The position numbers were made by a program, and so were the translations under genes. Positions 1-58,419 of a stretch of DNA of 58,419 nt are shown one piece after another. How positions within the stretch are numbered: position 1 is the first letter of the stretch; each line of letters begins with the position of its first letter. The notes beneath the pieces were generated by a model. The model searched no databases. It had not been told where the DNA came from and was given only the letters and a program-made list of their open reading frames with translations. Source of the stretch: Candidatus Micrarchaeota archaeon (GTDB taxonomy: Archaea > Micrarchaeota > Micrarchaeia > Norongarragalinales > Norongarragalinaceae); the NCBI GenBank assembly GCA_964630975.1, contig CAZVVY010000003.1, forward strand, positions 58,379 to 116,797, written 5' to 3'.

Positions 1-54
1 ACAGCAAGCGGAGTCAAGAAAACGATTTGGGTTTTGGGCGTAATCAAAGGCTAA
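1..54 (+). CDS. Possible 3' end of a gene entering from outside the window (...TASGVKKTIWVLGVIKG*)
   Basis: Frame 1 is open from position 1 to TAA at 52-54; it converges on the 2144-aa gene. No upstream context is available. Confidence 0.35.
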   Translation, partial: TASGVKKTIWVLGVIKG

Positions 55-145
55 AATCCTCCGTAAACGGAAATCGTTTTCGTGGACGCGACAGCAAGCG
101 GAGTCAAGAAAACGATTTGGGTTTTGGGCGTAATCAAAGGCTAAA
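1..145. repeat. Exact 55-bp direct repeat (1-55 = 91-145) with a 35-bp spacer carrying an inverted-repeat arm
   Basis: acagcaagcg...aaaggctaaa occurs twice, 90 bp apart. gaaaacgattt (18-28, 108-118) is complementary to aaatcgttttc (71-81). Confidence 0.95.
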
Positions 146-150
146 CATTC

Positions 151-3100
151 CTAGGAGCAGTAGAACCCGTAATTGCCTTTCACGTTGTTCCACGAGCAGG
201 TTCCGCTCGAACACGTTTCCGCGTCGCGGGTGGGAATGCAGGCCTCGCCGAAATTAAACATCGAGTCGTGCAAGCACAACTTGAACGTTACTCCGAGCGC
301 GTCGGATTCCAAGCCGCCGCCGTCGGTCTTCAAGGGGCGCTCGCATTGGCCGTAGGCAACGCGGTCCATCCATTCAATCAAGGGTAAGTTGGTTTCGCGG
401 TCTTCGTAATTGAATTCCTTTTTCAACTCACTCAATTGATTTTCGTTCAAGTCGGCTCCTGAAACCTCGAGTTCATTGTTTTCGTCCCAGCCGTGGAAGT
501 TCAACGTAAACCATTGTCCATCTAACTCCCACTCGTACCACCATTTGTCGCGGCTGAACTGCCCGGATTCGGACGGGTAGCCGCCGTCGGTTCTCGTGGC
601 TAACACGAAACACCCGTCGCCTTGTTTTCCGGCATAAGAGTTGCCTTCGAAAACGTAGTAAGTGTTGGCCCCGGGCTCCGAAGGCGCGTCCACCCAGTAC
701 TGCACGGGCTCTTGAGTGGTGCAATCCCACAAGCACCGGTTTTCCACCATGCACTCAACCCACTCGCGTTGGCCGGACTTGGAAGAGCAGGCACCCGAAC
801 AAGCCGCGGAATCGCCGCTTGACGGTGAAGAGCCGCCGCCGCACCACGCCTCGGAGTAATCCTCGTTGAACTGGATGTTGCACGGCGCTTCGGCATCCTC
901 GAACAAGAAGTATTCGATTAGTTGCCGGGCGTCGTCGCCGCCGTAGTGCAAGCGCCTGCCTTCAACCTTCAAGTAAGCTTCGTAAGTGGGGGGGGTTGAA
1001 GTGATGGAAACCGCTTTTATGAGCGTTGACTCGCCGGCGATTGCTTTCTCGTCGCGGTCGAACCCTTCGAGTGTGCCCCAGTCGAAGCCGTGCTTGTTCA
1101 TCGTCAGCAGGTTAGGCGAGCCGTATTCACCCCACTCCACTTCTCCGCTTTTCGAGACGAATGGGTAGGGTAGGGCGGTGAACGCCGGGAATTGCGTGCC
1201 CGAATAATCGAAGGCGTCCAGAAACAAGTTCAACGCGTTGGTCTTCGATGGCCCGGTCAAGGGCGTCTCGTAAATCGAGTTCCAAGGCGTGCCGTCTATT
1301 TCGTCGACGAGAACCCAGTCACTCGAGCCTTCGCCGAACGAGTTTGCGGGGTCGAACTTGAATTGAAGCAGGCGGATTCCTCCTTTTTCGCCGTTCTTCG
1401 AAGTTTCACCGCTTGATTTTACTGGCACTATGACTTTCAAGTCGCTCAAATCGATTATGGGTTCCAAGTGTTGGAGCGTGCCTTCGCGGGGCGTAAGCAT
1501 TCCTTGCAACCCGTTCTTGAACGAAGCCCAGAATTGGGGGCCGTATTGTTGGGAGGAGCCCGACAAGTAATTGAATAATTGGGAGTTGCAGGAAGTGAAC
1601 GAGAACGCGTCGCCGTACACTTCGCTGAACGACCCCGAAGCGGTTTGCGGAGACGTCAAGTCGTAAGAGCACGACGCCTGCAAGTCGGCGATCGGGTCGA
1701 CTCCGATTGCCTTGCAAGCCGCATAAGTCGCTTTGGCGGCAACGAAGTCCGCTATTGCGTCGTCGAGCGCCTTCTCGAATACGTCGGCCGAGCCGCGCAC
1801 CAGTGATGCCTCGTCAACTTTGTCGAGGCCGTCGTAAAACTCTTGGTAAGCATCGCTGACTTCGCTTTCTATCTCGGACTTCACTTCCTCGATTTCTTCG
1901 GGAGTGCAATAACCGGTGCGCGAACAGCGCAGCAAGCCTTCGCCGTCCGAACCGGGCGCGCCGATTACGTCGGCCGAGCCGCTTTCAGCCGGCGATGACT
2001 TGAGGAACGCTTCTCCGACTTCTTCGGAGCCGCGCTTAACGGTCAGCGACCCGTCTTTCGACAATTCGGATTCCGAGTACGCCCAGCTCAGCGGGGGCAA
2101 CTCCATTGAAGGGTCGAGGGAATCGCCCGAAACCTTCAAAGTCGCTTCGTCGCCCCCGGTTTGAACGTTGTTCACGCCGAGCACGGGCTCTTTTGCATCG
2201 GGGTTGCGGTAAACCGCTTCGCCGCCGAGCGGCATCAGTACGAGGCCCAGCTCGGACAAGGAATCGTCTTCCGTAATCTTCAACTTGATTCGGACTTCGC
2301 TGCCCGCAAAACCCGAAGTGCCCACCTTCAACTCTATTGTCCACGGCTCGGAGTGGCTGATTGACAGCCCGCCGGACTCGTCGAAAACGTATTCGAGGCA
2401 ACCGCCCTGCGACGGGTCGAAAATGATTGCATAAGTGCGGTACTGGTTGGCGGGAAGCAAAAGCGCTTCGCTTCCGACGTCCACCAAATTGGTTACCAGC
2501 GAGCGCAGCGAGGGCTTGTCGCGCTCCAAGTCGATTACCTTGAAGCACTTTTCGCTGCCGCCCTTCACGAATATCTGGGCGTCCTGGCCGAACGAGTTCT
2601 GCACCGAGAAAGCGATTCCGTTAGTTGGAATTAGCGCGCTTATTTCCTTCTCACAGTTGAGCGAAGACGTTCCTTCGCACCCGTTTCCCCCTGCTGAAAC
2701 CCGTATTCCGTAAGGCGAAACCACTACGTAGTTGTCGGCGGTCGAAGCAATGTAGCGCGACGACTCGGAGGGGTTGAATATTTGGTTGGAGTGGTATTGG
2801 GCGAGGCGGCGCGCGAGAATCGACTTGAAGTCGAAGTTGGCGGCGACGCACTCGTCTTTAGAGAATCGGGTGCACGAAGTGAATGCTTGCGAGCCGTTGA
2901 AGTAATTGCCGTACTCGGCCAGGCACGCCCCTTCTTCTTGAAGCTCGAGGCACTCTTCTTCGCCGCATAACCCGCAGTTTTCGGCGGAACAAGTTTCTTC
3001 GGCTAAGCCCGCGGTAGTCTCGTTTAGCAGGCAGCCGAGGAACGAAGAGTTCCCGTCCGACAAGACCGCGTAATCAGGGTAACAATAATTTCCTTTCTCC

Positions 3101-6100
3101 ATCAAGTCCAGGCACTGCCCTTCACTGCAAGCCCCGCAGTTCGCGGAAGAACAGTTTTCGGGGCCTTCGTCCGGCTTCAACTCCCCGCACGAAACGTCGA
3201 TTACGCCCGTCTTGGTGAAAGCCGAGCCGCTCGACTCCAAAACCGAGTTGAACGACAAGTAACACTTGCCGTACTTGGCGGGCTCCAAAAACAATTGGGC
3301 TTCTCCCAAGCCGTTTATTGAAAGAGAGTACTCGTTTTCGCCTTCGTATTCCAAGCCGGGCCCGCTCAACGAAGCACACGCTTCCCCATCAAAGGACGCG
3401 AGCACTTCGACTTCGGATTCCAACAAGTTTTCCACGCGAAGCGAAGCCCCGCTGCAATCCAATTCGATTGTTCCGAAGCCGGGGTAAAACTCGAGCCAAT
3501 CCAATGCCTTGACCGGTATTTCCCGCACTGCATCCGCAAACCCCGGTTTTTCCGCGACTACTTCTATTACTCCGGGCGCGCCCGGAACCAAGTTGTCGAA
3601 CTCGTACTTGCCGTCTTCTCCGGCTCCGCGCGAGCCGTCGCCCGCAACGAAGTAGTCGCCGTTGGGCGAGGAAGAGAAGGGGTAGCCTTCGACTTCAACG
3701 ATTTCGATTCGCGCGTCCTCGATTGGCGCGCCGCTCTTGGACGCGAGCGTGGCCGCCAACCCGGACCTCTTGCCGACGACGAGTTCGCCGGGCTTGACCG
3801 CGAAAACGAATTCGCCTTTTCCGGTGATGGTGACGAAGCGTTGGGCGCGCAGGAGTTCGCCGTCCGAATGACCCAAAACGAATTCGATTAAGGCGTAATC
3901 GGAAGGCATTCCGGTAAGCGCCTTGAACGCCAGCGAGTCCGAACCCAACTCGTCGAGGGCGAGGTTAACGGTAAACGAGTCCGAACCCAATTCCTTGGAG
4001 GAATTGGATTTCAAGAACTCGGTGAACAACACTTGCCCGTCGGGCGCCGAAACCTTGAGGTACGGCGATGAAACCGATTCGAATACGCGGGCTTCAACGA
4101 CCGCCGCGAACTCGCGGTCCACTTCAACGGGCAACCCGTTGGGCAGTCGCCTGTCGCTGGTTGACAACTCTATTGCCAGGCAAGCGTCCTCGTTGCAGGT
4201 CGCCGAACCGGATACGACGTCGAACGACTTCGTTTCGGTCAAGGCACGACACGACTCCTTGGAGCCGGCGGACTCGCCGTCACCCAAAACGGGGTCTACG
4301 GGTTCGCGGAACCAGTAACCGTTTTTTTCGGCGAAAGCACGGTAATCGAATGAAACGCTTCCCTTTGCTTCTGGGCTTATGAAAACCTTGGCTGAAAGCG
4401 TGCGAACGCCGAATCCTTCCTCGAACTCGGCCGAAACCCATTTTTCTTCGCCGCCGGCCACGTCGGACTCGTCCTCGAAACAAGAGTATTCGGGGCGGAA
4501 ATAATCTCCGAACGAAAAAATCGCTCCTTCGGCCCCGCTCCAAGACGTTATCACCGCTTGCGAGCCTTCAACGCCTCCCTGCCCGCCGGCCAACAAGAAG
4601 AAACCGCTTTTTTCCACTTCCGAAGGTAGGGACACGGTCAACAAGGCGCGGTAAAACCTTCCTTTTTCGACTACTTCCACGGGCTCGAAGGTTGCGGCGT
4701 CCACCAACTCGAACGAAATCAGCGACAACTCTTCGGAATAGCTTGCCGGAACCAGTTGAACGGTTTTCGCGGCTTCCTGCCCGGTCGACAAAACGATTTC
4801 CTCGGACTCGTAATCGGAGTAATCGTCGTCCAAAACCTTCAATATTACGGGCTTGTTCGCGCGCACTTCGAGGCGGCACGAAACGTTGGTCGAGCCGGCG
4901 CCGGTCCTGCACGAAGAACTTTTTTCGCCGTCAAGAAAAGCTTCAACGGTGACGGCGACGTTGCGCCTCGGCTGCTCGGTCGCGTCGACCGCGCCGACTT
5001 TCAGGTAAGCGTAAGTGGGCTCCAGCCAAACGGTTGAATCGGCTTCGTCGGAAACCGTTACTTCAAAGGCGTCGCCTTCGCCTGAAGCCGAGCCCTTGCG
5101 CGCGAGCCCCCTGAACTCTCGGAGGGGCAAGGCGTTGAACGACGCGGTTCCGTCGTCCAAGGTTTCCGCTTCGGGGACGCCCGACCGGAAGCCGTCGGCC
5201 GTAAGCAGGGAAACGCGGGCAAACGGCACTTTGTCGCCTTCCGGGTCGCGCACCGTAATGGTTGCGGCGCCGTTGTTTCCGGGAACCGTTTTTTCGAGGA
5301 CTACGTTCAACTCGTCTCCCTCGGAAACCAGTTTCTCCAAGTGAGGCAGGAACCCTTCAACGAAAACGGTTACGTACCCCTTCGTATTCGAGGCAACCTC
5401 CATTTCGGCGGCGCCGAAGTCGTTGGTGGAAGTGGAAGCCAGCAAGGACAACGGGTTCTCCAAAGAGTAAAGGCTTACCCTCGCTCCCGCCAGTTCCGCG
5501 CCTTCCTCGTCGGCTACCGAAACGGTTATTGATCCGGCGCTCGCCTCACCCTTCTCCTGCAGGTTGAGGCGGAACTCGATGCCGCCGACGGCAACGATTT
5601 GAATGCCGTCGAAGCCAGGGTAATCCCAGTAAGAAGTGTCGTCAGGCGAAAAAGAGGCGTACACGCGGGTGCCGACGGCAACCGATTCAAATAAGGCGGC
5701 GCCGTCTTCCCCGGCAAACTTTTGGTTGAGCAACTGCCCGGTCGCCGCGTCGAATAAGGAAGCCTTGCCGCTAACGCCGCGTCCATCCGCGCCTTTTGCG
5801 CGCACTACCACGGAAGCGGTCGCCTCCTTTTTTCCTCCTTCGTCAACGGGAGCGGTTTCTTCGGCCTTCAACTCGACGAAACACGTTCCCTGCGAAGCGA
5901 AACACGTCTTCGACTCTTCGACGAAGCCGTTGCGGCGAATCGTCAACTTGAATATTTCGGAGCCGTCCTCGAACTCGAGGAAGGCGTTGCCCGAAGCGTC
6001 CGTGGAGCGCTCCAAGCGCTCGCCCGTGGACGGGTCCGCGAACAACAATGCCGCGCCGCCGACCGGGGCGCCTTGCGCGTTGGCAACGGTAACCGTCAAC

Positions 6101-6585
6101 TCCGGCTTTTCGGCTTCCAACGACGAAAGGGTTACCTGCTTCAACAACGCGCTTGCACCCTCCCCCAACTCCAGTGCAAAATCGGTTACCGCCGCTTCAT
6201 ACCCTTCCAATGAAACGCGTAAGCTCGCATCGGTTCCGGGAGGCAAAGAGTCGAAGCGCGCCGAACCCGAGGAATCCGTGGTTTTTTCAACTGAATCTTC
6301 GCCGTAATAAAGGGTTACTCTGGCTCCGGCGAGGGGTTCGCCGCCCGAAGACGAGACAACGACTTGCACCGGCACGCCCGACGGCGGCCGTAAGAGGAAT
6401 GCCGCACCCAAAACCGCGAAAAGCAGTAGGATAACGGCGATTGGAAAAGAAGGGACGCCCCTCCCTTCAAGAGGGGTCACGAACCAATCGTAAACCTTTA
6501 AGCCGCTTTCCTGCAGCTTGTCCATAAGGGAATAATACTTTTCTTCCAACGAGAAGTAAAACCCGTTCCCGCCTTCGTCACTCAT
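151..6585 (-). CDS. Giant (2144 aa) membrane-anchored acidic surface protein with repeated carboxypeptidase-regulatory-like/prealbumin-like beta modules and Cys-rich repeats
   Basis: N-terminal TM (PSFPIAVILLLFAVLGAAFLL) and about 5-6 repeats of a V.V.d..G.pv.gA.V.l...g.......TD..G.a.f pattern; acidic composition; CxxxNCGxCxExxCL duplicated. Confidence 0.8.
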   Translation of the reverse strand: MSDEGGNGFYFSLEEKYYSLMDKLQESGLKVYDWFVTPLEGRGVPSFPIAVILLLFAVLGAAFLLRPPSGVPVQVVVSSSGGEPLAGARVTLYYGEDSVEKTTDSSGSARFDSLPPGTDASLRVSLEGYEAAVTDFALELGEGASALLKQVTLSSLEAEKPELTVTVANAQGAPVGGAALLFADPSTGERLERSTDASGNAFLEFEDGSEIFKLTIRRNGFVEESKTCFASQGTCFVELKAEETAPVDEGGKKEATASVVVRAKGADGRGVSGKASLFDAATGQLLNQKFAGEDGAALFESVAVGTRVYASFSPDDTSYWDYPGFDGIQIVAVGGIEFRLNLQEKGEASAGSITVSVADEEGAELAGARVSLYSLENPLSLLASTSTNDFGAAEMEVASNTKGYVTVFVEGFLPHLEKLVSEGDELNVVLEKTVPGNNGAATITVRDPEGDKVPFARVSLLTADGFRSGVPEAETLDDGTASFNALPLREFRGLARKGSASGEGDAFEVTVSDEADSTVWLEPTYAYLKVGAVDATEQPRRNVAVTVEAFLDGEKSSSCRTGAGSTNVSCRLEVRANKPVILKVLDDDYSDYESEEIVLSTGQEAAKTVQLVPASYSEELSLISFELVDAATFEPVEVVEKGRFYRALLTVSLPSEVEKSGFFLLAGGQGGVEGSQAVITSWSGAEGAIFSFGDYFRPEYSCFEDESDVAGGEEKWVSAEFEEGFGVRTLSAKVFISPEAKGSVSFDYRAFAEKNGYWFREPVDPVLGDGESAGSKESCRALTETKSFDVVSGSATCNEDACLAIELSTSDRRLPNGLPVEVDREFAAVVEARVFESVSSPYLKVSAPDGQVLFTEFLKSNSSKELGSDSFTVNLALDELGSDSLAFKALTGMPSDYALIEFVLGHSDGELLRAQRFVTITGKGEFVFAVKPGELVVGKRSGLAATLASKSGAPIEDARIEIVEVEGYPFSSSPNGDYFVAGDGSRGAGEDGKYEFDNLVPGAPGVIEVVAEKPGFADAVREIPVKALDWLEFYPGFGTIELDCSGASLRVENLLESEVEVLASFDGEACASLSGPGLEYEGENEYSLSINGLGEAQLFLEPAKYGKCYLSFNSVLESSGSAFTKTGVIDVSCGELKPDEGPENCSSANCGACSEGQCLDLMEKGNYCYPDYAVLSDGNSSFLGCLLNETTAGLAEETCSAENCGLCGEEECLELQEEGACLAEYGNYFNGSQAFTSCTRFSKDECVAANFDFKSILARRLAQYHSNQIFNPSESSRYIASTADNYVVVSPYGIRVSAGGNGCEGTSSLNCEKEISALIPTNGIAFSVQNSFGQDAQIFVKGGSEKCFKVIDLERDKPSLRSLVTNLVDVGSEALLLPANQYRTYAIIFDPSQGGCLEYVFDESGGLSISHSEPWTIELKVGTSGFAGSEVRIKLKITEDDSLSELGLVLMPLGGEAVYRNPDAKEPVLGVNNVQTGGDEATLKVSGDSLDPSMELPPLSWAYSESELSKDGSLTVKRGSEEVGEAFLKSSPAESGSADVIGAPGSDGEGLLRCSRTGYCTPEEIEEVKSEIESEVSDAYQEFYDGLDKVDEASLVRGSADVFEKALDDAIADFVAAKATYAACKAIGVDPIADLQASCSYDLTSPQTASGSFSEVYGDAFSFTSCNSQLFNYLSGSSQQYGPQFWASFKNGLQGMLTPREGTLQHLEPIIDLSDLKVIVPVKSSGETSKNGEKGGIRLLQFKFDPANSFGEGSSDWVLVDEIDGTPWNSIYETPLTGPSKTNALNLFLDAFDYSGTQFPAFTALPYPFVSKSGEVEWGEYGSPNLLTMNKHGFDWGTLEGFDRDEKAIAGESTLIKAVSITSTPPTYEAYLKVEGRRLHYGGDDARQLIEYFLFEDAEAPCNIQFNEDYSEAWCGGGSSPSSGDSAACSGACSSKSGQREWVECMVENRCLWDCTTQEPVQYWVDAPSEPGANTYYVFEGNSYAGKQGDGCFVLATRTDGGYPSESGQFSRDKWWYEWELDGQWFTLNFHGWDENNELEVSGADLNENQLSELKKEFNYEDRETNLPLIEWMDRVAYGQCERPLKTDGGGLESDALGVTFKLCLHDSMFNFGEACIPTRDAETCSSGTCSWNNVKGNYGFYCS

Positions 6586-6622
6586 AAGTAAGTTATAGGC
6601 GTTCCAGACTATAAATATTGTA

Positions 6623-7063
6623 ATGAACGCGCCGGCCCACCTCGCAATCGGGTTGCTAGCGGGGCTCGCCGTACCCGCCGCTTTAGGCCTGCCGATAACC
6701 CTTCAAAGCGTTGCCGCCGCGGCCTTGGGTTCGCTCCTGCCCGACGCCGACCACCACAAAACGAAGATGTTCAAAATCGTTTGCCTGGCAATCGGAATCG
6801 CGGCGTCCTACTTGGCCCTTTCGCCATTCAAGCAAGGCCTCGGCCAAACCAACGGCTCGCTCGCCGCATTCGCCTTTGGCACGGCCGCCGCGCTTTCCTA
6901 CGCCGCATTCAAGCCGAGGCACCGCGGCATAACGCACACCCTTCTCGCCGCCGTAATATTCGGTGCGGCACTATACTTTGCCTCCGGAACCGCGGTCGCG
7001 GTTGCCGGGTTCACCGCTTACTTGTCGCACTTGCTGGCCGACAAGCAAATCAAAACCTTTTAA
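6623..7063 (+). CDS. Membrane-bound metal-dependent hydrolase (YdjM-like)
   Basis: Motifs H(L)..G, GSLLPDADH, HRGITHT and YLSHLLAD in a hydrophobic 146-aa protein. Confidence 0.85.
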   Translation: MNAPAHLAIGLLAGLAVPAALGLPITLQSVAAAALGSLLPDADHHKTKMFKIVCLAIGIAASYLALSPFKQGLGQTNGSLAAFAFGTAAALSYAAFKPRHRGITHTLLAAVIFGAALYFASGTAVAVAGFTAYLSHLLADKQIKTF

Positions 7064-7204
7064 AAATCTGCGGTTTCACTCATTTACGTAACGCTCGACG
7101 AGCTAATCCCTTACGCGAAGTGCAACGGCCACGAACAATTCACGAGCATAGGCATAATCGCCGGGGTTTGCGCGGCGATGTGCCTGACAACGTGGTTCGC
7201 CTAG
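7064..7204 (+). pseudogene. C-terminal remnant of a ZIP/ZupT-family metal transporter
   Basis: Start-less frame KSAVSLIYVTLDELIPYAKCNGHEQFTSIGIIAGVCAAMCLTTWFA* matches the ZIP TM7-TM8 pattern (Y.x.xELiP...G...G). Not in the ORF track. Confidence 0.65.
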
Positions 7205-7236
7205 TATTTTATTTTGCACGCGGCTAAATGATAATC

Positions 7237-8958
7237 ATGCAGTACTCGCTTGTTGCCGACACGTTCCTCGAACTGGAAAAAACTTCTTCGCGCCTCGAAA
7301 CCACCGAAAAACTCGCGGGATTATTCAAGCAAGCGTCTCCCGAAGAAGCCGCAAAAATAGTTTACTTTCTTCAAGGCATCGTCGCGCCGCCGTACAGCGG
7401 AGTAGACCTCGGCGTAGCCGAAAAGCTTTGCGAACAAGCCATAACCAAGGCGTCGGGCGGCACCCAAAAAGAATTATTATCGCTTTACCGCAAGGCCGGC
7501 GACTTAGGCGAAGCCGCGCGCCTCCTCCTCCAAAAAAAACCCCAGCAAACCCTGGCCGGTCGCGCCGAACTCACGGCGTCCAAGGTATTCGACAACTTGT
7601 ACCGCGTTGCAACCGCTTCGGGGGAGGGAAGCCAGGACAAGAAAATAGGTTTGCTTTCGGAATTGTTGTCGAATGCTTCGCCCGACGAAGCCAAAACCAT
7701 CGTCAGGTTCGTCGCGGGTACGGCGCGAATGGGTGCCGGCAACTCCACGATAATCGACGCGCTGTCATACGTTTACTCGGAGAAAAAGGAGGCGAGTAAG
7801 CGCATAGAGCGCGCCTTCAACCTCACCTCCGACCTGGGAGCAATAGCCGAAGCCCTGGCACGAAAAGGTTTGGGGGCGGTGGAAGGCGTGAAGCCCGAGC
7901 CATTCAAACCGGTGCGGCCGGCGCTCGCCGAACGCCTCAATTCGGCGCGGGAAATAATGGATAAGCTCGGTAAATGCAAGGCGGACGGCAAGTACGACGG
8001 GATGCGCCTGCAAATACATTGCGACGGCGAAAAAGTCGGGATTTACTCCCGCAAGCAGGAAGTCATAACGCATATGTTTCCGAGTGTTGCCCGCGAAGTC
8101 GCGTCGTGGAAAAAGAAAATAATTTTCGAGGGCGAAGCCGTCGGCTACAAGGGCGGCGCCTTCCTGTCCTTCCAGGAAACCGTTAAGCGCAGGCGCAAGC
8201 ACGGAGTCGAAAAGAAGTCGGGTGAAATACCGGTGCGCGTGTACGCCTTCGAACTCCTTTACTTGGGCGGCGACGACTACACGTTGAAGCCGTACTCGGA
8301 GCGGAGAAAAGCGCTCGAAAAAGCTGTTGAAGGCGGCGAAATGATTCGAGTGGCTCGAGCCTTTGACTGCAAGGACGCCGAAGACCTCGAAAACTTTTTC
8401 AACGAATGCGTTTCCCGAGGCCTTGAAGGGGTAATAGCCAAGGACTTGAACGCGCCATACGTTGCCGGAGCCAGAAAATTCGCGTGGATAAAATTGAAGA
8501 AATCGTATTCCGAGGCGTTGGCGGACACCGTGGACGCCGCGGTAGTCGGCTATTATTACGGCAAGGGCAAGCGCACTCAATTCGGTTTGGGCGGCATCCT
8601 CGCCGCCGTCAAGGCAGGCAACAAATACCGCACAGTCGCCAAAATCGGGACGGGCTTCACCGAAGAACAGCTCGCGTGGTTCAGGAAAACACTCGAAAAA
8701 GAAAAAGTGCAACAAAAGCCTTCCAACGTCGAATCCGAGTTGGAGCCGGACGAGTGGGTGAAGCCGCGGTTGGTCGTCGAAGTCAAAGCGGACGAAATAA
8801 CTTCAAGCCCCGTACACACGTGCGCCCGCAAAGGCGGCGAAGGGCTCGCCCTCCGCTTCCCGCGGCTCGTGCGCGTGCGCGAAGACAAGTCGGTTTCGGA
8901 AGCGACAAACGAAAAAGAAGTAATCCAATTATACGAAAAACAACGACAATCAACGTAG
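7237..8958 (+). CDS. lig: ATP-dependent DNA ligase
   Basis: Motif I KYDG, FEGEA, EGVIAK, W.KLK and the C-terminal OB domain LRFPR; archaeal type with N-terminal DBD. Start could be 7228. Confidence 0.97.
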   Translation: MQYSLVADTFLELEKTSSRLETTEKLAGLFKQASPEEAAKIVYFLQGIVAPPYSGVDLGVAEKLCEQAITKASGGTQKELLSLYRKAGDLGEAARLLLQKKPQQTLAGRAELTASKVFDNLYRVATASGEGSQDKKIGLLSELLSNASPDEAKTIVRFVAGTARMGAGNSTIIDALSYVYSEKKEASKRIERAFNLTSDLGAIAEALARKGLGAVEGVKPEPFKPVRPALAERLNSAREIMDKLGKCKADGKYDGMRLQIHCDGEKVGIYSRKQEVITHMFPSVAREVASWKKKIIFEGEAVGYKGGAFLSFQETVKRRRKHGVEKKSGEIPVRVYAFELLYLGGDDYTLKPYSERRKALEKAVEGGEMIRVARAFDCKDAEDLENFFNECVSRGLEGVIAKDLNAPYVAGARKFAWIKLKKSYSEALADTVDAAVVGYYYGKGKRTQFGLGGILAAVKAGNKYRTVAKIGTGFTEEQLAWFRKTLEKEKVQQKPSNVESELEPDEWVKPRLVVEVKADEITSSPVHTCARKGGEGLALRFPRLVRVREDKSVSEATNEKEVIQLYEKQRQST

Positions 8959-8986
8959 GAAAACATCGTTAATAAGCTGTTTTCCC
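8957..8986 (+). terminator. Possible hairpin directly after the lig stop
   Basis: ggaaaaca...tgttttcc inverted repeat. Confidence 0.3.
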
Positions 8987-9024
8987 TAATGAGGACATAC
9001 ATCCATTGAATTGGAGGTGCAAGA

Positions 9025-9372
9025 ATGGGTAAGGAAGTAAATGCAATCGGGCCGTGGGCATTCATCGCGGGAATCGTGATAGCGCTCTTGGCCGCGTTCG
9101 TAACCGGAATGGATTCCACCATCCTGCTGGTACTCACCGTACTCGGCCTCATAGTGGGAGTCCTGAACGTGGGCGACAAGGAAGTGTTGAAGTTCCTCGT
9201 GGGAACAATCGCGTTCATCGTGGCGGGCAGCAGCCTCAACCCGATATTCGCGTTGATACCCGGAATCGGCGCGCAATTGTCGACCGCAATGAGTTACCTC
9301 GTGACCTTCGTGTCGCCGGCAGCCGCGGTAGTGGCAATCAAAGCGGTCTACGAAGTTTCGAAGGATCACTAA
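9025..9372 (+). CDS. Small multi-pass membrane protein of unknown function
   Basis: GGAGGTG RBS; 3-4 hydrophobic segments (G.WAFIAG, GLIVGVLNV, FVSPAA). Confidence 0.8.
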   Translation: MGKEVNAIGPWAFIAGIVIALLAAFVTGMDSTILLVLTVLGLIVGVLNVGDKEVLKFLVGTIAFIVAGSSLNPIFALIPGIGAQLSTAMSYLVTFVSPAAAVVAIKAVYEVSKDH

Positions 9373-9398
9373 ACGCCTTTTTTCTTTTAATTTTTTTT

Positions 9399-10316
9399 TC
9401 AACCTTTTACTCCCGCCATTATCAACGGAAACGCAATCGTCGCATCACATTGCACGCACGCCGTACGCGCCTTTTCCTTCACTTTTCCCCAGGACACGGC
9501 TTCATTGACGCGCGCCCCGCTCAAAGAACCGTCGAACGGGGTCGCAGTGGTAACGTAGACCGCGTAATCGAATCCGCCGCGCAACAAGTTGGCCCCGATT
9601 GAAAAGTGTTTTGCCGCGCCGCCACCCAACAAAATGCCTCCCGTCTTTTCTGCGGACAACACGACGGGGGCAAGTTGCTTCAAGTCGCCCGACGCATCCA
9701 CGCCGAACTCGGGGTGCTCCTGCGAATAAAAAAACATTTGGAGGCCGAACGCCCCGTCGCAAGGCGAAGGACACGCCACAGGAATCTCGTTTTTCGCGGC
9801 CCAGTAAAGAAAAGAGTTTTCGTCTTCGATTGTCAAGCCGAGGTCGCGAATCAACTCGTTGGGTGCGAGCAACCGCCCCAACTCTTTTTGCTTGGCGAGT
9901 TCCGCGTCGAAGAAGGGCTTGAGGCGCGCCTCCAAACCCTCGTAATGCGCGTTCTTCACGAGCACGTCGCCTATGCGATTCGTTCCCTCGGCGTGCAAGG
10001 CGGCGTCGTCCCCGTTAAACGAGCCGAACTCGAAGTCGCCGAAGCACTTCATGTAATCCTCTTCAACGGACCCTATACCCGTAACCACTACGTCCACGAA
10101 TTTTTCGCGGCACAACCGCGCGAACAGCCCGCGCAACCCCGAAGAAACCATGTTGGAAGTGAACGACAAGAACACGGTTGCGCCGGCCTCCTTCATCTCC
10201 TCGATTACTTCCACGGCCTTGGCGAGCTCGCGCGCCTGAAAACCCGTGCCCTTCATTCTTCGCGCGAGTTCGGCCGCGGAAACGCCTTTTTCAACGTTCA
10301 AATCCTCAACCTTCAC
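9399..10316 (-). CDS. dys: Deoxyhypusine synthase
   Basis: TGFQA, FTSNMVSSGLR, GGGAAKH, and DGSLSGA...EAVSWGK carrying the catalytic Lys. Confidence 0.95.
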   Translation of the reverse strand: MKVEDLNVEKGVSAAELARRMKGTGFQARELAKAVEVIEEMKEAGATVFLSFTSNMVSSGLRGLFARLCREKFVDVVVTGIGSVEEDYMKCFGDFEFGSFNGDDAALHAEGTNRIGDVLVKNAHYEGLEARLKPFFDAELAKQKELGRLLAPNELIRDLGLTIEDENSFLYWAAKNEIPVACPSPCDGAFGLQMFFYSQEHPEFGVDASGDLKQLAPVVLSAEKTGGILLGGGAAKHFSIGANLLRGGFDYAVYVTTATPFDGSLSGARVNEAVSWGKVKEKARTACVQCDATIAFPLIMAGVKG

Positions 10317-11184
10317 TCCTGTTCACCGTCCTCGCAACCGCCTTGGTCGCCTTGAATTTTTTTTCGAGCCACTTCTCAACCGCCCGCGAGTCGAACGGCT
10401 TGCACGAAAACAAGTCCACGTGCGCGTTGCCGAACCGCGGGTAAGTGTGAATGCTTGCGTGGCTCTCCTTCAAAAAAACGAAGCCGGTCAATCCCTCGTC
10501 CCGCTCTTCTTTTACGCGCACCACGTGCGGCTCGCCCAACGCAGTCATCCCCGCCTTTTTCGGCGCCTCCTTCAACACGCCGTAAACCAAGTCGAAGTCG
10601 TCGAGGGCGCCGGGCGAACAATCGTATAAGTCGAGCAACAAGTGCGAGCCCGTTTGTCCCGGCAAATCCTTGAAGAAGCGCGGCCCGGCCCGGCCCACGA
10701 ACTGGTAGGCGACGTCAAAACAAAGCAAGCCGAAGAAGTAAGCCCATTCCCCGCTCCACGCACTCAAAGCCAAGGCAGCCGCATCCGTCAACAAGCGGCG
10801 GCGCGCCACCAAACCCGAAAACCCTTTTTTACCCGCGAAGGAGTCGTTCAATTTTTCGTCGGCCGCACCGGCGACGAGCAATACCGCCAAAAAAGAAACG
10901 TTGACCGCGGGCAAACCGTAAAAAGCGATTACGGCGAACAAGGCGGCCAACGCGAACTGGTGGGCGCGCTTATCTATTTTTCCGCCCAACAAAACGCCCA
11001 CGGTTATTGCGAGAATCAAGGTCGCAAAAGGCGTTGAAAGCGAGGCAACAAAGCCGGCAACGGTTCCGTACAACGCGCCCGAAAAAAATTGAAGGTTTTT
11101 GTAAACGAATAATTTTTCGTCGACCTGCAAGTCGGTGAGCTTTGCAAGCAGCCCTGCTAAAAAGCACGATAAGTATTCAAACAC
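10306..11184 (-). CDS. speD: Fusion of an N-terminal multi-TM domain with a C-terminal pyruvoyl-dependent S-adenosylmethionine-decarboxylase-family domain
   Basis: C-terminal G.HLLLDLYDC...GLTGFVFLKE|SHASIHTYP...VDLFSC; the preceding ~170 aa are hydrophobic helices; GTG start; overlaps the dys start. Confidence 0.85.
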   Translation of the reverse strand: MFEYLSCFLAGLLAKLTDLQVDEKLFVYKNLQFFSGALYGTVAGFVASLSTPFATLILAITVGVLLGGKIDKRAHQFALAALFAVIAFYGLPAVNVSFLAVLLVAGAADEKLNDSFAGKKGFSGLVARRRLLTDAAALALSAWSGEWAYFFGLLCFDVAYQFVGRAGPRFFKDLPGQTGSHLLLDLYDCSPGALDDFDLVYGVLKEAPKKAGMTALGEPHVVRVKEERDEGLTGFVFLKESHASIHTYPRFGNAHVDLFSCKPFDSRAVEKWLEKKFKATKAVARTVNRSEG

Positions 11185-11278
11185 GTTCCATTACCTGAAA
11201 AAGAGGGCGTTCGCTGGATTGAAGTATCACGGGCAATCCTTTTTAGCGAAACGCATAAAAGAAAGTGTTTAGCCGCCT

Positions 11279-11899
11279 TTAAAATCGTAGCGAAACCACG
11301 AACAGGAACGTCGCCCACAACAAGCCCAGCGGCAAGCCGCCCGCGGCCTTGGCAGCCAAATAAAAAAATTTTGAAACAACGTAAAGCAGGAGCCAGGGAA
11401 CGAACAACAACGCGAAAACGAGTTTGTCCAGAAGCGACTTCGACAACAATTTTTTGGCGGGCCACGCCGCCGCGTCAACAAAGAAATTCGCGTAATCAAC
11501 CCAGCTCGGCACTGCCGACAAGGCAATGGAGCAAGCCGCGTAAAACAGGAAGGCACCGGCAACCCGGTAAGGGCCCGACAACAACGGGTAAGAAGAGTCG
11601 AACAAGGCGAGCGCCAAAAAGCTGGACAACAACAGGGGCGCGAAGTGCACCAAGGCAAGCGACCAAATCGAGGTCTTGAAGCGGTCGTACTCGAAATGAA
11701 GTTCCCCGTAATTATCGCCGGCCAACGAAAACCAAACGACTTTCCTCGGAGCCAGCCCCGCGGCAACAACCGCCAAATAATGCGCCAACTCGTGGGCTAC
11801 TACGCCCGGAAAAAGCAGTAACGCGTACGCGTAAGCGGGCAAAAGCCCTTTCCCCGCCGCCTTCACTACTCCAACGCGCGCCTTCGCCGATTCGCTCAT
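11279..11899 (-). CDS. Membrane zinc metalloprotease-like protein (M50/zincin-like)
   Basis: PGVVAHELAH (HExxH) inside a hydrophobic segment, followed by AP and PSxxD motifs. Confidence 0.7.
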   Translation of the reverse strand: MSESAKARVGVVKAAGKGLLPAYAYALLLFPGVVAHELAHYLAVVAAGLAPRKVVWFSLAGDNYGELHFEYDRFKTSIWSLALVHFAPLLLSSFLALALFDSSYPLLSGPYRVAGAFLFYAACSIALSAVPSWVDYANFFVDAAAWPAKKLLSKSLLDKLVFALLFVPWLLLYVVSKFFYLAAKAAGGLPLGLLWATFLFVVSLRF

Positions 11900-11913
11900 C
11901 CCAGGATTAGAAG

Positions 11914-11929
11914 GGGAAAAGCGTTTAAA
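11914..11929. promoter_or_regulatory. Bidirectional BRE/TATA (TTTAAA) serving the divergent protease gene and the thrS leader
   Basis: Palindromic TTTAAA at 11924-11929 lies 25 nt from both ATG 11899 (-) and ATG 11954 (+), the spacing expected for leaderless archaeal transcripts. Confidence 0.6.
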
Positions 11930-11953
11930 CCGTTTTCCACAAGATTAATGGTG

Positions 11954-11986
11954 ATGAAAACAGTTTCAAGCACTACGACGACCTGA
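11954..11986 (+). CDS. Putative threonine-rich leader peptide (uORF) MKTVSSTTTT*
   Basis: ATG AAA ACA GTT TCA AGC ACT ACG ACG ACC TGA: 5 of 10 codons are Thr, 4 consecutive; 77 nt upstream of thrS. An in-frame ATG also exists at 11948. Confidence 0.7.
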   Translation: MKTVSSTTTT

Positions 11987-11995
11987 TGTTCTTAC

Positions 11996-12052
11996 TCGCG
12001 GGACTGCCTGGCGCGTGGCCCCGCGACCGGCCGAAAAAAACGTTTTGGGAGG
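11996..12052 (+). promoter_or_regulatory. thrS leader hairpin and RBS
   Basis: TCGCGGG (11996-12002) pairs with CCCGCGA (12020-12026), with an inner GCC/GGC pair; RBS GGGAGG at 12047-12052. Confidence 0.6.
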
Positions 12053-12063
12053 ATTGAATTAAA

Positions 12064-13956
12064 ATGAAGTTATTGGAGTTGCACTGCGACTACATCGAGT
12101 ACAAGCCGGGAAAAAAGGCGTTGAAGAGCGCGCCCGAGTTGAGCGAAGAAGAAAAAGAGGGCGCCAGAATGGAGGAAGCCCTCGCCGTGTTCACCACTTT
12201 TGAAAAGGGCGACGACGAGTCCGTGGCCGACCAAGCCGCCGAACAAGTGAAAAAGAATTTCGGGGAAGTCAAGGCGCAAGCCGTAATGGTTTACCCGTAC
12301 GCGCACTTGTCGCACGACTTGGCGGACCCCGCCACCGCCACGCGCCTCCTCGAATACTTTTACGAAAAGGTTTTGGAGTTCGCCCCGAAATCCAAGAAAA
12401 GCGTTTTCGGGTATTACAAGGCGTTCGCCTTGAAGTGCAAGGGCCACCCCCTCGCCGAGTTAAGCAAGTCGTTCCACAAGACGGCCGAGGAACTCGGCGA
12501 AAAAAAAGAGTTCAAGAAAGAGTGCAAGGAAGATTTAAAGGCGGCCGACTCGGCTTCATTGAAGGCCGAGGAAAAGGCGAAGCGCCGCTTCCTCGTGCTC
12601 ACCCCGGAAGGCCGAATGGTTGACGCACAAGAATTCGATTACGGCGAGTGGAAGGACCTCAAAAAGTTTGCGGGCTACGAAATAAGCAAGGACCGCGTTT
12701 ACGCCGAGGAGCCGCCGCACATCCAAATGATGAAGGACCACGGCTTGTGCCAGTACGAGCCGGGCAGCGACGCAGGCAACTTCAGGTGGCCCCCGAAAGG
12801 CCGCCTCGTGAAAAAGCTGTTGGAAAAAGACATTACCGACTACTGCGTGGATTACGGCGCAATGGAAGTCGAAACCCCGATAATGTACGACTTCGAACAC
12901 CCCACCCTCAAAAAATACTTGAACCGATTTCCGGCAAGGCAATACGTGGTCAAAAGCGACGAAAAAGAGTTTTTCCTGCGCTTCGCCGCGTGCTTCGGCC
13001 AATTCCTGTTAAAGCACGACATGGTTATGTCTTACAAGAGCCTGCCCCTCAAAATGGTGGAGTTGACGCGCTACTCTTTCCGCCGCGAACAAACCGGGGA
13101 ACTCTCCGGCCTCAAGCGATTGCGCGCCTTCACGATGCCGGACATGCACACTTTGTGCGCCGACTTGGAGGGGGCGCGAAAAGAGTTCGGCGAACAATTC
13201 GACAAGTGTTTCGACTGGCTGACCGCGCTAGGCATACCTTTTGAAGCAGGCTTCCGAGTTCAAACGTCTTTCTTCGAGGAAAACAAGGATTTCTACTTGC
13301 GTATGGTGAAGCGGCTCGGCAAACCCGTGTTGCTGGAATTGTTCGACGAGCGCTACGCGTACTTCATAACCAAGTTCGAGTTCAACTTCGTGGACGCGAT
13401 GAGCAAGGCGAGCGCGCTCAGCACCGTGCAAATCGACGTGGAAAACGCGGACACCTACGACTTGTGGTTCACCGCCGAAGACGGCTCAAAAAAGCGGCCC
13501 GTCATCCTGCACGCTTCGTTGAGCGGCAGCGTTGAACGCGTTATTTACGCCTTGCTGGAAAACGAGTACTTGAAGTCCAAGCGCGGAAAAAAGCCGGTGC
13601 TTCCCGCGTGGCTCTCCCCCACGCAAGTTCGCCTCGTGCCCGTCAGCGACAAGCACAACGAGTACTGCGAGTCCCTCCTCGAACGATTCGAGGGGGTGCG
13701 CGTCGACTTGGACGACCGCAACGAAACGCTGGGCAAGAAAGTGCGCGAAGCCGAAAAGAATTGGGTGCCGTTCGTCGCCGTAATCGGCGACAAGGAAAAA
13801 GAGTCCGGCAAGCTCGCCGTAACAATGCGCGCCACCGGAGAAAAAAAGGAGTTGTCACCCGCGGAATTACGCGAACTCGTGAAAAAAGAATGCGAAGGGC
13901 GTGCTTTTGAAAAGCTTAGCTTGCCCGCGCGCCTGAGCAAGCGCCCCGTGTTCTGA
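12064..13956 (+). CDS. thrS: Threonyl-tRNA synthetase, archaeal type with N-terminal editing domain
   Basis: MK.L.LHCDY, YPYAHLS, LRFAACFG, YSFRREQ.GEL.GL.RLRAFTMPD.H, and the anticodon-binding domain. Confidence 0.98.
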   Translation: MKLLELHCDYIEYKPGKKALKSAPELSEEEKEGARMEEALAVFTTFEKGDDESVADQAAEQVKKNFGEVKAQAVMVYPYAHLSHDLADPATATRLLEYFYEKVLEFAPKSKKSVFGYYKAFALKCKGHPLAELSKSFHKTAEELGEKKEFKKECKEDLKAADSASLKAEEKAKRRFLVLTPEGRMVDAQEFDYGEWKDLKKFAGYEISKDRVYAEEPPHIQMMKDHGLCQYEPGSDAGNFRWPPKGRLVKKLLEKDITDYCVDYGAMEVETPIMYDFEHPTLKKYLNRFPARQYVVKSDEKEFFLRFAACFGQFLLKHDMVMSYKSLPLKMVELTRYSFRREQTGELSGLKRLRAFTMPDMHTLCADLEGARKEFGEQFDKCFDWLTALGIPFEAGFRVQTSFFEENKDFYLRMVKRLGKPVLLELFDERYAYFITKFEFNFVDAMSKASALSTVQIDVENADTYDLWFTAEDGSKKRPVILHASLSGSVERVIYALLENEYLKSKRGKKPVLPAWLSPTQVRLVPVSDKHNEYCESLLERFEGVRVDLDDRNETLGKKVREAEKNWVPFVAVIGDKEKESGKLAVTMRATGEKKELSPAELRELVKKECEGRAFEKLSLPARLSKRPVF

Positions 13957-13958
13957 AC

Positions 13959-14450
13959 TCACTGAATCTCGGCGTCGTAACGCCCTTGGTCCACGAGCTT
14001 GCAGAACTGCTTGGGGTTCTTGTTGTCAACCGTCGCGCCCAGCGAAAGGCACGTGCCCGCGACTTCCTTTACCGCGGCTTTGAGGGAGGAAGCCGTCATC
14101 GCGGCTTCCTTGGATTTGGCGATTGAAACCGCTTGCTCCACCTTCAAGTCGCCTATTCCCGGCTTGCCCTTCTTGCCTTCCTCTTCCTTGACGGGCGTTT
14201 TCACGCCGAGTTCCTTCTTGATTAACGCGGACACGGGAGGCGTGCCCACTTCGACTCTAAACGATTTTTTGGAGGGGTCCACGATTACTTTTACGGGAAC
14301 CTGCATTCCGGAGAACGCCTTGGTTTCCTCGTTGATTTTCGCGATTACTTCCCCTATGTTGAGGCCCGTGGGGCCCAACGCAGGCCCAAAAGGAGGCCCC
14401 GCATTTGCCTTGCCGCCGTCTACGAGGGCGGAAATAACTTGTTCAGCCAT
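13959..14450 (-). CDS. rpl11: 50S ribosomal protein L11
   Basis: GGKA..GPP.GPALGP, VGTPP.S.LIKKELG, GTC.S.G. Confidence 0.97.
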   Translation of the reverse strand: MAEQVISALVDGGKANAGPPFGPALGPTGLNIGEVIAKINEETKAFSGMQVPVKVIVDPSKKSFRVEVGTPPVSALIKKELGVKTPVKEEEGKKGKPGIGDLKVEQAVSIAKSKEAAMTASSLKAAVKEVAGTCLSLGATVDNKNPKQFCKLVDQGRYDAEIQ

Positions 14451-14489
14451 TTTAAGATAACACCTCAGTTAAAAGAGTGGAACGGTTTT

Positions 14490-17348
14490 TTATTGCCTTC
14501 GCTTGACGAACGCGAACGCCGCAACCGCCAAAGCGAACAACAAGGGCAGGGCCGGCGCTTCGTCTTCTTCTCCGGAAGCGCTTTGAACGCGTTTCACGGT
14601 GCACGAGTCGCTCAACGACCCCGAAGACAACTCTATTTCGTAAGAGCCGTACCCCGAAGAGTCGATTAACACGTCGTGCTTCCCCGTCCCCGAAGCGCAC
14701 GAAACCAAGCTGGCTTCCACCGGGCTCCCCTCAAAGAAAACTTCGACGGACAACGACTCGTCGCAAGACGGTTCGCCGCCGTCTTCAAGCACGGCGAACA
14801 CGTGGGAAGCATCCTTCGAAAAGCGTTTCGGGCAATCGATTACGAACGACGGCGGTTTTGGGGCGGGAGTCGCGGCCGGCTTCACGGTCGGCGTTGCCGG
14901 GAGGCGCACGGGAGCCGGAACCGGCTCGTTTTCCTCTTCGACTTCCACCAACTCGACTCCGAACGAGAACTCGGCCGCGTTGTAAGCGTCGGGCTCGCCG
15001 TCCTTTAAACCCGAACAATTCAAAATGAAATCGTATTTCCCGGTTTCAAACCCGGTGAAAAACGATAAGTCCTTGAATTCAATGGTGTTCGACGCTTTTA
15101 CCGCGTCGAACACTTCGGGCTCTTCGTCCACGTTTCCGCCCGCGTCCAGCGTTCGCTTGACGCTTGGCACGCAGGAATACTCTTGATAAGAGCCGTCTAC
15201 CGTGAACCTCAACCCGAAGCCGGGCTCCTTGTAAGCCGCGTCCACGGCGGGCTCGCGCACCGAAGGCGCGTTAACGAATAACTCTTGAACGTCTTCAACC
15301 GTGAAATCGATTTGTTTTTTCGGGAGTTCGCCACACTCCAACTCGAATGAGTACTCGCCTTCGGGGAAGCCCTCCGAAACGCTTTGCGGCTCGTCCGCTT
15401 TTGCGGAAACCGAGCCCTCGTACTCGCCCACGCGGTATTCACACTCCGCGTCCCGGTCTAAAACAAAGTAAAACTCGACCGTTTGGCCGTCGAAGTCGGC
15501 GCCCGAATAACTGTGGTTACTGTGGTTCGCCGGCCAATAAATCACGGGCTCGCCCTCTAAACCCGAAACGAATACCGCCGAATCCTTTTTGTCGCCGCAC
15601 GACGCCACGAACTCGTGTTCGCCGGGTCGGGCCGAAACCTCTTCCGAATAACTCGAAACTTCGCCGACGCTTTTGGACTCGCCGTCCAACGAATAAGAAC
15701 AATCGAATTCTCCGCCGTACACCTCGAAACCTATTTCAAACGGGTAATCCCAAACGAAGTCGGTGGAAGGCGCGGTTATTTCCGGCGCGCCGTCAGTGTA
15801 AACGCTTAACCTCACCGAATCCGAGTAATCCCATTGGCTTGTTCCGGAAAGAGAACACTCGACCACGAAATCGTATTCGCCTTGCGGCAGGGACCAAGAG
15901 CCGCTAACCTCGTAGCCCCCCGGAATCTGGTAAGGATAATCCTTGAACTCGCGGTCTTCAACGCCGACTTCGAAAAACCCGTAACGGCACTCGTACAAGT
16001 TGGCGCCCTGCAAAACGAATTTGAAGGGCGTGTTGCGCGGCGTTTCACCCGGGTAATCCCTGCCTTCCGGCTCCATTATTTCAACGGATTCCGACACGGG
16101 GTAATACCTGAAAGCTATCAAGGATTCGAGCAAGACGTCTTCACGCGAACACGAAACCTCTAACTCGTTTTCCCCGTACCTGAAATCCGTAGCGTAAGAC
16201 CCCGTATCCCTTTCTTGAACCTCGTTAACCGGGGCAACAATTGTTTCGCGTTCGGCGCCGTTCAACGAAACCAAACAATCGTATTCCGAAGGGTAAGCCG
16301 GAGAGCCTATTATGGGACCGCCCCCCCCACCAACGCTGTAAAGCACTTGAAACTCGAGTTGCGGGTGGCCGAAATAAGGCTGGCTTAACGGCGAAGAAAC
16401 CTCGAGGCACGGAACGTCCGAATCTTCTTCGCCTCCCAAAACAGTGTAAGTGACTTTAGCGTATTCATCTAATCCCACGGAATCGAACCCTTCGAGATTG
16501 ACGCGAAGGCCGCCGCCTTCAAGCAATGCTTCGTCGCCCACTTCCTCGAAGAAAACGCTTGCACCCTCGTATTCAAGCCAAAGCGACGAACCATAACTCC
16601 AATCCCTTACCGTGAACGGGCCGTAACCGCCCAAATCGAATTCGTAATCGACTTCAAGCAAAACATCTAACGGGTCCGACGGATCCGGTTCTCCGCCGAC
16701 GCCGCCGTCGCTAGGCAGGCAAACAAACGGGTTGTCGGGGGCTTCGAATATGCAGGCACCGCTCGAACAACCATCCGAACACTCTTTTTCGCGGCTCACG
16801 CAGTACTTGCCCGAACAATAAAACTCGTTCAAAGCGCTTCCATCACAATAATCGTAGTTGATTCCGCCGGCGTCAACGCAACTGCTCAACACGAGTTCCT
16901 CGAAAGGCTCGCCTTCATCAAAATCAGTGCAACCCTCCTCAAAAGGGTAATAATGGAATTTAGACGAGTTGGATTCGCATTCGCCGTCGCGCTCGCAAAA
17001 AACCTTTAACTCGTGCCAGCACGAGTGCCGGCCGCCGGAACAAGGCGGAACCTCGAACGAGCCCACGATGGCTTCGCCCGCCGAAGACAAATCAAAAAAG
17101 TATTCCGGGTCTACGGGGCAGTCGCCGCCGTTACCCGAAGAGCCCAGCTTGCCGGCCTGCGCCTCTAAGAAAACCTCGCAGCCGTAGCTTCCGCTTTCGT
17201 TAAACCACAACAAAACATCGATTGAACCGTCGCCTTCATTCAACGAGTAATCCGCGGGTTCCGTAAAAACGGTTTCGAAGTCGTTTGCCGCCGCAAAAAA
17301 AAACAGGAAACAAAGAAAAATTATCGAGCGCTTCAACACTTTTTTCAC
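14490..17348 (-). CDS. Secreted, C-terminally anchored acidic surface protein (952 aa) with Ig-like modules and a Cys-rich domain
   Basis: Signal peptide; repeats I..P....Y.C.YSLDG....GE.E..V.C; Pro/Thr linker; tail DEAPALPLLFALAVAAFAFVKRRQ. Confidence 0.8.
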   Translation of the reverse strand: MKKVLKRSIIFLCFLFFFAAANDFETVFTEPADYSLNEGDGSIDVLLWFNESGSYGCEVFLEAQAGKLGSSGNGGDCPVDPEYFFDLSSAGEAIVGSFEVPPCSGGRHSCWHELKVFCERDGECESNSSKFHYYPFEEGCTDFDEGEPFEELVLSSCVDAGGINYDYCDGSALNEFYCSGKYCVSREKECSDGCSSGACIFEAPDNPFVCLPSDGGVGGEPDPSDPLDVLLEVDYEFDLGGYGPFTVRDWSYGSSLWLEYEGASVFFEEVGDEALLEGGGLRVNLEGFDSVGLDEYAKVTYTVLGGEEDSDVPCLEVSSPLSQPYFGHPQLEFQVLYSVGGGGGPIIGSPAYPSEYDCLVSLNGAERETIVAPVNEVQERDTGSYATDFRYGENELEVSCSREDVLLESLIAFRYYPVSESVEIMEPEGRDYPGETPRNTPFKFVLQGANLYECRYGFFEVGVEDREFKDYPYQIPGGYEVSGSWSLPQGEYDFVVECSLSGTSQWDYSDSVRLSVYTDGAPEITAPSTDFVWDYPFEIGFEVYGGEFDCSYSLDGESKSVGEVSSYSEEVSARPGEHEFVASCGDKKDSAVFVSGLEGEPVIYWPANHSNHSYSGADFDGQTVEFYFVLDRDAECEYRVGEYEGSVSAKADEPQSVSEGFPEGEYSFELECGELPKKQIDFTVEDVQELFVNAPSVREPAVDAAYKEPGFGLRFTVDGSYQEYSCVPSVKRTLDAGGNVDEEPEVFDAVKASNTIEFKDLSFFTGFETGKYDFILNCSGLKDGEPDAYNAAEFSFGVELVEVEEENEPVPAPVRLPATPTVKPAATPAPKPPSFVIDCPKRFSKDASHVFAVLEDGGEPSCDESLSVEVFFEGSPVEASLVSCASGTGKHDVLIDSSGYGSYEIELSSGSLSDSCTVKRVQSASGEEDEAPALPLLFALAVAAFAFVKRRQ

Positions 17349-17356
17349 CGAGAAAA

Positions 17357-20300
17357 TTAACGCTCCCGCCTCTTAAAAGCGTACCACGCCAAGCCGAAAG
17401 CCGCCAAAGCGAAGAGCAACGGCAGCGCGGGCGCGTCCTCGATTAACACTCCGCCGCGGAAACCGCACGAATCCTTGGCGCCGCGAGCCGACACCGCCAA
17501 CTCGTAGTCGCCGACCTCCAACGACTCGAACTCCACTTTGTGCTTGCCGTCGTTGCACGACAACAACCGGACCGAAGCGGGCTCGCCGTCAATCAAGAGC
17601 TCTGCCTTCAACGAGTCGTCGCACGTCAAAGCGCCGTTAACCGTCAACAACGCTTCCACAACGGTTTCGTTTTCGGTTATGCGGGTAGGGCATTTTAAGG
17701 TCAACACCGCATTATCCACCGATTTCTTGGTGGGAGTCGGCTGCACCGAAGGCCTGGGCGGCCTCGGAGTCGGCGTAGGCCTTGAAGACCCGTCGCCCGA
17801 CAAGTGGCCGAACGAAACGCCGCCCGAAGGAACGTAATCGCCGCCGCCACCGCCGGCAGGCGGGACGTCTTGCCCTCCACCGCCACCGCCGCACTGCCCG
17901 CAGTCGGTTACGCAAGTCGAACAAGTCTCGCCGTTGTTGCAAACGCCGTCACCGCAATAAGGGTTGCTTCCGCCGCAGTCCGCCGGGCAACTGCCCGACG
18001 TCTCCCCGTTGTTGCAGATTCCATCACCGCAATACGGGTCGGTTCCGCCGGCGTTCACCGTGAACGAAACAAACGGGCTTTCCGCCGAAGCATCCCCCGT
18101 TTCGTCGCCGCAGTAACCCGTACACTCCACGCTCACAGAATGCGGGCCGTCCGACAACGCGCTCAAAACGCCTTCCCAGTCGGCGGACTGGCCCGAAACG
18201 TCTTGGGCGACGCCCAAAGACCCGTCCAGGTTCTGCCTGCACGAATAAGCGTTGTAGTCGCCGTCGATTGAGAACCGCAAGTCCAAGGTGGAAACGAAGT
18301 ATTCCGCGCCTTCAATCGGGAAGTCCACGGTTATGCCGCGCAATTCGGAAGGCGCTTCAACCACTTCGAATGAAACCGTTTCCGAGTAAGTCCACTCCGG
18401 CGTGTTGAGCACGTAAGGCGAACACGAAACGTTTAGGTAGTGCGTGCCCGCAACGACTTCAAAATCAAAGTAGGGGTCGACCGCGCCCTCAACCATTTCA
18501 TCGATTAACGCGGGTTCGCCGCCGTCCAACTCGTACCTGCAAGAATAATAGTCGTAAGCGCCGCCCACGATGAAAGACGCGGTTACCGCTTTTGCATCCT
18601 CGCATTCGGGGTCGAACGAGTATTCGGCGCCTTCTTCCGGCGAGAGTATGACCGGCTTTTCGGTTTCGTACGAAGTGAAGTAAACCGTGTCCGAATCCTT
18701 GGGGGCGTTCGAACTCAACGCCGGGCCGAATCCCATACAAGAAACCTTTAAATCGTGGTCTCCGTGAGGCGTCAAAACCAAGGGGTCGACAGCGGTAACT
18801 TCTTGTCCCGCCGGAACCAAGTGCGTAACCCCTTTTTCTTCAACGGCAAACGAAAACTCGGCGCCGTCCACGCCGTTGGTGCCTTCCGGAAAGTCGGTGA
18901 TTGAATTGACTCTCACCCAAGCAAGCTTGTCACCCAAGTCGATTAAGCGCCGCTGGCCTTCGGCAAGCTCGAAAACGGTGTTGACGCCCGACTCCAAAGT
19001 AAAGCGCGCAACGCCTTCGTCGTCGATTGAAACCGCTTTTGCGTTCAAGGCGTAGGGTATTCCTTGCGCCCCCGACTCCACCGAATCCAAAGACAAGGTA
19101 ACCCCTCTTTTTTCAACGGATTCGCCGACCGATAATTCCTCGGGGTCGCCGAACGGAGGCGCCCAAACCGCTTCAGAAACCGCGGAACGCCATTCTTCAA
19201 CGCGAACGTCCCCTTCCGCGCCATCCAAATCGTAAGTGCAAGAGTACGCCTCGTAGTCGCCGCCCACCTTGAACTGTAAGCCGATTTCGTCCGCCCAATA
19301 CCCTTCGCCTTCCGCTTTCGCGTGAGGCTCGATTATGACGGGCTTGTTGGGCTCGCGAGTGGTAAAGACTATGGTTTCCGAGCTCTTACTCACTCCACTG
19401 AACAAACCCACTTCAGCATATGCCTCGCCACCCGTTGTAAATGTTAAGTCGTACAAGTGCAGGGAAATCCCGCCGCGATTATAAGACTCGCTTGGTCGCA
19501 GTATGACGGCGTCTTCCTTGCCTTCGTCGTCAGTAATGATGAATTTGGCGGTAGCTGTCTCGCCATCATTATCTTTGTTTATCTCAACCAATTCCGCGAC
19601 AAAACCCCCGCCGGCAATCGTATCACCAACATTCATCATAGGATTGTAGGCGAGTTGTTCGTAATCCTGGCTGGCGCACTCCACGTAAAACGAGTGCTCG
19701 CCGTAGGGAACGTCTTCAAGCGTGCCCGAAACCCATTCCCAGTCGCGGAAGCCCGTTGCCTGCTCGCTTTGCAAGTCGAAGGCGTTGCCGTCCAAAACGC
19801 CGCGGCAACCGTAATACGCGTGAACGGGCGTGCTCGAAACCGCTTCGGGCGCGGGCTCGCCGACGTACAAGTAATCCCCTTGCTCTGAAACGCCGGCAAC
19901 GTATGCAATGCGGAACAATGCCTCAACGTCGTCGCTCCAATACTCGGCGCCGTCTTCGGGCGCCGCCAATTCGACTACGACTTCGCCGTAATCCTGTTCG
20001 CCTTCGCCGCCTCCTGCAACGACGGCGAAGTGAACGGGGTCCGAAGTTATTTCAACGGGTTCGCCGGCAGGGGAAAGCACTAATTCACGGCAGTAAACGC
20101 TTACCGCGTAATCGCCGTCCTCTTCAACTTCGAGGTAAACCCTTTTTTGGCCGCCGCCCAAACCCACGGTTCCGGGCACTTCAACCCAATCGGAAAAGGT
20201 TTTGTTCACGGAGTCCTGCGAAACCGCGGACAACGAATAAAAGCATTCATAAGACGAAGGCAGTTGCGGGCCTTCTTCATCGCCTTCTGGTTCCGTTCCC

Positions 20301-22096
20301 GCCGCGGTCGGGCAACAATAATTTTCGGCGCCTATTGCTTCGACCGCGTCGCCGCAATCCGGCTCCAAATAACACCCCTCGGTTTGAGCCGCTTCCGAAC
20401 TCGAAGCACAGCGGTAACCCGGCTCGCAAAGGTTTTGAATCGCGCCGCCGTCACCGTCACCGTCATCATCCTCGTCTCCCTCGCAAACCTGTTCAAGCAC
20501 GTCATCCAAATCCTTGTGCGGTCCCAAGTCAACGCACCAATCGCCTTCACAAGAATAGCCGTCGTGCTCGCTGTAACAACCGTTCTCCAACTCGCTGTGA
20601 TGATCCCCGTTTATTAAGGAATACCAAGTCGAATGCGTGTCGCCTTCCTCTTCCGTGATGCAGAGCCGCCTCTCACTCCAATCCGAGCATTGAACGGGTT
20701 TCGAAGGATCTAACATCGACGGGCAAACGTAGCAAGTGCCGGTTGAGCAAGACCTCACCAACTTGTAATAATCGCCTTCCTCACATCCGTACGCGTAATC
20801 GTTTTCAGGGCACACCCAATAAAACGCGTCCCCGCCGTAATCCGAGTCGTCTTCCAACGTTTGGCAACCCTTGTCAACGCAGTCGTCGGGCAGGCCGCCC
20901 GAAACGCATTCGCCGAACAAAACGTCGCCAAAACCAGTAGTTTCTTCTAGAATACATTCACCGATTATTTCGTCCTCGCACGTTTCACCCGAAAAACTCG
21001 CTTTTGAGTTTGCTTGAGCGGACGCTGCTTGAAGGGCCGGCCCGGTCAAAGAAAACTTGAGGGCGAACGGCGACTCGTATTCTTCGCCTTCGCGCGGCGA
21101 ATCAATTGAAACGCAGAGTTCGCGGGTTACCTCGTCCGAAGCCTCGGAAATAGCGAGTTCTTCGAACAAGAATTGGGGTACGCCTCCCCGATAAGCGGTG
21201 AAGGTTACGCGCACGTTTTCAACCAGGTACGAGCCGCCTTTTTCGATTGGCGGAGTCATCACGGACTCGCCGCCGCCCGACACTTGAAGGACGGCGTCCG
21301 AAGCGCTCACCAAAGAAGGCTCGAATTCGAGGCCGCCGAACCCGGTTTTAGAGCCCTGGGAAAGAGTAACGGTTTCCGAAGACAACACTTCTTGGGAGAC
21401 GACCGGCGCGCCGTCGCCGCCGAGCACTACGTCGACGCACTTCAAGTAAGGCGGCGCAATGCACGCGCCGTCCTCACACCCGTAAGGGCAGTCAATCAAG
21501 GCGTTCTGGCACGAAGACCCCCCTTCGGAGTTTATTGCCGACGAACAATACCATTCGCGTAATTGGTCATCATTAACGCATTCGTCCTTGCGCACGATGG
21601 TGCCGGCTCCCTCGTGGCAGGTCCCTGCAACCAATTCCTTCAAGCCGTTGTCGGAGTCGCTGCAAACCGCGAGCTCCGAGCGCGTGAACAGGAATGAAAC
21701 CGAGTCCTCCAACTCGGGTTCGGCCGTGCCGAAGAGAAAGTCGGCGAAGCCCGTCAACAAGTCGGTTTGCTTTCGGCAGCGAACCGTCAACGAATACTTG
21801 GCGTCGCCTTGGCCGAAGTGGAGGGCGCTGTTGACCGTGTAATCCTGAAAAGCCTGCGAGCCGTATTCAAAGGAGCCGAGGGACTCGGGTTCGGCGCCGT
21901 TGGGCGAGGCCGCAGCCGACAAGGACAACTCGTATTCGCAGTCGTAAGTAGCGGGCGAATCCGCTGAAATCCCGAACGTCAAAGGCAGGACTCCGCTCGA
22001 ACTTCGTTGGATACCGGAATCCGGCTCGATTATTTCGAGGCTTGCCGCCGAAGCGAACAAACAAAACAATAAGGCGAAATACAAAGTTTTTTTCAT
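17357..22096 (-). CDS. Secreted, C-terminally anchored surface protein (~1579 aa), paralog of the adjacent 952-aa protein
   Basis: RBS GGGAGG before MKKTLYFALLF signal peptide; six Ig-like modules; CSDSDNG domain; two CGDGxCNNGET...C..DCG repeats; tail EDAPALPLLFALAAFGLAWYAFKRRER. Confidence 0.82.
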   Translation of the reverse strand: MKKTLYFALLFCLFASAASLEIIEPDSGIQRSSSGVLPLTFGISADSPATYDCEYELSLSAAASPNGAEPESLGSFEYGSQAFQDYTVNSALHFGQGDAKYSLTVRCRKQTDLLTGFADFLFGTAEPELEDSVSFLFTRSELAVCSDSDNGLKELVAGTCHEGAGTIVRKDECVNDDQLREWYCSSAINSEGGSSCQNALIDCPYGCEDGACIAPPYLKCVDVVLGGDGAPVVSQEVLSSETVTLSQGSKTGFGGLEFEPSLVSASDAVLQVSGGGESVMTPPIEKGGSYLVENVRVTFTAYRGGVPQFLFEELAISEASDEVTRELCVSIDSPREGEEYESPFALKFSLTGPALQAASAQANSKASFSGETCEDEIIGECILEETTGFGDVLFGECVSGGLPDDCVDKGCQTLEDDSDYGGDAFYWVCPENDYAYGCEEGDYYKLVRSCSTGTCYVCPSMLDPSKPVQCSDWSERRLCITEEEGDTHSTWYSLINGDHHSELENGCYSEHDGYSCEGDWCVDLGPHKDLDDVLEQVCEGDEDDDGDGDGGAIQNLCEPGYRCASSSEAAQTEGCYLEPDCGDAVEAIGAENYCCPTAAGTEPEGDEEGPQLPSSYECFYSLSAVSQDSVNKTFSDWVEVPGTVGLGGGQKRVYLEVEEDGDYAVSVYCRELVLSPAGEPVEITSDPVHFAVVAGGGEGEQDYGEVVVELAAPEDGAEYWSDDVEALFRIAYVAGVSEQGDYLYVGEPAPEAVSSTPVHAYYGCRGVLDGNAFDLQSEQATGFRDWEWVSGTLEDVPYGEHSFYVECASQDYEQLAYNPMMNVGDTIAGGGFVAELVEINKDNDGETATAKFIITDDEGKEDAVILRPSESYNRGGISLHLYDLTFTTGGEAYAEVGLFSGVSKSSETIVFTTREPNKPVIIEPHAKAEGEGYWADEIGLQFKVGGDYEAYSCTYDLDGAEGDVRVEEWRSAVSEAVWAPPFGDPEELSVGESVEKRGVTLSLDSVESGAQGIPYALNAKAVSIDDEGVARFTLESGVNTVFELAEGQRRLIDLGDKLAWVRVNSITDFPEGTNGVDGAEFSFAVEEKGVTHLVPAGQEVTAVDPLVLTPHGDHDLKVSCMGFGPALSSNAPKDSDTVYFTSYETEKPVILSPEEGAEYSFDPECEDAKAVTASFIVGGAYDYYSCRYELDGGEPALIDEMVEGAVDPYFDFEVVAGTHYLNVSCSPYVLNTPEWTYSETVSFEVVEAPSELRGITVDFPIEGAEYFVSTLDLRFSIDGDYNAYSCRQNLDGSLGVAQDVSGQSADWEGVLSALSDGPHSVSVECTGYCGDETGDASAESPFVSFTVNAGGTDPYCGDGICNNGETSGSCPADCGGSNPYCGDGVCNNGETCSTCVTDCGQCGGGGGGQDVPPAGGGGGDYVPSGGVSFGHLSGDGSSRPTPTPRPPRPSVQPTPTKKSVDNAVLTLKCPTRITENETVVEALLTVNGALTCDDSLKAELLIDGEPASVRLLSCNDGKHKVEFESLEVGDYELAVSARGAKDSCGFRGGVLIEDAPALPLLFALAAFGLAWYAFKRRER

Positions 22097-22186
22097 GACT
22101 TTCCCTCCCAAGCGAAGCATATGAATATTTTAATGGCTTAAATGGTTAAAAAACCGATTGCATAAAAAAGGGGGCTAGCCAAAACA

Positions 22187-22672
22187 ATGAATATGGCTAA
22201 ACTGTTTCCTTCGCCGAACCAAGTGGGTCGCGCCGCGCACGGGTTGTTGAGGTTGCTACCCTTCGGAAGCAGTACTTCTTTATTGCTTGACAAAACCGGG
22301 ATTTCACGCATTCCTCCCTCGGAAAGCGAGTTGGAAGCGCGCAGAAGACTATTGTTGGCGCACACCAACGCTTACCTCCAATCCAATGAAAATCAACGGG
22401 TTCGAGGCGTTCAACAACAACCGCAATTCGAGGCGCGCCAAGCCGGCCGAAACAAGTTGTTGGAAGAATTCGCTCGACGAAGGCCGCAATTCGAGGCGGG
22501 GCCGGAAAGCGGGGGCGAAAGGATTAGGCGGGTCGCCGCGGAAAGGCGGGAAAACGCGAGGCGGACAATCGACTTCCACAAGGATGTGTTGGGTTACGCC
22601 GAGCAAACCGCGAGAAATCGGGAAATTAATCTTCCAAGGGAAACGCGCAAGCGTTTGAGGCGGGTCGCTTGA
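22187..22672 (+). CDS. Hypothetical soluble basic protein
   Basis: Fills the gap, and its stop overlaps the next start; no motif recognised. Confidence 0.5.
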   Translation: MNMAKLFPSPNQVGRAAHGLLRLLPFGSSTSLLLDKTGISRIPPSESELEARRRLLLAHTNAYLQSNENQRVRGVQQQPQFEARQAGRNKLLEEFARRRPQFEAGPESGGERIRRVAAERRENARRTIDFHKDVLGYAEQTARNREINLPRETRKRLRRVA

Positions 22673-23436
22673 AGGCAGTTGAATGGCTGCGCGCGGGTTG
22701 GCGTTTTGCGTCAAGGCCGCAAAACGTGCAGCCTTTTTACTTGTTGAACGCGGGATTCTTTTTGTTGGCGGGCGTCGCGTCGTTATCCTTTTTCTCCTCG
22801 GTTCTCGAAGGGCCCGTCGCGTTGCTGGCCGCGATAAAGGATTTGGCTTGGGCGGTTCCGTTGGCGCTCTTATTCGCGTTAGCTTTTTTCGTGGCGCACT
22901 CGTGGCTTGCTTTGGCTGCTTACTACCGTTTCGCGAAGAAGAGGAGCGTTTTCAGGAAGGCGTTAAGGGTTTTGCCGGGTGCTTTGGCGGCGGTTTTGTT
23001 TATCGTATTGGTTAGGGCGGCATTTGAGTCGACGGCGGAGCACGGTTTTTGGTGGGGGGTTACGGGCACGGCTTTGTCGGCGTTCGCGTCCCTGGCCTTT
23101 CTTTTCGTAATCCCGTCTTACGCGTTTCGCCGCGGTTTGTTGAAGGCGTTTAAGGAGTCGTGGGAATTGTTTTCGCGCGAAGCGCTGGAAGTGTTGGCGT
23201 TCGCCTTGGGTTCGACGGTGGCGGGGGTCTGCGTGTTGGTTTTCGGAGTGTTTGCAGCCGTTCTCGCCGCTTTGCTCGGGTTGGTTTGGCCGCCGCTGTT
23301 CCTCGTTTCGCTTCCGCTCGCGCTCGTGTTGTTGAGTTACTTCGCGGGTTTTGCGCAGGCATTCGGCGCGGGGGCGACTGCCGCGGCATACCTTAATTTG
23401 AGTCGGAAATCATTTCGCGGACGACGTCGCGCGTAA
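22669..23436 (+). CDS. Hypothetical polytopic membrane protein
   Basis: About 6 TM helices; A.k.SW.l motif; TTG start overlapping the upstream TGA. Confidence 0.7.
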   Translation: MKAVEWLRAGWRFASRPQNVQPFYLLNAGFFLLAGVASLSFFSSVLEGPVALLAAIKDLAWAVPLALLFALAFFVAHSWLALAAYYRFAKKRSVFRKALRVLPGALAAVLFIVLVRAAFESTAEHGFWWGVTGTALSAFASLAFLFVIPSYAFRRGLLKAFKESWELFSREALEVLAFALGSTVAGVCVLVFGVFAAVLAALLGLVWPPLFLVSLPLALVLLSYFAGFAQAFGAGATAAAYLNLSRKSFRGRRRA

Positions 23437-23734
23437 CGAATTCGAGGGGGTTCACCATGTCGATGGTGTGCTTTACTTCGGATACATCTTGTTTGAGGGA
23501 GTCCAACTCTTCCCGCATTGACTGCATTTTTTGGGCGTCGGCGGCTTCGGATTGGGGTGAAGACGCGCCGGCGTTAATGGATTTGACTTTGTCGTTGACG
23601 GTTACCACGGTCTTGCCGAGAACCTTCATGTTTTGCTCCAGCGTATTCATTTTTTGGACTACCAAGTCGAGTTTTGATTGTAGGGAGCGCAAGTCGTTTT
23701 CCAGGTTCGTGTTTTTTTGTTGGGGCCTCGGCAC
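23393..23734 (-). CDS. Hypothetical coiled-coil protein
   Basis: Heptad-like LENDLRSLQSKLDLVVQKMNTLE...; divergent from polB. Confidence 0.65.
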   Translation of the reverse strand: MPRPQQKNTNLENDLRSLQSKLDLVVQKMNTLEQNMKVLGKTVVTVNDKVKSINAGASSPQSEAADAQKMQSMREELDSLKQDVSEVKHTIDMVNPLEFVTRDVVREMISDSN

Positions 23735-23781
23735 TAAATCACCTAAACCCCTTAAAACGCGGCAACATTAAAATACTTGTT

Positions 23782-26055
23782 ATGAAGGGCTTGTTACTCG
23801 ACGTCGACTCCGGGGGAAAAGAAGGGCGCATTCGCCTCCTCGTAAGGGCGAATGGAAAAACGCGGTTTTACGAGGACGCTTCTTTCAAGCCCTATTTTTA
23901 CGTGGACTCGGCGAAGAAGCCGGAGCACGCGCTCGTGGAAAAAGCGGTGGAAGTGGAGCGCGAGTTGAACGGCGAAAAAAAGAGGGTTTACCAAGTGTTT
24001 TGTTCGAAGCCGTCCGACGTGCCGCGTGCGGCCGAGGAATTGGCGGCGTACGGCGAGGTCTTCGAACAAAAAATCCCTTTTCACCGTAGGTACTGCGTCG
24101 ACAAGGGTTTGAAGCCGTGCGGGGGAGTGGAATTCGACGAAGGCGTGAAAAACGTTAGGTGTTGCGAAGCCGAATTCGATGCTTCCTTGTTGTCGTTCGA
24201 CATCGAGACGCACAACAAGCGCGGCACTTCCGAGGCGGGCCGCGACCCCGCCATAATAATAGGGTATGCTTCCCCGGAAAAGTCGGGGACGCTTTCCTAC
24301 GGGAAAAGCGGCTCCGAAAAAGGGATGCTTGAAGAATTCTCGGCGTTCGTCGAAAAAGAGGACCCCGACTTGTTGTTGACTTACAACGGCGACGGCTTCG
24401 ACGTGCCTTACTTGAAGGAGCGCGCGAGGCGCGGGAAGGCGGATTACTCGTTGTCGCGTGACGGAAAGCCGGCGGCAATCCGCTCTTTCGGCGCCAGGCA
24501 GAGCGCGCGGGTTTCGGGGCGCGTGCACTTCGACGTTTACAACGCGGTTTACTTCTTGAACTACATCGGAGCCATAAAGTCGCCGCGCCTCAAGCTGGAA
24601 ACCGTTTACGAAAACGTGTTCAACAAGGAAAAAAAGGATTTGGATAAGAAGCTGATTTGGGAGTTGTGGGAGAAAGGCGACAAACGGGTTTTCGAGTATT
24701 GTGAGAGTGATGCCAAGGCGTGCCTCGAGTTGGGCGAACGCTTTTTGGCGATGCAAGCCGAGCTCGCCAAAGTTAGCGGTTTGCCTCTCTTCGATTCTTC
24801 GCGGGCTACGGCGGGCCAACTCGTGGAAGCGTTGTTGATGCGCGAGTCTTTCAAGCGGGGCTTGCTCTTGCCCAACAAACCGGGTTACTCGCAGGTGCGC
24901 TCGCGACTCGCCAACCCTATTCAAGGCGCGTTCGTGAAGATGCCGGAGCCCGGCGTGTACGAAAACGTAGTCGTTTTCGACTTTCGGTCGCTTTACCCCA
25001 GCATAATCGTTTCACACAACGTGGACTTGGCTACTCTCGACGGGTCCGCGGAAAACAACGAGTCGCCGGCGGGCCACCGCTTTTCCTTGAAGAAAAAAGG
25101 CTTGATTCCCTCCGTGCTCAAGGAAGTCCTCGAAAAAAGGTATGCGTTGAAGGACGCGATGAAGAAGGCGAAGGGCGCGGAAAGGGAGCGGCTTCACGCA
25201 CGGCAGTGGGCCCTCAAGATTTTGGCGAACTCGTTTTACGGTTACATGGTTTACTCGCGTTCGCGCTGGTATTCCCGGGAAGCCGGGGAAAGCATTACGG
25301 CGTGGGCCAGGCACTACATCAAGGACACCATTAGGAAAGCCGACGAAGCCGGGTTCAACGTGATTTACTCGGATACGGATTCGGTGATGATGCAGTGCCC
25401 AAGCGACGAAAAAGCGCTTGAATTCCAAGAAAAAATCAATGGGTCCCTGCCCGCGGGAATGGAACTCGAACTCGAAGACTTTTACCCGCGCGGAATATTC
25501 GTGTCCAAGAAACACGGCGACGAGGGAGCCAAGAAAAAGTACGCGTTAATCAACCGCGAAGGAAAAATAAAGATTCGCGGCTTCGAACTCGTGCGCCGCG
25601 ACTGGAGCAAGGTCGCGCGCGAAACCCAGCGCGAAGTGCTTGAAACCCTGCTCAAGGAAGGCGACGTCGACAAAGCCGTTAAAGCCGTGAAAAAAGTCGT
25701 CGAAGAATTGAAGTCGGGTTCGGTTCCGTTGGAAGGCCTCGTCATAACCACTCAACTCCGAAAAAAAGTGAAGGACTACGCGGTGAGGAGCCCGGAAGTG
25801 CACGCCGTAAAGCACGCGCGAAAACACGGCGTGCGAATAGAGGAGAACGCGGTGGTCGGCTACGTAATCACGCAGAAAGGAAAAAGCATTTCGGACAAGG
25901 CGGTGGTCGCCGAGCTCGCAAAGGATTACGATGCAGAGTACTACGTTGAAAAACAGGTTTTGCCTTCGGTGCTAAAGATTTTGGGCGCGCTGGGGTACGA
26001 CGAGGAAGACATTAAGACGGGTGGAAAGCAGACCGGGCTAGGGGCTTGGAAATAA
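23782..26055 (+). CDS. polB: Family B DNA polymerase with 3'-5' exonuclease
   Basis: Exo motifs FDIET, YNGDGFD and YCESD; pol motifs DFRSLYPSII, KILANSFYGY and YSDTDS. Start reassigned to ATG 23782. Confidence 0.97.
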   Translation: MKGLLLDVDSGGKEGRIRLLVRANGKTRFYEDASFKPYFYVDSAKKPEHALVEKAVEVERELNGEKKRVYQVFCSKPSDVPRAAEELAAYGEVFEQKIPFHRRYCVDKGLKPCGGVEFDEGVKNVRCCEAEFDASLLSFDIETHNKRGTSEAGRDPAIIIGYASPEKSGTLSYGKSGSEKGMLEEFSAFVEKEDPDLLLTYNGDGFDVPYLKERARRGKADYSLSRDGKPAAIRSFGARQSARVSGRVHFDVYNAVYFLNYIGAIKSPRLKLETVYENVFNKEKKDLDKKLIWELWEKGDKRVFEYCESDAKACLELGERFLAMQAELAKVSGLPLFDSSRATAGQLVEALLMRESFKRGLLLPNKPGYSQVRSRLANPIQGAFVKMPEPGVYENVVVFDFRSLYPSIIVSHNVDLATLDGSAENNESPAGHRFSLKKKGLIPSVLKEVLEKRYALKDAMKKAKGAERERLHARQWALKILANSFYGYMVYSRSRWYSREAGESITAWARHYIKDTIRKADEAGFNVIYSDTDSVMMQCPSDEKALEFQEKINGSLPAGMELELEDFYPRGIFVSKKHGDEGAKKKYALINREGKIKIRGFELVRRDWSKVARETQREVLETLLKEGDVDKAVKAVKKVVEELKSGSVPLEGLVITTQLRKKVKDYAVRSPEVHAVKHARKHGVRIEENAVVGYVITQKGKSISDKAVVAELAKDYDAEYYVEKQVLPSVLKILGALGYDEEDIKTGGKQTGLGAWK

Positions 26056-26382
26056 TTTTTCCTGTATTTGTTTGCGCCATTTTTTAGGGGGATAATGCTT
26101 TACTTTCCTGCCGGCAAACCCTTTTTCGGCCAACAAAGCCCTGAATTTTCCGGTGTTCAATGAATCGAAGTCACTTATCCTTTTCACTCCGTAAACAGTG
26201 AAAGCGCCGCGTGCCCCGAACAATCGTTCCGATATTTCGTCGGGAAGCGCGCCTAGCGACTCTCCCAACAAGCACAACGAGTCCTCAATCGGGTGTTCGT
26301 GAAAAAGGTAAGTCGCGTTGCCCCAACGTATTTCCGAAACGCTGCTTTTGATTACCTTGACTCTCTCGACGTTTTCAGGCAA
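26038..26382 (-). CDS. Hypothetical protein
   Basis: Fills the gap after the surface protein; no motif recognised. Confidence 0.45.
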   Translation of the reverse strand: MPENVERVKVIKSSVSEIRWGNATYLFHEHPIEDSLCLLGESLGALPDEISERLFGARGAFTVYGVKRISDFDSLNTGKFRALLAEKGFAGRKVKHYPPKKWRKQIQEKLFPSP

Positions 26383-26386
26383 AAAA

Positions 26387-28621
26387 TCACTTCTTCTTTT
26401 TCTTGCCCTTCTTTTTCGCGGGCTTTACCTTCTTTTCTTTTTCGGGCTTGTCTTCGACTTCTTCCTCGAATTTTTCGAGGCGCTCTTCGGCGATTGAATC
26501 GTCTTCAACGAATTGCTTCGGGGGTTGCAACGCGTTTTTTTCTTCTTGGATTCCCTTGCGCGCGTACCAAGCGTAAGCCGCGAACAACGCGATTAAAGCG
26601 ATTATTGCGAAGGGCAGCCAAGTGAACGGCTTTGGTTCGGGTGCCGCGACTTCGACTTCCACGGGGTCGGTCAATGAACCGGTCGAACTCGTCAACCGGA
26701 TTGGCACGCGCGCGCCCGCCTCGCCGTTGAAGGAGAGAACCATCGACTTTGATTCGCCGGGCTCCAAAGAAATCTTGGACGGCTGGGCCGCGAACCCTTG
26801 GCTCGCCGGCTTTACGCCGCTCACGGTCGAAGGCCCTTGGTTGGTTACGATTATTGAAACAACTACTTGGCGGTCTTCGGCGGGGCCGTAATACTCGACT
26901 CCGGAAACGCTGAAGTCGAGGGCTTCGTTGGAAGCCGTGACTTCGAGCGATGCGTTCACGCGAACGCTTTCGCCGTTCGCCGCCGTGGCGCGCAACTCGA
27001 AGCCGCGGGCTCCGGGTTCGGCGCCTGCCGGAGGCGAAAACATCACGGAGTAGGATGCCTCGCCTTTCGCGGGCACGTCTTGAGGCCCGGTTTCAACCGA
27101 GTGCCAGGAGGCGCCAAGGCCTTCCGCAAACAATCGGACTCCCCGCAACGCTTCCTCCTTGTCGTTTTGTACGCGCACCGTGAATTCGGCGGGGACGCCG
27201 GGCGCGGCCCGGAAGTATTTTTCGGTTATGGATAAGAAAGATTCTCCGGGGTACTCGCTTGAAACGAGTTCGACCGGGAGCGTGACGCGCTTTGCCAGGC
27301 GCGGCGAGCGTATCACGAGCTTGAAGTCGTATTCGCCGAGTTCGGGGGAAGTGTAAAGCGAAGTGCTCAAAACGAGTTCCACGTCGCGGGATTCGCCGGG
27401 GGTGAGCGAGAAAGTGGAGGGCACTGCTTGCACCAGCATTCCGGGAACGTCTTCCAGCTCTATTTGGTAGTCGTCTTCGAGCGAGCCCGTGTTGGTTACG
27501 GTGAAGGGAATGGTTTCAACGCGGCACCTCCTAACCGTGAAGTCGCCGGCGACGTCCACCGAAAAGTTTTCGACTCCGGAAACGTCGACGCAGAACGGCT
27601 CTTGGAAAACGGTGAAGCCGAGATAGGACAAGCCCAGCGAAAAATGGTAGCGGTCGAGGACTACGCCGGAGTCGGGGCTGATGGAAACCGTGAAGTATTG
27701 CTTGTCGCCTTCCACGACTTCGAAGAGGGTGGGCGAAACGGTTATGAATTCCAGCGCGTCGTCGGGGCCCTCGATGAAGACGTTGAAGGGGCCGTTGACT
27801 CGGCCGTCGTTGCGCACGCCGATTTCCCATTCTTCGGGCGAGCCGTGCTCGACGTCGATGCATTGGATTGGCTCGTTCAAGAGCTCCAAGTCGAGTTCCT
27901 TCGCGAAAACGCATAAGTGAAGCGGGACGAAGTATTCTTCTTCACAGCACGAGCCGCCCAGAGTCGTGCGAACGCGTATGCTTGAATCGTAGAACCCGCC
28001 TGGGGTTCCCGCCGGAATTTGCACGAATGCCTTGACTTCGCGGTAGTCTTTTGCGGGCACGGTCAGCATCGAGGAAGAGAAGTGCGTCGACTCCTCGAAC
28101 GCGCCCTCCAATGAAATCTCGGCGTAACCCGTGTCGAACAAGTTGTTTTGTATGCGGACCGTGAATTCGAGGCGGTCGCCCGCCCAGCCCGAAGCGTTCA
28201 GGGTTTCGGGTTTCACGTTAATCGTGAACGGCTCTTCCACGTCCCCGCTTTGCGGGGAGAGCGCGGTAAGGGACAAGCCGAGCGAGTCACACGCTTCGAA
28301 GCCGTAGCCCGAGGAAACGTCGAGGGACAGCGAGTACTCGCCTTGCGATTCGGGAGCCGCCAAGAGGTTGAAGGAAGTGCTTTCCGTGGGCTCGAGTTCG
28401 GCGTAAGAGGGCTGCGGGTCGAAGGAGCAGGAGACGCCGGACGGGCAGGATGCGTAAAGGGAAACGAATTGTTTTCCGAGTCCCGTGTTCGTCAAGGTTA
28501 CGGGGTAGGCCGCGGTTTCGCCCGCTTCAATTGCAACCGAATCTATTACGGAAACGTCCAAGTATTCGCAGGACGCCGCTGCCAGCGACGCCAACAATAA
28601 AACGGCCAGAATCTTCTTCAT
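26387..28621 (-). CDS. Secreted membrane-anchored protein with tandem Ig-like (NEW3/CARDB-like) repeats
   Basis: Signal peptide MKKILAVLLLASLAAA; repeats with the pattern y.v.v.N.G.....f.l.....p......P....l.pge; C-terminal TM followed by an acidic/Lys-rich tail. Confidence 0.8.
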   Translation of the reverse strand: MKKILAVLLLASLAAASCEYLDVSVIDSVAIEAGETAAYPVTLTNTGLGKQFVSLYASCPSGVSCSFDPQPSYAELEPTESTSFNLLAAPESQGEYSLSLDVSSGYGFEACDSLGLSLTALSPQSGDVEEPFTINVKPETLNASGWAGDRLEFTVRIQNNLFDTGYAEISLEGAFEESTHFSSSMLTVPAKDYREVKAFVQIPAGTPGGFYDSSIRVRTTLGGSCCEEEYFVPLHLCVFAKELDLELLNEPIQCIDVEHGSPEEWEIGVRNDGRVNGPFNVFIEGPDDALEFITVSPTLFEVVEGDKQYFTVSISPDSGVVLDRYHFSLGLSYLGFTVFQEPFCVDVSGVENFSVDVAGDFTVRRCRVETIPFTVTNTGSLEDDYQIELEDVPGMLVQAVPSTFSLTPGESRDVELVLSTSLYTSPELGEYDFKLVIRSPRLAKRVTLPVELVSSEYPGESFLSITEKYFRAAPGVPAEFTVRVQNDKEEALRGVRLFAEGLGASWHSVETGPQDVPAKGEASYSVMFSPPAGAEPGARGFELRATAANGESVRVNASLEVTASNEALDFSVSGVEYYGPAEDRQVVVSIIVTNQGPSTVSGVKPASQGFAAQPSKISLEPGESKSMVLSFNGEAGARVPIRLTSSTGSLTDPVEVEVAAPEPKPFTWLPFAIIALIALFAAYAWYARKGIQEEKNALQPPKQFVEDDSIAEERLEKFEEEVEDKPEKEKKVKPAKKKGKKKKK

Positions 28622-28833
28622 GACTATAATACTGTTCGCCTGCATTATTAAAAAGCATTGAAGGGGCGGTTTCAAAAGAAAAAACCGCAAAAAAGAAGGA
28701 TTTAAAAAGGTTCCACAATAGAATAATAGGGAACGGTCGGGTTAAGCGCGTGATTAGGGATTACGATGTTTTAGTCAAGGGCATCTTTCCCTAAGGGCCC
28801 GCCGGTTCGCGGTACACCGGTGAATGAAGGATT

Positions 28834-29070
28834 ATGGGTTTCAAACACTTTTTATTGCCAGAGGCCTCCGTAGTCGAAGACGAGAAGGCCTTGTTGAAGA
28901 AGCTCTCGTTGGGAGACAAGGAATTACTGCCTAAAATACTTGTCGACGACGAAGCCGCCAAGGAACTGGGCTGTGAGCCCGGCCAAGTAATCGAGTTCAA
29001 GTCGAAGAACCCGGCGAGCGGCGCCGAGGAAACTTCGTACAGGCTCGTAATCGAAGGGGGACGAAAGTAA
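28834..29070 (+). CDS. rpoH: RNA polymerase subunit H (Rpo5)
   Basis: H.L.P...LPKI...D......G.VI......YRLV. Confidence 0.95.
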   Translation: MGFKHFLLPEASVVEDEKALLKKLSLGDKELLPKILVDDEAAKELGCEPGQVIEFKSKNPASGAEETSYRLVIEGGRK

Positions 29071-30533
29071 TGTACCGCGAAATAACCAGGGAGTACTTGA
29101 AGTCCAACAGCTTGGTAAAACAATACTTGGATTCGTTCGACGTGTTCGTCGAAGAAGGAATGCAGCGCGTAGCCGACTCGCAACAAGTAATCGAGCCCAG
29201 CATAGACGATTATTACATCAAGCTTGGCCGCATTAGAATGGAGAAGCCCACGGTCGTGGAAGCCGACGGCTCGAGGAACACGCTGACCCCGGCCGAGGCG
29301 AGAATGCGCGACCTCACTTATTCCGCGCCGTTGTTCCTTGAAATGACTCCCGTCGAAAAAGGCGTGGATAAAAAAGTGCTAGACGTTTACATCGGCCAGC
29401 TCCCGCTAATGCTGAAGAGCAAGCACTGCGTTTTGAGCGGCAAAAGCGACGAGGAACTGCGCAAAATGGGCGAGGACCCCCTCGACCCCGGCGGGTACTT
29501 CATCATCAACGGCACCGAAAAAAGCTTGATGACCCTCGAAGACCTGGCCGCCAACCGCATAATGGTTTCCAAGAACAAGGACAAAAACCTCGTCCAAGCA
29601 AAAGTTTTTTCCACGCGCCTCGGCTTCCGCGGAAGGTGCACGGTCGACCGAAAAAAGGAAGGCCAAATCGGGGTAAGCATGCCTTCGTACAGCAAGTCCT
29701 TGGAGTTGGCGCTGGTTTTGCGTGCCCTGGGTTTGAGCTCCGACGAAAAGATTATGGATGCCTTCCCGGATTCCAAGCACATCCGCAACGACTTGTTGCT
29801 CAACCTCGAAATGGACGAGTCGGGAAGCAAGAAGAAGGCGCTCGAAACAATAGGCAAGCGCGCGGCTCCCGGCCAACCCGTGGAATACCAGTTGAAGCGC
29901 GCCGACTTGTTGTTGGATAGGTACTTGTTGCCCCACATCGGCGTGGAAAGCGGCGACCGCCTTGCAAAAGCGTTTTACGTGTGCAGGATGGCTGAAAGAA
30001 CCATTCTCGTCGCCAACAAGAAGCGCGCCGTGGACGACAAGGACCATTACGCCAACAAGCGCTTGAAGATAGGCGGCAAGTTGATGGAGGAATTGTTCAG
30101 GTACGCCTTCCAATTCTTCGTGAAGGACGTGGCTTACCAGACCGAGCGCGCCAACGTGCGCGGCAGGCAAATGAGCTTGTTCGCAATCGTGCGCCCGGAC
30201 GCCTTGACCGACCGCATTCGTTATTCGATGGCGACAGGCAACTGGGTGGGCGGCCACACGGGCGTGTGCCAGGTAATCGACCGCCACAACCACATCGCGA
30301 CCACTTCGTTCCTCAAGCGCGTTACTTCGCCGCTCGCCAAGAAGCACCCGCATTACAAGGCGCGCGACTTGCACGGCACTCACTGGGGGCGCCTCGACCC
30401 AAACGAAACGCCTGAAGGCCCGAATTGCGGCCTCATCCGCAACCTCGCCTTGATGTGCGAGGTTACCACGCGCTCGGACGAAAGCGCGGTTGAAAAAGAA
30501 CTCAAGAAAATGGGGGTTTCGATGAAGTTATGA
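29070..30533 (+). CDS. rpoB2: RNA polymerase subunit B'' (Rpo2 N-half)
   Basis: P.EAR.RDLTYSAP, DPGGYFIINGTEK, DDKDHYANKRL, HWGR..P.ETPEG.NCGL. Confidence 0.97.
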   Translation: MYREITREYLKSNSLVKQYLDSFDVFVEEGMQRVADSQQVIEPSIDDYYIKLGRIRMEKPTVVEADGSRNTLTPAEARMRDLTYSAPLFLEMTPVEKGVDKKVLDVYIGQLPLMLKSKHCVLSGKSDEELRKMGEDPLDPGGYFIINGTEKSLMTLEDLAANRIMVSKNKDKNLVQAKVFSTRLGFRGRCTVDRKKEGQIGVSMPSYSKSLELALVLRALGLSSDEKIMDAFPDSKHIRNDLLLNLEMDESGSKKKALETIGKRAAPGQPVEYQLKRADLLLDRYLLPHIGVESGDRLAKAFYVCRMAERTILVANKKRAVDDKDHYANKRLKIGGKLMEELFRYAFQFFVKDVAYQTERANVRGRQMSLFAIVRPDALTDRIRYSMATGNWVGGHTGVCQVIDRHNHIATTSFLKRVTSPLAKKHPHYKARDLHGTHWGRLDPNETPEGPNCGLIRNLALMCEVTTRSDESAVEKELKKMGVSMKL

Positions 30534-32338
30534 AGACCAGTGTTTTCCTTAACGGAAGGTTTACCGGGTTCCACGACGACGGCGAAACCCTAGTCGAAGA
30601 ACTCCGCAAGAAGAGGCGCGAGGGCGCACTCGACCCCGAAGTCAACGCCGCGTATTACCCTCACACCAACGAAGTGTTCGTGAACAGCAACGAGGGCCGC
30701 GCCAGGCGCCCCCTCATCGTGGTTGAAAAAGGCAAGTCCTTGCTCACGCAGGAGCACGCCGACCGCGTACGCAAAGGCGAGTTGAAGTGGGCGGACTTGG
30801 TTAAGAACGGCGTAATCGAGTTCCTTGACTCCGAGGAAGAAGAGAACGCGCTCGTCGCCTTGAAGGAAGAAGAATTGACTGAAGACCACACGCACCTCGA
30901 AATAGACGCCTCCAACATTCTCGGCTACGCTTCTTCCCAAATACCTTTCCCCGAATACAACATGGCTCCCCGCGTCCTCATGGCGGCCCAGCACACCAAG
31001 CAAAGCCTGGGCTTGTACGCCGCCAACTATAATTTGCGCACGGACACGCGCGCCCACTTGCTTTACTACCCTCAACAACCCTTGATTCAAACCGATGTTT
31101 ACCGCGAAGTCGACAATTACAAGCGGTCGAGCGGCCAAAACTTCGTGGTCGCCGTAATGACTTACGAGGGCTTCAACACAAACGACGCAATCGTGCTCAA
31201 CAAGAACGCGATAGAGCGATCCCTTGGGCGAAGCGCTTTCTTCCGCACTTATTCGGCTAGCGAGTCGCGTTACCCGGGGGGGCAGCGCGACAAGTTCTGC
31301 ATTCCGGACGCCACCGTACAAAATTACCTCGGCGAAGAAGCGTATGCCGCGCTCGACGAGGACGGCACGGTTTCACCCGAAACGGTCGTCAAAAAGAACA
31401 GCGTGTTAATCGGCCGAACTTCTCCCCCGCGCTTCCTCAAGGAAATAAGCGCGCTCGACATGGAAGTCGAGAAGAGGCGCGAGAGCTCTGAAATGTCGCG
31501 CGGAAACGAGGACGGAATCGTGGACGCCGTAATGGTGGCCAAGAACACGTCGGGCAACAAGATAGTCAAGGTGCGCGTGCGCAACACGAACATCCCCGAA
31601 ATAGGAGACAAGTTCGCTTCGCGATTCGGCCAAAAAGGAGTTATTTCCCTTCTCGTGCCCCAGGAAGACCTGCCGTTCACGCGCGAGGGAATAGTTCCCG
31701 ACTTGATAATCAATCCCCACGCAATTCCCGGCCGTATGACTGCGGGCCACCTCCTCGAAATGTTGGGGGGCAAGGCGTGTTCTCTCAGCGGCAGGGTCGG
31801 TAACGGCACGGCGTTCTCCGGCGACAAGCAGGCGGACTTCGAAAAAGAGTTGGAAGCCGCCGGGTTCGAGCAAACTGGCAAGGAAGTGTTGTACGACGGC
31901 AAGACCGGCAAAAAACTTTACGCAAAAATTTACTTGGGCGTCATTTACTACCAGCGCCTCCACCACCTCGTCAACCTCAAGATGCACGCGCGCTCGCGCG
32001 GCCCCACGCAAATGCTTACGCACCAGCCCACCGAGGGAAGGGCGCGCGAAGGAGGCCTGCGCCTCGGGGAAATGGAGCGCGACTGCTTCATCGGCTACGG
32101 CGCCGCATCCTTGTTGAAGGAGAGAATGATTGACTCCAGCGACAAGACGTACATACACGTTTGCACGAAGTGCGGCAGCCTCGGCTATTACGACCGCATC
32201 AAGAACAAACCCAAATGCGATTTCTGCAATTCCACTTCGATAGAGCGCGTTGAAATGAGTTATGCGTTCAAGTTGTTGCTCGACGAAATAAAGAGCACGG
32301 GTATAAGGCCCAAACTGTCTTTGAGGGAGCGCGGATGA
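30530..32338 (+). CDS. rpoB1: RNA polymerase subunit B' (Rpo2 C-half)
   Basis: GDKFASR.GQKG, PDLIINPHA.P.RMT, GGLRLGEMERD, C-terminal Zn finger. Confidence 0.97.
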   Translation: MKTSVFLNGRFTGFHDDGETLVEELRKKRREGALDPEVNAAYYPHTNEVFVNSNEGRARRPLIVVEKGKSLLTQEHADRVRKGELKWADLVKNGVIEFLDSEEEENALVALKEEELTEDHTHLEIDASNILGYASSQIPFPEYNMAPRVLMAAQHTKQSLGLYAANYNLRTDTRAHLLYYPQQPLIQTDVYREVDNYKRSSGQNFVVAVMTYEGFNTNDAIVLNKNAIERSLGRSAFFRTYSASESRYPGGQRDKFCIPDATVQNYLGEEAYAALDEDGTVSPETVVKKNSVLIGRTSPPRFLKEISALDMEVEKRRESSEMSRGNEDGIVDAVMVAKNTSGNKIVKVRVRNTNIPEIGDKFASRFGQKGVISLLVPQEDLPFTREGIVPDLIINPHAIPGRMTAGHLLEMLGGKACSLSGRVGNGTAFSGDKQADFEKELEAAGFEQTGKEVLYDGKTGKKLYAKIYLGVIYYQRLHHLVNLKMHARSRGPTQMLTHQPTEGRAREGGLRLGEMERDCFIGYGAASLLKERMIDSSDKTYIHVCTKCGSLGYYDRIKNKPKCDFCNSTSIERVEMSYAFKLLLDEIKSTGIRPKLSLRERG

Positions 32339-32787
32339 AGAAGAAACACGTCGGGCTGTTAACGGCCGCAAAGTACGGCGCCGCACTCTACGCATTCCAA
32401 CTCGTAACGCGCCTGCTCGCGGCTTACGCGGGCCTGACTCAAACGATAATCGGTTTCGCAGGCGGGCTGCAGGCGGTCGACGCCGCGTACTACGTTGCGG
32501 CACTCGCCGCGGGGGGGCTGCTTTCCCGCGAAGCAAGAAAGAAAAAGTTGAATCAAACCGGCGTCCTGTTGCTCGCCGCTTCAGCGGCATTCGTCACGGG
32601 TTTGCTGGGCGCGCTCAACCCGTTGTTTTACTCGCTGGCGTTCCCGTTGCCCGCTTCCACGGGGGGATTGGGAGCGTTGTTGTCGAACCCGGCTTACTGG
32701 GTTTACTCGGTGGGCTACGGGTTCGTTGTCGCAGCCGTGCTGTTGTGCGTTGGCGCATTGATTGAAAGGTTGGTGAAAAGGAAATGA
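32335..32787 (+). CDS. Hypothetical 4-TM membrane protein inside the RNA polymerase operon
   Basis: Hydrophobic helices; 4-nt start/stop overlaps with both rpoB' and rpoA. Confidence 0.7.
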   Translation: MKKKHVGLLTAAKYGAALYAFQLVTRLLAAYAGLTQTIIGFAGGLQAVDAAYYVAALAAGGLLSREARKKKLNQTGVLLLAASAAFVTGLLGALNPLFYSLAFPLPASTGGLGALLSNPAYWVYSVGYGFVVAAVLLCVGALIERLVKRK

Positions 32788-35700
32788 AGAGCGTTGACTC
32801 CATTGAATTCTCGATTTTCAGCCCGGACAACATCCGGGAGATGAGCTCTTGCAAGGTAACCATTCCCGACACTTACGACGAGGACGGATACCCCATCCAA
32901 AACGGTCTCGCCGACCAGCGCCTCGGCGTAATAGACCCGGGCCTCAAGTGCCGCACGTGCGGCAACAGGATGAAGAATTGCCCGGGGCACTTCGGCCACA
33001 TCGAGCTCGTGCGCCCGGTAGTCCACGCCAGCTTCGGCAAACTCGTCTACCACTTGTTGAAGGGCACGTGCCGAAAGTGCGGCCGCATACTCAACGACAA
33101 GAACACTTACCAAAAGATTTACTCGGCCAAGAAGTGCCCGTTTTGCGGCGAAGAACAACGCAAAATCAAGTTCATCAAGCCCACTACTTTCCTCGAGGAA
33201 AAGCGCAAGCTATTGCCCAACGAAATCAGGGAGCGAATGGAACGCGTTCCCGACGCGGACCTCAGGCAAATGAACGTTAACCTGCGCCCCGAAAACCTGG
33301 TGCTCACCGCACTCATAGTCGCCCCCGTAACCGTGCGCCCCTCCATCACCCTGGAAACCGGAGAGCGCTCGGAAGACGACTTGACGCACAAGCTCGTAGA
33401 CATCCTCCGCATCAACCAACGCCTCGAAGAAAACATTAATGCGGGCGCCCCCCAACTCATCATAGAAGACTTGTGGGAACTCCTCCAATACCACGTAACC
33501 ACTTACTTCAACAACGAAACCACGGGCATTCCCCCCGCGCGCCACCGCTCGGGAAGGCAACTCAAAACACTGTTCCAGCGCCTGAAAGGCAAGGAAGGCC
33601 GCTTCCGCTACAACTTGTCCGGGAAGCGCGTCAACTTCAGCGCGCGCACCGTCATCTCGCCGGACCCGCGCCTCAGCATCAACCAAATCGGCGTTCCCCT
33701 CGACATCGCCAACGAGCTCACGCTACCCGTAAGCGTAACCGAGTGGAACCTCGAAAAAATGAGGGAATTCATTCGCGCGCACCCCGAAAAAATCAATTAC
33801 ATTATTCGGGCGGACAACCGCCGCAAGAAGCTCACCGAACTCAACATGGACGAAGTCGTCGAAGAACTCGCACCGGGTTACCGCATCGAGCGCACGATGA
33901 TGGACGGTGACAGAGTGATATTCAACCGGCAGCCCTCGCTCCACCGCGTCAGCATGATGTGCCACACCGTAAAAGTGTTGCCCGGCAAGACGTTCCGCTT
34001 CAACATCTGTGACTGCCCGCCCTACAACGCGGACTTCGACGGAGACGAAATGAACGTGCACTTCCCGCAAAACGAGGAAGCCCAAGCCGAAGCCGAAATA
34101 CTGATGCAAGTGCAAAACCAAGTGCTTTCCCCGCGCCACGGCAACCCCATCATCCAACTCGAACTCGACCAAATAACCGGAGTATACCTAATCACTCAGC
34201 CCGACGTAAGCATTCCCCGCGAAGACGCTTTCGACATCCTTTCCGCGGCGGGCGTAACCGCCGAAATAACCAAGAAAACGGTTACCGGCAGCGAAGTCTA
34301 CTCGTTCCTATTACCCGAAAAAATGAGTTTGGAAGAGAAAAACGGGCAAGGCAAACAAGTCGTAATCAAAGCAGGCAAGCTCAAGCAGGGCGCAGTCGAC
34401 TCCAAAGTCGGAAGAAAAATAATCAAAACCATTTTCACTGAGTTCGGCGCGGACGCCGCCCGAAAATACATTGACGGGACCAGCCAGGCGAGCACCCGCT
34501 TCATGACCAAGTACGGCTTCTCGCTCGGCCTCGAAGAATACGATATCCCCGAACAAGCCAAAAAAGAAATCAACGAATTATACGGGCAAGGCCGCAAGGA
34601 ACTCAATGACCTCGTAAAAGAACTGGCAAAAGGCAGCCTCAAGCAGTTACCCGGCAAGACCGTGCGGGAAACCTTCGAGGAAAAGGCGATGACCATCCTC
34701 GACAACGTGCGCCGCCTCACCTGGGGAATCATCAAGAAACACTTGAACACGCCGCCCGTCAACATCGCGGGCAGCCCCGTCAACCAAAACTCGGCAATAC
34801 TCATGGCGGACTCCGGAGGAAAAGGAAAGCCCATCAACGTAGTCCAAATGTGCGGTCTCGTCGGCCAACAAGCCGTACGCGGGAAGAGGCCTACCAGCGG
34901 CTACAACCGACGCCTCCTACCCCACTTCAAGCAACTCGATTTGGGAGACGAAGCCCGCGGGTTCGTGCACCACAATTACACGGGAGGCCTCAACCCCTTC
35001 GAATACTTCTTCCACGCCGCCGGAGGGCGCGATGCCGTAGTCGACAAGGGCGTCAACCCCGCAAAAACGGGTTACATGCAGCGCCGCCTCGTCAACGCCT
35101 TGCTGGACATAGTCGTTGAAAAAGACGGCAGCGCGCGCGACGCCGACGGAAACCTCATACAACCCTATTACAACAAGGGAGTCGACCCCAGCACCGGAAA
35201 AAGCGTTGCTTACGGAGAGCCCGCAGGAGTAGTCGCCGCGCAAAGCATCGGCGAACCCGGCACGCAAATGACGCTCCGAACGTTCCACTACGCGGGAGTC
35301 GCCTCGCTCGCACAACTCGGTTTCACCCGCCTCGTCGAACTCGTGGACGCCAGAAAAACGCCGAAAAAACCGGTAATGGAAATTCACTTGAAGAAAAAGT
35401 ACCGTGACTGGGACTCCGCAGCCAAGATAGCGGCGTCAATCGAGGAAGTAACCCTCGAAAAAATCGCGGACATCGACGAAGACTTCGACAAGAAAGTAGT
35501 GGTAATAGACCTCGACAAATCCAAGCTGCGCGAACGCGGCTTAACCGAACGCCAAGTCGAAAAAATGATTCAAGAAGTCCACCCCCAATACAAGAAGAAA
35601 GGTTCGCGCATAACCATCCGCTCCAAAAAGGACACCCTCAAAAACATCCGCAAAATGACGACCAAGCTCCGCGAACTCCACTTGAAGGGAATCGAAGGAA

Positions 35701-36179
35701 TCAAGAAGGCAATCCTCGTCAAGGACGCAAAAACCAAGGAAGTCAGCATTGCAACCAACGGCTCCAACCTCGAAGAAGTTTTCAAGCTCGAAGAAGTCGA
35801 CGCGAGCCAGACCAGCACCAACGACATACACGAAATCGGGCGCGTGCTCGGCATTCAAGCCGCGCGCAACTCCCTCATCCTCGAAGTAAGAAAGGTTTTG
35901 GACGCACAACACCTCGCAGTCGACCCCGCACACCTCACCCTCATCGCCGACGCAATGACGTTCAACGGCCAAGTCAAGAGCGTTGGCCGCCACGGGCTCG
36001 TCGGAAACAAGAAAAGCATTCTTGCGCGCGCATCCTTCGAGGAAACCGCGAAGCACTTGATTAACGCGTGCATAGCCAAAGGCACCGACGAATTGAAAGG
36101 GATGGCCGAAAACATCATGGTCGGCCAAACCATTCCGTGCGGAACCGGCAAAGTCGACTTGACCATGAAACTCGACTAA
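32784..36179 (+). CDS. rpoA: RNA polymerase largest subunit, A' and A'' in one polypeptide (1131 aa)
   Basis: C..CG.....CPGHFGHIEL, NADFDGDEMN, bridge helix GYMQRRL, then in the same frame AAQSIGEPGTQMTLRTFH and ARASFEE...GTG. Confidence 0.97.
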   Translation: MKSVDSIEFSIFSPDNIREMSSCKVTIPDTYDEDGYPIQNGLADQRLGVIDPGLKCRTCGNRMKNCPGHFGHIELVRPVVHASFGKLVYHLLKGTCRKCGRILNDKNTYQKIYSAKKCPFCGEEQRKIKFIKPTTFLEEKRKLLPNEIRERMERVPDADLRQMNVNLRPENLVLTALIVAPVTVRPSITLETGERSEDDLTHKLVDILRINQRLEENINAGAPQLIIEDLWELLQYHVTTYFNNETTGIPPARHRSGRQLKTLFQRLKGKEGRFRYNLSGKRVNFSARTVISPDPRLSINQIGVPLDIANELTLPVSVTEWNLEKMREFIRAHPEKINYIIRADNRRKKLTELNMDEVVEELAPGYRIERTMMDGDRVIFNRQPSLHRVSMMCHTVKVLPGKTFRFNICDCPPYNADFDGDEMNVHFPQNEEAQAEAEILMQVQNQVLSPRHGNPIIQLELDQITGVYLITQPDVSIPREDAFDILSAAGVTAEITKKTVTGSEVYSFLLPEKMSLEEKNGQGKQVVIKAGKLKQGAVDSKVGRKIIKTIFTEFGADAARKYIDGTSQASTRFMTKYGFSLGLEEYDIPEQAKKEINELYGQGRKELNDLVKELAKGSLKQLPGKTVRETFEEKAMTILDNVRRLTWGIIKKHLNTPPVNIAGSPVNQNSAILMADSGGKGKPINVVQMCGLVGQQAVRGKRPTSGYNRRLLPHFKQLDLGDEARGFVHHNYTGGLNPFEYFFHAAGGRDAVVDKGVNPAKTGYMQRRLVNALLDIVVEKDGSARDADGNLIQPYYNKGVDPSTGKSVAYGEPAGVVAAQSIGEPGTQMTLRTFHYAGVASLAQLGFTRLVELVDARKTPKKPVMEIHLKKKYRDWDSAAKIAASIEEVTLEKIADIDEDFDKKVVVIDLDKSKLRERGLTERQVEKMIQEVHPQYKKKGSRITIRSKKDTLKNIRKMTTKLRELHLKGIEGIKKAILVKDAKTKEVSIATNGSNLEEVFKLEEVDASQTSTNDIHEIGRVLGIQAARNSLILEVRKVLDAQHLAVDPAHLTLIADAMTFNGQVKSVGRHGLVGNKKSILARASFEETAKHLINACIAKGTDELKGMAENIMVGQTIPCGTGKVDLTMKLD

Positions 36180-36214
36180 AAACCGCCGACATCCTTTTAT
36201 TTTCCTAACGCATA

Positions 36215-36730
36215 GTGCAAACCATGCCGGAAAGACTCGACCCCGAAGGGTTAAGGAATCGGAGGGAACACTTGCGCGACTCCCTCAAAATACTTCCCAA
36301 GGAATCGCCGCAATACGCGAGCGGATTAAAGGAATTGGGGGAAAACGACGCGAAACTGGATGCAGCCGAAGTAATAAGTGCGCTCGACGAAATCCACGAA
36401 AGCAAGCCCATTAAAGTAATGGAAAACGGCAGCCTACCAAAAGAATTCGGCCTCCTACCCTACGAAGAACAACAAAAAGGCGCGGGAGATTACAAGGGCT
36501 TCACGATAAGGATACCGCAGGAAGCCGAATACGAATTGAACTCCCTGCAAAGCGCACTCGAAAAGTATGCTTCAACTCACGGCCTGAAAATGAGGCACGC
36601 ATACCGCAATTACGGCGACTGGGAGGGAAGAAAAATACTTTTTTACTTGCACGAAAACGCGGGGCAAGAAAAACACGAAGAACTAAGAAAATTAAATGAA
36701 ATACTGAAAAAAAGGTTCGGCGGGAACTAG
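36215..36730 (+). CDS. Hypothetical protein
   Basis: 171-aa ORF with K/E-rich composition; its stop overlaps the convergent gene. Confidence 0.55.
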   Translation: MQTMPERLDPEGLRNRREHLRDSLKILPKESPQYASGLKELGENDAKLDAAEVISALDEIHESKPIKVMENGSLPKEFGLLPYEEQQKGAGDYKGFTIRIPQEAEYELNSLQSALEKYASTHGLKMRHAYRNYGDWEGRKILFYLHENAGQEKHEELRKLNEILKKRFGGN

Positions 36731-37143
36731 CCCGCCTTCTGCTTCTTTGGGACTTCCGCGGGGCCGACTCGGGCGCGCGGCAAGTTCAACGGCGCGTTGA
36801 CTCCGATGCCGAACGCGAGAAGCGTTCCCGAAGCCGCGGCCGCGTAATTCATGGCGTTCAACACGTTTTCAGCGAGTTTGGGGTCGAGCGCGTTATCCTT
36901 CTTCCACTTCTTGACGACTTCCTCGTTTTCTTCGCCCGTCAACAAAATCTCGCCTTTCACCTTGATTTCGGCTACTCCGTCGTTGTACTCCGTCTTGTGC
37001 TCGTAAGACACGACGAGGCCGCCGTCTTTTTCGATGACGTCCTTTATCTCTATGTTCACCGACAACCCTTTCGGCACCTCGTTCTTGAATCTCTCGGCCT
37101 GCAAGCCGGTCACTCTTCCACCTGAAATAGGCATTTTCTTCAT
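36727..37143 (-). CDS. Conserved archaeal hypothetical protein, possibly SecB-like fold
   Basis: RBS GAGGTG before ATG 37143; alternating beta pattern followed by a C-terminal helix (W.K...L......N.LN). Confidence 0.6.
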   Translation of the reverse strand: MKKMPISGGRVTGLQAERFKNEVPKGLSVNIEIKDVIEKDGGLVVSYEHKTEYNDGVAEIKVKGEILLTGEENEEVVKKWKKDNALDPKLAENVLNAMNYAAAASGTLLAFGIGVNAPLNLPRARVGPAEVPKKQKAG

Positions 37144-37148
37144 ACACC

Positions 37149-37826
37149 TCACAAATCGAATTTTTCCCCGGGCTTCAACACCACGGGAGTAGCGCGCGTC
37201 AAGGACTTCACCCTCGACTCGAAGTCGCGCGCGTCCGCCTGAATGCGCGGAAACGTGTCGTAATGCATGGGCACCACGAAACGTGGCGCGACCAGTTTTA
37301 CCGCCGTAACCGCGGACAACACGTCCATAGTGTACGTGCCGCCGATGGGCAGAACAGCCAAGTCCGCGTTGTACGAACGCATGTCGTTGAACTCGTACGT
37401 GTCGCCCGCAAAGTAAATCCTTTTCCCGCCCGCGTTCAACAAGAACCCGACGGGGTGCGACGATTGCGGGTGCACGGCCCGGGTAACCGTCAAGTCGATT
37501 CCCACGACGGAAAACGATTCGCCTTCACGCACGTGCACTTTCTGGCGCGGGTTCACGTTGACGCGCGCCAACGCGTCCTCGGGCCCGATTACCTGGCACA
37601 TCGTGCGCGATGCAATCAAAGCCACGTCGTACGGGTCGCAGTGGTCGAAGTGCTCGTGCGACAAAAGTATTGCGTCGCACTTCTTTATTGCTTCCTGCGT
37701 TGCCGCGGGGGGCACGGTGCGCCTCACTTCGCGCGGCCGCTCAACGAGCCACGGGTCCGTTAGAACGGTTTTGCCGCCCCACGAAAACTCGAAGCAGGAA
37801 TGCCCCAAAAAGCGCGCTTCAACCAT
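37149..37826 (-). CDS. Metallo-beta-lactamase-fold hydrolase (UPF0173-like)
   Basis: FLGHSCF, TDPW, SHEHFDHCD, YFAGDT, LPIGG.YTMD, PMHYDTF. Confidence 0.92.
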   Translation of the reverse strand: MVEARFLGHSCFEFSWGGKTVLTDPWLVERPREVRRTVPPAATQEAIKKCDAILLSHEHFDHCDPYDVALIASRTMCQVIGPEDALARVNVNPRQKVHVREGESFSVVGIDLTVTRAVHPQSSHPVGFLLNAGGKRIYFAGDTYEFNDMRSYNADLAVLPIGGTYTMDVLSAVTAVKLVAPRFVVPMHYDTFPRIQADARDFESRVKSLTRATPVVLKPGEKFDL

Positions 37827-37875
37827 GCAATCAATTAAAAAAAAGAGGGGAAGGAGTTATTTAACCCCTTATCCC

Positions 37876-39513
37876 TCAAAAGCCACCCATTCCTCCGGGC
37901 ATTCCGCCTTCGCCGCCGGGCGACGGGGGCTTGCCCCTTGCCGCGATGATGTCGTCGATTCGCAAAATCATTTCGGCGACTTCGCTCGCGCTTTGAATGG
38001 CTTGCCTCTTGATTTTCAAGGGCTCGATTACTTCCTTGGACAAGTCGCCCAACCCGGCGCCGTAAACGTTTACGCCGAACCCGGAAACGGACTCGTGCTT
38101 GTTGCGCAACTCCACGATTGCGTCAATCGAGTCCAAACCGCAGGACTCGGCGAGCGTGCGCGGAATCACTTCCAGCGCTTCGGCGAACGCTTGAATCGCG
38201 AGCTGTTCCCTTCCGCCCACTTCAACCGCGTGCTTGCGCAGCTTCATCGACAAATCCATTTCAATGCTTCCGCCGCCGACCACGTAGTGGCCTTCCTCGA
38301 TTGCCGAGGAAACCGCTCCGATTGCGTCGTCAATCGCCCTTTCGGCCTCGTCTATTACGTGTTCGGTTCCCCCGCGCACCAGCAAGGTAACGCTTTTCGG
38401 CTCCTTGCAGTCCTCAACGAAAACCATTTCGTCTCCGGCCACCTTGCGCTCTTCCACGAGCCCGGCCGACCCGAGATCTTCCGAACTCAAGTCGTCCAAC
38501 GTCGTGACTACGCGGGCGCCCGTTGCGCGCGAAAGCTTCTTCATATCACTCTTCTTTACGCGGCGGCACGCGAGAACTCCTTTCTTGGACAAATAGTGTT
38601 GGGCGACGTCATCCACTCCCTTTTGGCAGAACAACACGTTGCAGCCGCTGGCCGCAATCTTGTCCACCATTTCGCGCAACATTTTTTCTTCTTGCTCGAG
38701 GAACGCCGTCATTTGCTCGGGCGAAGTAATGTTGATGCGCGCGTCCGTCTCCGTCTTCTCGATTTCGAGGGCCGCGTCAATCAAGGCGACCTTGGCGCTT
38801 TCAACGCGCTTCGGCATTCCGGGGTGAACCACTTCCTTGTCAACCAGGACCCCGCGAATCAACTCGGTTTCGGTGACGCTGTTGCCCTGCTTCTTCTCAA
38901 CCTTGATTAATTCCTTGTCAACGAGGTTGTGGTTTTCGCCTTCCGCGACCTGCGTAACCGCGTCCACTACGAGCTTCGACAAGTATTCCTTGGCGCGGCC
39001 CGCGGCAACCGTCTTCGAACCCATGCTGATTCCGGCGATTCGCTCCAATTCCTCCTTGTCTTTTGGCGAAACCTCGGTGCAAGACTCGTTCAAGTAATCC
39101 ATACACTTTTCGGCAGCCATCTTGTACCCGGAAACAATGGTCGAAGCATGAATGTTTTGGTCCAAGAGCTCCAACGCCTTCTTCAAGAGTTCGCCCGATA
39201 TTACGACTGCGCTGGTCGTGCCGTCGCCGACTTCCTCGTCCTGCGTCTTCGAAATCTCGACCATCATCTTGGCGGCGGGGTGCTCGACATTCATTTCCTT
39301 GAGGATGGTGGCTCCGTCGTTCGTAATCACGATGTCCCCCAAGTCGGAAACCATCATTTTATCCATTCCGCGCGGGCCCAACGTGCTCTTGACCGCGCTT
39401 GCAACCGCGTAACCCACGGCTATGTTGGTTCTTTGCGCGTCACGGCCGAGAAGCCGCGAGCTCCCTTCGGGGAGCATTACCACTTGTTGTCCTCTCAGTT
39501 GCCCTTCATTCAT
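37876..39513 (-). CDS. ths: Thermosome (group II chaperonin) subunit
   Basis: [28 protein letters not shown] tail. Confidence 0.98.
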
Positions 39514-39646
39514 TTTTCAATTCCACCTCTAATAATCAACTTCATTAAAATACGCTCTATACGTGTTATAAACTAGTGAAACCCTTTATTTAACCCTTAC
39601 CCAAAAACGATTTTTTCAAGGGAAAAAATTCACTGGTGAAACGAAG

Positions 39647-41212
39647 ATGAAGGAGTTAATTACCGCCGCACTGCCTTACGCGAATGGAACCCTGCACCTC
39701 GGGCACTTGATGAGCACTTACTTGCCCGCCGACGTTTACGCGCGCTACTGCCGCCTTCGCGGCCGCGAAACCGCTTTCGTGTGCGCCACGGACGAGCACG
39801 GAACGGCAATCGAGATTAACGCGCAAAAAGCCGGGAAGAGCCCGAAAGAATTCGTTGCCGAACACCACGAGCAACAACTCAAGGACTTCGAGTCGGCACT
39901 CATAAAATTCGACGAATTCCACCACACGGATTCGCCGGAAAACCACGAGCTCTCCAAGGAATTCCACGAAAAACTATCCGAACACTTCTACGAAAAACAA
40001 GTCACGCAAACGTATTGCCCGAAATGCGCACGCGTCCTCCCCGACCGATACGTCAAGGGAAAGTGCCCCAACTGCGGCGCCGAAAGACAATACGGCGACG
40101 GATGCGAAAAATGCGGGAAAACTTATTCGACCTCCGACTTAATCGCTCCCGAATGCTCGGTTTGCGGCTCCACGCCCGAGCCGCGCTCCAGCAAACACTT
40201 GTTCTTCCGCCTAACATCCTTTAAGGAGTTCTTAACCGAATGGCTGCAAAAAGACGGCCTCCAAAAAGACGTGGTCAACTACGTCAAGAACTGGCTCCCG
40301 GGCTTGCAGGACTGGGACGTCACGCGCGACGGCCCTTATTTCGGCGTGCCGATTCCCGGCCGCGAAAACCAATACTTTTACGTGTGGTTCGACGCGCCCA
40401 TCGGCTACGTTTCCTCCACCAAACACTTGTTCAACGGCCTCGGCGACTGGTGGAACGGCGGAGCCCGCATAACCCACTTCATCGGAAAAGACATCATTTA
40501 CCACCACTACTTGTTTTGGCCCGCAATGCTGAAAGGCGCGGGATTCGCGTTGCCCGCCCGCATTCCCACGCGCGGCCACTTGAACATGGCGTCAGGAGAA
40601 AAAATGAGCAAAAGCCGCGGCACCCTCGTAACCATCCGCGAAGCAATCCGAAAAACGAACCCCGAATACCTCCGCTACTACTTGACTGCAATCACGCCGA
40701 GCTCCACCGCCGACATCGCGTTTTCGTGGGACGAGTTGAAAGTAAAAGCGAACAACGAGTTAATCGACGCGTACGGCAACCTCGTATACCGCGTGTTATC
40801 CTTTGCTTACTCCAAGACGGACGGCGTACCCCAAAAAAGCGTTGAAAGCCCGGAGGACGAGGAATTCGAACCCAAAATCGCGGCGTTCCTCGAAAAAGCC
40901 GGCGAATACTACGACGAAGTCGAGTTAAAGCGCGCCCTCGAATACTGCCTGCAATTCGCAGGCGAATGCAACAAGTACTTCAACGACCGCGCGCCCTGGA
41001 AACTCTTAAAGGAAAACCCGAAAGAAGCGAAAACCGTTCTCCACAACTCGTGTCGCGCGGTTTACGCGTTAAGCGTTGCTTTAAGCCCGGTCCTACCCAA
41101 TTCAACGAAAAAAGTGTTCGAGTGCCTCGAAGAAGAAGCGAAGTGGGAGGACTGCTTGGCGGCACGCGAAATCAAGAAGCCGGAAGTGCTCTACCAAAAA
41201 ATCGAGGATTAA
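39647..41212 (+). CDS. metG: Methionyl-tRNA synthetase (short form, no C-terminal tRNA-binding domain)
   Basis: ALPYANG.LHLGH, four CxxC knuckles, YVWFDAPIGY, KMSKS. Confidence 0.97.
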   Translation: MKELITAALPYANGTLHLGHLMSTYLPADVYARYCRLRGRETAFVCATDEHGTAIEINAQKAGKSPKEFVAEHHEQQLKDFESALIKFDEFHHTDSPENHELSKEFHEKLSEHFYEKQVTQTYCPKCARVLPDRYVKGKCPNCGAERQYGDGCEKCGKTYSTSDLIAPECSVCGSTPEPRSSKHLFFRLTSFKEFLTEWLQKDGLQKDVVNYVKNWLPGLQDWDVTRDGPYFGVPIPGRENQYFYVWFDAPIGYVSSTKHLFNGLGDWWNGGARITHFIGKDIIYHHYLFWPAMLKGAGFALPARIPTRGHLNMASGEKMSKSRGTLVTIREAIRKTNPEYLRYYLTAITPSSTADIAFSWDELKVKANNELIDAYGNLVYRVLSFAYSKTDGVPQKSVESPEDEEFEPKIAAFLEKAGEYYDEVELKRALEYCLQFAGECNKYFNDRAPWKLLKENPKEAKTVLHNSCRAVYALSVALSPVLPNSTKKVFECLEEEAKWEDCLAAREIKKPEVLYQKIED

Positions 41213-41565
41213 ATTCGAGGCCAATTCAATTTATTGGCTTCCCTCAACAAAAGCTTGTACAACCCGTCCTCGAACTCGAGCCGCCCATTCAAACGCTCTG
41301 AATCCGCGCGATCACCGCTTTTTTCGGCTAACCGCTTCGCAGACCCCGCGCGCCTCACCACTTCTTTATTAAAGGAATTCCTCGACGAAAAATGTTGGGG
41401 GTCCAGCGAAGAAACCACGCGTTCAACGAACCGCCTCTCCGAAGGTGAAGTAAACGAATAATTGCCGACCGCGTTCAACAACGATTTGCGGCGCGCCCCC
41501 AGTTCTTCGGCGCAACCCCTCTCTTCGAGTTGGCGCCTTACTTCCTCGATTTGCTCTTCCGGCAT
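41209..41565 (-). CDS. Hypothetical protein
   Basis: Start reassigned to ATG 41565 because the longer ORF overlaps tRNA-Glu. Confidence 0.5.
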   Translation of the reverse strand: MPEEQIEEVRRQLEERGCAEELGARRKSLLNAVGNYSFTSPSERRFVERVVSSLDPQHFSSRNSFNKEVVRRAGSAKRLAEKSGDRADSERLNGRLEFEDGLYKLLLREANKLNWPRI

Positions 41566-41598
41566 AAACCAATAAGTAAGCCGAGTAAAATAAAAGTA

Positions 41599-41724
41599 TG
41601 CTCCGACCGGGAGTTTCACGAGCAAAGCGAGTGAAATGCCTTAAAGCAACGCGCTTTGCCCAATTTGAACCCGGGTCGCTGGCTTGAAAGGCCAGTGTCC
41701 TTGACCGAACTAGACGATCGGAGC
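41599..41724 (-). tRNA. tRNA-Glu(TTC) with a 51-nt intron at 59/60 (intron 41613-41663)
   Basis: Acceptor GCTCCGA/TCGGAGC; anticodon arm CTGGC-CT TTC AA-GCCAG; T arm restored on splicing; full BHB (TTCA/TGAA helix, AAT and ACT bulges). CCA not encoded. Confidence 0.93.
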
Positions 41725-41754
41725 AAACAAGCGTTATTCTAGGGTTGCAAGCGT

Positions 41755-42381
41755 TTAAATGATTTTTCTTTGCTGCAAACGCGAAAAGATTTCGTCGTGC
41801 AACTCGTTCTTGTCGCGCAACTCGCCGTTTTCGGCGCAGTCCACCACTATCCAAGAGTCGTCGGCGAGCTCCAAATACGTTTTGCGGACGGCTTGCTGGT
41901 ACGCCAAATTTTTTTCGTGGTCGTCTTTTTCGCCGCGCTCCTCCAACAATTTGGCGCTGACCACGGGGTCGAGGTTGAGGAACACCACGCAAGCCGGCTG
42001 GGGCAACACGGATTCCACGAATAAAAGCCAGTTGGCGAACTCCTTCCTCTTCTCGGGAGTGGGAAGCTTGGCCGCCTGGTAAGCCGCGTTGGAGTGAATG
42101 TACCTGTCGCAAACCACGACGCTCTTGCGCTTGGATTCCTCCAAATCCCCCTTTTTTTGGAGGCGGTCTATCGAGTAAAGCAAGGCGGCTTGGTGAGGCG
42201 AAATGCCTTCAAATTCGCCGGCGAGGTAGCGCTTGATTAGCGCGCCGTAAGACGACTCGTACACGGGGAACTCGAATTTTTTCACGGCGTGCCCTTCCTT
42301 CTTGAGGCGTTCAACCAAAAGGTCGCACTGCGTCTGCTTACCGGAGCCGTCGGTTCCCTCAAACGAAATCAATGCAGGCAT
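41755..42381 (-). CDS. tmk: Thymidylate kinase
   Basis: FEGTDGSGKQTQ, F.FP.Y, CDRY..SN.AYQ. Confidence 0.95.
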   Translation of the reverse strand: MPALISFEGTDGSGKQTQCDLLVERLKKEGHAVKKFEFPVYESSYGALIKRYLAGEFEGISPHQAALLYSIDRLQKKGDLEESKRKSVVVCDRYIHSNAAYQAAKLPTPEKRKEFANWLLFVESVLPQPACVVFLNLDPVVSAKLLEERGEKDDHEKNLAYQQAVRKTYLELADDSWIVVDCAENGELRDKNELHDEIFSRLQQRKII

Positions 42382-42388
42382 TATGCTC

Positions 42389-42955
42389 TCACAACCCTAA
42401 CGCATTCAATAATATTGCGGTCAACGGTATTAAGAGGTTGTCGTCCGTAGGCGAGTCAATCGCCTCGACCACTCCGAGGAGGAACGCGTAAGACAAGGCG
42501 CGCCAGGCACCCAAGAAAAAGAATGCTCCGACAAAGCCGGCGACAACGAACGCGAGTGCGCCCTCCCAACTCTTCTTCTTGTTGAACGGCAGGCGGTGCA
42601 TTCCGCGCACGCCGATAACGGTTGCCAGCCCGTCCCCGAAGCCGAGGACGGCTATGACCGCCAACGCGAATTCAAGGGACGGCGAAAAAGCCGCCAGGAA
42701 CAAGGAGCCGACCACGAAGAACAACGCGCCTTTGCCCGGTATTTCCGCGGTTTTGCGCTCGAACTCTTCGAACATTCCGTGGGAAAGCGGCACCCAAAAC
42801 CCCAGCATTTCAAGGGTAATCAACAACGAGCCCGACAAGAAGCAGGCCGCCAAATAAGCTTTGAATGCGGCTTCGCCGAACAACAACGCAACCGCTAAGA
42901 CGGATGCGCCGAACGCGACGTGCAAGGCCTGCCTCTTCAACTCGAATTCCTTCAT
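42389..42955 (-). CDS. CTP-dependent polyprenol/dolichol/phytol kinase family (SEC59/DGK1/VTE5-like)
   Basis: RQALH, GFGDGLATVIG, NKKKSWEG.LAF, DDNLLIP. Start reassigned to ATG 42955. Confidence 0.85.
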   Translation of the reverse strand: MKEFELKRQALHVAFGASVLAVALLFGEAAFKAYLAACFLSGSLLITLEMLGFWVPLSHGMFEEFERKTAEIPGKGALFFVVGSLFLAAFSPSLEFALAVIAVLGFGDGLATVIGVRGMHRLPFNKKKSWEGALAFVVAGFVGAFFFLGAWRALSYAFLLGVVEAIDSPTDDNLLIPLTAILLNALGL

Positions 42956-43404
42956 TCCAACAACTTGTACCTCGAAACCAGTTCGTGTGCGGCGTGCTTG
43001 TGCAGGAACGCCCACAACGCGGCGTAAACCGCGAGCCCAAGGGCGTAACCCGCAAACACTTGCCCAAAAGAGTGCACTCCCCCGTGAACGCGGGAGTACG
43101 CAACCAGCAAAGAAAACGGCGCGGCAACGAAGAAAGCGGGCGTTCCCAGGGACGCAAGGGCAAACGCGCCCGCCGCAGCCGAGTGAACCGACGGGAATCC
43201 TTGCGATTGCGGGCAGTCGGGCGCGCCCGCGCAAGGCCGCGGCTCGTCGTACAAGGGCTTCACGGCCTGGGCGGCGACCGTGGAAAGAAGCAACGCCGCC
43301 AGAAAAATCTTCTTGTGCTTGAAGAACAAAAAGCCGGATAGAGCCATCAACACTATTAGCGGGTAATAATAGACGTGTGCGAATTCCGTGAACGCGTCCA
43401 GCAT
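42952..43404 (-). CDS. PAP2-family phosphatase, dolichyl-pyrophosphate-phosphatase-like
   Basis: C1 K-x6-RP, C2 FPSVHS, C3 SRVHGGVHSFGQV. Start reassigned to ATG 43404. Confidence 0.85.
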   Translation of the reverse strand: MLDAFTEFAHVYYYPLIVLMALSGFLFFKHKKIFLAALLLSTVAAQAVKPLYDEPRPCAGAPDCPQSQGFPSVHSAAAGAFALASLGTPAFFVAAPFSLLVAYSRVHGGVHSFGQVFAGYALGLAVYAALWAFLHKHAAHELVSRYKLLE

Positions 43405-43439
43405 GGCATACTTTACGCTGGCTAAATTAAAAAAACGAG

Positions 43440-43596
43440 TGCCGGAGGCGGGATTCTCACTGCCTTTCTTTTTCGTCGACGTTTTTCTTTCGCGAAAGAA
43501 AAAGGTCGGTTTGAACCCGCGACTTCCAGATTTCCCGAGCACCTAATTCGGTTCGCGTATGAGTCTGGCGCTCTAACCAGTCTGAGCTACTCCGGC
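43440..43596 (-). tRNA. Elongator tRNA-Met(CAT) with two introns: 37/38 (43532-43557, 26 nt) and 59/60 (43454-43509, 56 nt)
   Basis: Acceptor GCCGGAG/CTCCGGC; anticodon stem CCAGA/TCTGG; spliced T arm GCGGG-TTCAAAT-CCCGC; second intron has a TTCA/TGAG helix with AAC and AAT bulges. Confidence 0.9.
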
Positions 43597-43627
43597 ACCG
43601 CGTCTCTATTATTGGCGGCAAAGTTCT

Positions 43628-46237
43628 TTAAAGGGCTTGCTTTTTTCCGCGGGCGAACTTGGGCGAGCCGCCGCCTTTCGCCCCGCTTTCATTCAACAAC
43701 CGGGCGGCGTCGCGCTCGCTTTTCTCGGCGCAGGCGACAACCGTGAACCCGGACTCGTTCCACAAAACGCAGTCCCTTCCTTTGGCCGCGCACTCCGTCG
43801 CGATTTTTTGCAGGGTTGCCGCGTCGAACGACAACTCTTTTTTGACGACGCCTTCACCGCTTTTCGCCAATTCCCCTGCTTCCTCGCGCGCAATCACTTC
43901 CGAACATTTCTCCAGTTTTTTGCCGCGTTCCTTCCACTCGTCGAACAAGCGGCCGATTGCGTTGACGAGGTCCACCTTGCTCACGTTGAGTCGGGCGCAA
44001 GCGTCTTCGAGGATTAACTGGTTTTCGCGCACTTTTTCGAGTGCCGCGGGCCCGGCCGCGTAGCGCAGGCGCGTAACGCCGTCCTGCACTTGTTCGGCTC
44101 CCAACAATTTTATGACTCCTATTTCACTGGTGTTCGCGCGGTGCAGTCCCCCGCACGCCTCCACGTCCACTCCTTCCACGTCGACAACGCGGATTTTCCC
44201 GCCGATTGCGCCGCCTCCCTGATACAAGCGGAACCCGTACTTTTTTTCGGCTTCGCCGCGGTCCATCTCGGTTACGGTAACCGGGCGCGCCTCCAAAACG
44301 AATTGGTTCGCCTTCTCCTCTATCAACGACAATTGGTCGCGCGACGGCTTCTCGTAATGCGTCAAGTCGAGGTGCGCCTCGCCCTCCTCCTTCTTACTGC
44401 CGCACTGCCAAACGTGGGGGCCGAGGACTTCGCGCGCCGCCGCGTTAACGCAGTGGGTCGCGGTGTGGTGGCGCGTCAAAGCGTCCCTCCTCTTCTCATC
44501 GATTTTCAAGCGCACTTTCTGGCCCTTCTTGAACGTCTTGGCTAGGGGAGTGTAATGCAGTATTACGCCGCCCTTTTTTTGCGCGTCTTCTACGCGCGCG
44601 TCGTCGATGAAGCCGCGGTCCCCGCACTGGCCGCCTCCTTCCGGGTAAAAAATGGTTTTGTCCAGCGCTATTGCGTCGTCGAAGACCTGCACTATTTTAG
44701 CGTCCAACTCGGTTTTGGCGGGGCAACCATAGTAAGCGGGCTCGGTGGGTTTCGCCTTCAATTCCACCTTATCCTCCCCCTTTTTTTCCTCCATCACGTG
44801 CTTGGAAGTGATTTTGGAGTAGAACCCGGCGGGCGCCTCGGCTTCCGAGCCGCACTCCTTGGCTACGGCTTCCAACAATTCAGGGGTTACGCCGTGCGAC
44901 TCGTATAGCGTCGCCATTTGCTTCTCTGAAATGCTTCCGTTCTTGACGGCCGAAGAACACTTTTGGCGCGCCTTCTTCAAGCTTTCCCCGTACTTTTTTT
45001 CTTCGTTTTCGAGTATGGGGTGAATCCAATCCAACGCCTCTTCAAGTTCGGGCCACAACGGCTTCAAGTCGCGCGCGTGCATCTCGAAGAGCTTCACGTA
45101 ATCGTCGGCCAGCGAGTAGCGCTGGTTGAATGCGAGTGCGCGCCTGAACAAAACGCGGAGGTTGTAACCGCCCGCCGTGTTCGAGGGCAGGCCGCCGTCC
45201 GCCAACGCGAACAACAGCGAGCGCGCGTGGTCGGCTACGGCGTAAACGGCTTGAAGAGGCGCGATTTCTTGCTCCATTTCCTTTAAAGAAATGCCGAGCA
45301 TTCCCGCAATCCTTTTCTTCTCTTCCTTGAACGGCTTTTCGCCGTCCACGTCAAGCGACGAACTGATGCGGTTGTATTTGCGCGTCAAATCCGTGTCTTG
45401 AATGCCGGCGTGCTTCTTTAGGTATGCGACTTCGCGGGGAAAGGAAGCCTCGTAAATGGTTTGGTCTCCGCGGTAATACCAGAGCAAGCGCTCGAATCCC
45501 CAGCCCACGTCTATTACGCGGAGCGGCAGTTCCTTTCGGCCGCCATCCCAATAATATTGCATGAAAACGCTGTTTACCAACTCACTGCCTTTGGCGAACG
45601 ACTCGATGCACGGGCCGAACGCGGAAAAGTCGGGGAGCGCCCAAACGTCTTCGCCGTAAGTCAACTCCTCTTTTTTTATGCCGAGCACTTTCGTCAAAAA
45701 CCCGTAGTTGAGTTCGATGCATTCGTCGCGCCAGTAACCTTCTTCGCCGAAGGCGTGCTGGCCCGCCATCATGAAGCCGCTCAAGTGCCTGCCCGTAACC
45801 CCTATGTTGGCTATGTCGGGGAAGCGGAGGCAGGGTTGGGGGACGACGAGCGGGTTGGACGGGTACTCGAAGACGACGCGCCCGTTTTCAAGGCGCTGGA
45901 AGTCGACTATGCTGGCAATAGTGTAATACAAGTCGTTGCGCCAGCGCGAAATCACGGGGTAGCGCGGCACTACGTCGTGGCCGTTCTTGGAAAAAAACGA
46001 GGAGAACTTCTTCCAGAAAGAGGCGTACGACTCGTCGCGCGGCTTGTCCCTGAAAAACGAGTATTCCTCGTGTTCGGAGTCGCCGCACGAATGCGTTTCC
46101 GAAGCCGACCAAAAACCCTTCCCGCACTTTTCGCAGACGCGGTGCTCGAATCCCTCTCGCTCGAACAAGGGCACTTCATAGTGTTCGGCGTAATCCTTTG
46201 CAAACTTTTTTCGCAGGAGCGCCTTGGAAACTTCCAT
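43628..46237 (-). CDS. alaS: Alanyl-tRNA synthetase, archaeal type
   Basis: HDVVPRYPV..RWR.D.Y.TIASI.DFQ, ID.GWGFER, editing motifs HHTATH and CGG.H, C-terminal GGG. Start reassigned to ATG 46237. Confidence 0.97.
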   Translation of the reverse strand: MEVSKALLRKKFAKDYAEHYEVPLFEREGFEHRVCEKCGKGFWSASETHSCGDSEHEEYSFFRDKPRDESYASFWKKFSSFFSKNGHDVVPRYPVISRWRNDLYYTIASIVDFQRLENGRVVFEYPSNPLVVPQPCLRFPDIANIGVTGRHLSGFMMAGQHAFGEEGYWRDECIELNYGFLTKVLGIKKEELTYGEDVWALPDFSAFGPCIESFAKGSELVNSVFMQYYWDGGRKELPLRVIDVGWGFERLLWYYRGDQTIYEASFPREVAYLKKHAGIQDTDLTRKYNRISSSLDVDGEKPFKEEKKRIAGMLGISLKEMEQEIAPLQAVYAVADHARSLLFALADGGLPSNTAGGYNLRVLFRRALAFNQRYSLADDYVKLFEMHARDLKPLWPELEEALDWIHPILENEEKKYGESLKKARQKCSSAVKNGSISEKQMATLYESHGVTPELLEAVAKECGSEAEAPAGFYSKITSKHVMEEKKGEDKVELKAKPTEPAYYGCPAKTELDAKIVQVFDDAIALDKTIFYPEGGGQCGDRGFIDDARVEDAQKKGGVILHYTPLAKTFKKGQKVRLKIDEKRRDALTRHHTATHCVNAAAREVLGPHVWQCGSKKEEGEAHLDLTHYEKPSRDQLSLIEEKANQFVLEARPVTVTEMDRGEAEKKYGFRLYQGGGAIGGKIRVVDVEGVDVEACGGLHRANTSEIGVIKLLGAEQVQDGVTRLRYAAGPAALEKVRENQLILEDACARLNVSKVDLVNAIGRLFDEWKERGKKLEKCSEVIAREEAGELAKSGEGVVKKELSFDAATLQKIATECAAKGRDCVLWNESGFTVVACAEKSERDAARLLNESGAKGGGSPKFARGKKQAL

Positions 46238-46272
46238 AAAACAATTCACGCTTTGCGCGGTTTTAACTTGAA

Positions 46273-46561
46273 CGGGCGGGCGGGTCGTAGTCCACCTTTT
46301 GTTGTCCACGGCATTGGACTGAGCGGCTCAAAGGCCTTGCACTCCATCGCCGGGCGCGAAGCCGTTTCAGCCCCGGAAACCCGGAACGTCCCCCTCAACG
46401 GGTTCACCCTGTTTTACGGGAAGGGTATCGTTTCTGCTCCCCGCGCCTGCGCCCTAAACGCTTTCACTCGCGTGAACGGCTCAAACGGAGTGGGTGGAAC
46501 TTCCCCATCGCCCCCGCGTTTGACCGCGAAGGCAACGACGGCCGTGCACCCGCGCCGCCCG
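46273..46561 (-). ncRNA. rnpB: RNase P RNA
   Basis: P4 pseudoknot halves GGAAGT(T)CCACC and AAAAGGTGGACT with bulged U; P1 CGGGCGG-GCGGGT/ACCCGC-CCGCCCG; P2 CACGGC/GCCGTG; internal AGAAAC, TGAAACGG and GTGCAAG motifs. Confidence 0.88.
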
Positions 46562-46613
46562 AAAAGAATAGTGCGGGAACTGGTTTAAAACGAATGCGAA
46601 TCAAAGAATTCGT

Positions 46614-48047
46614 ATGGAAGAAGAAAAAACCGCCGAACTCCCCGCGCCGGGAGGGTGGACCACCTTCGACGCGGAAGCCCTGGAAATACAGGCCGGTCCC
46701 TTCTTCAACGCATTAATCTCTGAATCGGGGAAAGGCGGAAAAAACTGGGAGCCCTCCGTCGTATCCGAAAACCTCGCGGCACTACTCGAAAAAAGCAAAA
46801 AATTCGGCCAAGGCAATGAAAGGATGGGTGCCGAATTCAACTTGTTTTACGATGAAAGCGTGGAAGCATTACTCAACGAATACGCGAAAAAACTTTCTTC
46901 AACCGCCCAATTCAAGGGGGGAAAGCTTTCCTTGGAAGCAACCGAAAGCGAGCGCGAAAAGAAGGCGCTGGAATTTCTGACCCGGGAAAAAAGCAAGTTA
47001 AACACGTTATTGTACGAATCGCTAATCCACCTTTTAAACAAGAGGAACACGGGGAAAAAAACCCGGGAAATGGCTCGGGCCGTTCTTTCCTCGCGCTACC
47101 CCGAGGAATCCGGGCGGCTACTGGAAAAATACAGGCAAGACCGCAGGATAGAAAAATCGGACATAAGGGAATTCAAGGACGCCCTCGCCAAGAGAATGCA
47201 GCAAGAGGCAATCGGCTCCGAAGAACAGCGCGCGATGCTTAGGGAAGCCCACGCAAAAGGGGTGCGCGACGAGAGAAAACGCTTGCTAACCGAGTGGCTG
47301 CGGATAACCGCCGAAAAGAGGAAGGCGCTGGCCGAAAAAATCGGGGAAGAGCCCGGCACCGAGGAAGGGATGAGGCTGCTCGGCGAAAAAATGTCGGCCA
47401 TCGCCGGCAGGATAAAGCGGCTCGAAGAAGAATCGAGGAGGGACGAAGGAAAACGCATAACCGAAATGCGGCCGCGGGTAAACACTTACCTCGGCTTGCT
47501 GCATTTGATGGACGGAATCAAGGGTTTGGGAAAAAAGGAGGTCGCAAGGGCACGCAGGGAAAGCGGCTTGCGCGAGTTGAAGAACCGGCACTTGTTCAAC
47601 GAATGGCTCTCCGAAACTCGCCGCACCGCCTCAAAACCCGACAACAAGGCGTTGTTCGCGGGCTGGCTAAAAAAAGCCCGGGAAGAAGCGGAAACTCTTG
47701 AACCTTCACCGAGCCAAAAAATCAAGGGCATCGAAAAAAGCGGCGGCGGGCACTGGCTGAAAGAAGCCGCAAAAGTATTCGGCCGGTTGGCCGGCCACGA
47801 AGGCCCCGTACACGAAGACGTTCGGAACGCGGCACACGGCTTGCTGGCCCGCGTTGCAACCGAGGCATATTCCAACGAAAACGAGAAGGCAAGAAGCGTC
47901 TTCGAAAAATTCATTGAAAGCGGGTTCGCCGAAAAACACGGCTCTCTCAACGAGGTAAGGAACTTGTTGAGGAAAAAAGGAGAGCGGCGTGCGCGCGCAA
48001 AACTCGACTTGTTGCACTTGTCAAAAAATTTCGGTAAAAGAAAATAA
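46614..48047 (+). CDS. Hypothetical K/E/R-rich helical protein
   Basis: Long ORF, charged coiled-coil-like composition, no motif recognised. Confidence 0.65.
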   Translation: MEEEKTAELPAPGGWTTFDAEALEIQAGPFFNALISESGKGGKNWEPSVVSENLAALLEKSKKFGQGNERMGAEFNLFYDESVEALLNEYAKKLSSTAQFKGGKLSLEATESEREKKALEFLTREKSKLNTLLYESLIHLLNKRNTGKKTREMARAVLSSRYPEESGRLLEKYRQDRRIEKSDIREFKDALAKRMQQEAIGSEEQRAMLREAHAKGVRDERKRLLTEWLRITAEKRKALAEKIGEEPGTEEGMRLLGEKMSAIAGRIKRLEEESRRDEGKRITEMRPRVNTYLGLLHLMDGIKGLGKKEVARARRESGLRELKNRHLFNEWLSETRRTASKPDNKALFAGWLKKAREEAETLEPSPSQKIKGIEKSGGGHWLKEAAKVFGRLAGHEGPVHEDVRNAAHGLLARVATEAYSNENEKARSVFEKFIESGFAEKHGSLNEVRNLLRKKGERRARAKLDLLHLSKNFGKRK

Positions 48048-48101
48048 AAAAAAGGGAGCGACCAAGACCGCAATGAAAACTATTCCGCGCTAGAAAAAAA
48101 A

Positions 48102-48341
48102 TTATTTCTTCTTGCACGACTTCTTCTTGGTTTTTTTCTTAGCCGCCTTCTTGGCGGGCTTCTTCTTTACCGCCTTCTTCTTAACGGCCTTTTTCTTGGT
48201 CGCTTTTTTCTTGGTCGTCTTTTTCTTTACGGCTTTCTTCTTGGTCGCCTTCTTCTTAACCGGCTTTTTCTTCACGGCCTTTTTCTTAGCGGCTCTTTTC
48301 TTGGAAGCCGTCCTTTTCTTGGTTTTTTTCTTTGCAGGCAT
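48102..48341 (-). CDS. Histone H1-like lysine-rich protein (79 aa) built of KKKxx pentapeptides
   Basis: GGTGA RBS before ATG 48341; KKKAV/KKKPV/KKKAT/KKKTT repeats with synonymous variation. Confidence 0.8.
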   Translation of the reverse strand: MPAKKKTKKRTASKKRAAKKKAVKKKPVKKKATKKKAVKKKTTKKKATKKKAVKKKAVKKKPAKKAAKKKTKKKSCKKK

Positions 48342-48418
48342 TTCCTTTTTCACCTTGACGACGCGCCTTTCAAAAGCACGAAGTCAACAACATTAAACGG
48401 GGTTCGTTTAAAACTATT

Positions 48419-49099
48419 ATGAATTCCTTGAAAGAGGTTTTTTACTCGGCGCTCGGCAGATACGAAAAAAATTTTTTCGTTGACGCGGAGTACGCTAAGT
48501 ATTCTTCGCTGAAGGCAACAGCGAAAATAGAGGGAGGCACATTGAAGGTGCGCGTCAGCGACGGGTTTCAAGCCGCTTCGCGCGAGGAGTTGTACGGCCT
48601 CGCCCTCCACTTGTGCGGCTCTTTGTTCAACCGCAAGCCGCCGCGCGAAGCCGAATCCTACCTTCGCTTCATTTCCTCGAAGCGCGCCGCCGAACTAAAC
48701 CACTCGCTTACGAGGCGCAGCGGCAGGAAAAAAGCGAACAAGGTAGTCGGAAAAAACTATGACTTGTCGAAAGTAGTGGAAAGATTGTTGAAGGATTACC
48801 GCGAAGTCTTCGAAGGAGTGAAAATCCCGGAGTTCACTTGGTCTTCGCGACGGGGCAGGCGCGTGCTCGGATGGCACGATGACGCGTGGAACCGCGTAAC
48901 CGTCAACAAGGCGTTAGACTCCAAGCGCGTCCCCCCGCACGTACTCGATTACGTGGTGTACCACGAAATGCTTCACGCCAAGCACGAAGTAAAGTACGGC
49001 GCAAAAAGGCGCACGATTCACACGCGCGCATTCAAGGAAGACGAAAAAAAATTCTTTTTGTTGAAGGAAGCCGAGGAATGGATTCAAACCAAATGGTAG
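48419..49099 (+). CDS. YgjP/DUF45-like (SprT/M48-like) metallopeptidase domain protein
   Basis: W......LG...I.VN..LD...VP..V.DYVVYHEMLH...H...F. Confidence 0.8.
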   Translation: MNSLKEVFYSALGRYEKNFFVDAEYAKYSSLKATAKIEGGTLKVRVSDGFQAASREELYGLALHLCGSLFNRKPPREAESYLRFISSKRAAELNHSLTRRSGRKKANKVVGKNYDLSKVVERLLKDYREVFEGVKIPEFTWSSRRGRRVLGWHDDAWNRVTVNKALDSKRVPPHVLDYVVYHEMLHAKHEVKYGAKRRTIHTRAFKEDEKKFFLLKEAEEWIQTKW

Positions 49100-49144
49100 G
49101 GCGCGCGGGCGCCGTGTTTTCGTCGCCATCAACCAATCAAACGC

Positions 49145-49474
49145 CTACTTGTGCGTCCAGTAAAAGTAAAACAACACGGCTTCAAGAACCGCGAAAATGG
49201 TTAAGTCGAACACGTTCGTGAACGTCAACAACAAACCGAGAGCCGTGCCCGCCATGAAGAACGTGAGCGCATCCATTCCAAGTATTTCGCGCCCGCCGCC
49301 ACCGCGCGAGTAAACCGGTGGGGGAGTCGGGGCGCCACCCTTGCTGATGGGGGTGACTTTCCCGGTTTGCGGGTCTACTTTCACGGCGAAGCCGCACTTC
49401 GGGCAGTAAACTACGCTGTTCGCCTCGTCCACTTCCAAGTGAGGGTTCCCGCACTGCGGGCAGGCAATATCCAT
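49145..49474 (-). CDS. Small zinc-ribbon protein with C-terminal membrane anchor
   Basis: CPQCG...CPKCG, Pro/Gly linker, two TM helices. Confidence 0.75.
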   Translation of the reverse strand: MDIACPQCGNPHLEVDEANSVVYCPKCGFAVKVDPQTGKVTPISKGGAPTPPPVYSRGGGGREILGMDALTFFMAGTALGLLLTFTNVFDLTIFAVLEAVLFYFYWTHK

Positions 49475-49525
49475 GAAAAAAGTTACGCGCGCTTTTTTTA
49501 AAAGGGTTGACTACCTGAAACACTC

Positions 49526-50521
49526 GTGGAAGCCTTGTTCTGGGACGGAAAGCAATGTTCTCTTTGCGGGCACTACTGCAAAATCCCGGAAGGCCGAACG
49601 GGTGCCTGCGGAGGCCGCCTCAACACCAAAGGAAAACTGGAATTGTTAACTTACGGCCGCGCCGCCGGGTTCGCGGTCGACCCGATAGAAAAAAAGCCGT
49701 TTTACCACTTCAAGCCCGGAACGAAATGCCTGTCCTTCGGCACGCCGGGATGCAACTTCCGGTGCAGGGGATGCCAGAACGCGGGTTTGAGCCAGGGCGC
49801 CAAAGGCGCGCCCGCAACCTATGAATCCATTGAATTCACTCCCCCGAAAAAAGTCGCGGAAATTTCGGGCAATGCCGACGGAGCCGCGTACACTTACAGC
49901 GAGCCCACAGTGTTCTTCGAGTACGCGCGCGACTGCATACTCGAAACGCGGAAGCGCTTCCCCGAAAAATACCACGCCTTCGTTTCCAACGGCTACTTCT
50001 CAAAGGAGTGCTGGCAACTAATCGAGGAAGAGGGCTTGTTGGACGCGATCCGAATCGACTTGAAGTCGTTCAACGACGGGTTCTACCGGGAATACTGCGG
50101 GGCGCGCCTCGGGCCCGTCCTCGACAACTTGAAGCGCGTCGCAAAAAGCGGCGTTCACCTCGAAGTAATCAACTTAATCGTTCCCGGGCAAAACGATTCG
50201 CGTGAAGAATTGGAAAGGGTTTCCCGTTTCGTTGCCGGCCTTCGAAACGGCGCCGTGCCCCTGCACTTTTCCCGGTTTTACCCGTTGCACGAGGCCTCCG
50301 GCTTCAAGGAAACGCCCGCCGAAAAAATATGGGAGGCAAAGCGAATCGCGCGCGGGCAAGGCGTCAAATTCGCTTACGCCGGAAACCTGGGCGGCGAGGA
50401 AAGCACGTTTTGCCCCGAGTGCGGAGCGGAATGCATAAAGCGCGCGGGCTTCGAAGCGCGCTCCCTCCTCGAAAAAGGGAAGTGCCCGAAGTGCGGGTTC
50501 AAACTCCCCGTAGTGGTATAA
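49526..50521 (+). CDS. amrS: AmmeMemoRadiSam system radical SAM enzyme
   Basis: C.LC.H.C, DPIEKKP.YHF.PG, GCNFRCRGCQN (CxxxCxxC), YTYSEP, PLHFSRFYP, Y.GNL. Confidence 0.92.
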   Translation: MEALFWDGKQCSLCGHYCKIPEGRTGACGGRLNTKGKLELLTYGRAAGFAVDPIEKKPFYHFKPGTKCLSFGTPGCNFRCRGCQNAGLSQGAKGAPATYESIEFTPPKKVAEISGNADGAAYTYSEPTVFFEYARDCILETRKRFPEKYHAFVSNGYFSKECWQLIEEEGLLDAIRIDLKSFNDGFYREYCGARLGPVLDNLKRVAKSGVHLEVINLIVPGQNDSREELERVSRFVAGLRNGAVPLHFSRFYPLHEASGFKETPAEKIWEAKRIARGQGVKFAYAGNLGGEESTFCPECGAECIKRAGFEARSLLEKGKCPKCGFKLPVVV

Positions 50522-50553
50522 GTTTTTATTCGCCTCACCGCTAACAATGGGTT

Positions 50554-51174
50554 ATGCCTTTCCTTGGATTATTCAACTGGCTCAAAAGGTTTTTCGGAAG
50601 CAAGAAAAAGTTCAGCCTCGGCATTTACGGGAACGTTAACACGGGTAAGAGCACGCTCGCCAACCGCATTTCAATGGATTGGACGGGCGAGGAAATGAGC
50701 AACGTGTCCGAAGTGCCCCACGAAACCCGCGAAGTAATCAAGAAGGAGCGCGTCACCCTGAAGTCAAACGGCAAAAACGTTTCGATTAACCTGCTCGACA
50801 TGCCCGGCATTACCACTAAAGTGGACTACCGCGAGTTCACCTCGAAGGGAATCAAGTCCAAAGCCGCGCACAAGCGCGCCAAGGAAGCGACCAAGGGAAT
50901 CATCGAAGCCATTAAGTGGCTGGAACACGTGGACGCCGCCCTCGTGGTTATGGACGCCTGCGAAGACCCTTACACGCAAGTCAACATAACCATTCTCGGC
51001 AATTTGGAAGCGCGAAAGATTCCCGTCATAATAGTCGCGAACAAGACCGACAAAAAGAAGGCGAAACCCGAAAAAGTGAAGGCCGCCTTCCCGCAACACA
51101 AGGTCATTCCCATCTCGGCCTTGAAGGGAGAAAACTTGAACGAGTTATACGAGGAAATAGTGAAGCACGCTTGA
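50554..51174 (+). CDS. oapA: Era-like small GTPase (OapA/ArvA family)
   Basis: G1 GNVNTGKST, VPHETR, G3 DMPG, G4 NKTD, ISAL.G; family motif AKEAT.G.IEAIKWL...DPYTQVN. Confidence 0.88.
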   Translation: MPFLGLFNWLKRFFGSKKKFSLGIYGNVNTGKSTLANRISMDWTGEEMSNVSEVPHETREVIKKERVTLKSNGKNVSINLLDMPGITTKVDYREFTSKGIKSKAAHKRAKEATKGIIEAIKWLEHVDAALVVMDACEDPYTQVNITILGNLEARKIPVIIVANKTDKKKAKPEKVKAAFPQHKVIPISALKGENLNELYEEIVKHA

Positions 51175-51184
51175 GGTATCGGAA

Positions 51185-51541
51185 ATGGTTAACATAGAAT
51201 TCTTGTCCGCCGAGTCCTTGTCCAGAATGGACTCCAAAAAAAAGTTGTCGACCATAATCGCCGCCGTCAAGAAAAAAAAGATAATCGTGCTCGAAGAAGG
51301 GCTGTCGCGCCAGGAAGAACGCGAGTTGTTCACGCGAACCATGAAGGAAATAAGCAAGACGCGGGGCTTCACGGGAATAGAAATCGTTTCAATGGGCGAA
51401 CAACTCGACGACTTGCGTGCCTCCGTGGTCCGCCTCCTCGGCGGCAAAACCAAGGGATTCACAATCGTGGGCCCCGAAAAACTCGTGAAGGAAGTGAAGC
51501 GCGACCCCGAAAAAATAGGGTTCGCCACGTCGGGTAAGTGA
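51185..51541 (+). CDS. oapB: DUF2073-family protein (OapB/ArvB)
   Basis: IIVLEEGL...EE..L...TM..I....F.GIEI, T.VGP; position between the GTPase and the Zn-ribbon gene. Confidence 0.85.
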   Translation: MVNIEFLSAESLSRMDSKKKLSTIIAAVKKKKIIVLEEGLSRQEERELFTRTMKEISKTRGFTGIEIVSMGEQLDDLRASVVRLLGGKTKGFTIVGPEKLVKEVKRDPEKIGFATSGK

Positions 51542-51876
51542 AAATGCCGCACAAATGCGTGAGATGCGGGAAAACGTATGACAACAACTCACCCGAATTG
51601 TTGAAGGGTTGTTCGTGCGGTTCCCGCGTATTCGTTTACCTGCGCCCCGGTCAAAAGCAAGAAAAAGACGTTTCGTGGCTCGAAAAAGAGTTCGACGAAC
51701 TCGCCGAAGAAAAGCCGGTGGTAATAGACGAGGACGCCGTGGAAAACATTCGCGTGGTCGGCAAGGGCTCGTACGAGTTGAATATTTCGGCGTTGATGCG
51801 CGGCGAGCGCCTCGTCGTAAAAAGCGACAAGGACGTTTATTACATTAAGTTACCGGGTAACGAAGTAACCGAATAA
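51538..51876 (+). CDS. oapC: Zn-ribbon protein (OapC/ArvC, DUF2072-like)
   Basis: MPHKCVRCG...LLKGC.CGSRVF.Y; ENIRV...GSYELN. Confidence 0.85.
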   Translation: MKMPHKCVRCGKTYDNNSPELLKGCSCGSRVFVYLRPGQKQEKDVSWLEKEFDELAEEKPVVIDEDAVENIRVVGKGSYELNISALMRGERLVVKSDKDVYYIKLPGNEVTE

Positions 51877-51983
51877 CCCATGAAAGGAAAACGCTTGCGG
51901 GTCGAAGCAAAAAGCGGAGACGCGCAAGCGTTTTGGTTTCGTCGTATTACATTAAGTTACCGGGTAACGAAGTAACCGAATAA
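51838..51983. repeat. Exact 39-bp direct repeat of the oapC 3' end (51838-51876 = 51945-51983) around a 68-bp spacer with a 12-bp inverted repeat
   Basis: tattacattaagttaccgggtaacgaagtaaccgaataa occurs twice; aaaacgcttgcg (51888-51899) pairs with cgcaagcgtttt (51923-51934). Confidence 0.95.
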
Positions 51984-51987
51984 AAAA

Positions 51988-52503
51988 CTAGTTTTTGCGG
52001 CGGCCCTTTTTCCCCTTCAAGTAACCCTTGATGTGGTGCTTCTCCTTGTTCTTGGGCACCTTGAATGAGAAAGCCGTGTTCACGGTACGCTCGCCGAAGC
52101 CGCGGGCGCGAATCAAGTCTTGTTCACTTAATTCACCGAATCCAGCAAACGACAACAAGCCGCCAAGGCGAAGGTCGAGCGTGGAAACAACGGGCGCCCC
52201 CTTGCTTGAAAGATTTTCAACCAACTCGGTCAACGCCTTCTTGTTTGCGCCAACCGAAAACACGGCAACCTTTTTTCCATTCCAATCGTTGGATTCCACG
52301 AATTCCTCCTGCGACGGGGCGCCCAAATGAGACGCGCACCCCAGGAAAACGAAGTCGAACGAGTCCGCACCCGTTTCCGGGCTCGCCTCGGCTAAAACGG
52401 GTTTTGTGGGAGTGCGGTCCGCGCCTTCAAGCACGGCTTTTGCCGCTTTTTCAAGGCCTGCGCTGCCTGCCGGGTAAACTATGAGAGTGCGGGTTTTTTT
52501 CAC
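51988..52503 (-). CDS. Flavodoxin-fold protein with a degenerate FMN-binding loop
   Basis: IVY......K.A..V, D.VFLG, GKKVAVFS; the usual S.TG.T is replaced by PAGSAG. Confidence 0.65.
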   Translation of the reverse strand: MKKTRTLIVYPAGSAGLEKAAKAVLEGADRTPTKPVLAEASPETGADSFDFVFLGCASHLGAPSQEEFVESNDWNGKKVAVFSVGANKKALTELVENLSSKGAPVVSTLDLRLGGLLSFAGFGELSEQDLIRARGFGERTVNTAFSFKVPKNKEKHHIKGYLKGKKGRRKN

Positions 52504-52535
52504 GCTTAAAAAAAGGGTTTCCTCTTAAAAAAGGA

Positions 52536-52934
52536 TTAAGTAGTAACGAAGCCCGTGTCCGCGTGCGACAAAAGCGTTGAATTATCGTAATAGCTTATCG
52601 TGAACTCTAGTTGGTTGGAGCCGGCCGAAGAAGCGCTGACGCGGCAGGTTTGCGGCTGGGTCACGTCGAGGTTTACGTCGCCGCTGTCGCACGAGACGTA
52701 CACCGTCCTACCCACCTTGTTTCCAAGCGAAAGGGTTACGCCGTCGCCCGTGGAATTCACTTCGTAGTCGATGCACGAGAACGCGCTCATCCCACCGCAT
52801 TGGCGGCTTTCCGTCCACTTGGACGGGTTGAAAATGCCGAAGTACCACAAGGTCGCCGCAATGATGACGATGGCCAATATTGCCCAGCCATAAGTAACCA
52901 AGTACTCCAACGCGCTTTGTCCTTTCCTCTTCAT
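52536..52934 (-). CDS. Archaeal type IV pilin-like protein (class III signal peptide)
   Basis: MKRKG|QSALEYLVTYGWAILAIVII: basic leader, Q+1, E+5, hydrophobic helix; Cys pairs in the head domain. Confidence 0.88.
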   Translation of the reverse strand: MKRKGQSALEYLVTYGWAILAIVIIAATLWYFGIFNPSKWTESRQCGGMSAFSCIDYEVNSTGDGVTLSLGNKVGRTVYVSCDSGDVNLDVTQPQTCRVSASSAGSNQLEFTISYYDNSTLLSHADTGFVTT

Positions 52935-53019
52935 TCCTTCAAATCACATGCACAGGCGTTAAAACCTTTTTATAATCTTGTTACTCGCCCCTCTTTTTTA
53001 AAGGGCTATCAATTTTACA

Positions 53020-53154
53020 TTAAGCCGCCCATTGCGGCGCGAACCGCGGAAAGCGCGCCGCTTCGCCGTCCACGTAAACCCATAACGGCAGGAGGACGGC
53101 CAAACTCAACGCTATCAAACTCAAATACTCAACGGCTATTTGCGCGCGACGCAT
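53020..53154 (-). pseudogene. Truncated or mini pilin-like ORF (44 aa) with a class III signal peptide
   Basis: MRRA|QIAVEYLSLIALSLAVLLPLWVYVDGEAARFPRFAPQWAA*; below the ORF-track cutoff. Confidence 0.6.
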
Positions 53155-53229
53155 AACGAAAAGGTAACTACGCAAAACAATTTAAATCAAGAACGGATTC
53201 CGCTTAATGATAAAATAGAGGTGGACTAA

Positions 53230-53724
53230 TTGGGTAAACTAATGGATAAGAAACTGGGCGACAAAAAGCTCAAGGAATACTGGAAGGTAATCAAGCTCCC
53301 GGTATACGCGGGAATCGCAATCAGCTTGTTGAGCCTCGCAACCGCGTTCATTCCCCCTCTCGGAATGTTTACGGGCGCGCTCGTGGGCCTGGTAGGCTTC
53401 GCAATCTCGCTTTACATCGGTTGGAGCGCGGTCAAAAACTACAAGTACGACTTGAAGCACTCGGCTTTCGCCGGGGGAATCGCCGGAGTAATAACCGGCC
53501 TCGCAGCAGGAATAATCGGCGCGATAACCGCGATGATGCTTTTGGGAGCCGCTTCAAGCGCGATGGGCGCTTACGGCACGGCTTACGGCGGCGCGGCAGC
53601 AGGCGCGGTCGGCAGTTTCGCAATGGCTTCCGCAATAGCCGGCATCGTGATGGGTCCGGTCTGGGGCGCGATAATGGGGGCAATCCTCGCCGCAATCGGC
53701 GCGCTTGCAGCCGAAAACCTGTGA
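53230..53724 (+). CDS. Gly/Ala-rich membrane protein
   Basis: GAGGTGG RBS before TTG; about 4 TM helices. Confidence 0.75.
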   Translation: MGKLMDKKLGDKKLKEYWKVIKLPVYAGIAISLLSLATAFIPPLGMFTGALVGLVGFAISLYIGWSAVKNYKYDLKHSAFAGGIAGVITGLAAGIIGAITAMMLLGAASSAMGAYGTAYGGAAAGAVGSFAMASAIAGIVMGPVWGAIMGAILAAIGALAAENL

Positions 53725-53731
53725 TGCAAAA

Positions 53732-54085
53732 ATGGGTAAGGACTCCGAATTGTACGGCGCACTCGCGTACCTGCTCGGATTGTTGACCGGCGTGCTAATG
53801 CTCGTCATCAAGCCCGAAGACAAATACGTGAAATTCCACGCAACACAATCAATACTGTTCTGCCTCGGAATCACGGCGGCCTACCTCGTGCTCGGCATAC
53901 TCTTCGTCCCCATCACCATAATCACGATGGGTCTCGGAGCAGTGCTCATGCTCGCGGTTTACGGCTTGCTCGGCCTCGCATCCTTTTGCGCCTGGGTTTA
54001 CTTGATGTACAAGGCGTACAACGGCGAAAAATACGAGTTGCCCGTTGTCGGAGCAATGGCCGAAAAATACGCCGCCAAAAAATAA
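53732..54085 (+). CDS. DUF4870-like small membrane protein
   Basis: ALAYL...G...L...D.YV.FHA.QS....KAY.GE.Y.LP.VG..A. Confidence 0.8.
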   Translation: MGKDSELYGALAYLLGLLTGVLMLVIKPEDKYVKFHATQSILFCLGITAAYLVLGILFVPITIITMGLGAVLMLAVYGLLGLASFCAWVYLMYKAYNGEKYELPVVGAMAEKYAAKK

Positions 54086-54097
54086 CCCCCCCCTTTT

Positions 54098-55690
54098 TTA
54101 TTGCTTTTTTTCCGCGATTGTCTTCACGAACCCGTTGAACAACGGCTCCGGCTCTTCCAAACGCGAATCAAATTCGGGGTGGAACTGTGAGGCCACGAAG
54201 AACTTCTTGTCGGGCAACTCGAAAACCTTCATTATTTCGCGCTTGGGGTCGCGCCCCGAAAACACCACGCCTTTGTCCTCCAACGCAGGCACCAACTCAG
54301 GGTTAACTTCGTACCTGTGCCTGAACCTCTTTGAAATCGTTTCACTGCCGTAACACTCGAACGCCTTGGTTCCCTCGAACAACTTCACGTCGTACGCGCC
54401 CAAGCGAAGCGTTCCCCCCAATTCCTTCAATCCTTTTTTCTCTGGGAGAATGCATATCACGGGGTAAGGCGTTTCCGCGTCAATCTCCGTGGAATTCGCT
54501 TTTTTCCAGTCCGCAACGTTTCGCGAGAACTCGATTACCGCCAACTGCATTCCGTAACACAACCCGAGGTAAGGCACGTCGTTTTCGCGCGCGAACCTGA
54601 TTGCCGAAATAATGCCTTGCACTCCGCGCGACCCGAAGCCGCCCGGGACAACGAATCCGTCGAAACCCTCCAACGACTCCTTGCCTTCCTCCAACTTCTC
54701 GGAGTCCACGAGCACGGCCTCCAACTTAACGTCGTTGTGCGCGGCCGCGTGCCTCAACGCCTCGAACACGCTGGCATAAGTGTCCTTCATCGAAGCATAC
54801 TTGCCTATCACGGCTACGCGGCGCTGTTTTCTCGCCGAACCCATTTTTTTCACGAGGCGCCTCCACTCCTTCAAGTCGGGCGCGCCCAACTTGAAACCCA
54901 TCTTGGAGGCAAGCACCTCATCCATTCCCTGTTTTTCGAACGCCATCGGCAGTTCGTAAACGTTGTCCGTGTCCGGCGAAGTGAACACTGCCTCCTTGGG
55001 CACGCTGCAAAACAACGCGATTTTGTCTCGCGACTGAGCAGAAATCATTTTCGGGGCTCGCGCCACGACCGCGTCCGGAACCAGTCCGCGCGACAACAAC
55101 GCCTTCACCGAGTGCTGCAACGGCTTCGTCTTCTCTTCACCCGTGAGAATCGTGGGCACGAGCGCGACGTGGATTATGAACGAGTCCCCGGCAGGCATTT
55201 CGAGCCGCATTTGCCGAATTGACTCGAAAACGATTTCGCTCTCGATGTCGCCCACCGTACCCCCTACTTCCACGACCAACAAGTCGCACTCGGTCGACTT
55301 CGCGGCCAACCGAATCCTGCGCTTCACTTCGGATGCAACGTGGGGAATGAGTTGAATGGTTTTCCCGATGTACTCGCCGCGCCGCTCGTTCTCTATTACC
55401 GAACGGTACGCCGACCCCATCATCAGGTTCTGCTGGTTCTTAGCGAAAACGTTGAGGAACCTCTCGTAATTGCCGAGGTCCAAGTCGCACTCGAAGCCGT
55501 CCCGCGTAACGAACACTTCCCCGTGCTCGAACGGGTTCAAAGTGCCCGCATCACAATTCAAGTAAGGGTCTATCTTCATGTTCGCAACCCTTACCCCCCT
55601 GGAATCCAAGAGCTTAGCCAAAGAAGAAGCAACGATTCCCTTGCCCAAAGAGGACAATACACCACCCGTAACGAAAACGAATTTAGTCAT
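54098..55690 (-). CDS. pyrG: CTP synthase
   Basis: FVTGGV.SSLGKG, KIDPYLN.D.GT, EVGGTVGDIES, VPGGFG.RG, GLCYGMQ, RHRYE, QFHPE. Start reassigned to ATG 55690. Confidence 0.98.
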   Translation of the reverse strand: MTKFVFVTGGVLSSLGKGIVASSLAKLLDSRGVRVANMKIDPYLNCDAGTLNPFEHGEVFVTRDGFECDLDLGNYERFLNVFAKNQQNLMMGSAYRSVIENERRGEYIGKTIQLIPHVASEVKRRIRLAAKSTECDLLVVEVGGTVGDIESEIVFESIRQMRLEMPAGDSFIIHVALVPTILTGEEKTKPLQHSVKALLSRGLVPDAVVARAPKMISAQSRDKIALFCSVPKEAVFTSPDTDNVYELPMAFEKQGMDEVLASKMGFKLGAPDLKEWRRLVKKMGSARKQRRVAVIGKYASMKDTYASVFEALRHAAAHNDVKLEAVLVDSEKLEEGKESLEGFDGFVVPGGFGSRGVQGIISAIRFARENDVPYLGLCYGMQLAVIEFSRNVADWKKANSTEIDAETPYPVICILPEKKGLKELGGTLRLGAYDVKLFEGTKAFECYGSETISKRFRHRYEVNPELVPALEDKGVVFSGRDPKREIMKVFELPDKKFFVASQFHPEFDSRLEEPEPLFNGFVKTIAEKKQ

Positions 55691-55744
55691 ACGGGAAGTG
55701 CTTATTCGGCGACAATTAATAACGGTTGCCCCCGAAAAACTCGT

Positions 55745-56695
55745 ATGATATGCGTGGGCTTCAGCGGCGGAGTGGACAGCGCGGCAGTTGCACGAATCCT
55801 CCTCGAACGCGGCGAAACCGTTCTCCCGGTATTCCTTTGCCTGCACTCCGACAACGGCGCCGAAGCAAAAAAAAGGGCGCGCGAACTCGGACTCGACCTG
55901 CGAATACTGGACGCGCGCGGCGCCTTCACTAAAAAAGTGGTCGAACCCTTTCTCAACGCGTACGCCTGCGGAAAAACGCCGAACCCTTGCCTCAACTGCA
56001 ACCGCGACATCAAGTTCGGGCTCTTACTCGACTACGCGCTAAAACACGGCTGCAAAAAAACGGCAACCGGCCACTACGCGCGCCTCGTTAACGGAAGGAT
56101 TAAGCGCGCACTCGACTCGAAAAAAGACCAGTCCTACGCCTTCGCCCTCGTCCCAAAAAAAGCGTTGGAATTCATTGAACTGCCGCTCGGCGAAAAAAAG
56201 AAGAGCGAAGTAAAGCGCGTCGCCAACTGGCGGGGAAGCGAAAGCCAGGACCTCTGCTTTGCCTCGAGCCGACTAGACGCTTTGAAGAGCCTGCCCAGAA
56301 AAAAGGGCTTCTTCTACTACGACAACGAAATCGTCGGCGAACACGAAGGCGCCTGGTTTTACTGCATCGGCCAACGCCGCGGAATAGGAAACAAGCGGCT
56401 CTACGTCAAGGAAGTGGACGCCCAAAAAAACGTTGTCGTCCTCGCGCCCCGAAACGAATTATACTGCGAGTCCTTCACGGTCACGAAAAAAAACCTGCAC
56501 GGCACCCTGCCCGAAGAAATCGACTTAATCGTGCGCCACCGCCAAAAAACGGTGCGCGCCCGCGTTCACGGCGACACTGTCACGCCGTTGGAGCCGTTGT
56601 GGTCTCCTTCGCCCGGCCAAGTAGCCGGCTTCTACGACGACGACTTGTTGGCGGGCGGAGCAATCATCACGAAAATTCGATGGCGTAATAATTGA
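55745..56695 (+). CDS. mnmA: tRNA U34 2-thiouridylase, bacterial MnmA type
   Basis: SGGVDS, TPNPCLNCN..IKFG, ATGHYAR, KDQSY, SQDLCF, GQRRG, PGQ..FYD. Start reassigned to ATG 55745. Confidence 0.92.
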   Translation: MICVGFSGGVDSAAVARILLERGETVLPVFLCLHSDNGAEAKKRARELGLDLRILDARGAFTKKVVEPFLNAYACGKTPNPCLNCNRDIKFGLLLDYALKHGCKKTATGHYARLVNGRIKRALDSKKDQSYAFALVPKKALEFIELPLGEKKKSEVKRVANWRGSESQDLCFASSRLDALKSLPRKKGFFYYDNEIVGEHEGAWFYCIGQRRGIGNKRLYVKEVDAQKNVVVLAPRNELYCESFTVTKKNLHGTLPEEIDLIVRHRQKTVRARVHGDTVTPLEPLWSPSPGQVAGFYDDDLLAGGAIITKIRWRNN

Positions 56696-56762
56696 ACCCA
56701 AAACACCTCCTCAACTCCGCTCGGGGCTTCGTCCTCGTCGGCGTTTCCCGTTCACGGAATAA

Positions 56763-57536
56763 TTAGACGAACTCAACCGCGTAATAATCCACTACACTCG
56801 AATAATCCATTGTGCGCTCGCCCGAATTCGAGTAATCAATCACGCGCGCTTTTTGCGCGCCCTTCTTTCTAGCAAAAGTTGCGGCAGCCGCAATCGCACC
56901 AAAACCGCACGCACTGCAATCGTTTTCCTTCAACGCCTCGAAAAACTTTTCAACGTCCAACTCCCCCAACGCCTTTATTGCCGCGTCATCCTTTTGCTTC
57001 GCTTTTTCAGCATCCTCATAATGAGTGAAATCGCTTGACGCAACAACGCAAACGTCGAGTTCGGCTAATGCCTCGCCGAGCTTCACCGCCGTTTCCGGCG
57101 ACTGGTCACCCATTGTAACGGCCACGAGGCGCGCCTCCGGAAAAACGCGTTGCAAAAAAGGCAGTTGAACTTCAATCGAGTGCTCCCGCGCGTGCGCTTC
57201 CTCGTCGAACTCGAACCCGGCGGCAACCAACTTTTCAGCGGCCTGCAAATCGCTTTTCACCACGCCCAACGGCGTCAACCAATCCGACTTGCTCACGGAA
57301 ACGGGTTTGCCCGCGCCCGCGTGATTCGGCGACAACACTACCACCGTGCCGCCGCACTCCAAGCACTCGATTGCGCGCGCCGCCGTCCTTCCCGAGTAAA
57401 CCCAGCCCGCGTGCGGAGAAACGACTGCCTTCGCTTTCGGCTTCGCCTTCAACTCGAACGAGTCAAGCAGGCGCCCGCACAACTGTTTTGAAGCAGGGTA
57501 AAAAGAACCCGCAAAAACCGGTTTTCTCAACGGCAT
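56763..57536 (-). CDS. amrB: AmmeMemoRadiSam system protein B (MEMO1 family)
   Basis: R.P.FAG.FYP, PHAGWVYSG, PNH, EHSIEVQLPFLQ, ASSDFTHY, CGFG. Confidence 0.93.
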   Translation of the reverse strand: MPLRKPVFAGSFYPASKQLCGRLLDSFELKAKPKAKAVVSPHAGWVYSGRTAARAIECLECGGTVVVLSPNHAGAGKPVSVSKSDWLTPLGVVKSDLQAAEKLVAAGFEFDEEAHAREHSIEVQLPFLQRVFPEARLVAVTMGDQSPETAVKLGEALAELDVCVVASSDFTHYEDAEKAKQKDDAAIKALGELDVEKFFEALKENDCSACGFGAIAAAATFARKKGAQKARVIDYSNSGERTMDYSSVVDYYAVEFV

Positions 57537-57565
57537 AATATAGAATAAAACGCGTTTCAGCGTTT

Positions 57566-58150
57566 TTATGCCTCGTATTCCTCGGGCTGGTCCTCGAATT
57601 CCTCGTTGCTCGAAATCCTGCCCGACTCCTTCAAGTACTCGCGGGCAAGCAACCAGTATACGAGTGCAAGCGCCCTACGACCCTTGTTGTTCGAAGGAAT
57701 TACGACGTCAACGTTGCGCACCGAGTTGTTGGTGTCACACAAAGCGATTACGGGCACGTTCAACTGCGCGGCTTCCTGCACGGCCTGGCGGTCCACGCCG
57801 GGGTCCGTAACCAAAACCATTGCGGGCTCCACGAAGTCCTCGCGCTGCGGGTTCGTGAACCTGCCCGGGGTAAACCTGCCGTTCAACGGCCGGAACCCCG
57901 TGGCCTCACAAAACTTTTCAATGGGCCTCTGAGCATTCGACTTTCCGCCCACAACGAATACCTTGGACGCCTCGTAATTACACAAAATCTTGGCGGCTTC
58001 ACTGACGCGCTCGTCCAAACGCTTCAAGTCGATGACGTGCAAGCCGTCTTCGCGCGTGCGGTAAATGTATTCACGCATTCCACCGCTCTTCACGCGCGTC
58101 CCAATGTGAACGCCCGCACTCAAATACTGGTCTTGTTCTAACAAAGGCAT
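57566..58150 (-). CDS. rps2: 30S ribosomal protein S2
   Basis: YL.AGVHIGT, R.DGL.VID, GRFTPG.FTNP, D.QA..EA, DT.N, NNKGR.AL; GGTGA RBS before ATG 58150. Confidence 0.97.
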   Translation of the reverse strand: MPLLEQDQYLSAGVHIGTRVKSGGMREYIYRTREDGLHVIDLKRLDERVSEAAKILCNYEASKVFVVGGKSNAQRPIEKFCEATGFRPLNGRFTPGRFTNPQREDFVEPAMVLVTDPGVDRQAVQEAAQLNVPVIALCDTNNSVRNVDVVIPSNNKGRRALALVYWLLAREYLKESGRISSNEEFEDQPEEYEA

Positions 58151-58342
58151 AAACCTTTTCACCTATCGCCTGACAATGCTGGCTGCTTTTAGTCCGCGGC
58201 AAAAGAGTCCGCGGCCGCTAACAATGAGCGTTCCACCCGTATTTAACCTTATTCAAATAAAAGAATTACAACTCCAAAATGGTTACAACAAACGAATGTT
58301 TTTATATACGGCTCCACACTACCCTTAACGGTGAATAAAGCC

Positions 58343-58419
58343 ATGAAAAAGAAGTTAACGTTGTTCGCATTAATAATAATCGCCGCAGGATTCGTCCTCG
58401 CACTAAACCCAGCAATCAA
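58343..58419 (+). CDS. 5' end of a secreted or membrane protein (runs off the window)
   Basis: GGTGA upstream; MKKKLTLFALIIIAAGFVLALNPAI... signal-peptide-like. Confidence 0.6.
   Translation, partial: MKKKLTLFALIIIAAGFVLALNPAI

What the first reader, a model, noticed from the sequence alone, without database searches (positions are those of the whole stretch)
11924..12066. Putative threonine-sensing leader-peptide attenuator upstream of archaeal thrS
Seen: a TTTAAA box is followed exactly 25 nt later by a 10-codon ORF MKTVSSTTTT*, with four consecutive Thr codons (ACT ACG ACG ACC) just before the stop. After it come a GC-rich hairpin (TCGCGGG/CCCGCGA), an A7/T4 stretch, the RBS and thrS. The same box sits 25 nt from the divergent gene start, which suggests the uORF is leaderless. 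The Thr codons (11975-11983) could pair alternatively with GGCGCGT (12010-12016) inside the hairpin. Known: cognate-codon leader peptides control bacterial amino-acid and aaRS operons (thrL, pheM), and leaderless poly-Cys uORFs control mycobacterial operons; such control is barely described in archaea. Inference: ribosome stalling when Thr-tRNA is low switches the fold and derepresses ThrRS. This would suit a symbiont that depends on host amino acids.
Basis: partly seen in the sequence, partly recalled or inferred. Interest (0 to 1): 0.92.

Follow-up and report, generated by a model that had tools for sequence, protein, structure and literature searches.

The report
Threonine-rich leader ORF before archaeal thrS
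Upstream of the threonyl-tRNA synthetase gene of this Micrarchaeota archaeon lies a conserved mini-gene, rich in threonine codons and followed by a conserved RNA hairpin, which is the best comparative evidence I know of that archaea may sense an amino acid through a stalling ribosome, as bacteria do.

Summary
A TTTAAA box (11924-11929) lies 24 nt before ATG 11954. The ORF is MKTVSSTTTT* (11954-11986), followed by hairpin 11996-12026, A7/T4, GGGAGG and thrS (12064).

It is not chance. Seven Micrarchaeota lineages (ThrRS 55-97% identical) carry the same module upstream of thrS:
- A TATA box 22-24 nt before an ATG.
- A 10-18 codon ORF with a Thr run near its end.
- A 12-15 nt spacer.
- A hairpin with a covarying stem and a conserved YGGNN loop (UGGCG in the window).
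- In five of the seven lineages, including the window, an A-run/U-run after the hairpin.

Thr makes up 30 of 95 internal codons, against 4.4% in the window's long genes. AC dinucleotides fall 30:2:0 in the ATG frame. Against a 97% relative, the leader has 1 substitution in 140 nt, while 4-fold sites of thrS differ by 15%. Leaderless starts 23-24 nt after a TATA box are the norm in this window.

The core idea, a Thr-sensing leaderless leader peptide, is therefore well supported. The proposed fold switch is not: the suggested alternative pairing is no better than shuffles, and constrained folds show no SD unmasking. The output step is unknown. Two close lineages have deleted the module cleanly. 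Nothing here is experimental.

The parts
11914..11937 (.). Bidirectional promoter P1: the near-palindrome GAAAAGCG-TTTAAA-CCGTTTTC, with the TATA hexamer at 11924-11929 and A-rich BRE-like flanks on both sides
   Evidence: Sequence. It is 24 nt from the divergent ATG (11899) and 24 nt from the uORF ATG (11954). The block ggggaaa(a)gcgTTTAAAccgttttc is kept in L001, where thrS 4-fold sites differ by 52% and where it drives a leaderless thrS. There are no substitutions from the box to the ATG against L161.
11954..11986 (+). Leaderless leader ORF MKTVSSTTTT*. Thr codons: ACA 11960-62; ACT ACG ACG ACC 11972-83; stop TGA 11984-86
   Evidence: Homologous Thr-rich ORFs are found in L161, L082, L167, L164, L024, L102, L039 and L178. 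Over seven lineages, 30 of 95 internal codons are Thr and AC dinucleotides fall 30:2:0 by frame.
11987..11995 (+). Pyrimidine-rich spacer TGTTCTTAC between the stop codon and the hairpin. The last Thr codon ends 12 nt before the base of the hairpin
   Evidence: Alignments. The homologous spacers are ttttatc (L024) and tttaatc (L039). The distance from the last Thr codon to the hairpin base is 12, 13, 13, 12, 13 and 15 nt in six lineages (sequences).
11996..12026 (+). Conserved hairpin H: 11-12 pairs in the window (13 in the consensus), apical loop UGGCG 12009-12013, conserved apical motif GCCTGGCGCGTGG 12006-12018
   Evidence: RNAalifold gives 12 pairs, 6 of them with compensatory changes. Pair count: 90.8% of cells paired, 7 of 13 pairs changed on both sides, 0 of 500 shuffles reach this, slid controls 28-49%. 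The covariance model hits the window once, at 11993-12030, E = 6e-11. Folding energy -16.8 kcal/mol.
12027..12052 (+). A7 (12034-12040) and T4 (12043-12046), which can form a weak A:U hairpin CCGAAA/UUUUGG that includes part of the Shine-Dalgarno GGGAGG (12047-12052)
   Evidence: Folds. An A-run followed after 2-8 nt by a U-run also sits after hairpin H in L024, L102, L039 and L178. The mean unpaired probability of the SD is 0.33. Alternatively the A7 run, 23 nt before the thrS ATG, could be a second TATA-like box (inference).
12064..13956 (+). thrS, archaeal-type threonyl-tRNA synthetase (630 aa), the gene presumably controlled
   Evidence: Pfam PF08915, PF00587 and PF03129. Homologues.
11279..11899 (-). 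Divergent 206-aa gene (no Pfam family), leaderless from the same box

Best explanation
The 140 nt from the bidirectional TATA box (11924) to thrS form a conserved cis-regulatory leader of thrS.

Proposed sequence of events:
- Transcription starts at or next to A11954, so the mRNA begins with the AUG of a 10-codon frame (leaderless).
- Five of that frame's nine internal codons are Thr, four of them consecutive and directly before the stop.
- The ribosome translating this frame reports the supply of charged tRNA-Thr.
- When supply is low, the ribosome stalls on the Thr run. Its leading edge then abuts the stable hairpin H, which begins 12 nt after the last Thr codon.
- The stall raises the yield of translatable thrS mRNA. 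When supply is good, the ribosome terminates and leaves, and less thrS is expressed.

My preferred version of the output step: the stalled ribosome and the abutting hairpin together leave no naked RNA at the 5' end. This would protect the transcript from 5'-3' decay or from factor-dependent premature termination at the downstream U-rich tract. The logic is that of tnaC/Rho or of the ermC '5' stabiliser'.

Shown:
- the elements and their conservation;
- the frame-specific Thr enrichment;
- the covarying hairpin;
- strong purifying selection on the whole leader.

Inferred:
- the transcription start;
- that the frame is translated;
- that ribosomes stall there;
- the direction of the response;
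- the output step.
For: 1. Leaderless architecture.
- In this window a TATA hexamer 23-24 nt before ATG marks at least 14 long genes.
- The uORF ATG has the same spacing in all lineages: 24, 22, 24, 24, 23, 24 and 22 nt.
- In L001 the same box is 25 nt before thrS itself, so the box fires towards thrS.

2. Frame-specific Thr enrichment.
- Over seven lineages, 30 of 95 internal codons are Thr. The shuffle mean is 7.9 and the maximum 20 in 20,000 shuffles. The window's long genes have 4.4% Thr.
- 30 of 32 AC dinucleotides are in the ATG frame, including 13 scattered ones outside the ACTAC core.
- Thr codons vary at the third position: ACT ACG ACG ACC; ACG ACG ACT ACG; ACT ACT ACC; ACG ACT ACT; ACC ACT ACT.
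- ORF lengths differ by whole codons (10-18).

3. Hairpin H covaries. The model finds it only upstream of thrS.

4. Purifying selection.
- Window against L161: 15% of thrS 4-fold sites differ, but there is 1 substitution in 140 nt of leader. The 24 nt upstream of the box carry 3 substitutions.
- L024 against L102: 33% at 4-fold sites against about 4% in the leader.

5. A prediction was met. A lineage fetched afterwards (L178) has the full module.

6. The gene on the other side of the module differs between lineages (206-aa ORF, AdoMetDC uORF, AP endonuclease, a 257-aa ORF), while thrS is constant.
Against: - There are no transcript, ribosome-profiling or reporter data for any member.
- Thermodynamic folds show no alternative structure and no change in SD accessibility that depends on ribosome position.
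- The window has only T4 where other gene ends in this window commonly carry T5-T8.
- The ACTAC core is invariant at the nucleotide level in all lineages, so some constraint other than coding may act there.
- L167 keeps only two Thr codons and has lost the 5' arm of H.
- L001/L081 and L163 deleted the module cleanly, so it is dispensable.
- The conserved loop YGGNN (UGGCG in the window) is not explained by this model.
- In several relatives a second TATA-like box lies close to thrS, so part of thrS transcription may bypass the leader.
Confidence: 0.6

Rival explanations
1. The leader is functional, but the sensor is the hairpin, not the Thr codons. A protein (ThrRS itself, as in the E. coli thrS operator, or another factor) binds the conserved apical loop. 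The mini-ORF only loads ribosomes or sets basal expression.
For: - The apical motif GCYYGGNNNGU(G)G is conserved in sequence while the stem covaries.
- Read as a 7-nt loop it is Y-U-G-G-N-R-N, which resembles an anticodon loop.
- The ribosome model does not explain the loop.
Against: - The anticodon-like triplet is GGC, or GGA in L082, not NGU. The U36 equivalent that defines tRNA-Thr is absent in all lineages.
- In L024, L102 and L039 the hairpin lies 80-180 nt before the thrS start, too far to occlude it.
- This reading does not explain 30 of 95 Thr codons or the 30:2:0 frame bias.
Confidence: 0.17
2. A classical attenuator. Ribosome stalling on the Thr codons switches the leader between mutually exclusive folds (Thr codons pairing into the hairpin), which removes a terminator or frees the SD.
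For: - A short complementarity exists between the ACUAC(G) core and the conserved GUGG on the 3' side of the loop. The window's Thr region against the hairpin gives -10.8 kcal/mol.
- In L082 a closing helix around H appears when a ribosome is placed on the first Thr codon.
- An A:U hairpin followed by U-rich sequence lies downstream in five lineages.
Against: - The Thr-region/hairpin duplexes are no better than shuffles in four of five lineages.
- H (-11.5 to -20.5 kcal/mol) forms in all ribosome states in all lineages, apart from L082 with a ribosome at the stop.
- SD accessibility in the window stays at 0.33-0.34.
- Archaeal RNA polymerase does not need hairpins to terminate (established knowledge), and the window has only T4.
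Confidence: 0.08
3. A direct tRNA sensor of the T-box kind. A Thr codon in the leader pairs with the anticodon of uncharged tRNA-Thr, and the loop UGG pairs with its CCA end. The 12-15 nt spacer and the helix of about 13 bp (10-13) would act as a ruler.
For: - UGG is conserved in the loop in five of six lineages.
- The codon-to-hairpin spacing and the helix length are nearly constant.
Against: - No Rfam family was hit, T-box included.
- The base after UGG is C in most lineages, whereas the one Micrarchaeota tRNA-Thr at hand appears to have discriminator U.
- A T-box needs one specifier codon, not an ATG-anchored frame. The 30:2:0 frame bias and the fixed TATA-to-ATG distance point to translation.
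Confidence: 0.03
4. A chance ORF or a relic with no regulatory role. For example, the ATG could be a leftover of an older thrS start, and the ACG/ACT repeats could be a product of slippage.
For: - The closest genome relative L001 lacks the element, and its thrS ATG sits where the uORF ATG sits in the window.
- ACGACGAC is a trinucleotide repeat.
- Across 145 distinct thrS upstream regions, Thr in short upstream ORFs is at background (5.8%).
Against: - Seven lineages retain the module although synonymous sites are saturated or nearly so between the main clades: 4-fold sites differ by 59-72%.
- The leader shows near-zero divergence at 15% synonymous divergence.
- The hairpin covaries.
- A prediction was met in L178.
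Confidence: 0.02
5. An independent small transcription unit (P1, small ORF, hairpin, U-run terminator) that encodes a micro-protein or a small RNA whose function is not the cis-control of thrS.
For: In L024, L102, L039 and L178 the module ends in U5-U6-type tracts (U4 in L178). Another 40-170 nt, with a further TATA-like box, separate it from thrS.
Against: - The peptide is not conserved apart from its Thr residues.
- The module is always directly upstream of thrS and co-oriented with it, while the other neighbour varies.
- In the window nothing separates it from the thrS SD.
Confidence: 0.08

Closest known systems
pheM leader peptide attenuator of E. coli pheST (phenylalanyl-tRNA synthetase) and thrL of the thr operon
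   Same: A short ORF in the leader carries a run of codons for the cognate amino acid, placed before an aaRS gene (pheM) or made of Thr codons (thrL). The expected logic is also the same: starvation leads to stalling, which leads to more expression. This comparison rests on established knowledge.
   Different: - Those ORFs start from a Shine-Dalgarno site inside a leader. Here the AUG is at the 5' end of the mRNA.
- They work through the mutually exclusive helices 1:2, 2:3 and 3:4 and a hairpin+U terminator of bacterial RNA polymerase. Here I found no alternative helices, and the polymerase is archaeal.
- A single stable hairpin with a conserved loop has no counterpart there.
Polycysteine leaderless short ORFs of mycobacteria (Canestrari et al., bioRxiv 10.1101/834739)
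   Same: A leaderless short ORF is the first cistron, carries a run of one amino acid's codons and controls the genes downstream in response to that amino acid through ribosome pausing (abstract read).
   Different: - There, the stalled ribosome blocks an mRNA structure that otherwise sequesters the RBS of the next gene. Here a ribosome on the Thr codons changes neither the hairpin nor SD accessibility in the folds.
- The domain of life differs.
- The target here is an aaRS, not a biosynthetic operon.
thrS control in bacteria: the E. coli translational operator (tRNA-Thr anticodon-arm mimic bound by ThrRS) and the B. subtilis T-box
   Same: The same gene is regulated, by an RNA element in its own leader. 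In the window a hairpin with an anticodon-loop-like apex lies a short way upstream of the SD.
   Different: - The loop reads GGC/GGA, not NGU.
- There is no T-box architecture and no Rfam hit.
- Neither bacterial system uses a translated ORF.
tnaC/Rho antitermination and ermC-type 5' stabilisers (a stalled ribosome shields RNA)
   Same: In my preferred model the stalled ribosome acts by covering RNA that would otherwise be attacked, not by refolding it. This fits the constant 12-15 nt from the last Thr codon to a stable helix.
   Different: The analogy is entirely inferential here. The archaeal counterparts (FttA/aCPSF1, aRNase J) are not known to be used in this way, and nothing in the sequence tests it.

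Membership tests
Leader-peptide (ribosome-mediated) attenuators of amino-acid and aaRS operons | A short ORF in the leader, enriched in codons of the amino acid that the downstream gene handles | tested here: met
   Five of nine internal codons are Thr in the window, and 30 of 95 over seven lineages. Shuffles never reach this. AC dinucleotides fall 30:2:0 by frame.
Leader-peptide (ribosome-mediated) attenuators of amino-acid and aaRS operons | The ORF has a functional translation start | tested here: inconclusive
   There is no SD. The ATG lies 22-24 nt after a TATA box in all lineages, the same spacing as at least 14 long genes of the window. The transcription start and translation themselves were not observed.
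Leader-peptide (ribosome-mediated) attenuators of amino-acid and aaRS operons | Mutually exclusive RNA structures selected by the position of the ribosome | tested here: not met
   Constrained folds in five to seven lineages show the same hairpin in all stalled states. At the stop codon the ribosome only frays its base, except in L082, where it displaces the whole 5' arm. The proposed alternative pairing is no better than shuffles.
Leader-peptide (ribosome-mediated) attenuators of amino-acid and aaRS operons | A terminator (or a sequestered RBS) between the leader ORF and the structural gene | tested here: inconclusive
   An A-run/U-run follows the hairpin: U4 in the window and L178, U5-U6 in L024, L102 and L039. 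T-runs of 5-8 are common at other gene ends in the window. The SD is partly paired, with unpaired probability 0.33.
Leader-peptide (ribosome-mediated) attenuators of amino-acid and aaRS operons | Expression responds to charging of the cognate tRNA | not testable with these tools
   This needs a reporter, Ribo-seq or Term-seq under Thr limitation.
Mycobacterial leaderless Cys-sORF attenuators | A stalled ribosome blocks a duplex that sequesters the downstream RBS | tested here: not met
   SD accessibility in the window is 0.33-0.34 in all states, and there is no consistent effect in four other lineages.
T-box riboswitch | Stem I with a specifier loop, plus an antiterminator bulge UGGN that pairs with the NCCA end | tested here: not met
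   No Rfam match at permissive or gathering thresholds. The loop is UGGC in most lineages, whereas the tRNA-Thr found in L036 appears to have discriminator U.
ThrRS translational operator (tRNA-Thr anticodon-arm mimic) | A hairpin loop that reproduces the tRNA-Thr anticodon loop, including G35 and U36 | tested here: not met
   The loops are C-U-G-G-C-G-C, U-U-G-G-C-G-G, U-U-G-G-C-A-A, C-U-G-G-A-A-A and U-C-G-G-C-U-G. Position 36 is C or A, never U. Compare UU-CGU-AA in tRNA-Thr of L036.

The most novel reading that the evidence does not exclude
This would be the first amino-acid-sensing leader peptide of Archaea, working without any RNA refolding. A ribosome stalled on the Thr run at the very 5' end of a leaderless mRNA docks against a fixed hairpin. 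Ribosome and helix together hide the nascent RNA from the archaeal termination/decay machinery (FttA/aCPSF1, aRNase J), so that read-through into thrS rises. In some relatives (L082, L167) the same palindromic TATA box fires the other way into a second sensory uORF, MxxAKK[DEN]CP*, before S-adenosylmethionine decarboxylase. That would make one bidirectional promoter with a ribosome-based sensor on each side.
Probability: 0.2. Interest if true: 0.95.

Novelty: new variant of a known kind. Interest (0 to 1): 0.85.

Why it matters
Cognate-codon leader peptides are a textbook bacterial device. As far as my knowledge and the searches go, none has been shown in Archaea. The Haloferax and Methanosarcina Ribo-seq papers I looked into report uORFs, but in the passages I read they assign them no such function. 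Those searches covered only the held open-access library.

Here the evidence is comparative. There is a frame-specific, cognate-amino-acid-rich, leaderless ORF, and next to it an RNA hairpin with covariation, conserved across Micrarchaeota upstream of the cognate aaRS.

- It makes a long-standing question directly testable: do archaea, with coupled transcription and translation but a eukaryote-like polymerase, use ribosome-mediated attenuation?
- It gives a short cassette of about 110 nt that can be moved into genetically tractable archaea.
- It suggests how genome-reduced DPANN archaea with few transcription factors may regulate core genes.

Tried and rejected
- Rfam on the region at a permissive threshold, and on the window plus four loci at gathering threshold. 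Nothing was found for the leader.
- Whole-leader fold against shuffles: not significant.
- First hypothesis after seeing L001: the window carries a 110-nt insertion (mobile element or duplication) and the uORF ATG is a relic of the thrS start. I rejected this once more distant lineages turned out to have the module. L001/L081 and L163 are deletions, and in L001 the deletion may have run between the ATGAA repeats.
- Thr runs in all 140-145 distinct thrS upstream regions. There is no general enrichment outside this clade.
- The covariance model of the hairpin, run over all 179 loci and the window. It found no members beyond those found by eye, plus L178 weakly.
- A second protein search with a clade profile gave no further cluster representatives. 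Cluster members gave only identical leaders.
- Ribosome-masked folds for SD unmasking and for a 1:2 / 2:3 switch between spacer, A-run and U-run: not supported.
- tRNA-mimic and T-box readings: defining features not met.
- Other aaRS genes in the window. MetRS has a leader of about 54 nt without an ATG, and AlaRS is leaderless.
- L171 (MRNRTLTRLH, not at leaderless distance, no hairpin hit) and L087 (MSKGTETVTFTIFSRY) were left as doubtful.
Full report
**What is in the window.**
- TTTAAA lies at 11924-11929.
- ATG 11954 opens ATG AAA ACA GTT TCA AGC ACT ACG ACG ACC TGA (MKTVSSTTTT*), ending at 11986.
- After a 9-nt pyrimidine-rich spacer comes a hairpin at 11996-12026.
- Then follow A7 (12034-12040), T4 (12043-12046), GGGAGG (12047-12052) and thrS at 12064-13956.
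- thrS encodes a 630-aa archaeal-type ThrRS with the archaeal editing domain.
- The divergent 206-aa gene starts at 11899, the same 24 nt from the box.
- Rfam has no family for the region.
- The leader as a whole folds no better than shuffles.

**Is the mini-ORF at the 5' end of an mRNA?** I scanned the window for a TATA-like hexamer followed after 20-27 nt by ATG. This recovers the starts of at least 14 long genes, almost all at a gap of 23-24 nt. They include the DNA ligase, PolB and AlaRS genes, whose true starts are found in this way. So leaderless mRNAs are the rule in this genome, and the mini-ORF has exactly that geometry. The box is a near-palindrome with A-rich flanks on both sides. 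In the closest genome relative (L001, Micrarchaeota UBA95, ThrRS 80%) the same conserved block, ggggaaagcgTTTAAAccgttttc, lies 25 nt before thrS itself. The box therefore fires towards thrS.

**Relatives.** At first L001 suggested that the window carries a 110-nt insertion, because L001 has no mini-ORF and no hairpin. Wider sampling reversed that reading. A 97% relative (L161/L162) has the same leader. More distant genomes with the same synteny (DS, AdoMetDC, thrS, L11) also have a short ATG frame 22-24 nt after a TTTAAA-type box:
- L082: MSNRWIACTTTTRFQ*
- L164: MDSQETGTATTR*
- L167: MSKRLAAATTRLF*

Still more distant Micrarchaeota (ThrRS 55-58%) have it too:
- L024: MYTGSFGSIGSTGNTTTC*
- L102: MYGGSFGSIGSTGNTTTC*
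- L039: MPKAKSTKRITETTTY*

I then fetched an unsampled member of that clade as a test. L178 has TTAAAA, 24 nt, then ATG ... MDGKSERTVASVTGTTTA*. L001/L081 and L163 lack the module through clean deletions. The ThrRS tree places those losses inside module-bearing clades. The gene on the far side of the module varies between lineages, but thrS is always directly downstream.

**Thr codons are read as codons.** Over seven lineages, 30 of 95 internal codons are Thr. Shuffling each ORF's own nucleotides gives a mean of 7.9 and never more than 20 in 20,000 trials. Thr is 4.4% of codons in the window's long genes. Of 32 AC dinucleotides in these ORFs, 30 are in the ATG frame, including 13 scattered ones outside the ACTAC core. 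The terminal runs differ at third positions: ACT ACG ACG ACC; ACG ACG ACT ACG; ACT ACT ACC; ACG ACT ACT; ACC ACT ACT. ORF lengths differ by whole codons. One caveat remains. The core ACTAC is invariant as nucleotides, so something besides coding may constrain it.

**The hairpin is a conserved RNA structure.**
- RNAalifold on six lineages gives 12 pairs, 6 of them with compensatory changes.
- On a seven-sequence alignment with the 13-pair helix I specified, 90.8% of cells pair and 7 pairs change on both sides.
- No shuffle of 500 reaches these values, and sliding the partner drops pairing to 28-49%.
- The stem changes completely between lineages: UCGCGGG/CCCGCGA, GGAAUCC/GGAUUCC, GCAUC/GGUGC.
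- The apex is kept: G.U, C-G, and loop YGGNN (UGGCG in the window).
- A covariance model finds the hairpin once per genome and only upstream of thrS.
- The last Thr codon ends 12, 13, 13, 12, 13 and 15 nt before the base of the helix, although 0-3 codons separate it from the stop.
- After the hairpin, five lineages have an A-run followed within 2-8 nt by a U-run.

**Selection.** Between the window and L161, 38 of 249 four-fold sites of thrS differ (15%). The 140 nt from the box to the thrS ATG carry one substitution (Val to Ile in the ORF) and two single-A indels in homopolymers. The 24 nt on the other side of the box carry three substitutions. L024 and L102 differ at 33% of four-fold sites but at about 4% from the box through the hairpin, and they diverge freely after it.

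**Mechanism: what the folds do not show.** I placed a ribosome footprint on the first Thr codon of the run, on the last one, or on the stop codon.
- The hairpin stays intact in the two stalled states in every lineage. A ribosome at the stop frays its base by 1-5 pairs, except in L082, where it covers the whole 5' arm.
- SD accessibility in the window stays at 0.33-0.34.
- No second helix competes, apart from a lineage-specific closing helix in L082.
The best Thr-region/hairpin duplex is no better than shuffles in four of five lineages.
- T-runs of 5-8 are common at gene ends in the window, and the leader has T4.

So the classical refolding attenuator and the mycobacterial RBS-unmasking scheme (10.1101/834739) are not supported as mechanisms, even though the logic of a cognate-codon leaderless ORF is the same.

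**Preferred model and rivals.** The constant codon-to-helix distance is about the reach of a ribosome's leading edge. A ribosome stalled at the end of the Thr run would therefore abut the helix and leave no single-stranded RNA at the 5' end. I propose that this shields the transcript from premature termination or 5'-3' decay. This is inference, and I give the general Thr-sensing reading 0.6. The rivals:
- A protein or ThrRS operator at the conserved loop. The loop resembles an anticodon loop, but with GGC/GGA instead of NGU.
- A T-box-like tRNA sensor.
- An autonomous small transcription unit.
- Chance, which the comparative data contradict.

**Comparison with what is known, and novelty.** The nearest relatives in kind are pheM/pheST and thrL of E. 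coli, and the leaderless polycysteine ORFs of mycobacteria. The nearest for the gene itself are the E. coli thrS operator and the B. subtilis thrS T-box. Searches of the held open-access library found archaeal uORFs seen by Ribo-seq but no amino-acid-sensing leader peptide in Archaea. I file this as a new variant of a known kind. The principle is known. The domain, the leaderless start, the single covarying hairpin with a conserved loop and the apparent lack of refolding are new.

**Limits.**
- All evidence is comparative and computational.
- There are seven lineages, and some of them are related.
- The direction of the response is assumed by analogy.

Noticed in passing
window 11227-11256 (minus strand); TATA TTTTAA at 11279-11284; also L001, L082, L161, L163, L164, L167: There is a second conserved leaderless uORF, this one before the S-adenosylmethionine decarboxylase gene (10306-11184, minus strand).
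- Window: ATG CGT TTC GCT AAA AAG GAT TGC CCG TGA = MRFAKKDCP*.
- It is conserved as a peptide with synonymous changes: L001 MRFAKKDCP, L082 MHYAKKDCP, L167 MCCAKKDCP, L163 (GTG)KAAKKECP, L164 MRSAKKNCP.
- In L082, L167 and L163 its TATA box is the same palindromic box that precedes the Thr-rich ORF (where that ORF is present) on the other strand.
- It recalls the polyamine-sensing uORF of eukaryotic SAMDC, and it ends in Pro-stop.
- It deserves a finding of its own.
   Followed up: partly
L115, L118, L120, L121, L123, L126, L133, L137, L140, L142-L144, L146, L152, L154 (about 150 nt upstream of thrS): In Methanosarcinaceae the thrS 5' region carries 1-5 tandem copies of a small hairpin, aCCGAA-nnnAA-TTCGGaa, spaced about 27 nt apart and ending just before the SD GGTGA. 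Rfam has no match in L120 or L140. It may be a different thrS-specific leader element.
   Followed up: no
window 39510-39545 (minus strand): A leaderless 11-codon u[14 protein letters not shown], lies 21 nt after a TTTATA box. Its stop overlaps the start of the thermosome gene (Cpn60_TCP1, 37876-39513) in the sequence ATGA, and it contains that gene's SD GAGGTGG. This looks like termination-reinitiation coupling.
   Followed up: partly
window 46276-46558 (minus strand): Archaeal RNase P RNA (RF00373, 103 bits) lies between the promoter of the 46614 gene and the leaderless AlaRS start at 46237. The long ORF that the ORF listing extends to 46309 overlaps it and is not the true AlaRS N-terminus.
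   Followed up: yes
window about 43510-43600 (minus strand), just after the AlaRS stop: A tRNA-like sequence, GCCGGAGTAGCTCAGACTGGTTAGAGCGCCAGACTCATA..., has a CAT anticodon loop and what looks like an intron or a disrupted 3' half. Neither ARAGORN (with or without intron mode) nor Rfam calls it.
   Followed up: no
L002 2786-2854 and L168 1191-1256: In another Micrarchaeota clade a conserved small ORF, MGEFETA(G)KKKKTKSK(R)G(S)C..., lies 215-310 nt upstream of thrS. It is not Thr-rich and is unrelated to the module described here.
   Followed up: no
L024 2722-2790: The thrS start region appears to be duplicated. ATGAGGACC... at 2722 aligns with the thrS start of L102, and the present thrS ATG lies 66 nt further on. 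This creates an extra uORF, MRTIWSTLRPKVPHFEEHKG*.
   Followed up: no

What the first reader, a model, noticed from the sequence alone, without database searches (positions are those of the whole stretch)
41599..41724. tRNA-Glu with an intron at the same 59/60 position
Seen: a 51-nt intron with a textbook BHB (GGG/CCC, TTCA/TGAA, AAT and ACT bulges, 11-bp inner helix). Both tRNAs in the window carry a 59/60 intron using the T-loop TTCA as the central helix, yet the intron bodies are dissimilar. Inference: lineage-wide spread of T-loop introns by intron transposition. Because archaeal integrases often target tRNA 3' halves, these introns might also block viral integration.
Basis: partly seen in the sequence, partly recalled or inferred. 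Interest (0 to 1): 0.58.

Follow-up and report, generated by a model that had tools for sequence, protein, structure and literature searches.

The report
Recently acquired T-loop intron in tRNA-Glu
The only glutamate (UUC) tRNA gene found in this tiny DPANN archaeon is split by a real, spliceable 51-base intron in its T-loop; the type is known from this group, but this copy arrived recently and its relatives sit at the same spot in three other tRNAs elsewhere.

Summary
tRNA-Glu(UUC) lies on the minus strand at 41599-41724. Its 51-nt intron (41613-41663) sits between positions 59 and 60 and forms a strict helix-bulge-helix-bulge-helix motif.

Removing the intron gives a cloverleaf identical to the intron-less tRNA-Glu of a relative. 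The genome encodes an ARMAN-2-type (epsilon2) splicing endonuclease and the ligase RtcB.

T-loop introns are common here. I found them in 17 of 43 tRNA genes in this genome, 9 in a fully surveyed relative of another genus, at least 8 in a partly surveyed congener, and 1-2 in a genome of another family.

The Glu intron looks like a recent gain:
- About 27 tRNA-Glu loci of relatives (UUC and CUC) lack it, including the syntenic gene of the congener, which carries a 37/38 intron instead.
- Close homologues sit at 59/60 of tRNA-Leu(CAG), tRNA-Ala(CGC) and tRNA-Ile(UAU) in other genomes or metagenomes.

Spread by intron transposition is therefore supported. The idea that these introns block virus integration was already published and could not be tested here.

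Known background: 59/60 introns and their endonuclease (ARMAN-2), and intron transposition (Thermoproteales). Earlier reports of this scan described the main "triplex-type" intron family on other DNA. The Glu intron does not belong to that family.

The parts
41599..41724 (-). tRNA-Glu(UUC) gene, the only UUC copy found in the assembly; 126 nt with the intron, 75 nt mature, no encoded CCA
41664..41724 (-). Exon 1 (tRNA positions 1-59), 61 nt
41613..41663 (-). 51-nt BHB intron at 59/60: three arms plus a TTTCAC linker; not a member of the pyrimidine/purine 'triplex-type' family
41599..41612 (-). Exon 2 (positions 60-73), 14 nt
41666..41669 (-). T-loop TTCA: 5' strand of the 4-bp central helix; pairs with 41615-41618
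41615..41618 (-). Intron TGAA: 3' strand of the central helix
41652..41662 (-). Inner helix, 5' strand (11 nt); pairs with 41619-41629
41619..41629 (-). Inner helix, 3' strand
41754..41759 (-). TATA-like TTTAAA about 30 nt upstream of the tRNA; same spacing as upstream of tRNA-Met and many other tRNA genes of the genome
   Evidence: sequence reading; function inferred
41587..41595 (-). T-rich trailer (two T4 runs) directly after the discriminator; probable terminator
   Evidence: inferred
43440..43596 (-). tRNA-Met(CAU, elongator type) with two introns: 37/38 (43532-43557, 26 nt) and 59/60 (43454-43509, 56 nt). The T-loop intron belongs to the common repeat family and is 50/56 identical to the T-loop intron of tRNA-Leu(UAG) on another contig

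Best explanation
This is a functional tRNA-Glu(UUC) gene interrupted by a genuine archaeal splicing-endonuclease (BHB) intron in the T-loop.

Proposed mechanism:
- In the precursor, the 5-bp T-stem, a 4-bp helix between T-loop nucleotides 54-57 and the intron's 3'-proximal TGAA, two 3-nt bulges and an 11-bp intron helix together form a strict hBHBh' motif.
- This geometry copies an anticodon arm carrying a canonical intron: a 5-bp stem with the intron after the sixth loop nucleotide.
- The genome's epsilon2-type endonuclease cuts in both bulges, and RtcB joins the 61-nt and 14-nt exons.

The intron itself is a recently arrived copy of a small, mobile intron lineage. That lineage occupies the same 59/60 site in different tRNAs of related Micrarchaeia. 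It is one of several intron families that have spread through T-loops in this family of the order Norongarragalinales.

Shown: the anatomy, the enzymes, absence from the tRNA-Glu genes of relatives, and homologues in other tRNAs.

Inferred: splicing in vivo, and the transfer mechanism. The most likely mechanism is DNA-level copying between tRNA genes, using the near-universal T-arm flanks as microhomology.
For: Anatomy and product. All 20 motif pairs form, and in four homologous copies 98.8% of pair cells are paired, against at most 52.5% when partners are slid.

The spliced sequence is identical to the intron-less tRNA-Glu of G013. No second Glu(UUC) gene was found in the genome.

The endonuclease (L031:901-2046, 382 aa) aligns end to end with ARMAN-2 EndA, PDB 4fz2, at E = 5e-125. 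The catalytic Tyr/His/Lys and the specificity-loop GTYK lysine are conserved (residues as named in PMC3488258). The ARMAN-2 enzyme cuts a 59/60 intron in vitro (PMC3239211). RtcB is present.

Recent gain: none of about 27 tRNA-Glu loci of relatives (UUC and CUC) has a 59/60 intron. The congener G001's gene is syntenic on both flanks but has a 37/38 intron instead.

Mobility:
- A 43/51-identical intron (z = 24 against shuffles) sits at 59/60 of tRNA-Leu(CAG) in G006. This was the only clear hit among 68 genomes of the order.
- Two more copies sit at 59/60 of tRNA-Ala(CGC) and tRNA-Ile(UAU) on metagenome contigs.
- G001's tRNA-Val(GAC) T-loop intron shares the 5' half.

Genome-wide context.
Against: - There are no RNA data, so splicing is inferred.
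- The nearest-neighbour minimum-energy fold predicts the T-stem and the 11-bp helix but leaves the 4-bp central helix open.
- The genome is 89.6% complete, so a second, intron-less tRNA-Glu(UUC) cannot be excluded.
- The two metagenome copies were found with an exact 22-nt probe from the intron's 3' end, so conservation of that part follows from how they were found.
- The transfer mechanism is not shown. No reverse transcriptase or integrase was found in this genome.
- The direction of transfer is unknown.
Confidence: 0.85

Rival explanations
1. The intron is ancient in tRNA-Glu(UUC) and was lost in all sampled relatives. Similar introns in other tRNAs would then reflect convergence on the motif, not transfer.
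For: Part of the similarity (TGAA, the bulges, the T-arm flanks) is forced by the motif and by conserved tRNA sequence. One T-loop intron, in tRNA-Ala(UGC), does seem old: it is present in G000, G001 and G030.
Against: It is absent from about 27 tRNA-Glu loci across 11 families, including the syntenic congener gene. Identity of 43/51 extends over arms that the motif does not constrain, with z = 24. Only one of 68 genomes of the order holds a clear homologue, and it lies in a different tRNA.
Confidence: 0.05
2. The insert disables the gene (a pseudogene or an assembly artefact), and glutamate GAA decoding depends on an unassembled copy.
For: The genome is 89.6% complete. ARAGORN and Rfam do not call the gene as it stands.
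Against: The motif is strict, and the exons are identical to a relative's intact tRNA. TATA-like box and T-run spacing match other tRNA genes. Sixteen other tRNAs use the same arrangement, many of them the only copy found. A matching endonuclease is present.
Confidence: 0.04
3. T-loop introns are kept because they break the attachment sites of integrating elements that target tRNA 3' halves (Randau and Soll hypothesis).
For: Tyrosine integrases occur in 33 of 68 genomes of the order. Where I looked they sit next to tRNA genes: Leu(CAA) and Leu(UAA) in G006, Asn twice, Phe and Val(GAC). None of these six has a T-loop intron. Three relatives show duplicated tRNA-Glu 3' ends downstream of genes that lack a 59/60 intron. 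This intron-rich genome shows no integrase and no 3' fragment.
Against: With 2-40% of tRNAs carrying T-loop introns, 0 of 6 is close to the chance expectation. No attachment core was mapped. Rapid turnover of introns between tRNAs fits neutral or selfish spread equally well. Five of the six tRNA types next to integrases also lack T-loop introns here.
Confidence: 0.15
4. The intron encodes a functional small RNA, for example a C/D-box guide as in the Haloferax tRNA-Trp intron.
For: The intron is well structured, and its arms are conserved among four copies.
Against: No Rfam family matches the intron even at E <= 1. No C or D box is visible in the sequence. The middle arm varies freely between copies.
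Confidence: 0.05

Closest known systems
[quoted passage not shown]
   Same: Same class (Micrarchaeia), same intron position, and an orthologous three-unit endonuclease with the specificity-loop lysine. A high share of tRNA genes is disrupted: 56% in ARMAN-2 against 26 of 43 here.
   Different: The ARMAN-2 test substrate is a 13-nt relaxed (hBH) intron, whereas this one is a 51-nt strict hBHBh' intron. Those papers do not report intron families shared between tRNAs or the turnover between congeners seen here. This genome belongs to a different order, Norongarragalinales.
[quoted passage not shown] 2010, as summarised in PMC4033280 and PMC3239211)
   Same: Related intron sequences recur in different tRNA species, and non-canonical introns are gained recently and often.
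   Different: Different phylum and a different endonuclease type: (alpha-beta)2 there, epsilon2 here. Here the spread is concentrated on one site, 59/60. For the Glu intron, the related copies lie in other genomes rather than in the same genome.
'Triplex-type' hairpin repeat that fills tRNA introns of DPANN archaea
   Same: It fills 14-15 of the 17 T-loop introns of this genome, including that of the neighbouring tRNA-Met. It also sits in the 37/38 intron of the congener's tRNA-Glu and in tRNA trailers.
   Different: The Glu intron lacks the pyrimidine tract and the mirror-image purine tract. Its third arm is an ordinary Watson-Crick complement of the first, giving rival hairpins rather than a triplex code.
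Intron or split-gene protection against integration (Randau and Soll 2008, via PMC4090602)
   Different: It was proposed mainly for anticodon-region introns and split genes of Sulfolobus and Nanoarchaeum. It remains untested for T-loop introns.

Membership tests
Archaeal BHB (hBHBh') tRNA intron | 4-bp central helix flanked by two 3-nt bulges on opposite strands | tested here: met
   TTCA/TGAA with bulges AA|T and AC|T
Archaeal BHB (hBHBh') tRNA intron | Outer helices on both sides of the bulges | tested here: met
   5-bp T-stem and 11-bp intron helix; both appear in the minimum-energy fold
Archaeal BHB (hBHBh') tRNA intron | Cutting between bulge nucleotides 2 and 3 yields exons that form a canonical cloverleaf | tested here: met
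   ARAGORN calls tRNA-Glu(UUC) after excision; the product is identical to the intron-less orthologue in G013
Archaeal BHB (hBHBh') tRNA intron | Genome encodes a splicing endonuclease able to act at non-canonical sites, and an RtcB ligase | tested here: met
   enzyme properties from PMC3239211 and PMC3488258
Archaeal BHB (hBHBh') tRNA intron | Intron is actually removed from the transcript | not testable with these tools
   No RNA data available
Transposed tRNA intron family (sensu Fujishima 2010) | Clearly similar intron sequences in different tRNA species | tested here: met
   Across genomes: Leu(CAG) in G006, plus Ala(CGC) and Ile(UAU) on metagenome contigs. Within this genome the Glu intron has no paralogue (best z = 3.2)
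Transposed tRNA intron family (sensu Fujishima 2010) | Intron absent from the orthologous tRNA of close relatives | tested here: met
Triplex-type repeat introns (scan-internal family) | Pyrimidine tract, its complement, and a mirror-image purine tract | tested here: not met
   No such tracts in 41613-41663. Arm 3 is a direct complement of arm 1. There is no significant similarity to family members
Anti-integration device | Intron interrupts a sequence used as an attachment site by integrases of the lineage | tested here: inconclusive
   Integrases sit next to tRNAs in relatives, but no attachment core was mapped. There is no integrase and no tRNA 3' fragment in this genome

The most novel reading that the evidence does not exclude
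The Glu-type intron may be a self-contained, protein-less mobile element that homes specifically to T-loop position 59/60. It has three arms and an internal T-loop-like TTTCAC that can pair with its own splice-site strand. It has moved between at least four tRNA identities and between genomes, possibly horizontally. The near-palindromic, universally conserved T-loop would serve as its landing site. If so, this would be a concrete, experimentally tractable route by which archaeal tRNA genes gain introns.
Probability: 0.15. Interest if true: 0.75.

Novelty: new member of a known kind. Interest (0 to 1): 0.42.

Why it matters
How archaeal tRNA genes gain introns is unresolved. Transposition has been inferred for Thermoproteales, while a recent census found no such signal in Asgard archaea (bioRxiv 10.64898/2026.10.13.758758).

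This locus gives an unusually clean natural experiment. One orthologous, syntenic tRNA-Glu gene occurs in three states: intron-less in one relative, with a 37/38 intron in the congener, and with an unrelated 59/60 intron here. Meanwhile the same 59/60 intron sits in three other tRNAs elsewhere. That supports intron copying between tRNA genes in a second archaeal lineage with a different endonuclease type. It also identifies position 59/60 as the preferred landing site.

In practice, default tRNA finders miss 40-60% of the tRNA genes of such genomes.

Tried and rejected
- ARAGORN default and the Rfam gathering threshold found no tRNA in the window. I therefore wrote a SPLITS-like scan that lists BHB candidates, excises them and re-runs ARAGORN at rising thresholds.
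- Two of that scan's candidates (C4:75850-76130 and C1:104300-104650) read as protein-coding sequence and were dropped.
- A 91-nt 'tRNA-Phe' call on C2 was left out as doubtful.
- Trp, initiator Met, Gln(UUG) and Arg(UCG) tRNAs were not found.
- Weak BLAST hits of the intron in G044, G007 and G046 are coding sequence or unclear.
- Exact-pattern hits in bacterial and methanogen genomes, and in five of seven metagenome contigs, are unrelated contexts. One of those contigs carries a SAM-II riboswitch.
- The idea that the intron starts with a relic of the old 3' exon was considered and dropped, because the same 5' motif also occurs in tRNA trailers.
- A search for attachment repeats around the two integrase-adjacent tRNA-Leu genes of G006 found only other tRNA-Leu genes.
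- The surveys of G001 and G030 covered only loci that the Rfam tRNA model detects, so their counts are lower bounds.

Full report
**What is there.** The window is G000:C3:58379-116797 of a 735-kb, 18-contig archaeal assembly that is 89.6% complete. A relative in the same family is titled Candidatus Norongarragalinales archaeon. That order belongs to class Micrarchaeia, the DPANN group.

On the minus strand, 41724-41599 reads as tRNA-Glu(UUC) with a 51-nt insert between T-loop positions 59 and 60:
- Exon 1: 41724-41664.
- Intron: 41663-41613.
- Exon 2: 41612-41599.

These are the T-stem, the TTCA/TGAA central helix, the AA|T and AC|T bulges, and an 11-bp inner helix with two G.U pairs. The bulges lie 3' of the central helix on each strand, which is the canonical arrangement. 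Cutting between bulge nucleotides 2 and 3 leaves the T-loop intact.

ARAGORN and Rfam miss the gene as it stands. After excision ARAGORN calls tRNA-Glu(UUC). The precursor folds far better than shuffles (z = -4.6). The T-stem and the 11-bp helix appear in the minimum-energy structure, while the 4-bp helix between the bulges is left open by the energy model.

A TATA-like TTTAAA about 30 nt upstream and a T-rich trailer match the layout of other tRNA genes in the genome.

**The machinery is present.** One 382-aa protein (L031:901-2046) carries two endonuclease domains. It aligns over its full length with the ARMAN-2 epsilon2 endonuclease, PDB 4fz2, at E = 5e-125. The catalytic Tyr/His/Lys and the lysine of the specificity loop, as defined in PMC3488258, are conserved in that alignment.

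The ARMAN-2 enzyme cuts a 59/60 intron in vitro (PMC3239211). RtcB lies just upstream of the window.

**Genome-wide count.** Using a scan of my own (BHB enumeration, excision, ARAGORN at rising thresholds) I curated 43 tRNA genes:
- 17 have no intron.
- 9 have introns only in the anticodon loop or elsewhere.
- 17 have a 59/60 intron: Met, Glu(UUC), Ile(UAU), four Leu, four Arg, His, Tyr, two Lys, Ala(UGC) and Ser(GGA).

All 17 junctions fall after the sixth T-loop nucleotide, and all use T-loop nucleotides 54-57 as the central helix.

Fourteen of the 17 T-loop introns have a clear paralogue in a different tRNA (z >= 8), against 5 of 15 anticodon-loop introns. For example, the T-loop intron of the window's tRNA-Met is 50/56 identical to that of tRNA-Leu(UAG) on another contig.

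Most of these introns belong to the pyrimidine-tract/hairpin/purine-tract repeat that earlier reports of this scan call 'triplex-type'. The same hairpin also follows many tRNA genes as a trailer.

**The Glu intron is different, and recent.** It has no paralogue in its own genome (best z = 3.2) and lacks the tracts of the common family.

I read about 27 tRNA-Glu loci (UUC and CUC isoacceptors) in relatives from 11 families, and none has a 59/60 intron. Several are intron-less, and the one in G013 is identical to the spliced product here. Others have 37/38 introns.

The congener G001's gene is syntenic on both flanks (73-79% nucleotide identity) but carries a 37/38 intron and no T-loop intron. 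The first 47 nt of that 37/38 intron's core match the T-loop intron of this genome's tRNA-Leu(UAG) at 46 positions (read). So one repeat serves both sites.

Among 68 genomes of the order, only G006 holds a clear homologue of the Glu intron. It lies at 59/60 of tRNA-Leu(CAG), with 43/51 identity and z = 24.

An exact 22-nt probe then found two further copies on metagenome contigs, at 59/60 of tRNA-Ala(CGC) and of a three-intron tRNA-Ile(UAU). Their 3' conservation follows from the way they were found, but their 5' arms were not selected and also match.

Across the four copies, 98.8% of motif pair cells are paired, against at most 52.5% when partners are slid. The T-stem pairs change on both sides with the host tRNA, and two inner-helix changes turn a G.U into A-U and a U.G into C-G. 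G001's tRNA-Val(GAC) T-loop intron shares the 5' half.

**How far the expansion reaches.**
- G006 (another genus, whole genome fetched): 9 T-loop introns, all with a 4-bp central helix and a 5-bp T-stem. They sit in a set of tRNAs that only partly overlaps this genome's set.
- G001 (the congener): a partial survey gave at least 8. Four of them (Ile(GAU), Ala(GGC), Val(GAC), Gly(GCC)) are in tRNAs that have no T-loop intron here.
- G030 (another family): only Ala(UGC) is clear, plus one unclear case.

The expansion is thus strong in this family and turns over within a genus. Ala(UGC) may be an old, shared case.

**Mechanism of spread (inferred).** The four hosts of the Glu-type intron share 9 nt on the 5' side and 4 nt on the 3' side of the insertion point. 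These belong to the most conserved part of any tRNA. No reverse transcriptase or tyrosine integrase was found in this genome. Copying at the DNA level between tRNA genes, with the T-arm as microhomology, is the simplest reading, but it is not shown.

In three relatives, duplicated tRNA-Glu 3' ends lie about 70-80 nt downstream of the gene. In G018 the spacer holds a copy of the common repeat. This could be a trace of integration or an intermediate of intron birth; I did not resolve which.

**Integration hypothesis.** It is already published (PMC3488258).
- This genome has no integrase and no duplicated tRNA 3' fragment. It has only 5' stumps of tRNA-Ser and tRNA-Gly.
- Integrases occur in 33 of 68 genomes of the order.
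- In the eight integrase loci I inspected, six lie next to a tRNA: Leu(CAA) and Leu(UAA) in G006, Asn twice, Phe and Val(GAC). None of the six has a T-loop intron.
- Given the base rates, that count is not informative, and no attachment core could be mapped.

**Verdict.** This is a real and well-formed T-loop intron, of a kind already known from Micrarchaeia. The value added here is the evidence that this copy is a recent arrival from a small intron lineage that hops between tRNAs at one site.

The literature search found no description of intron families or turnover in Micrarchaeia. That search covers only open-access papers.

Noticed in passing
window 43440-43596 (-): tRNA-Met(CAU) has a relaxed 37/38 intron (one A-C mismatch in the central helix). 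Its T-loop intron has an inner helix that opens after one pair. This suggests that the endonuclease's broad specificity is actually used here.
   Followed up: partly
window 46276-46558 (-): Archaeal RNase P RNA (Rfam RF00373, 103 bits). It lies 2.7 kb from the two intron-bearing tRNA genes, and RtcB lies just upstream of the window (C3:56948-58240).
   Followed up: no
G000 tRNA trailers, e.g. after Arg(CCG) C1:50454, Val(CAC) C3:8578, Glu(CUC) C14:9582: The pyrimidine-tract hairpin that fills most introns also sits directly after many tRNA genes, where a terminator would be. The T5 runs inside introns might therefore attenuate transcription.
   Followed up: no
L007 (G001:C18, about 10003-10135): The congener's syntenic tRNA-Glu(UUC) carries a 37/38 intron. 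Its core matches this genome's tRNA-Leu(UAG) T-loop intron at 46 of 47 positions, so the same element is used at two different tRNA sites.
   Followed up: partly
L030 (G018), L017 (G039), L015 (G017), downstream of tRNA-Glu: Direct repeats of the tRNA 3' end (20 nt starting in the T-loop; 36 nt; a diverged T-arm copy) lie about 70-80 nt downstream of genes that lack a T-loop intron. They could be integration scars or intermediates of intron birth.
   Followed up: partly
G006:C1:432611-433108 and 568632-569135; L141-L144: Tyrosine integrase genes lie within about 0.5 kb of tRNA genes: Leu(CAA), Leu(UAA), Asn twice, Phe and Val(GAC). None of these six tRNAs has a T-loop intron.
   Followed up: partly
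G000 C12:8578-8749; C9:17743-17773; C5:57414-57494: tRNA-Ile(UAU) is present, as in ARMAN-2, with two introns. tRNA-Ile(GAU) has a 31-nt intron in the acceptor stem after nucleotide 3. tRNA-Asn has two introns 7 nt apart.
   Followed up: no
G006 C1 (Asp near 142770, Val(CAC) near 425000) and L114 (G001 Val(GAC)): A third T-loop intron family shares a 3' half. G001's Val(GAC) intron combines that half with the 5' half of the Glu-type intron, which suggests modular recombination between intron families.
   Followed up: partly
window 41209-41566 (-): A small ORF of about 119 aa starts 33 nt downstream of tRNA-Glu. This stretch is the only part of the locus that does not align with the congener.
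   Followed up: no
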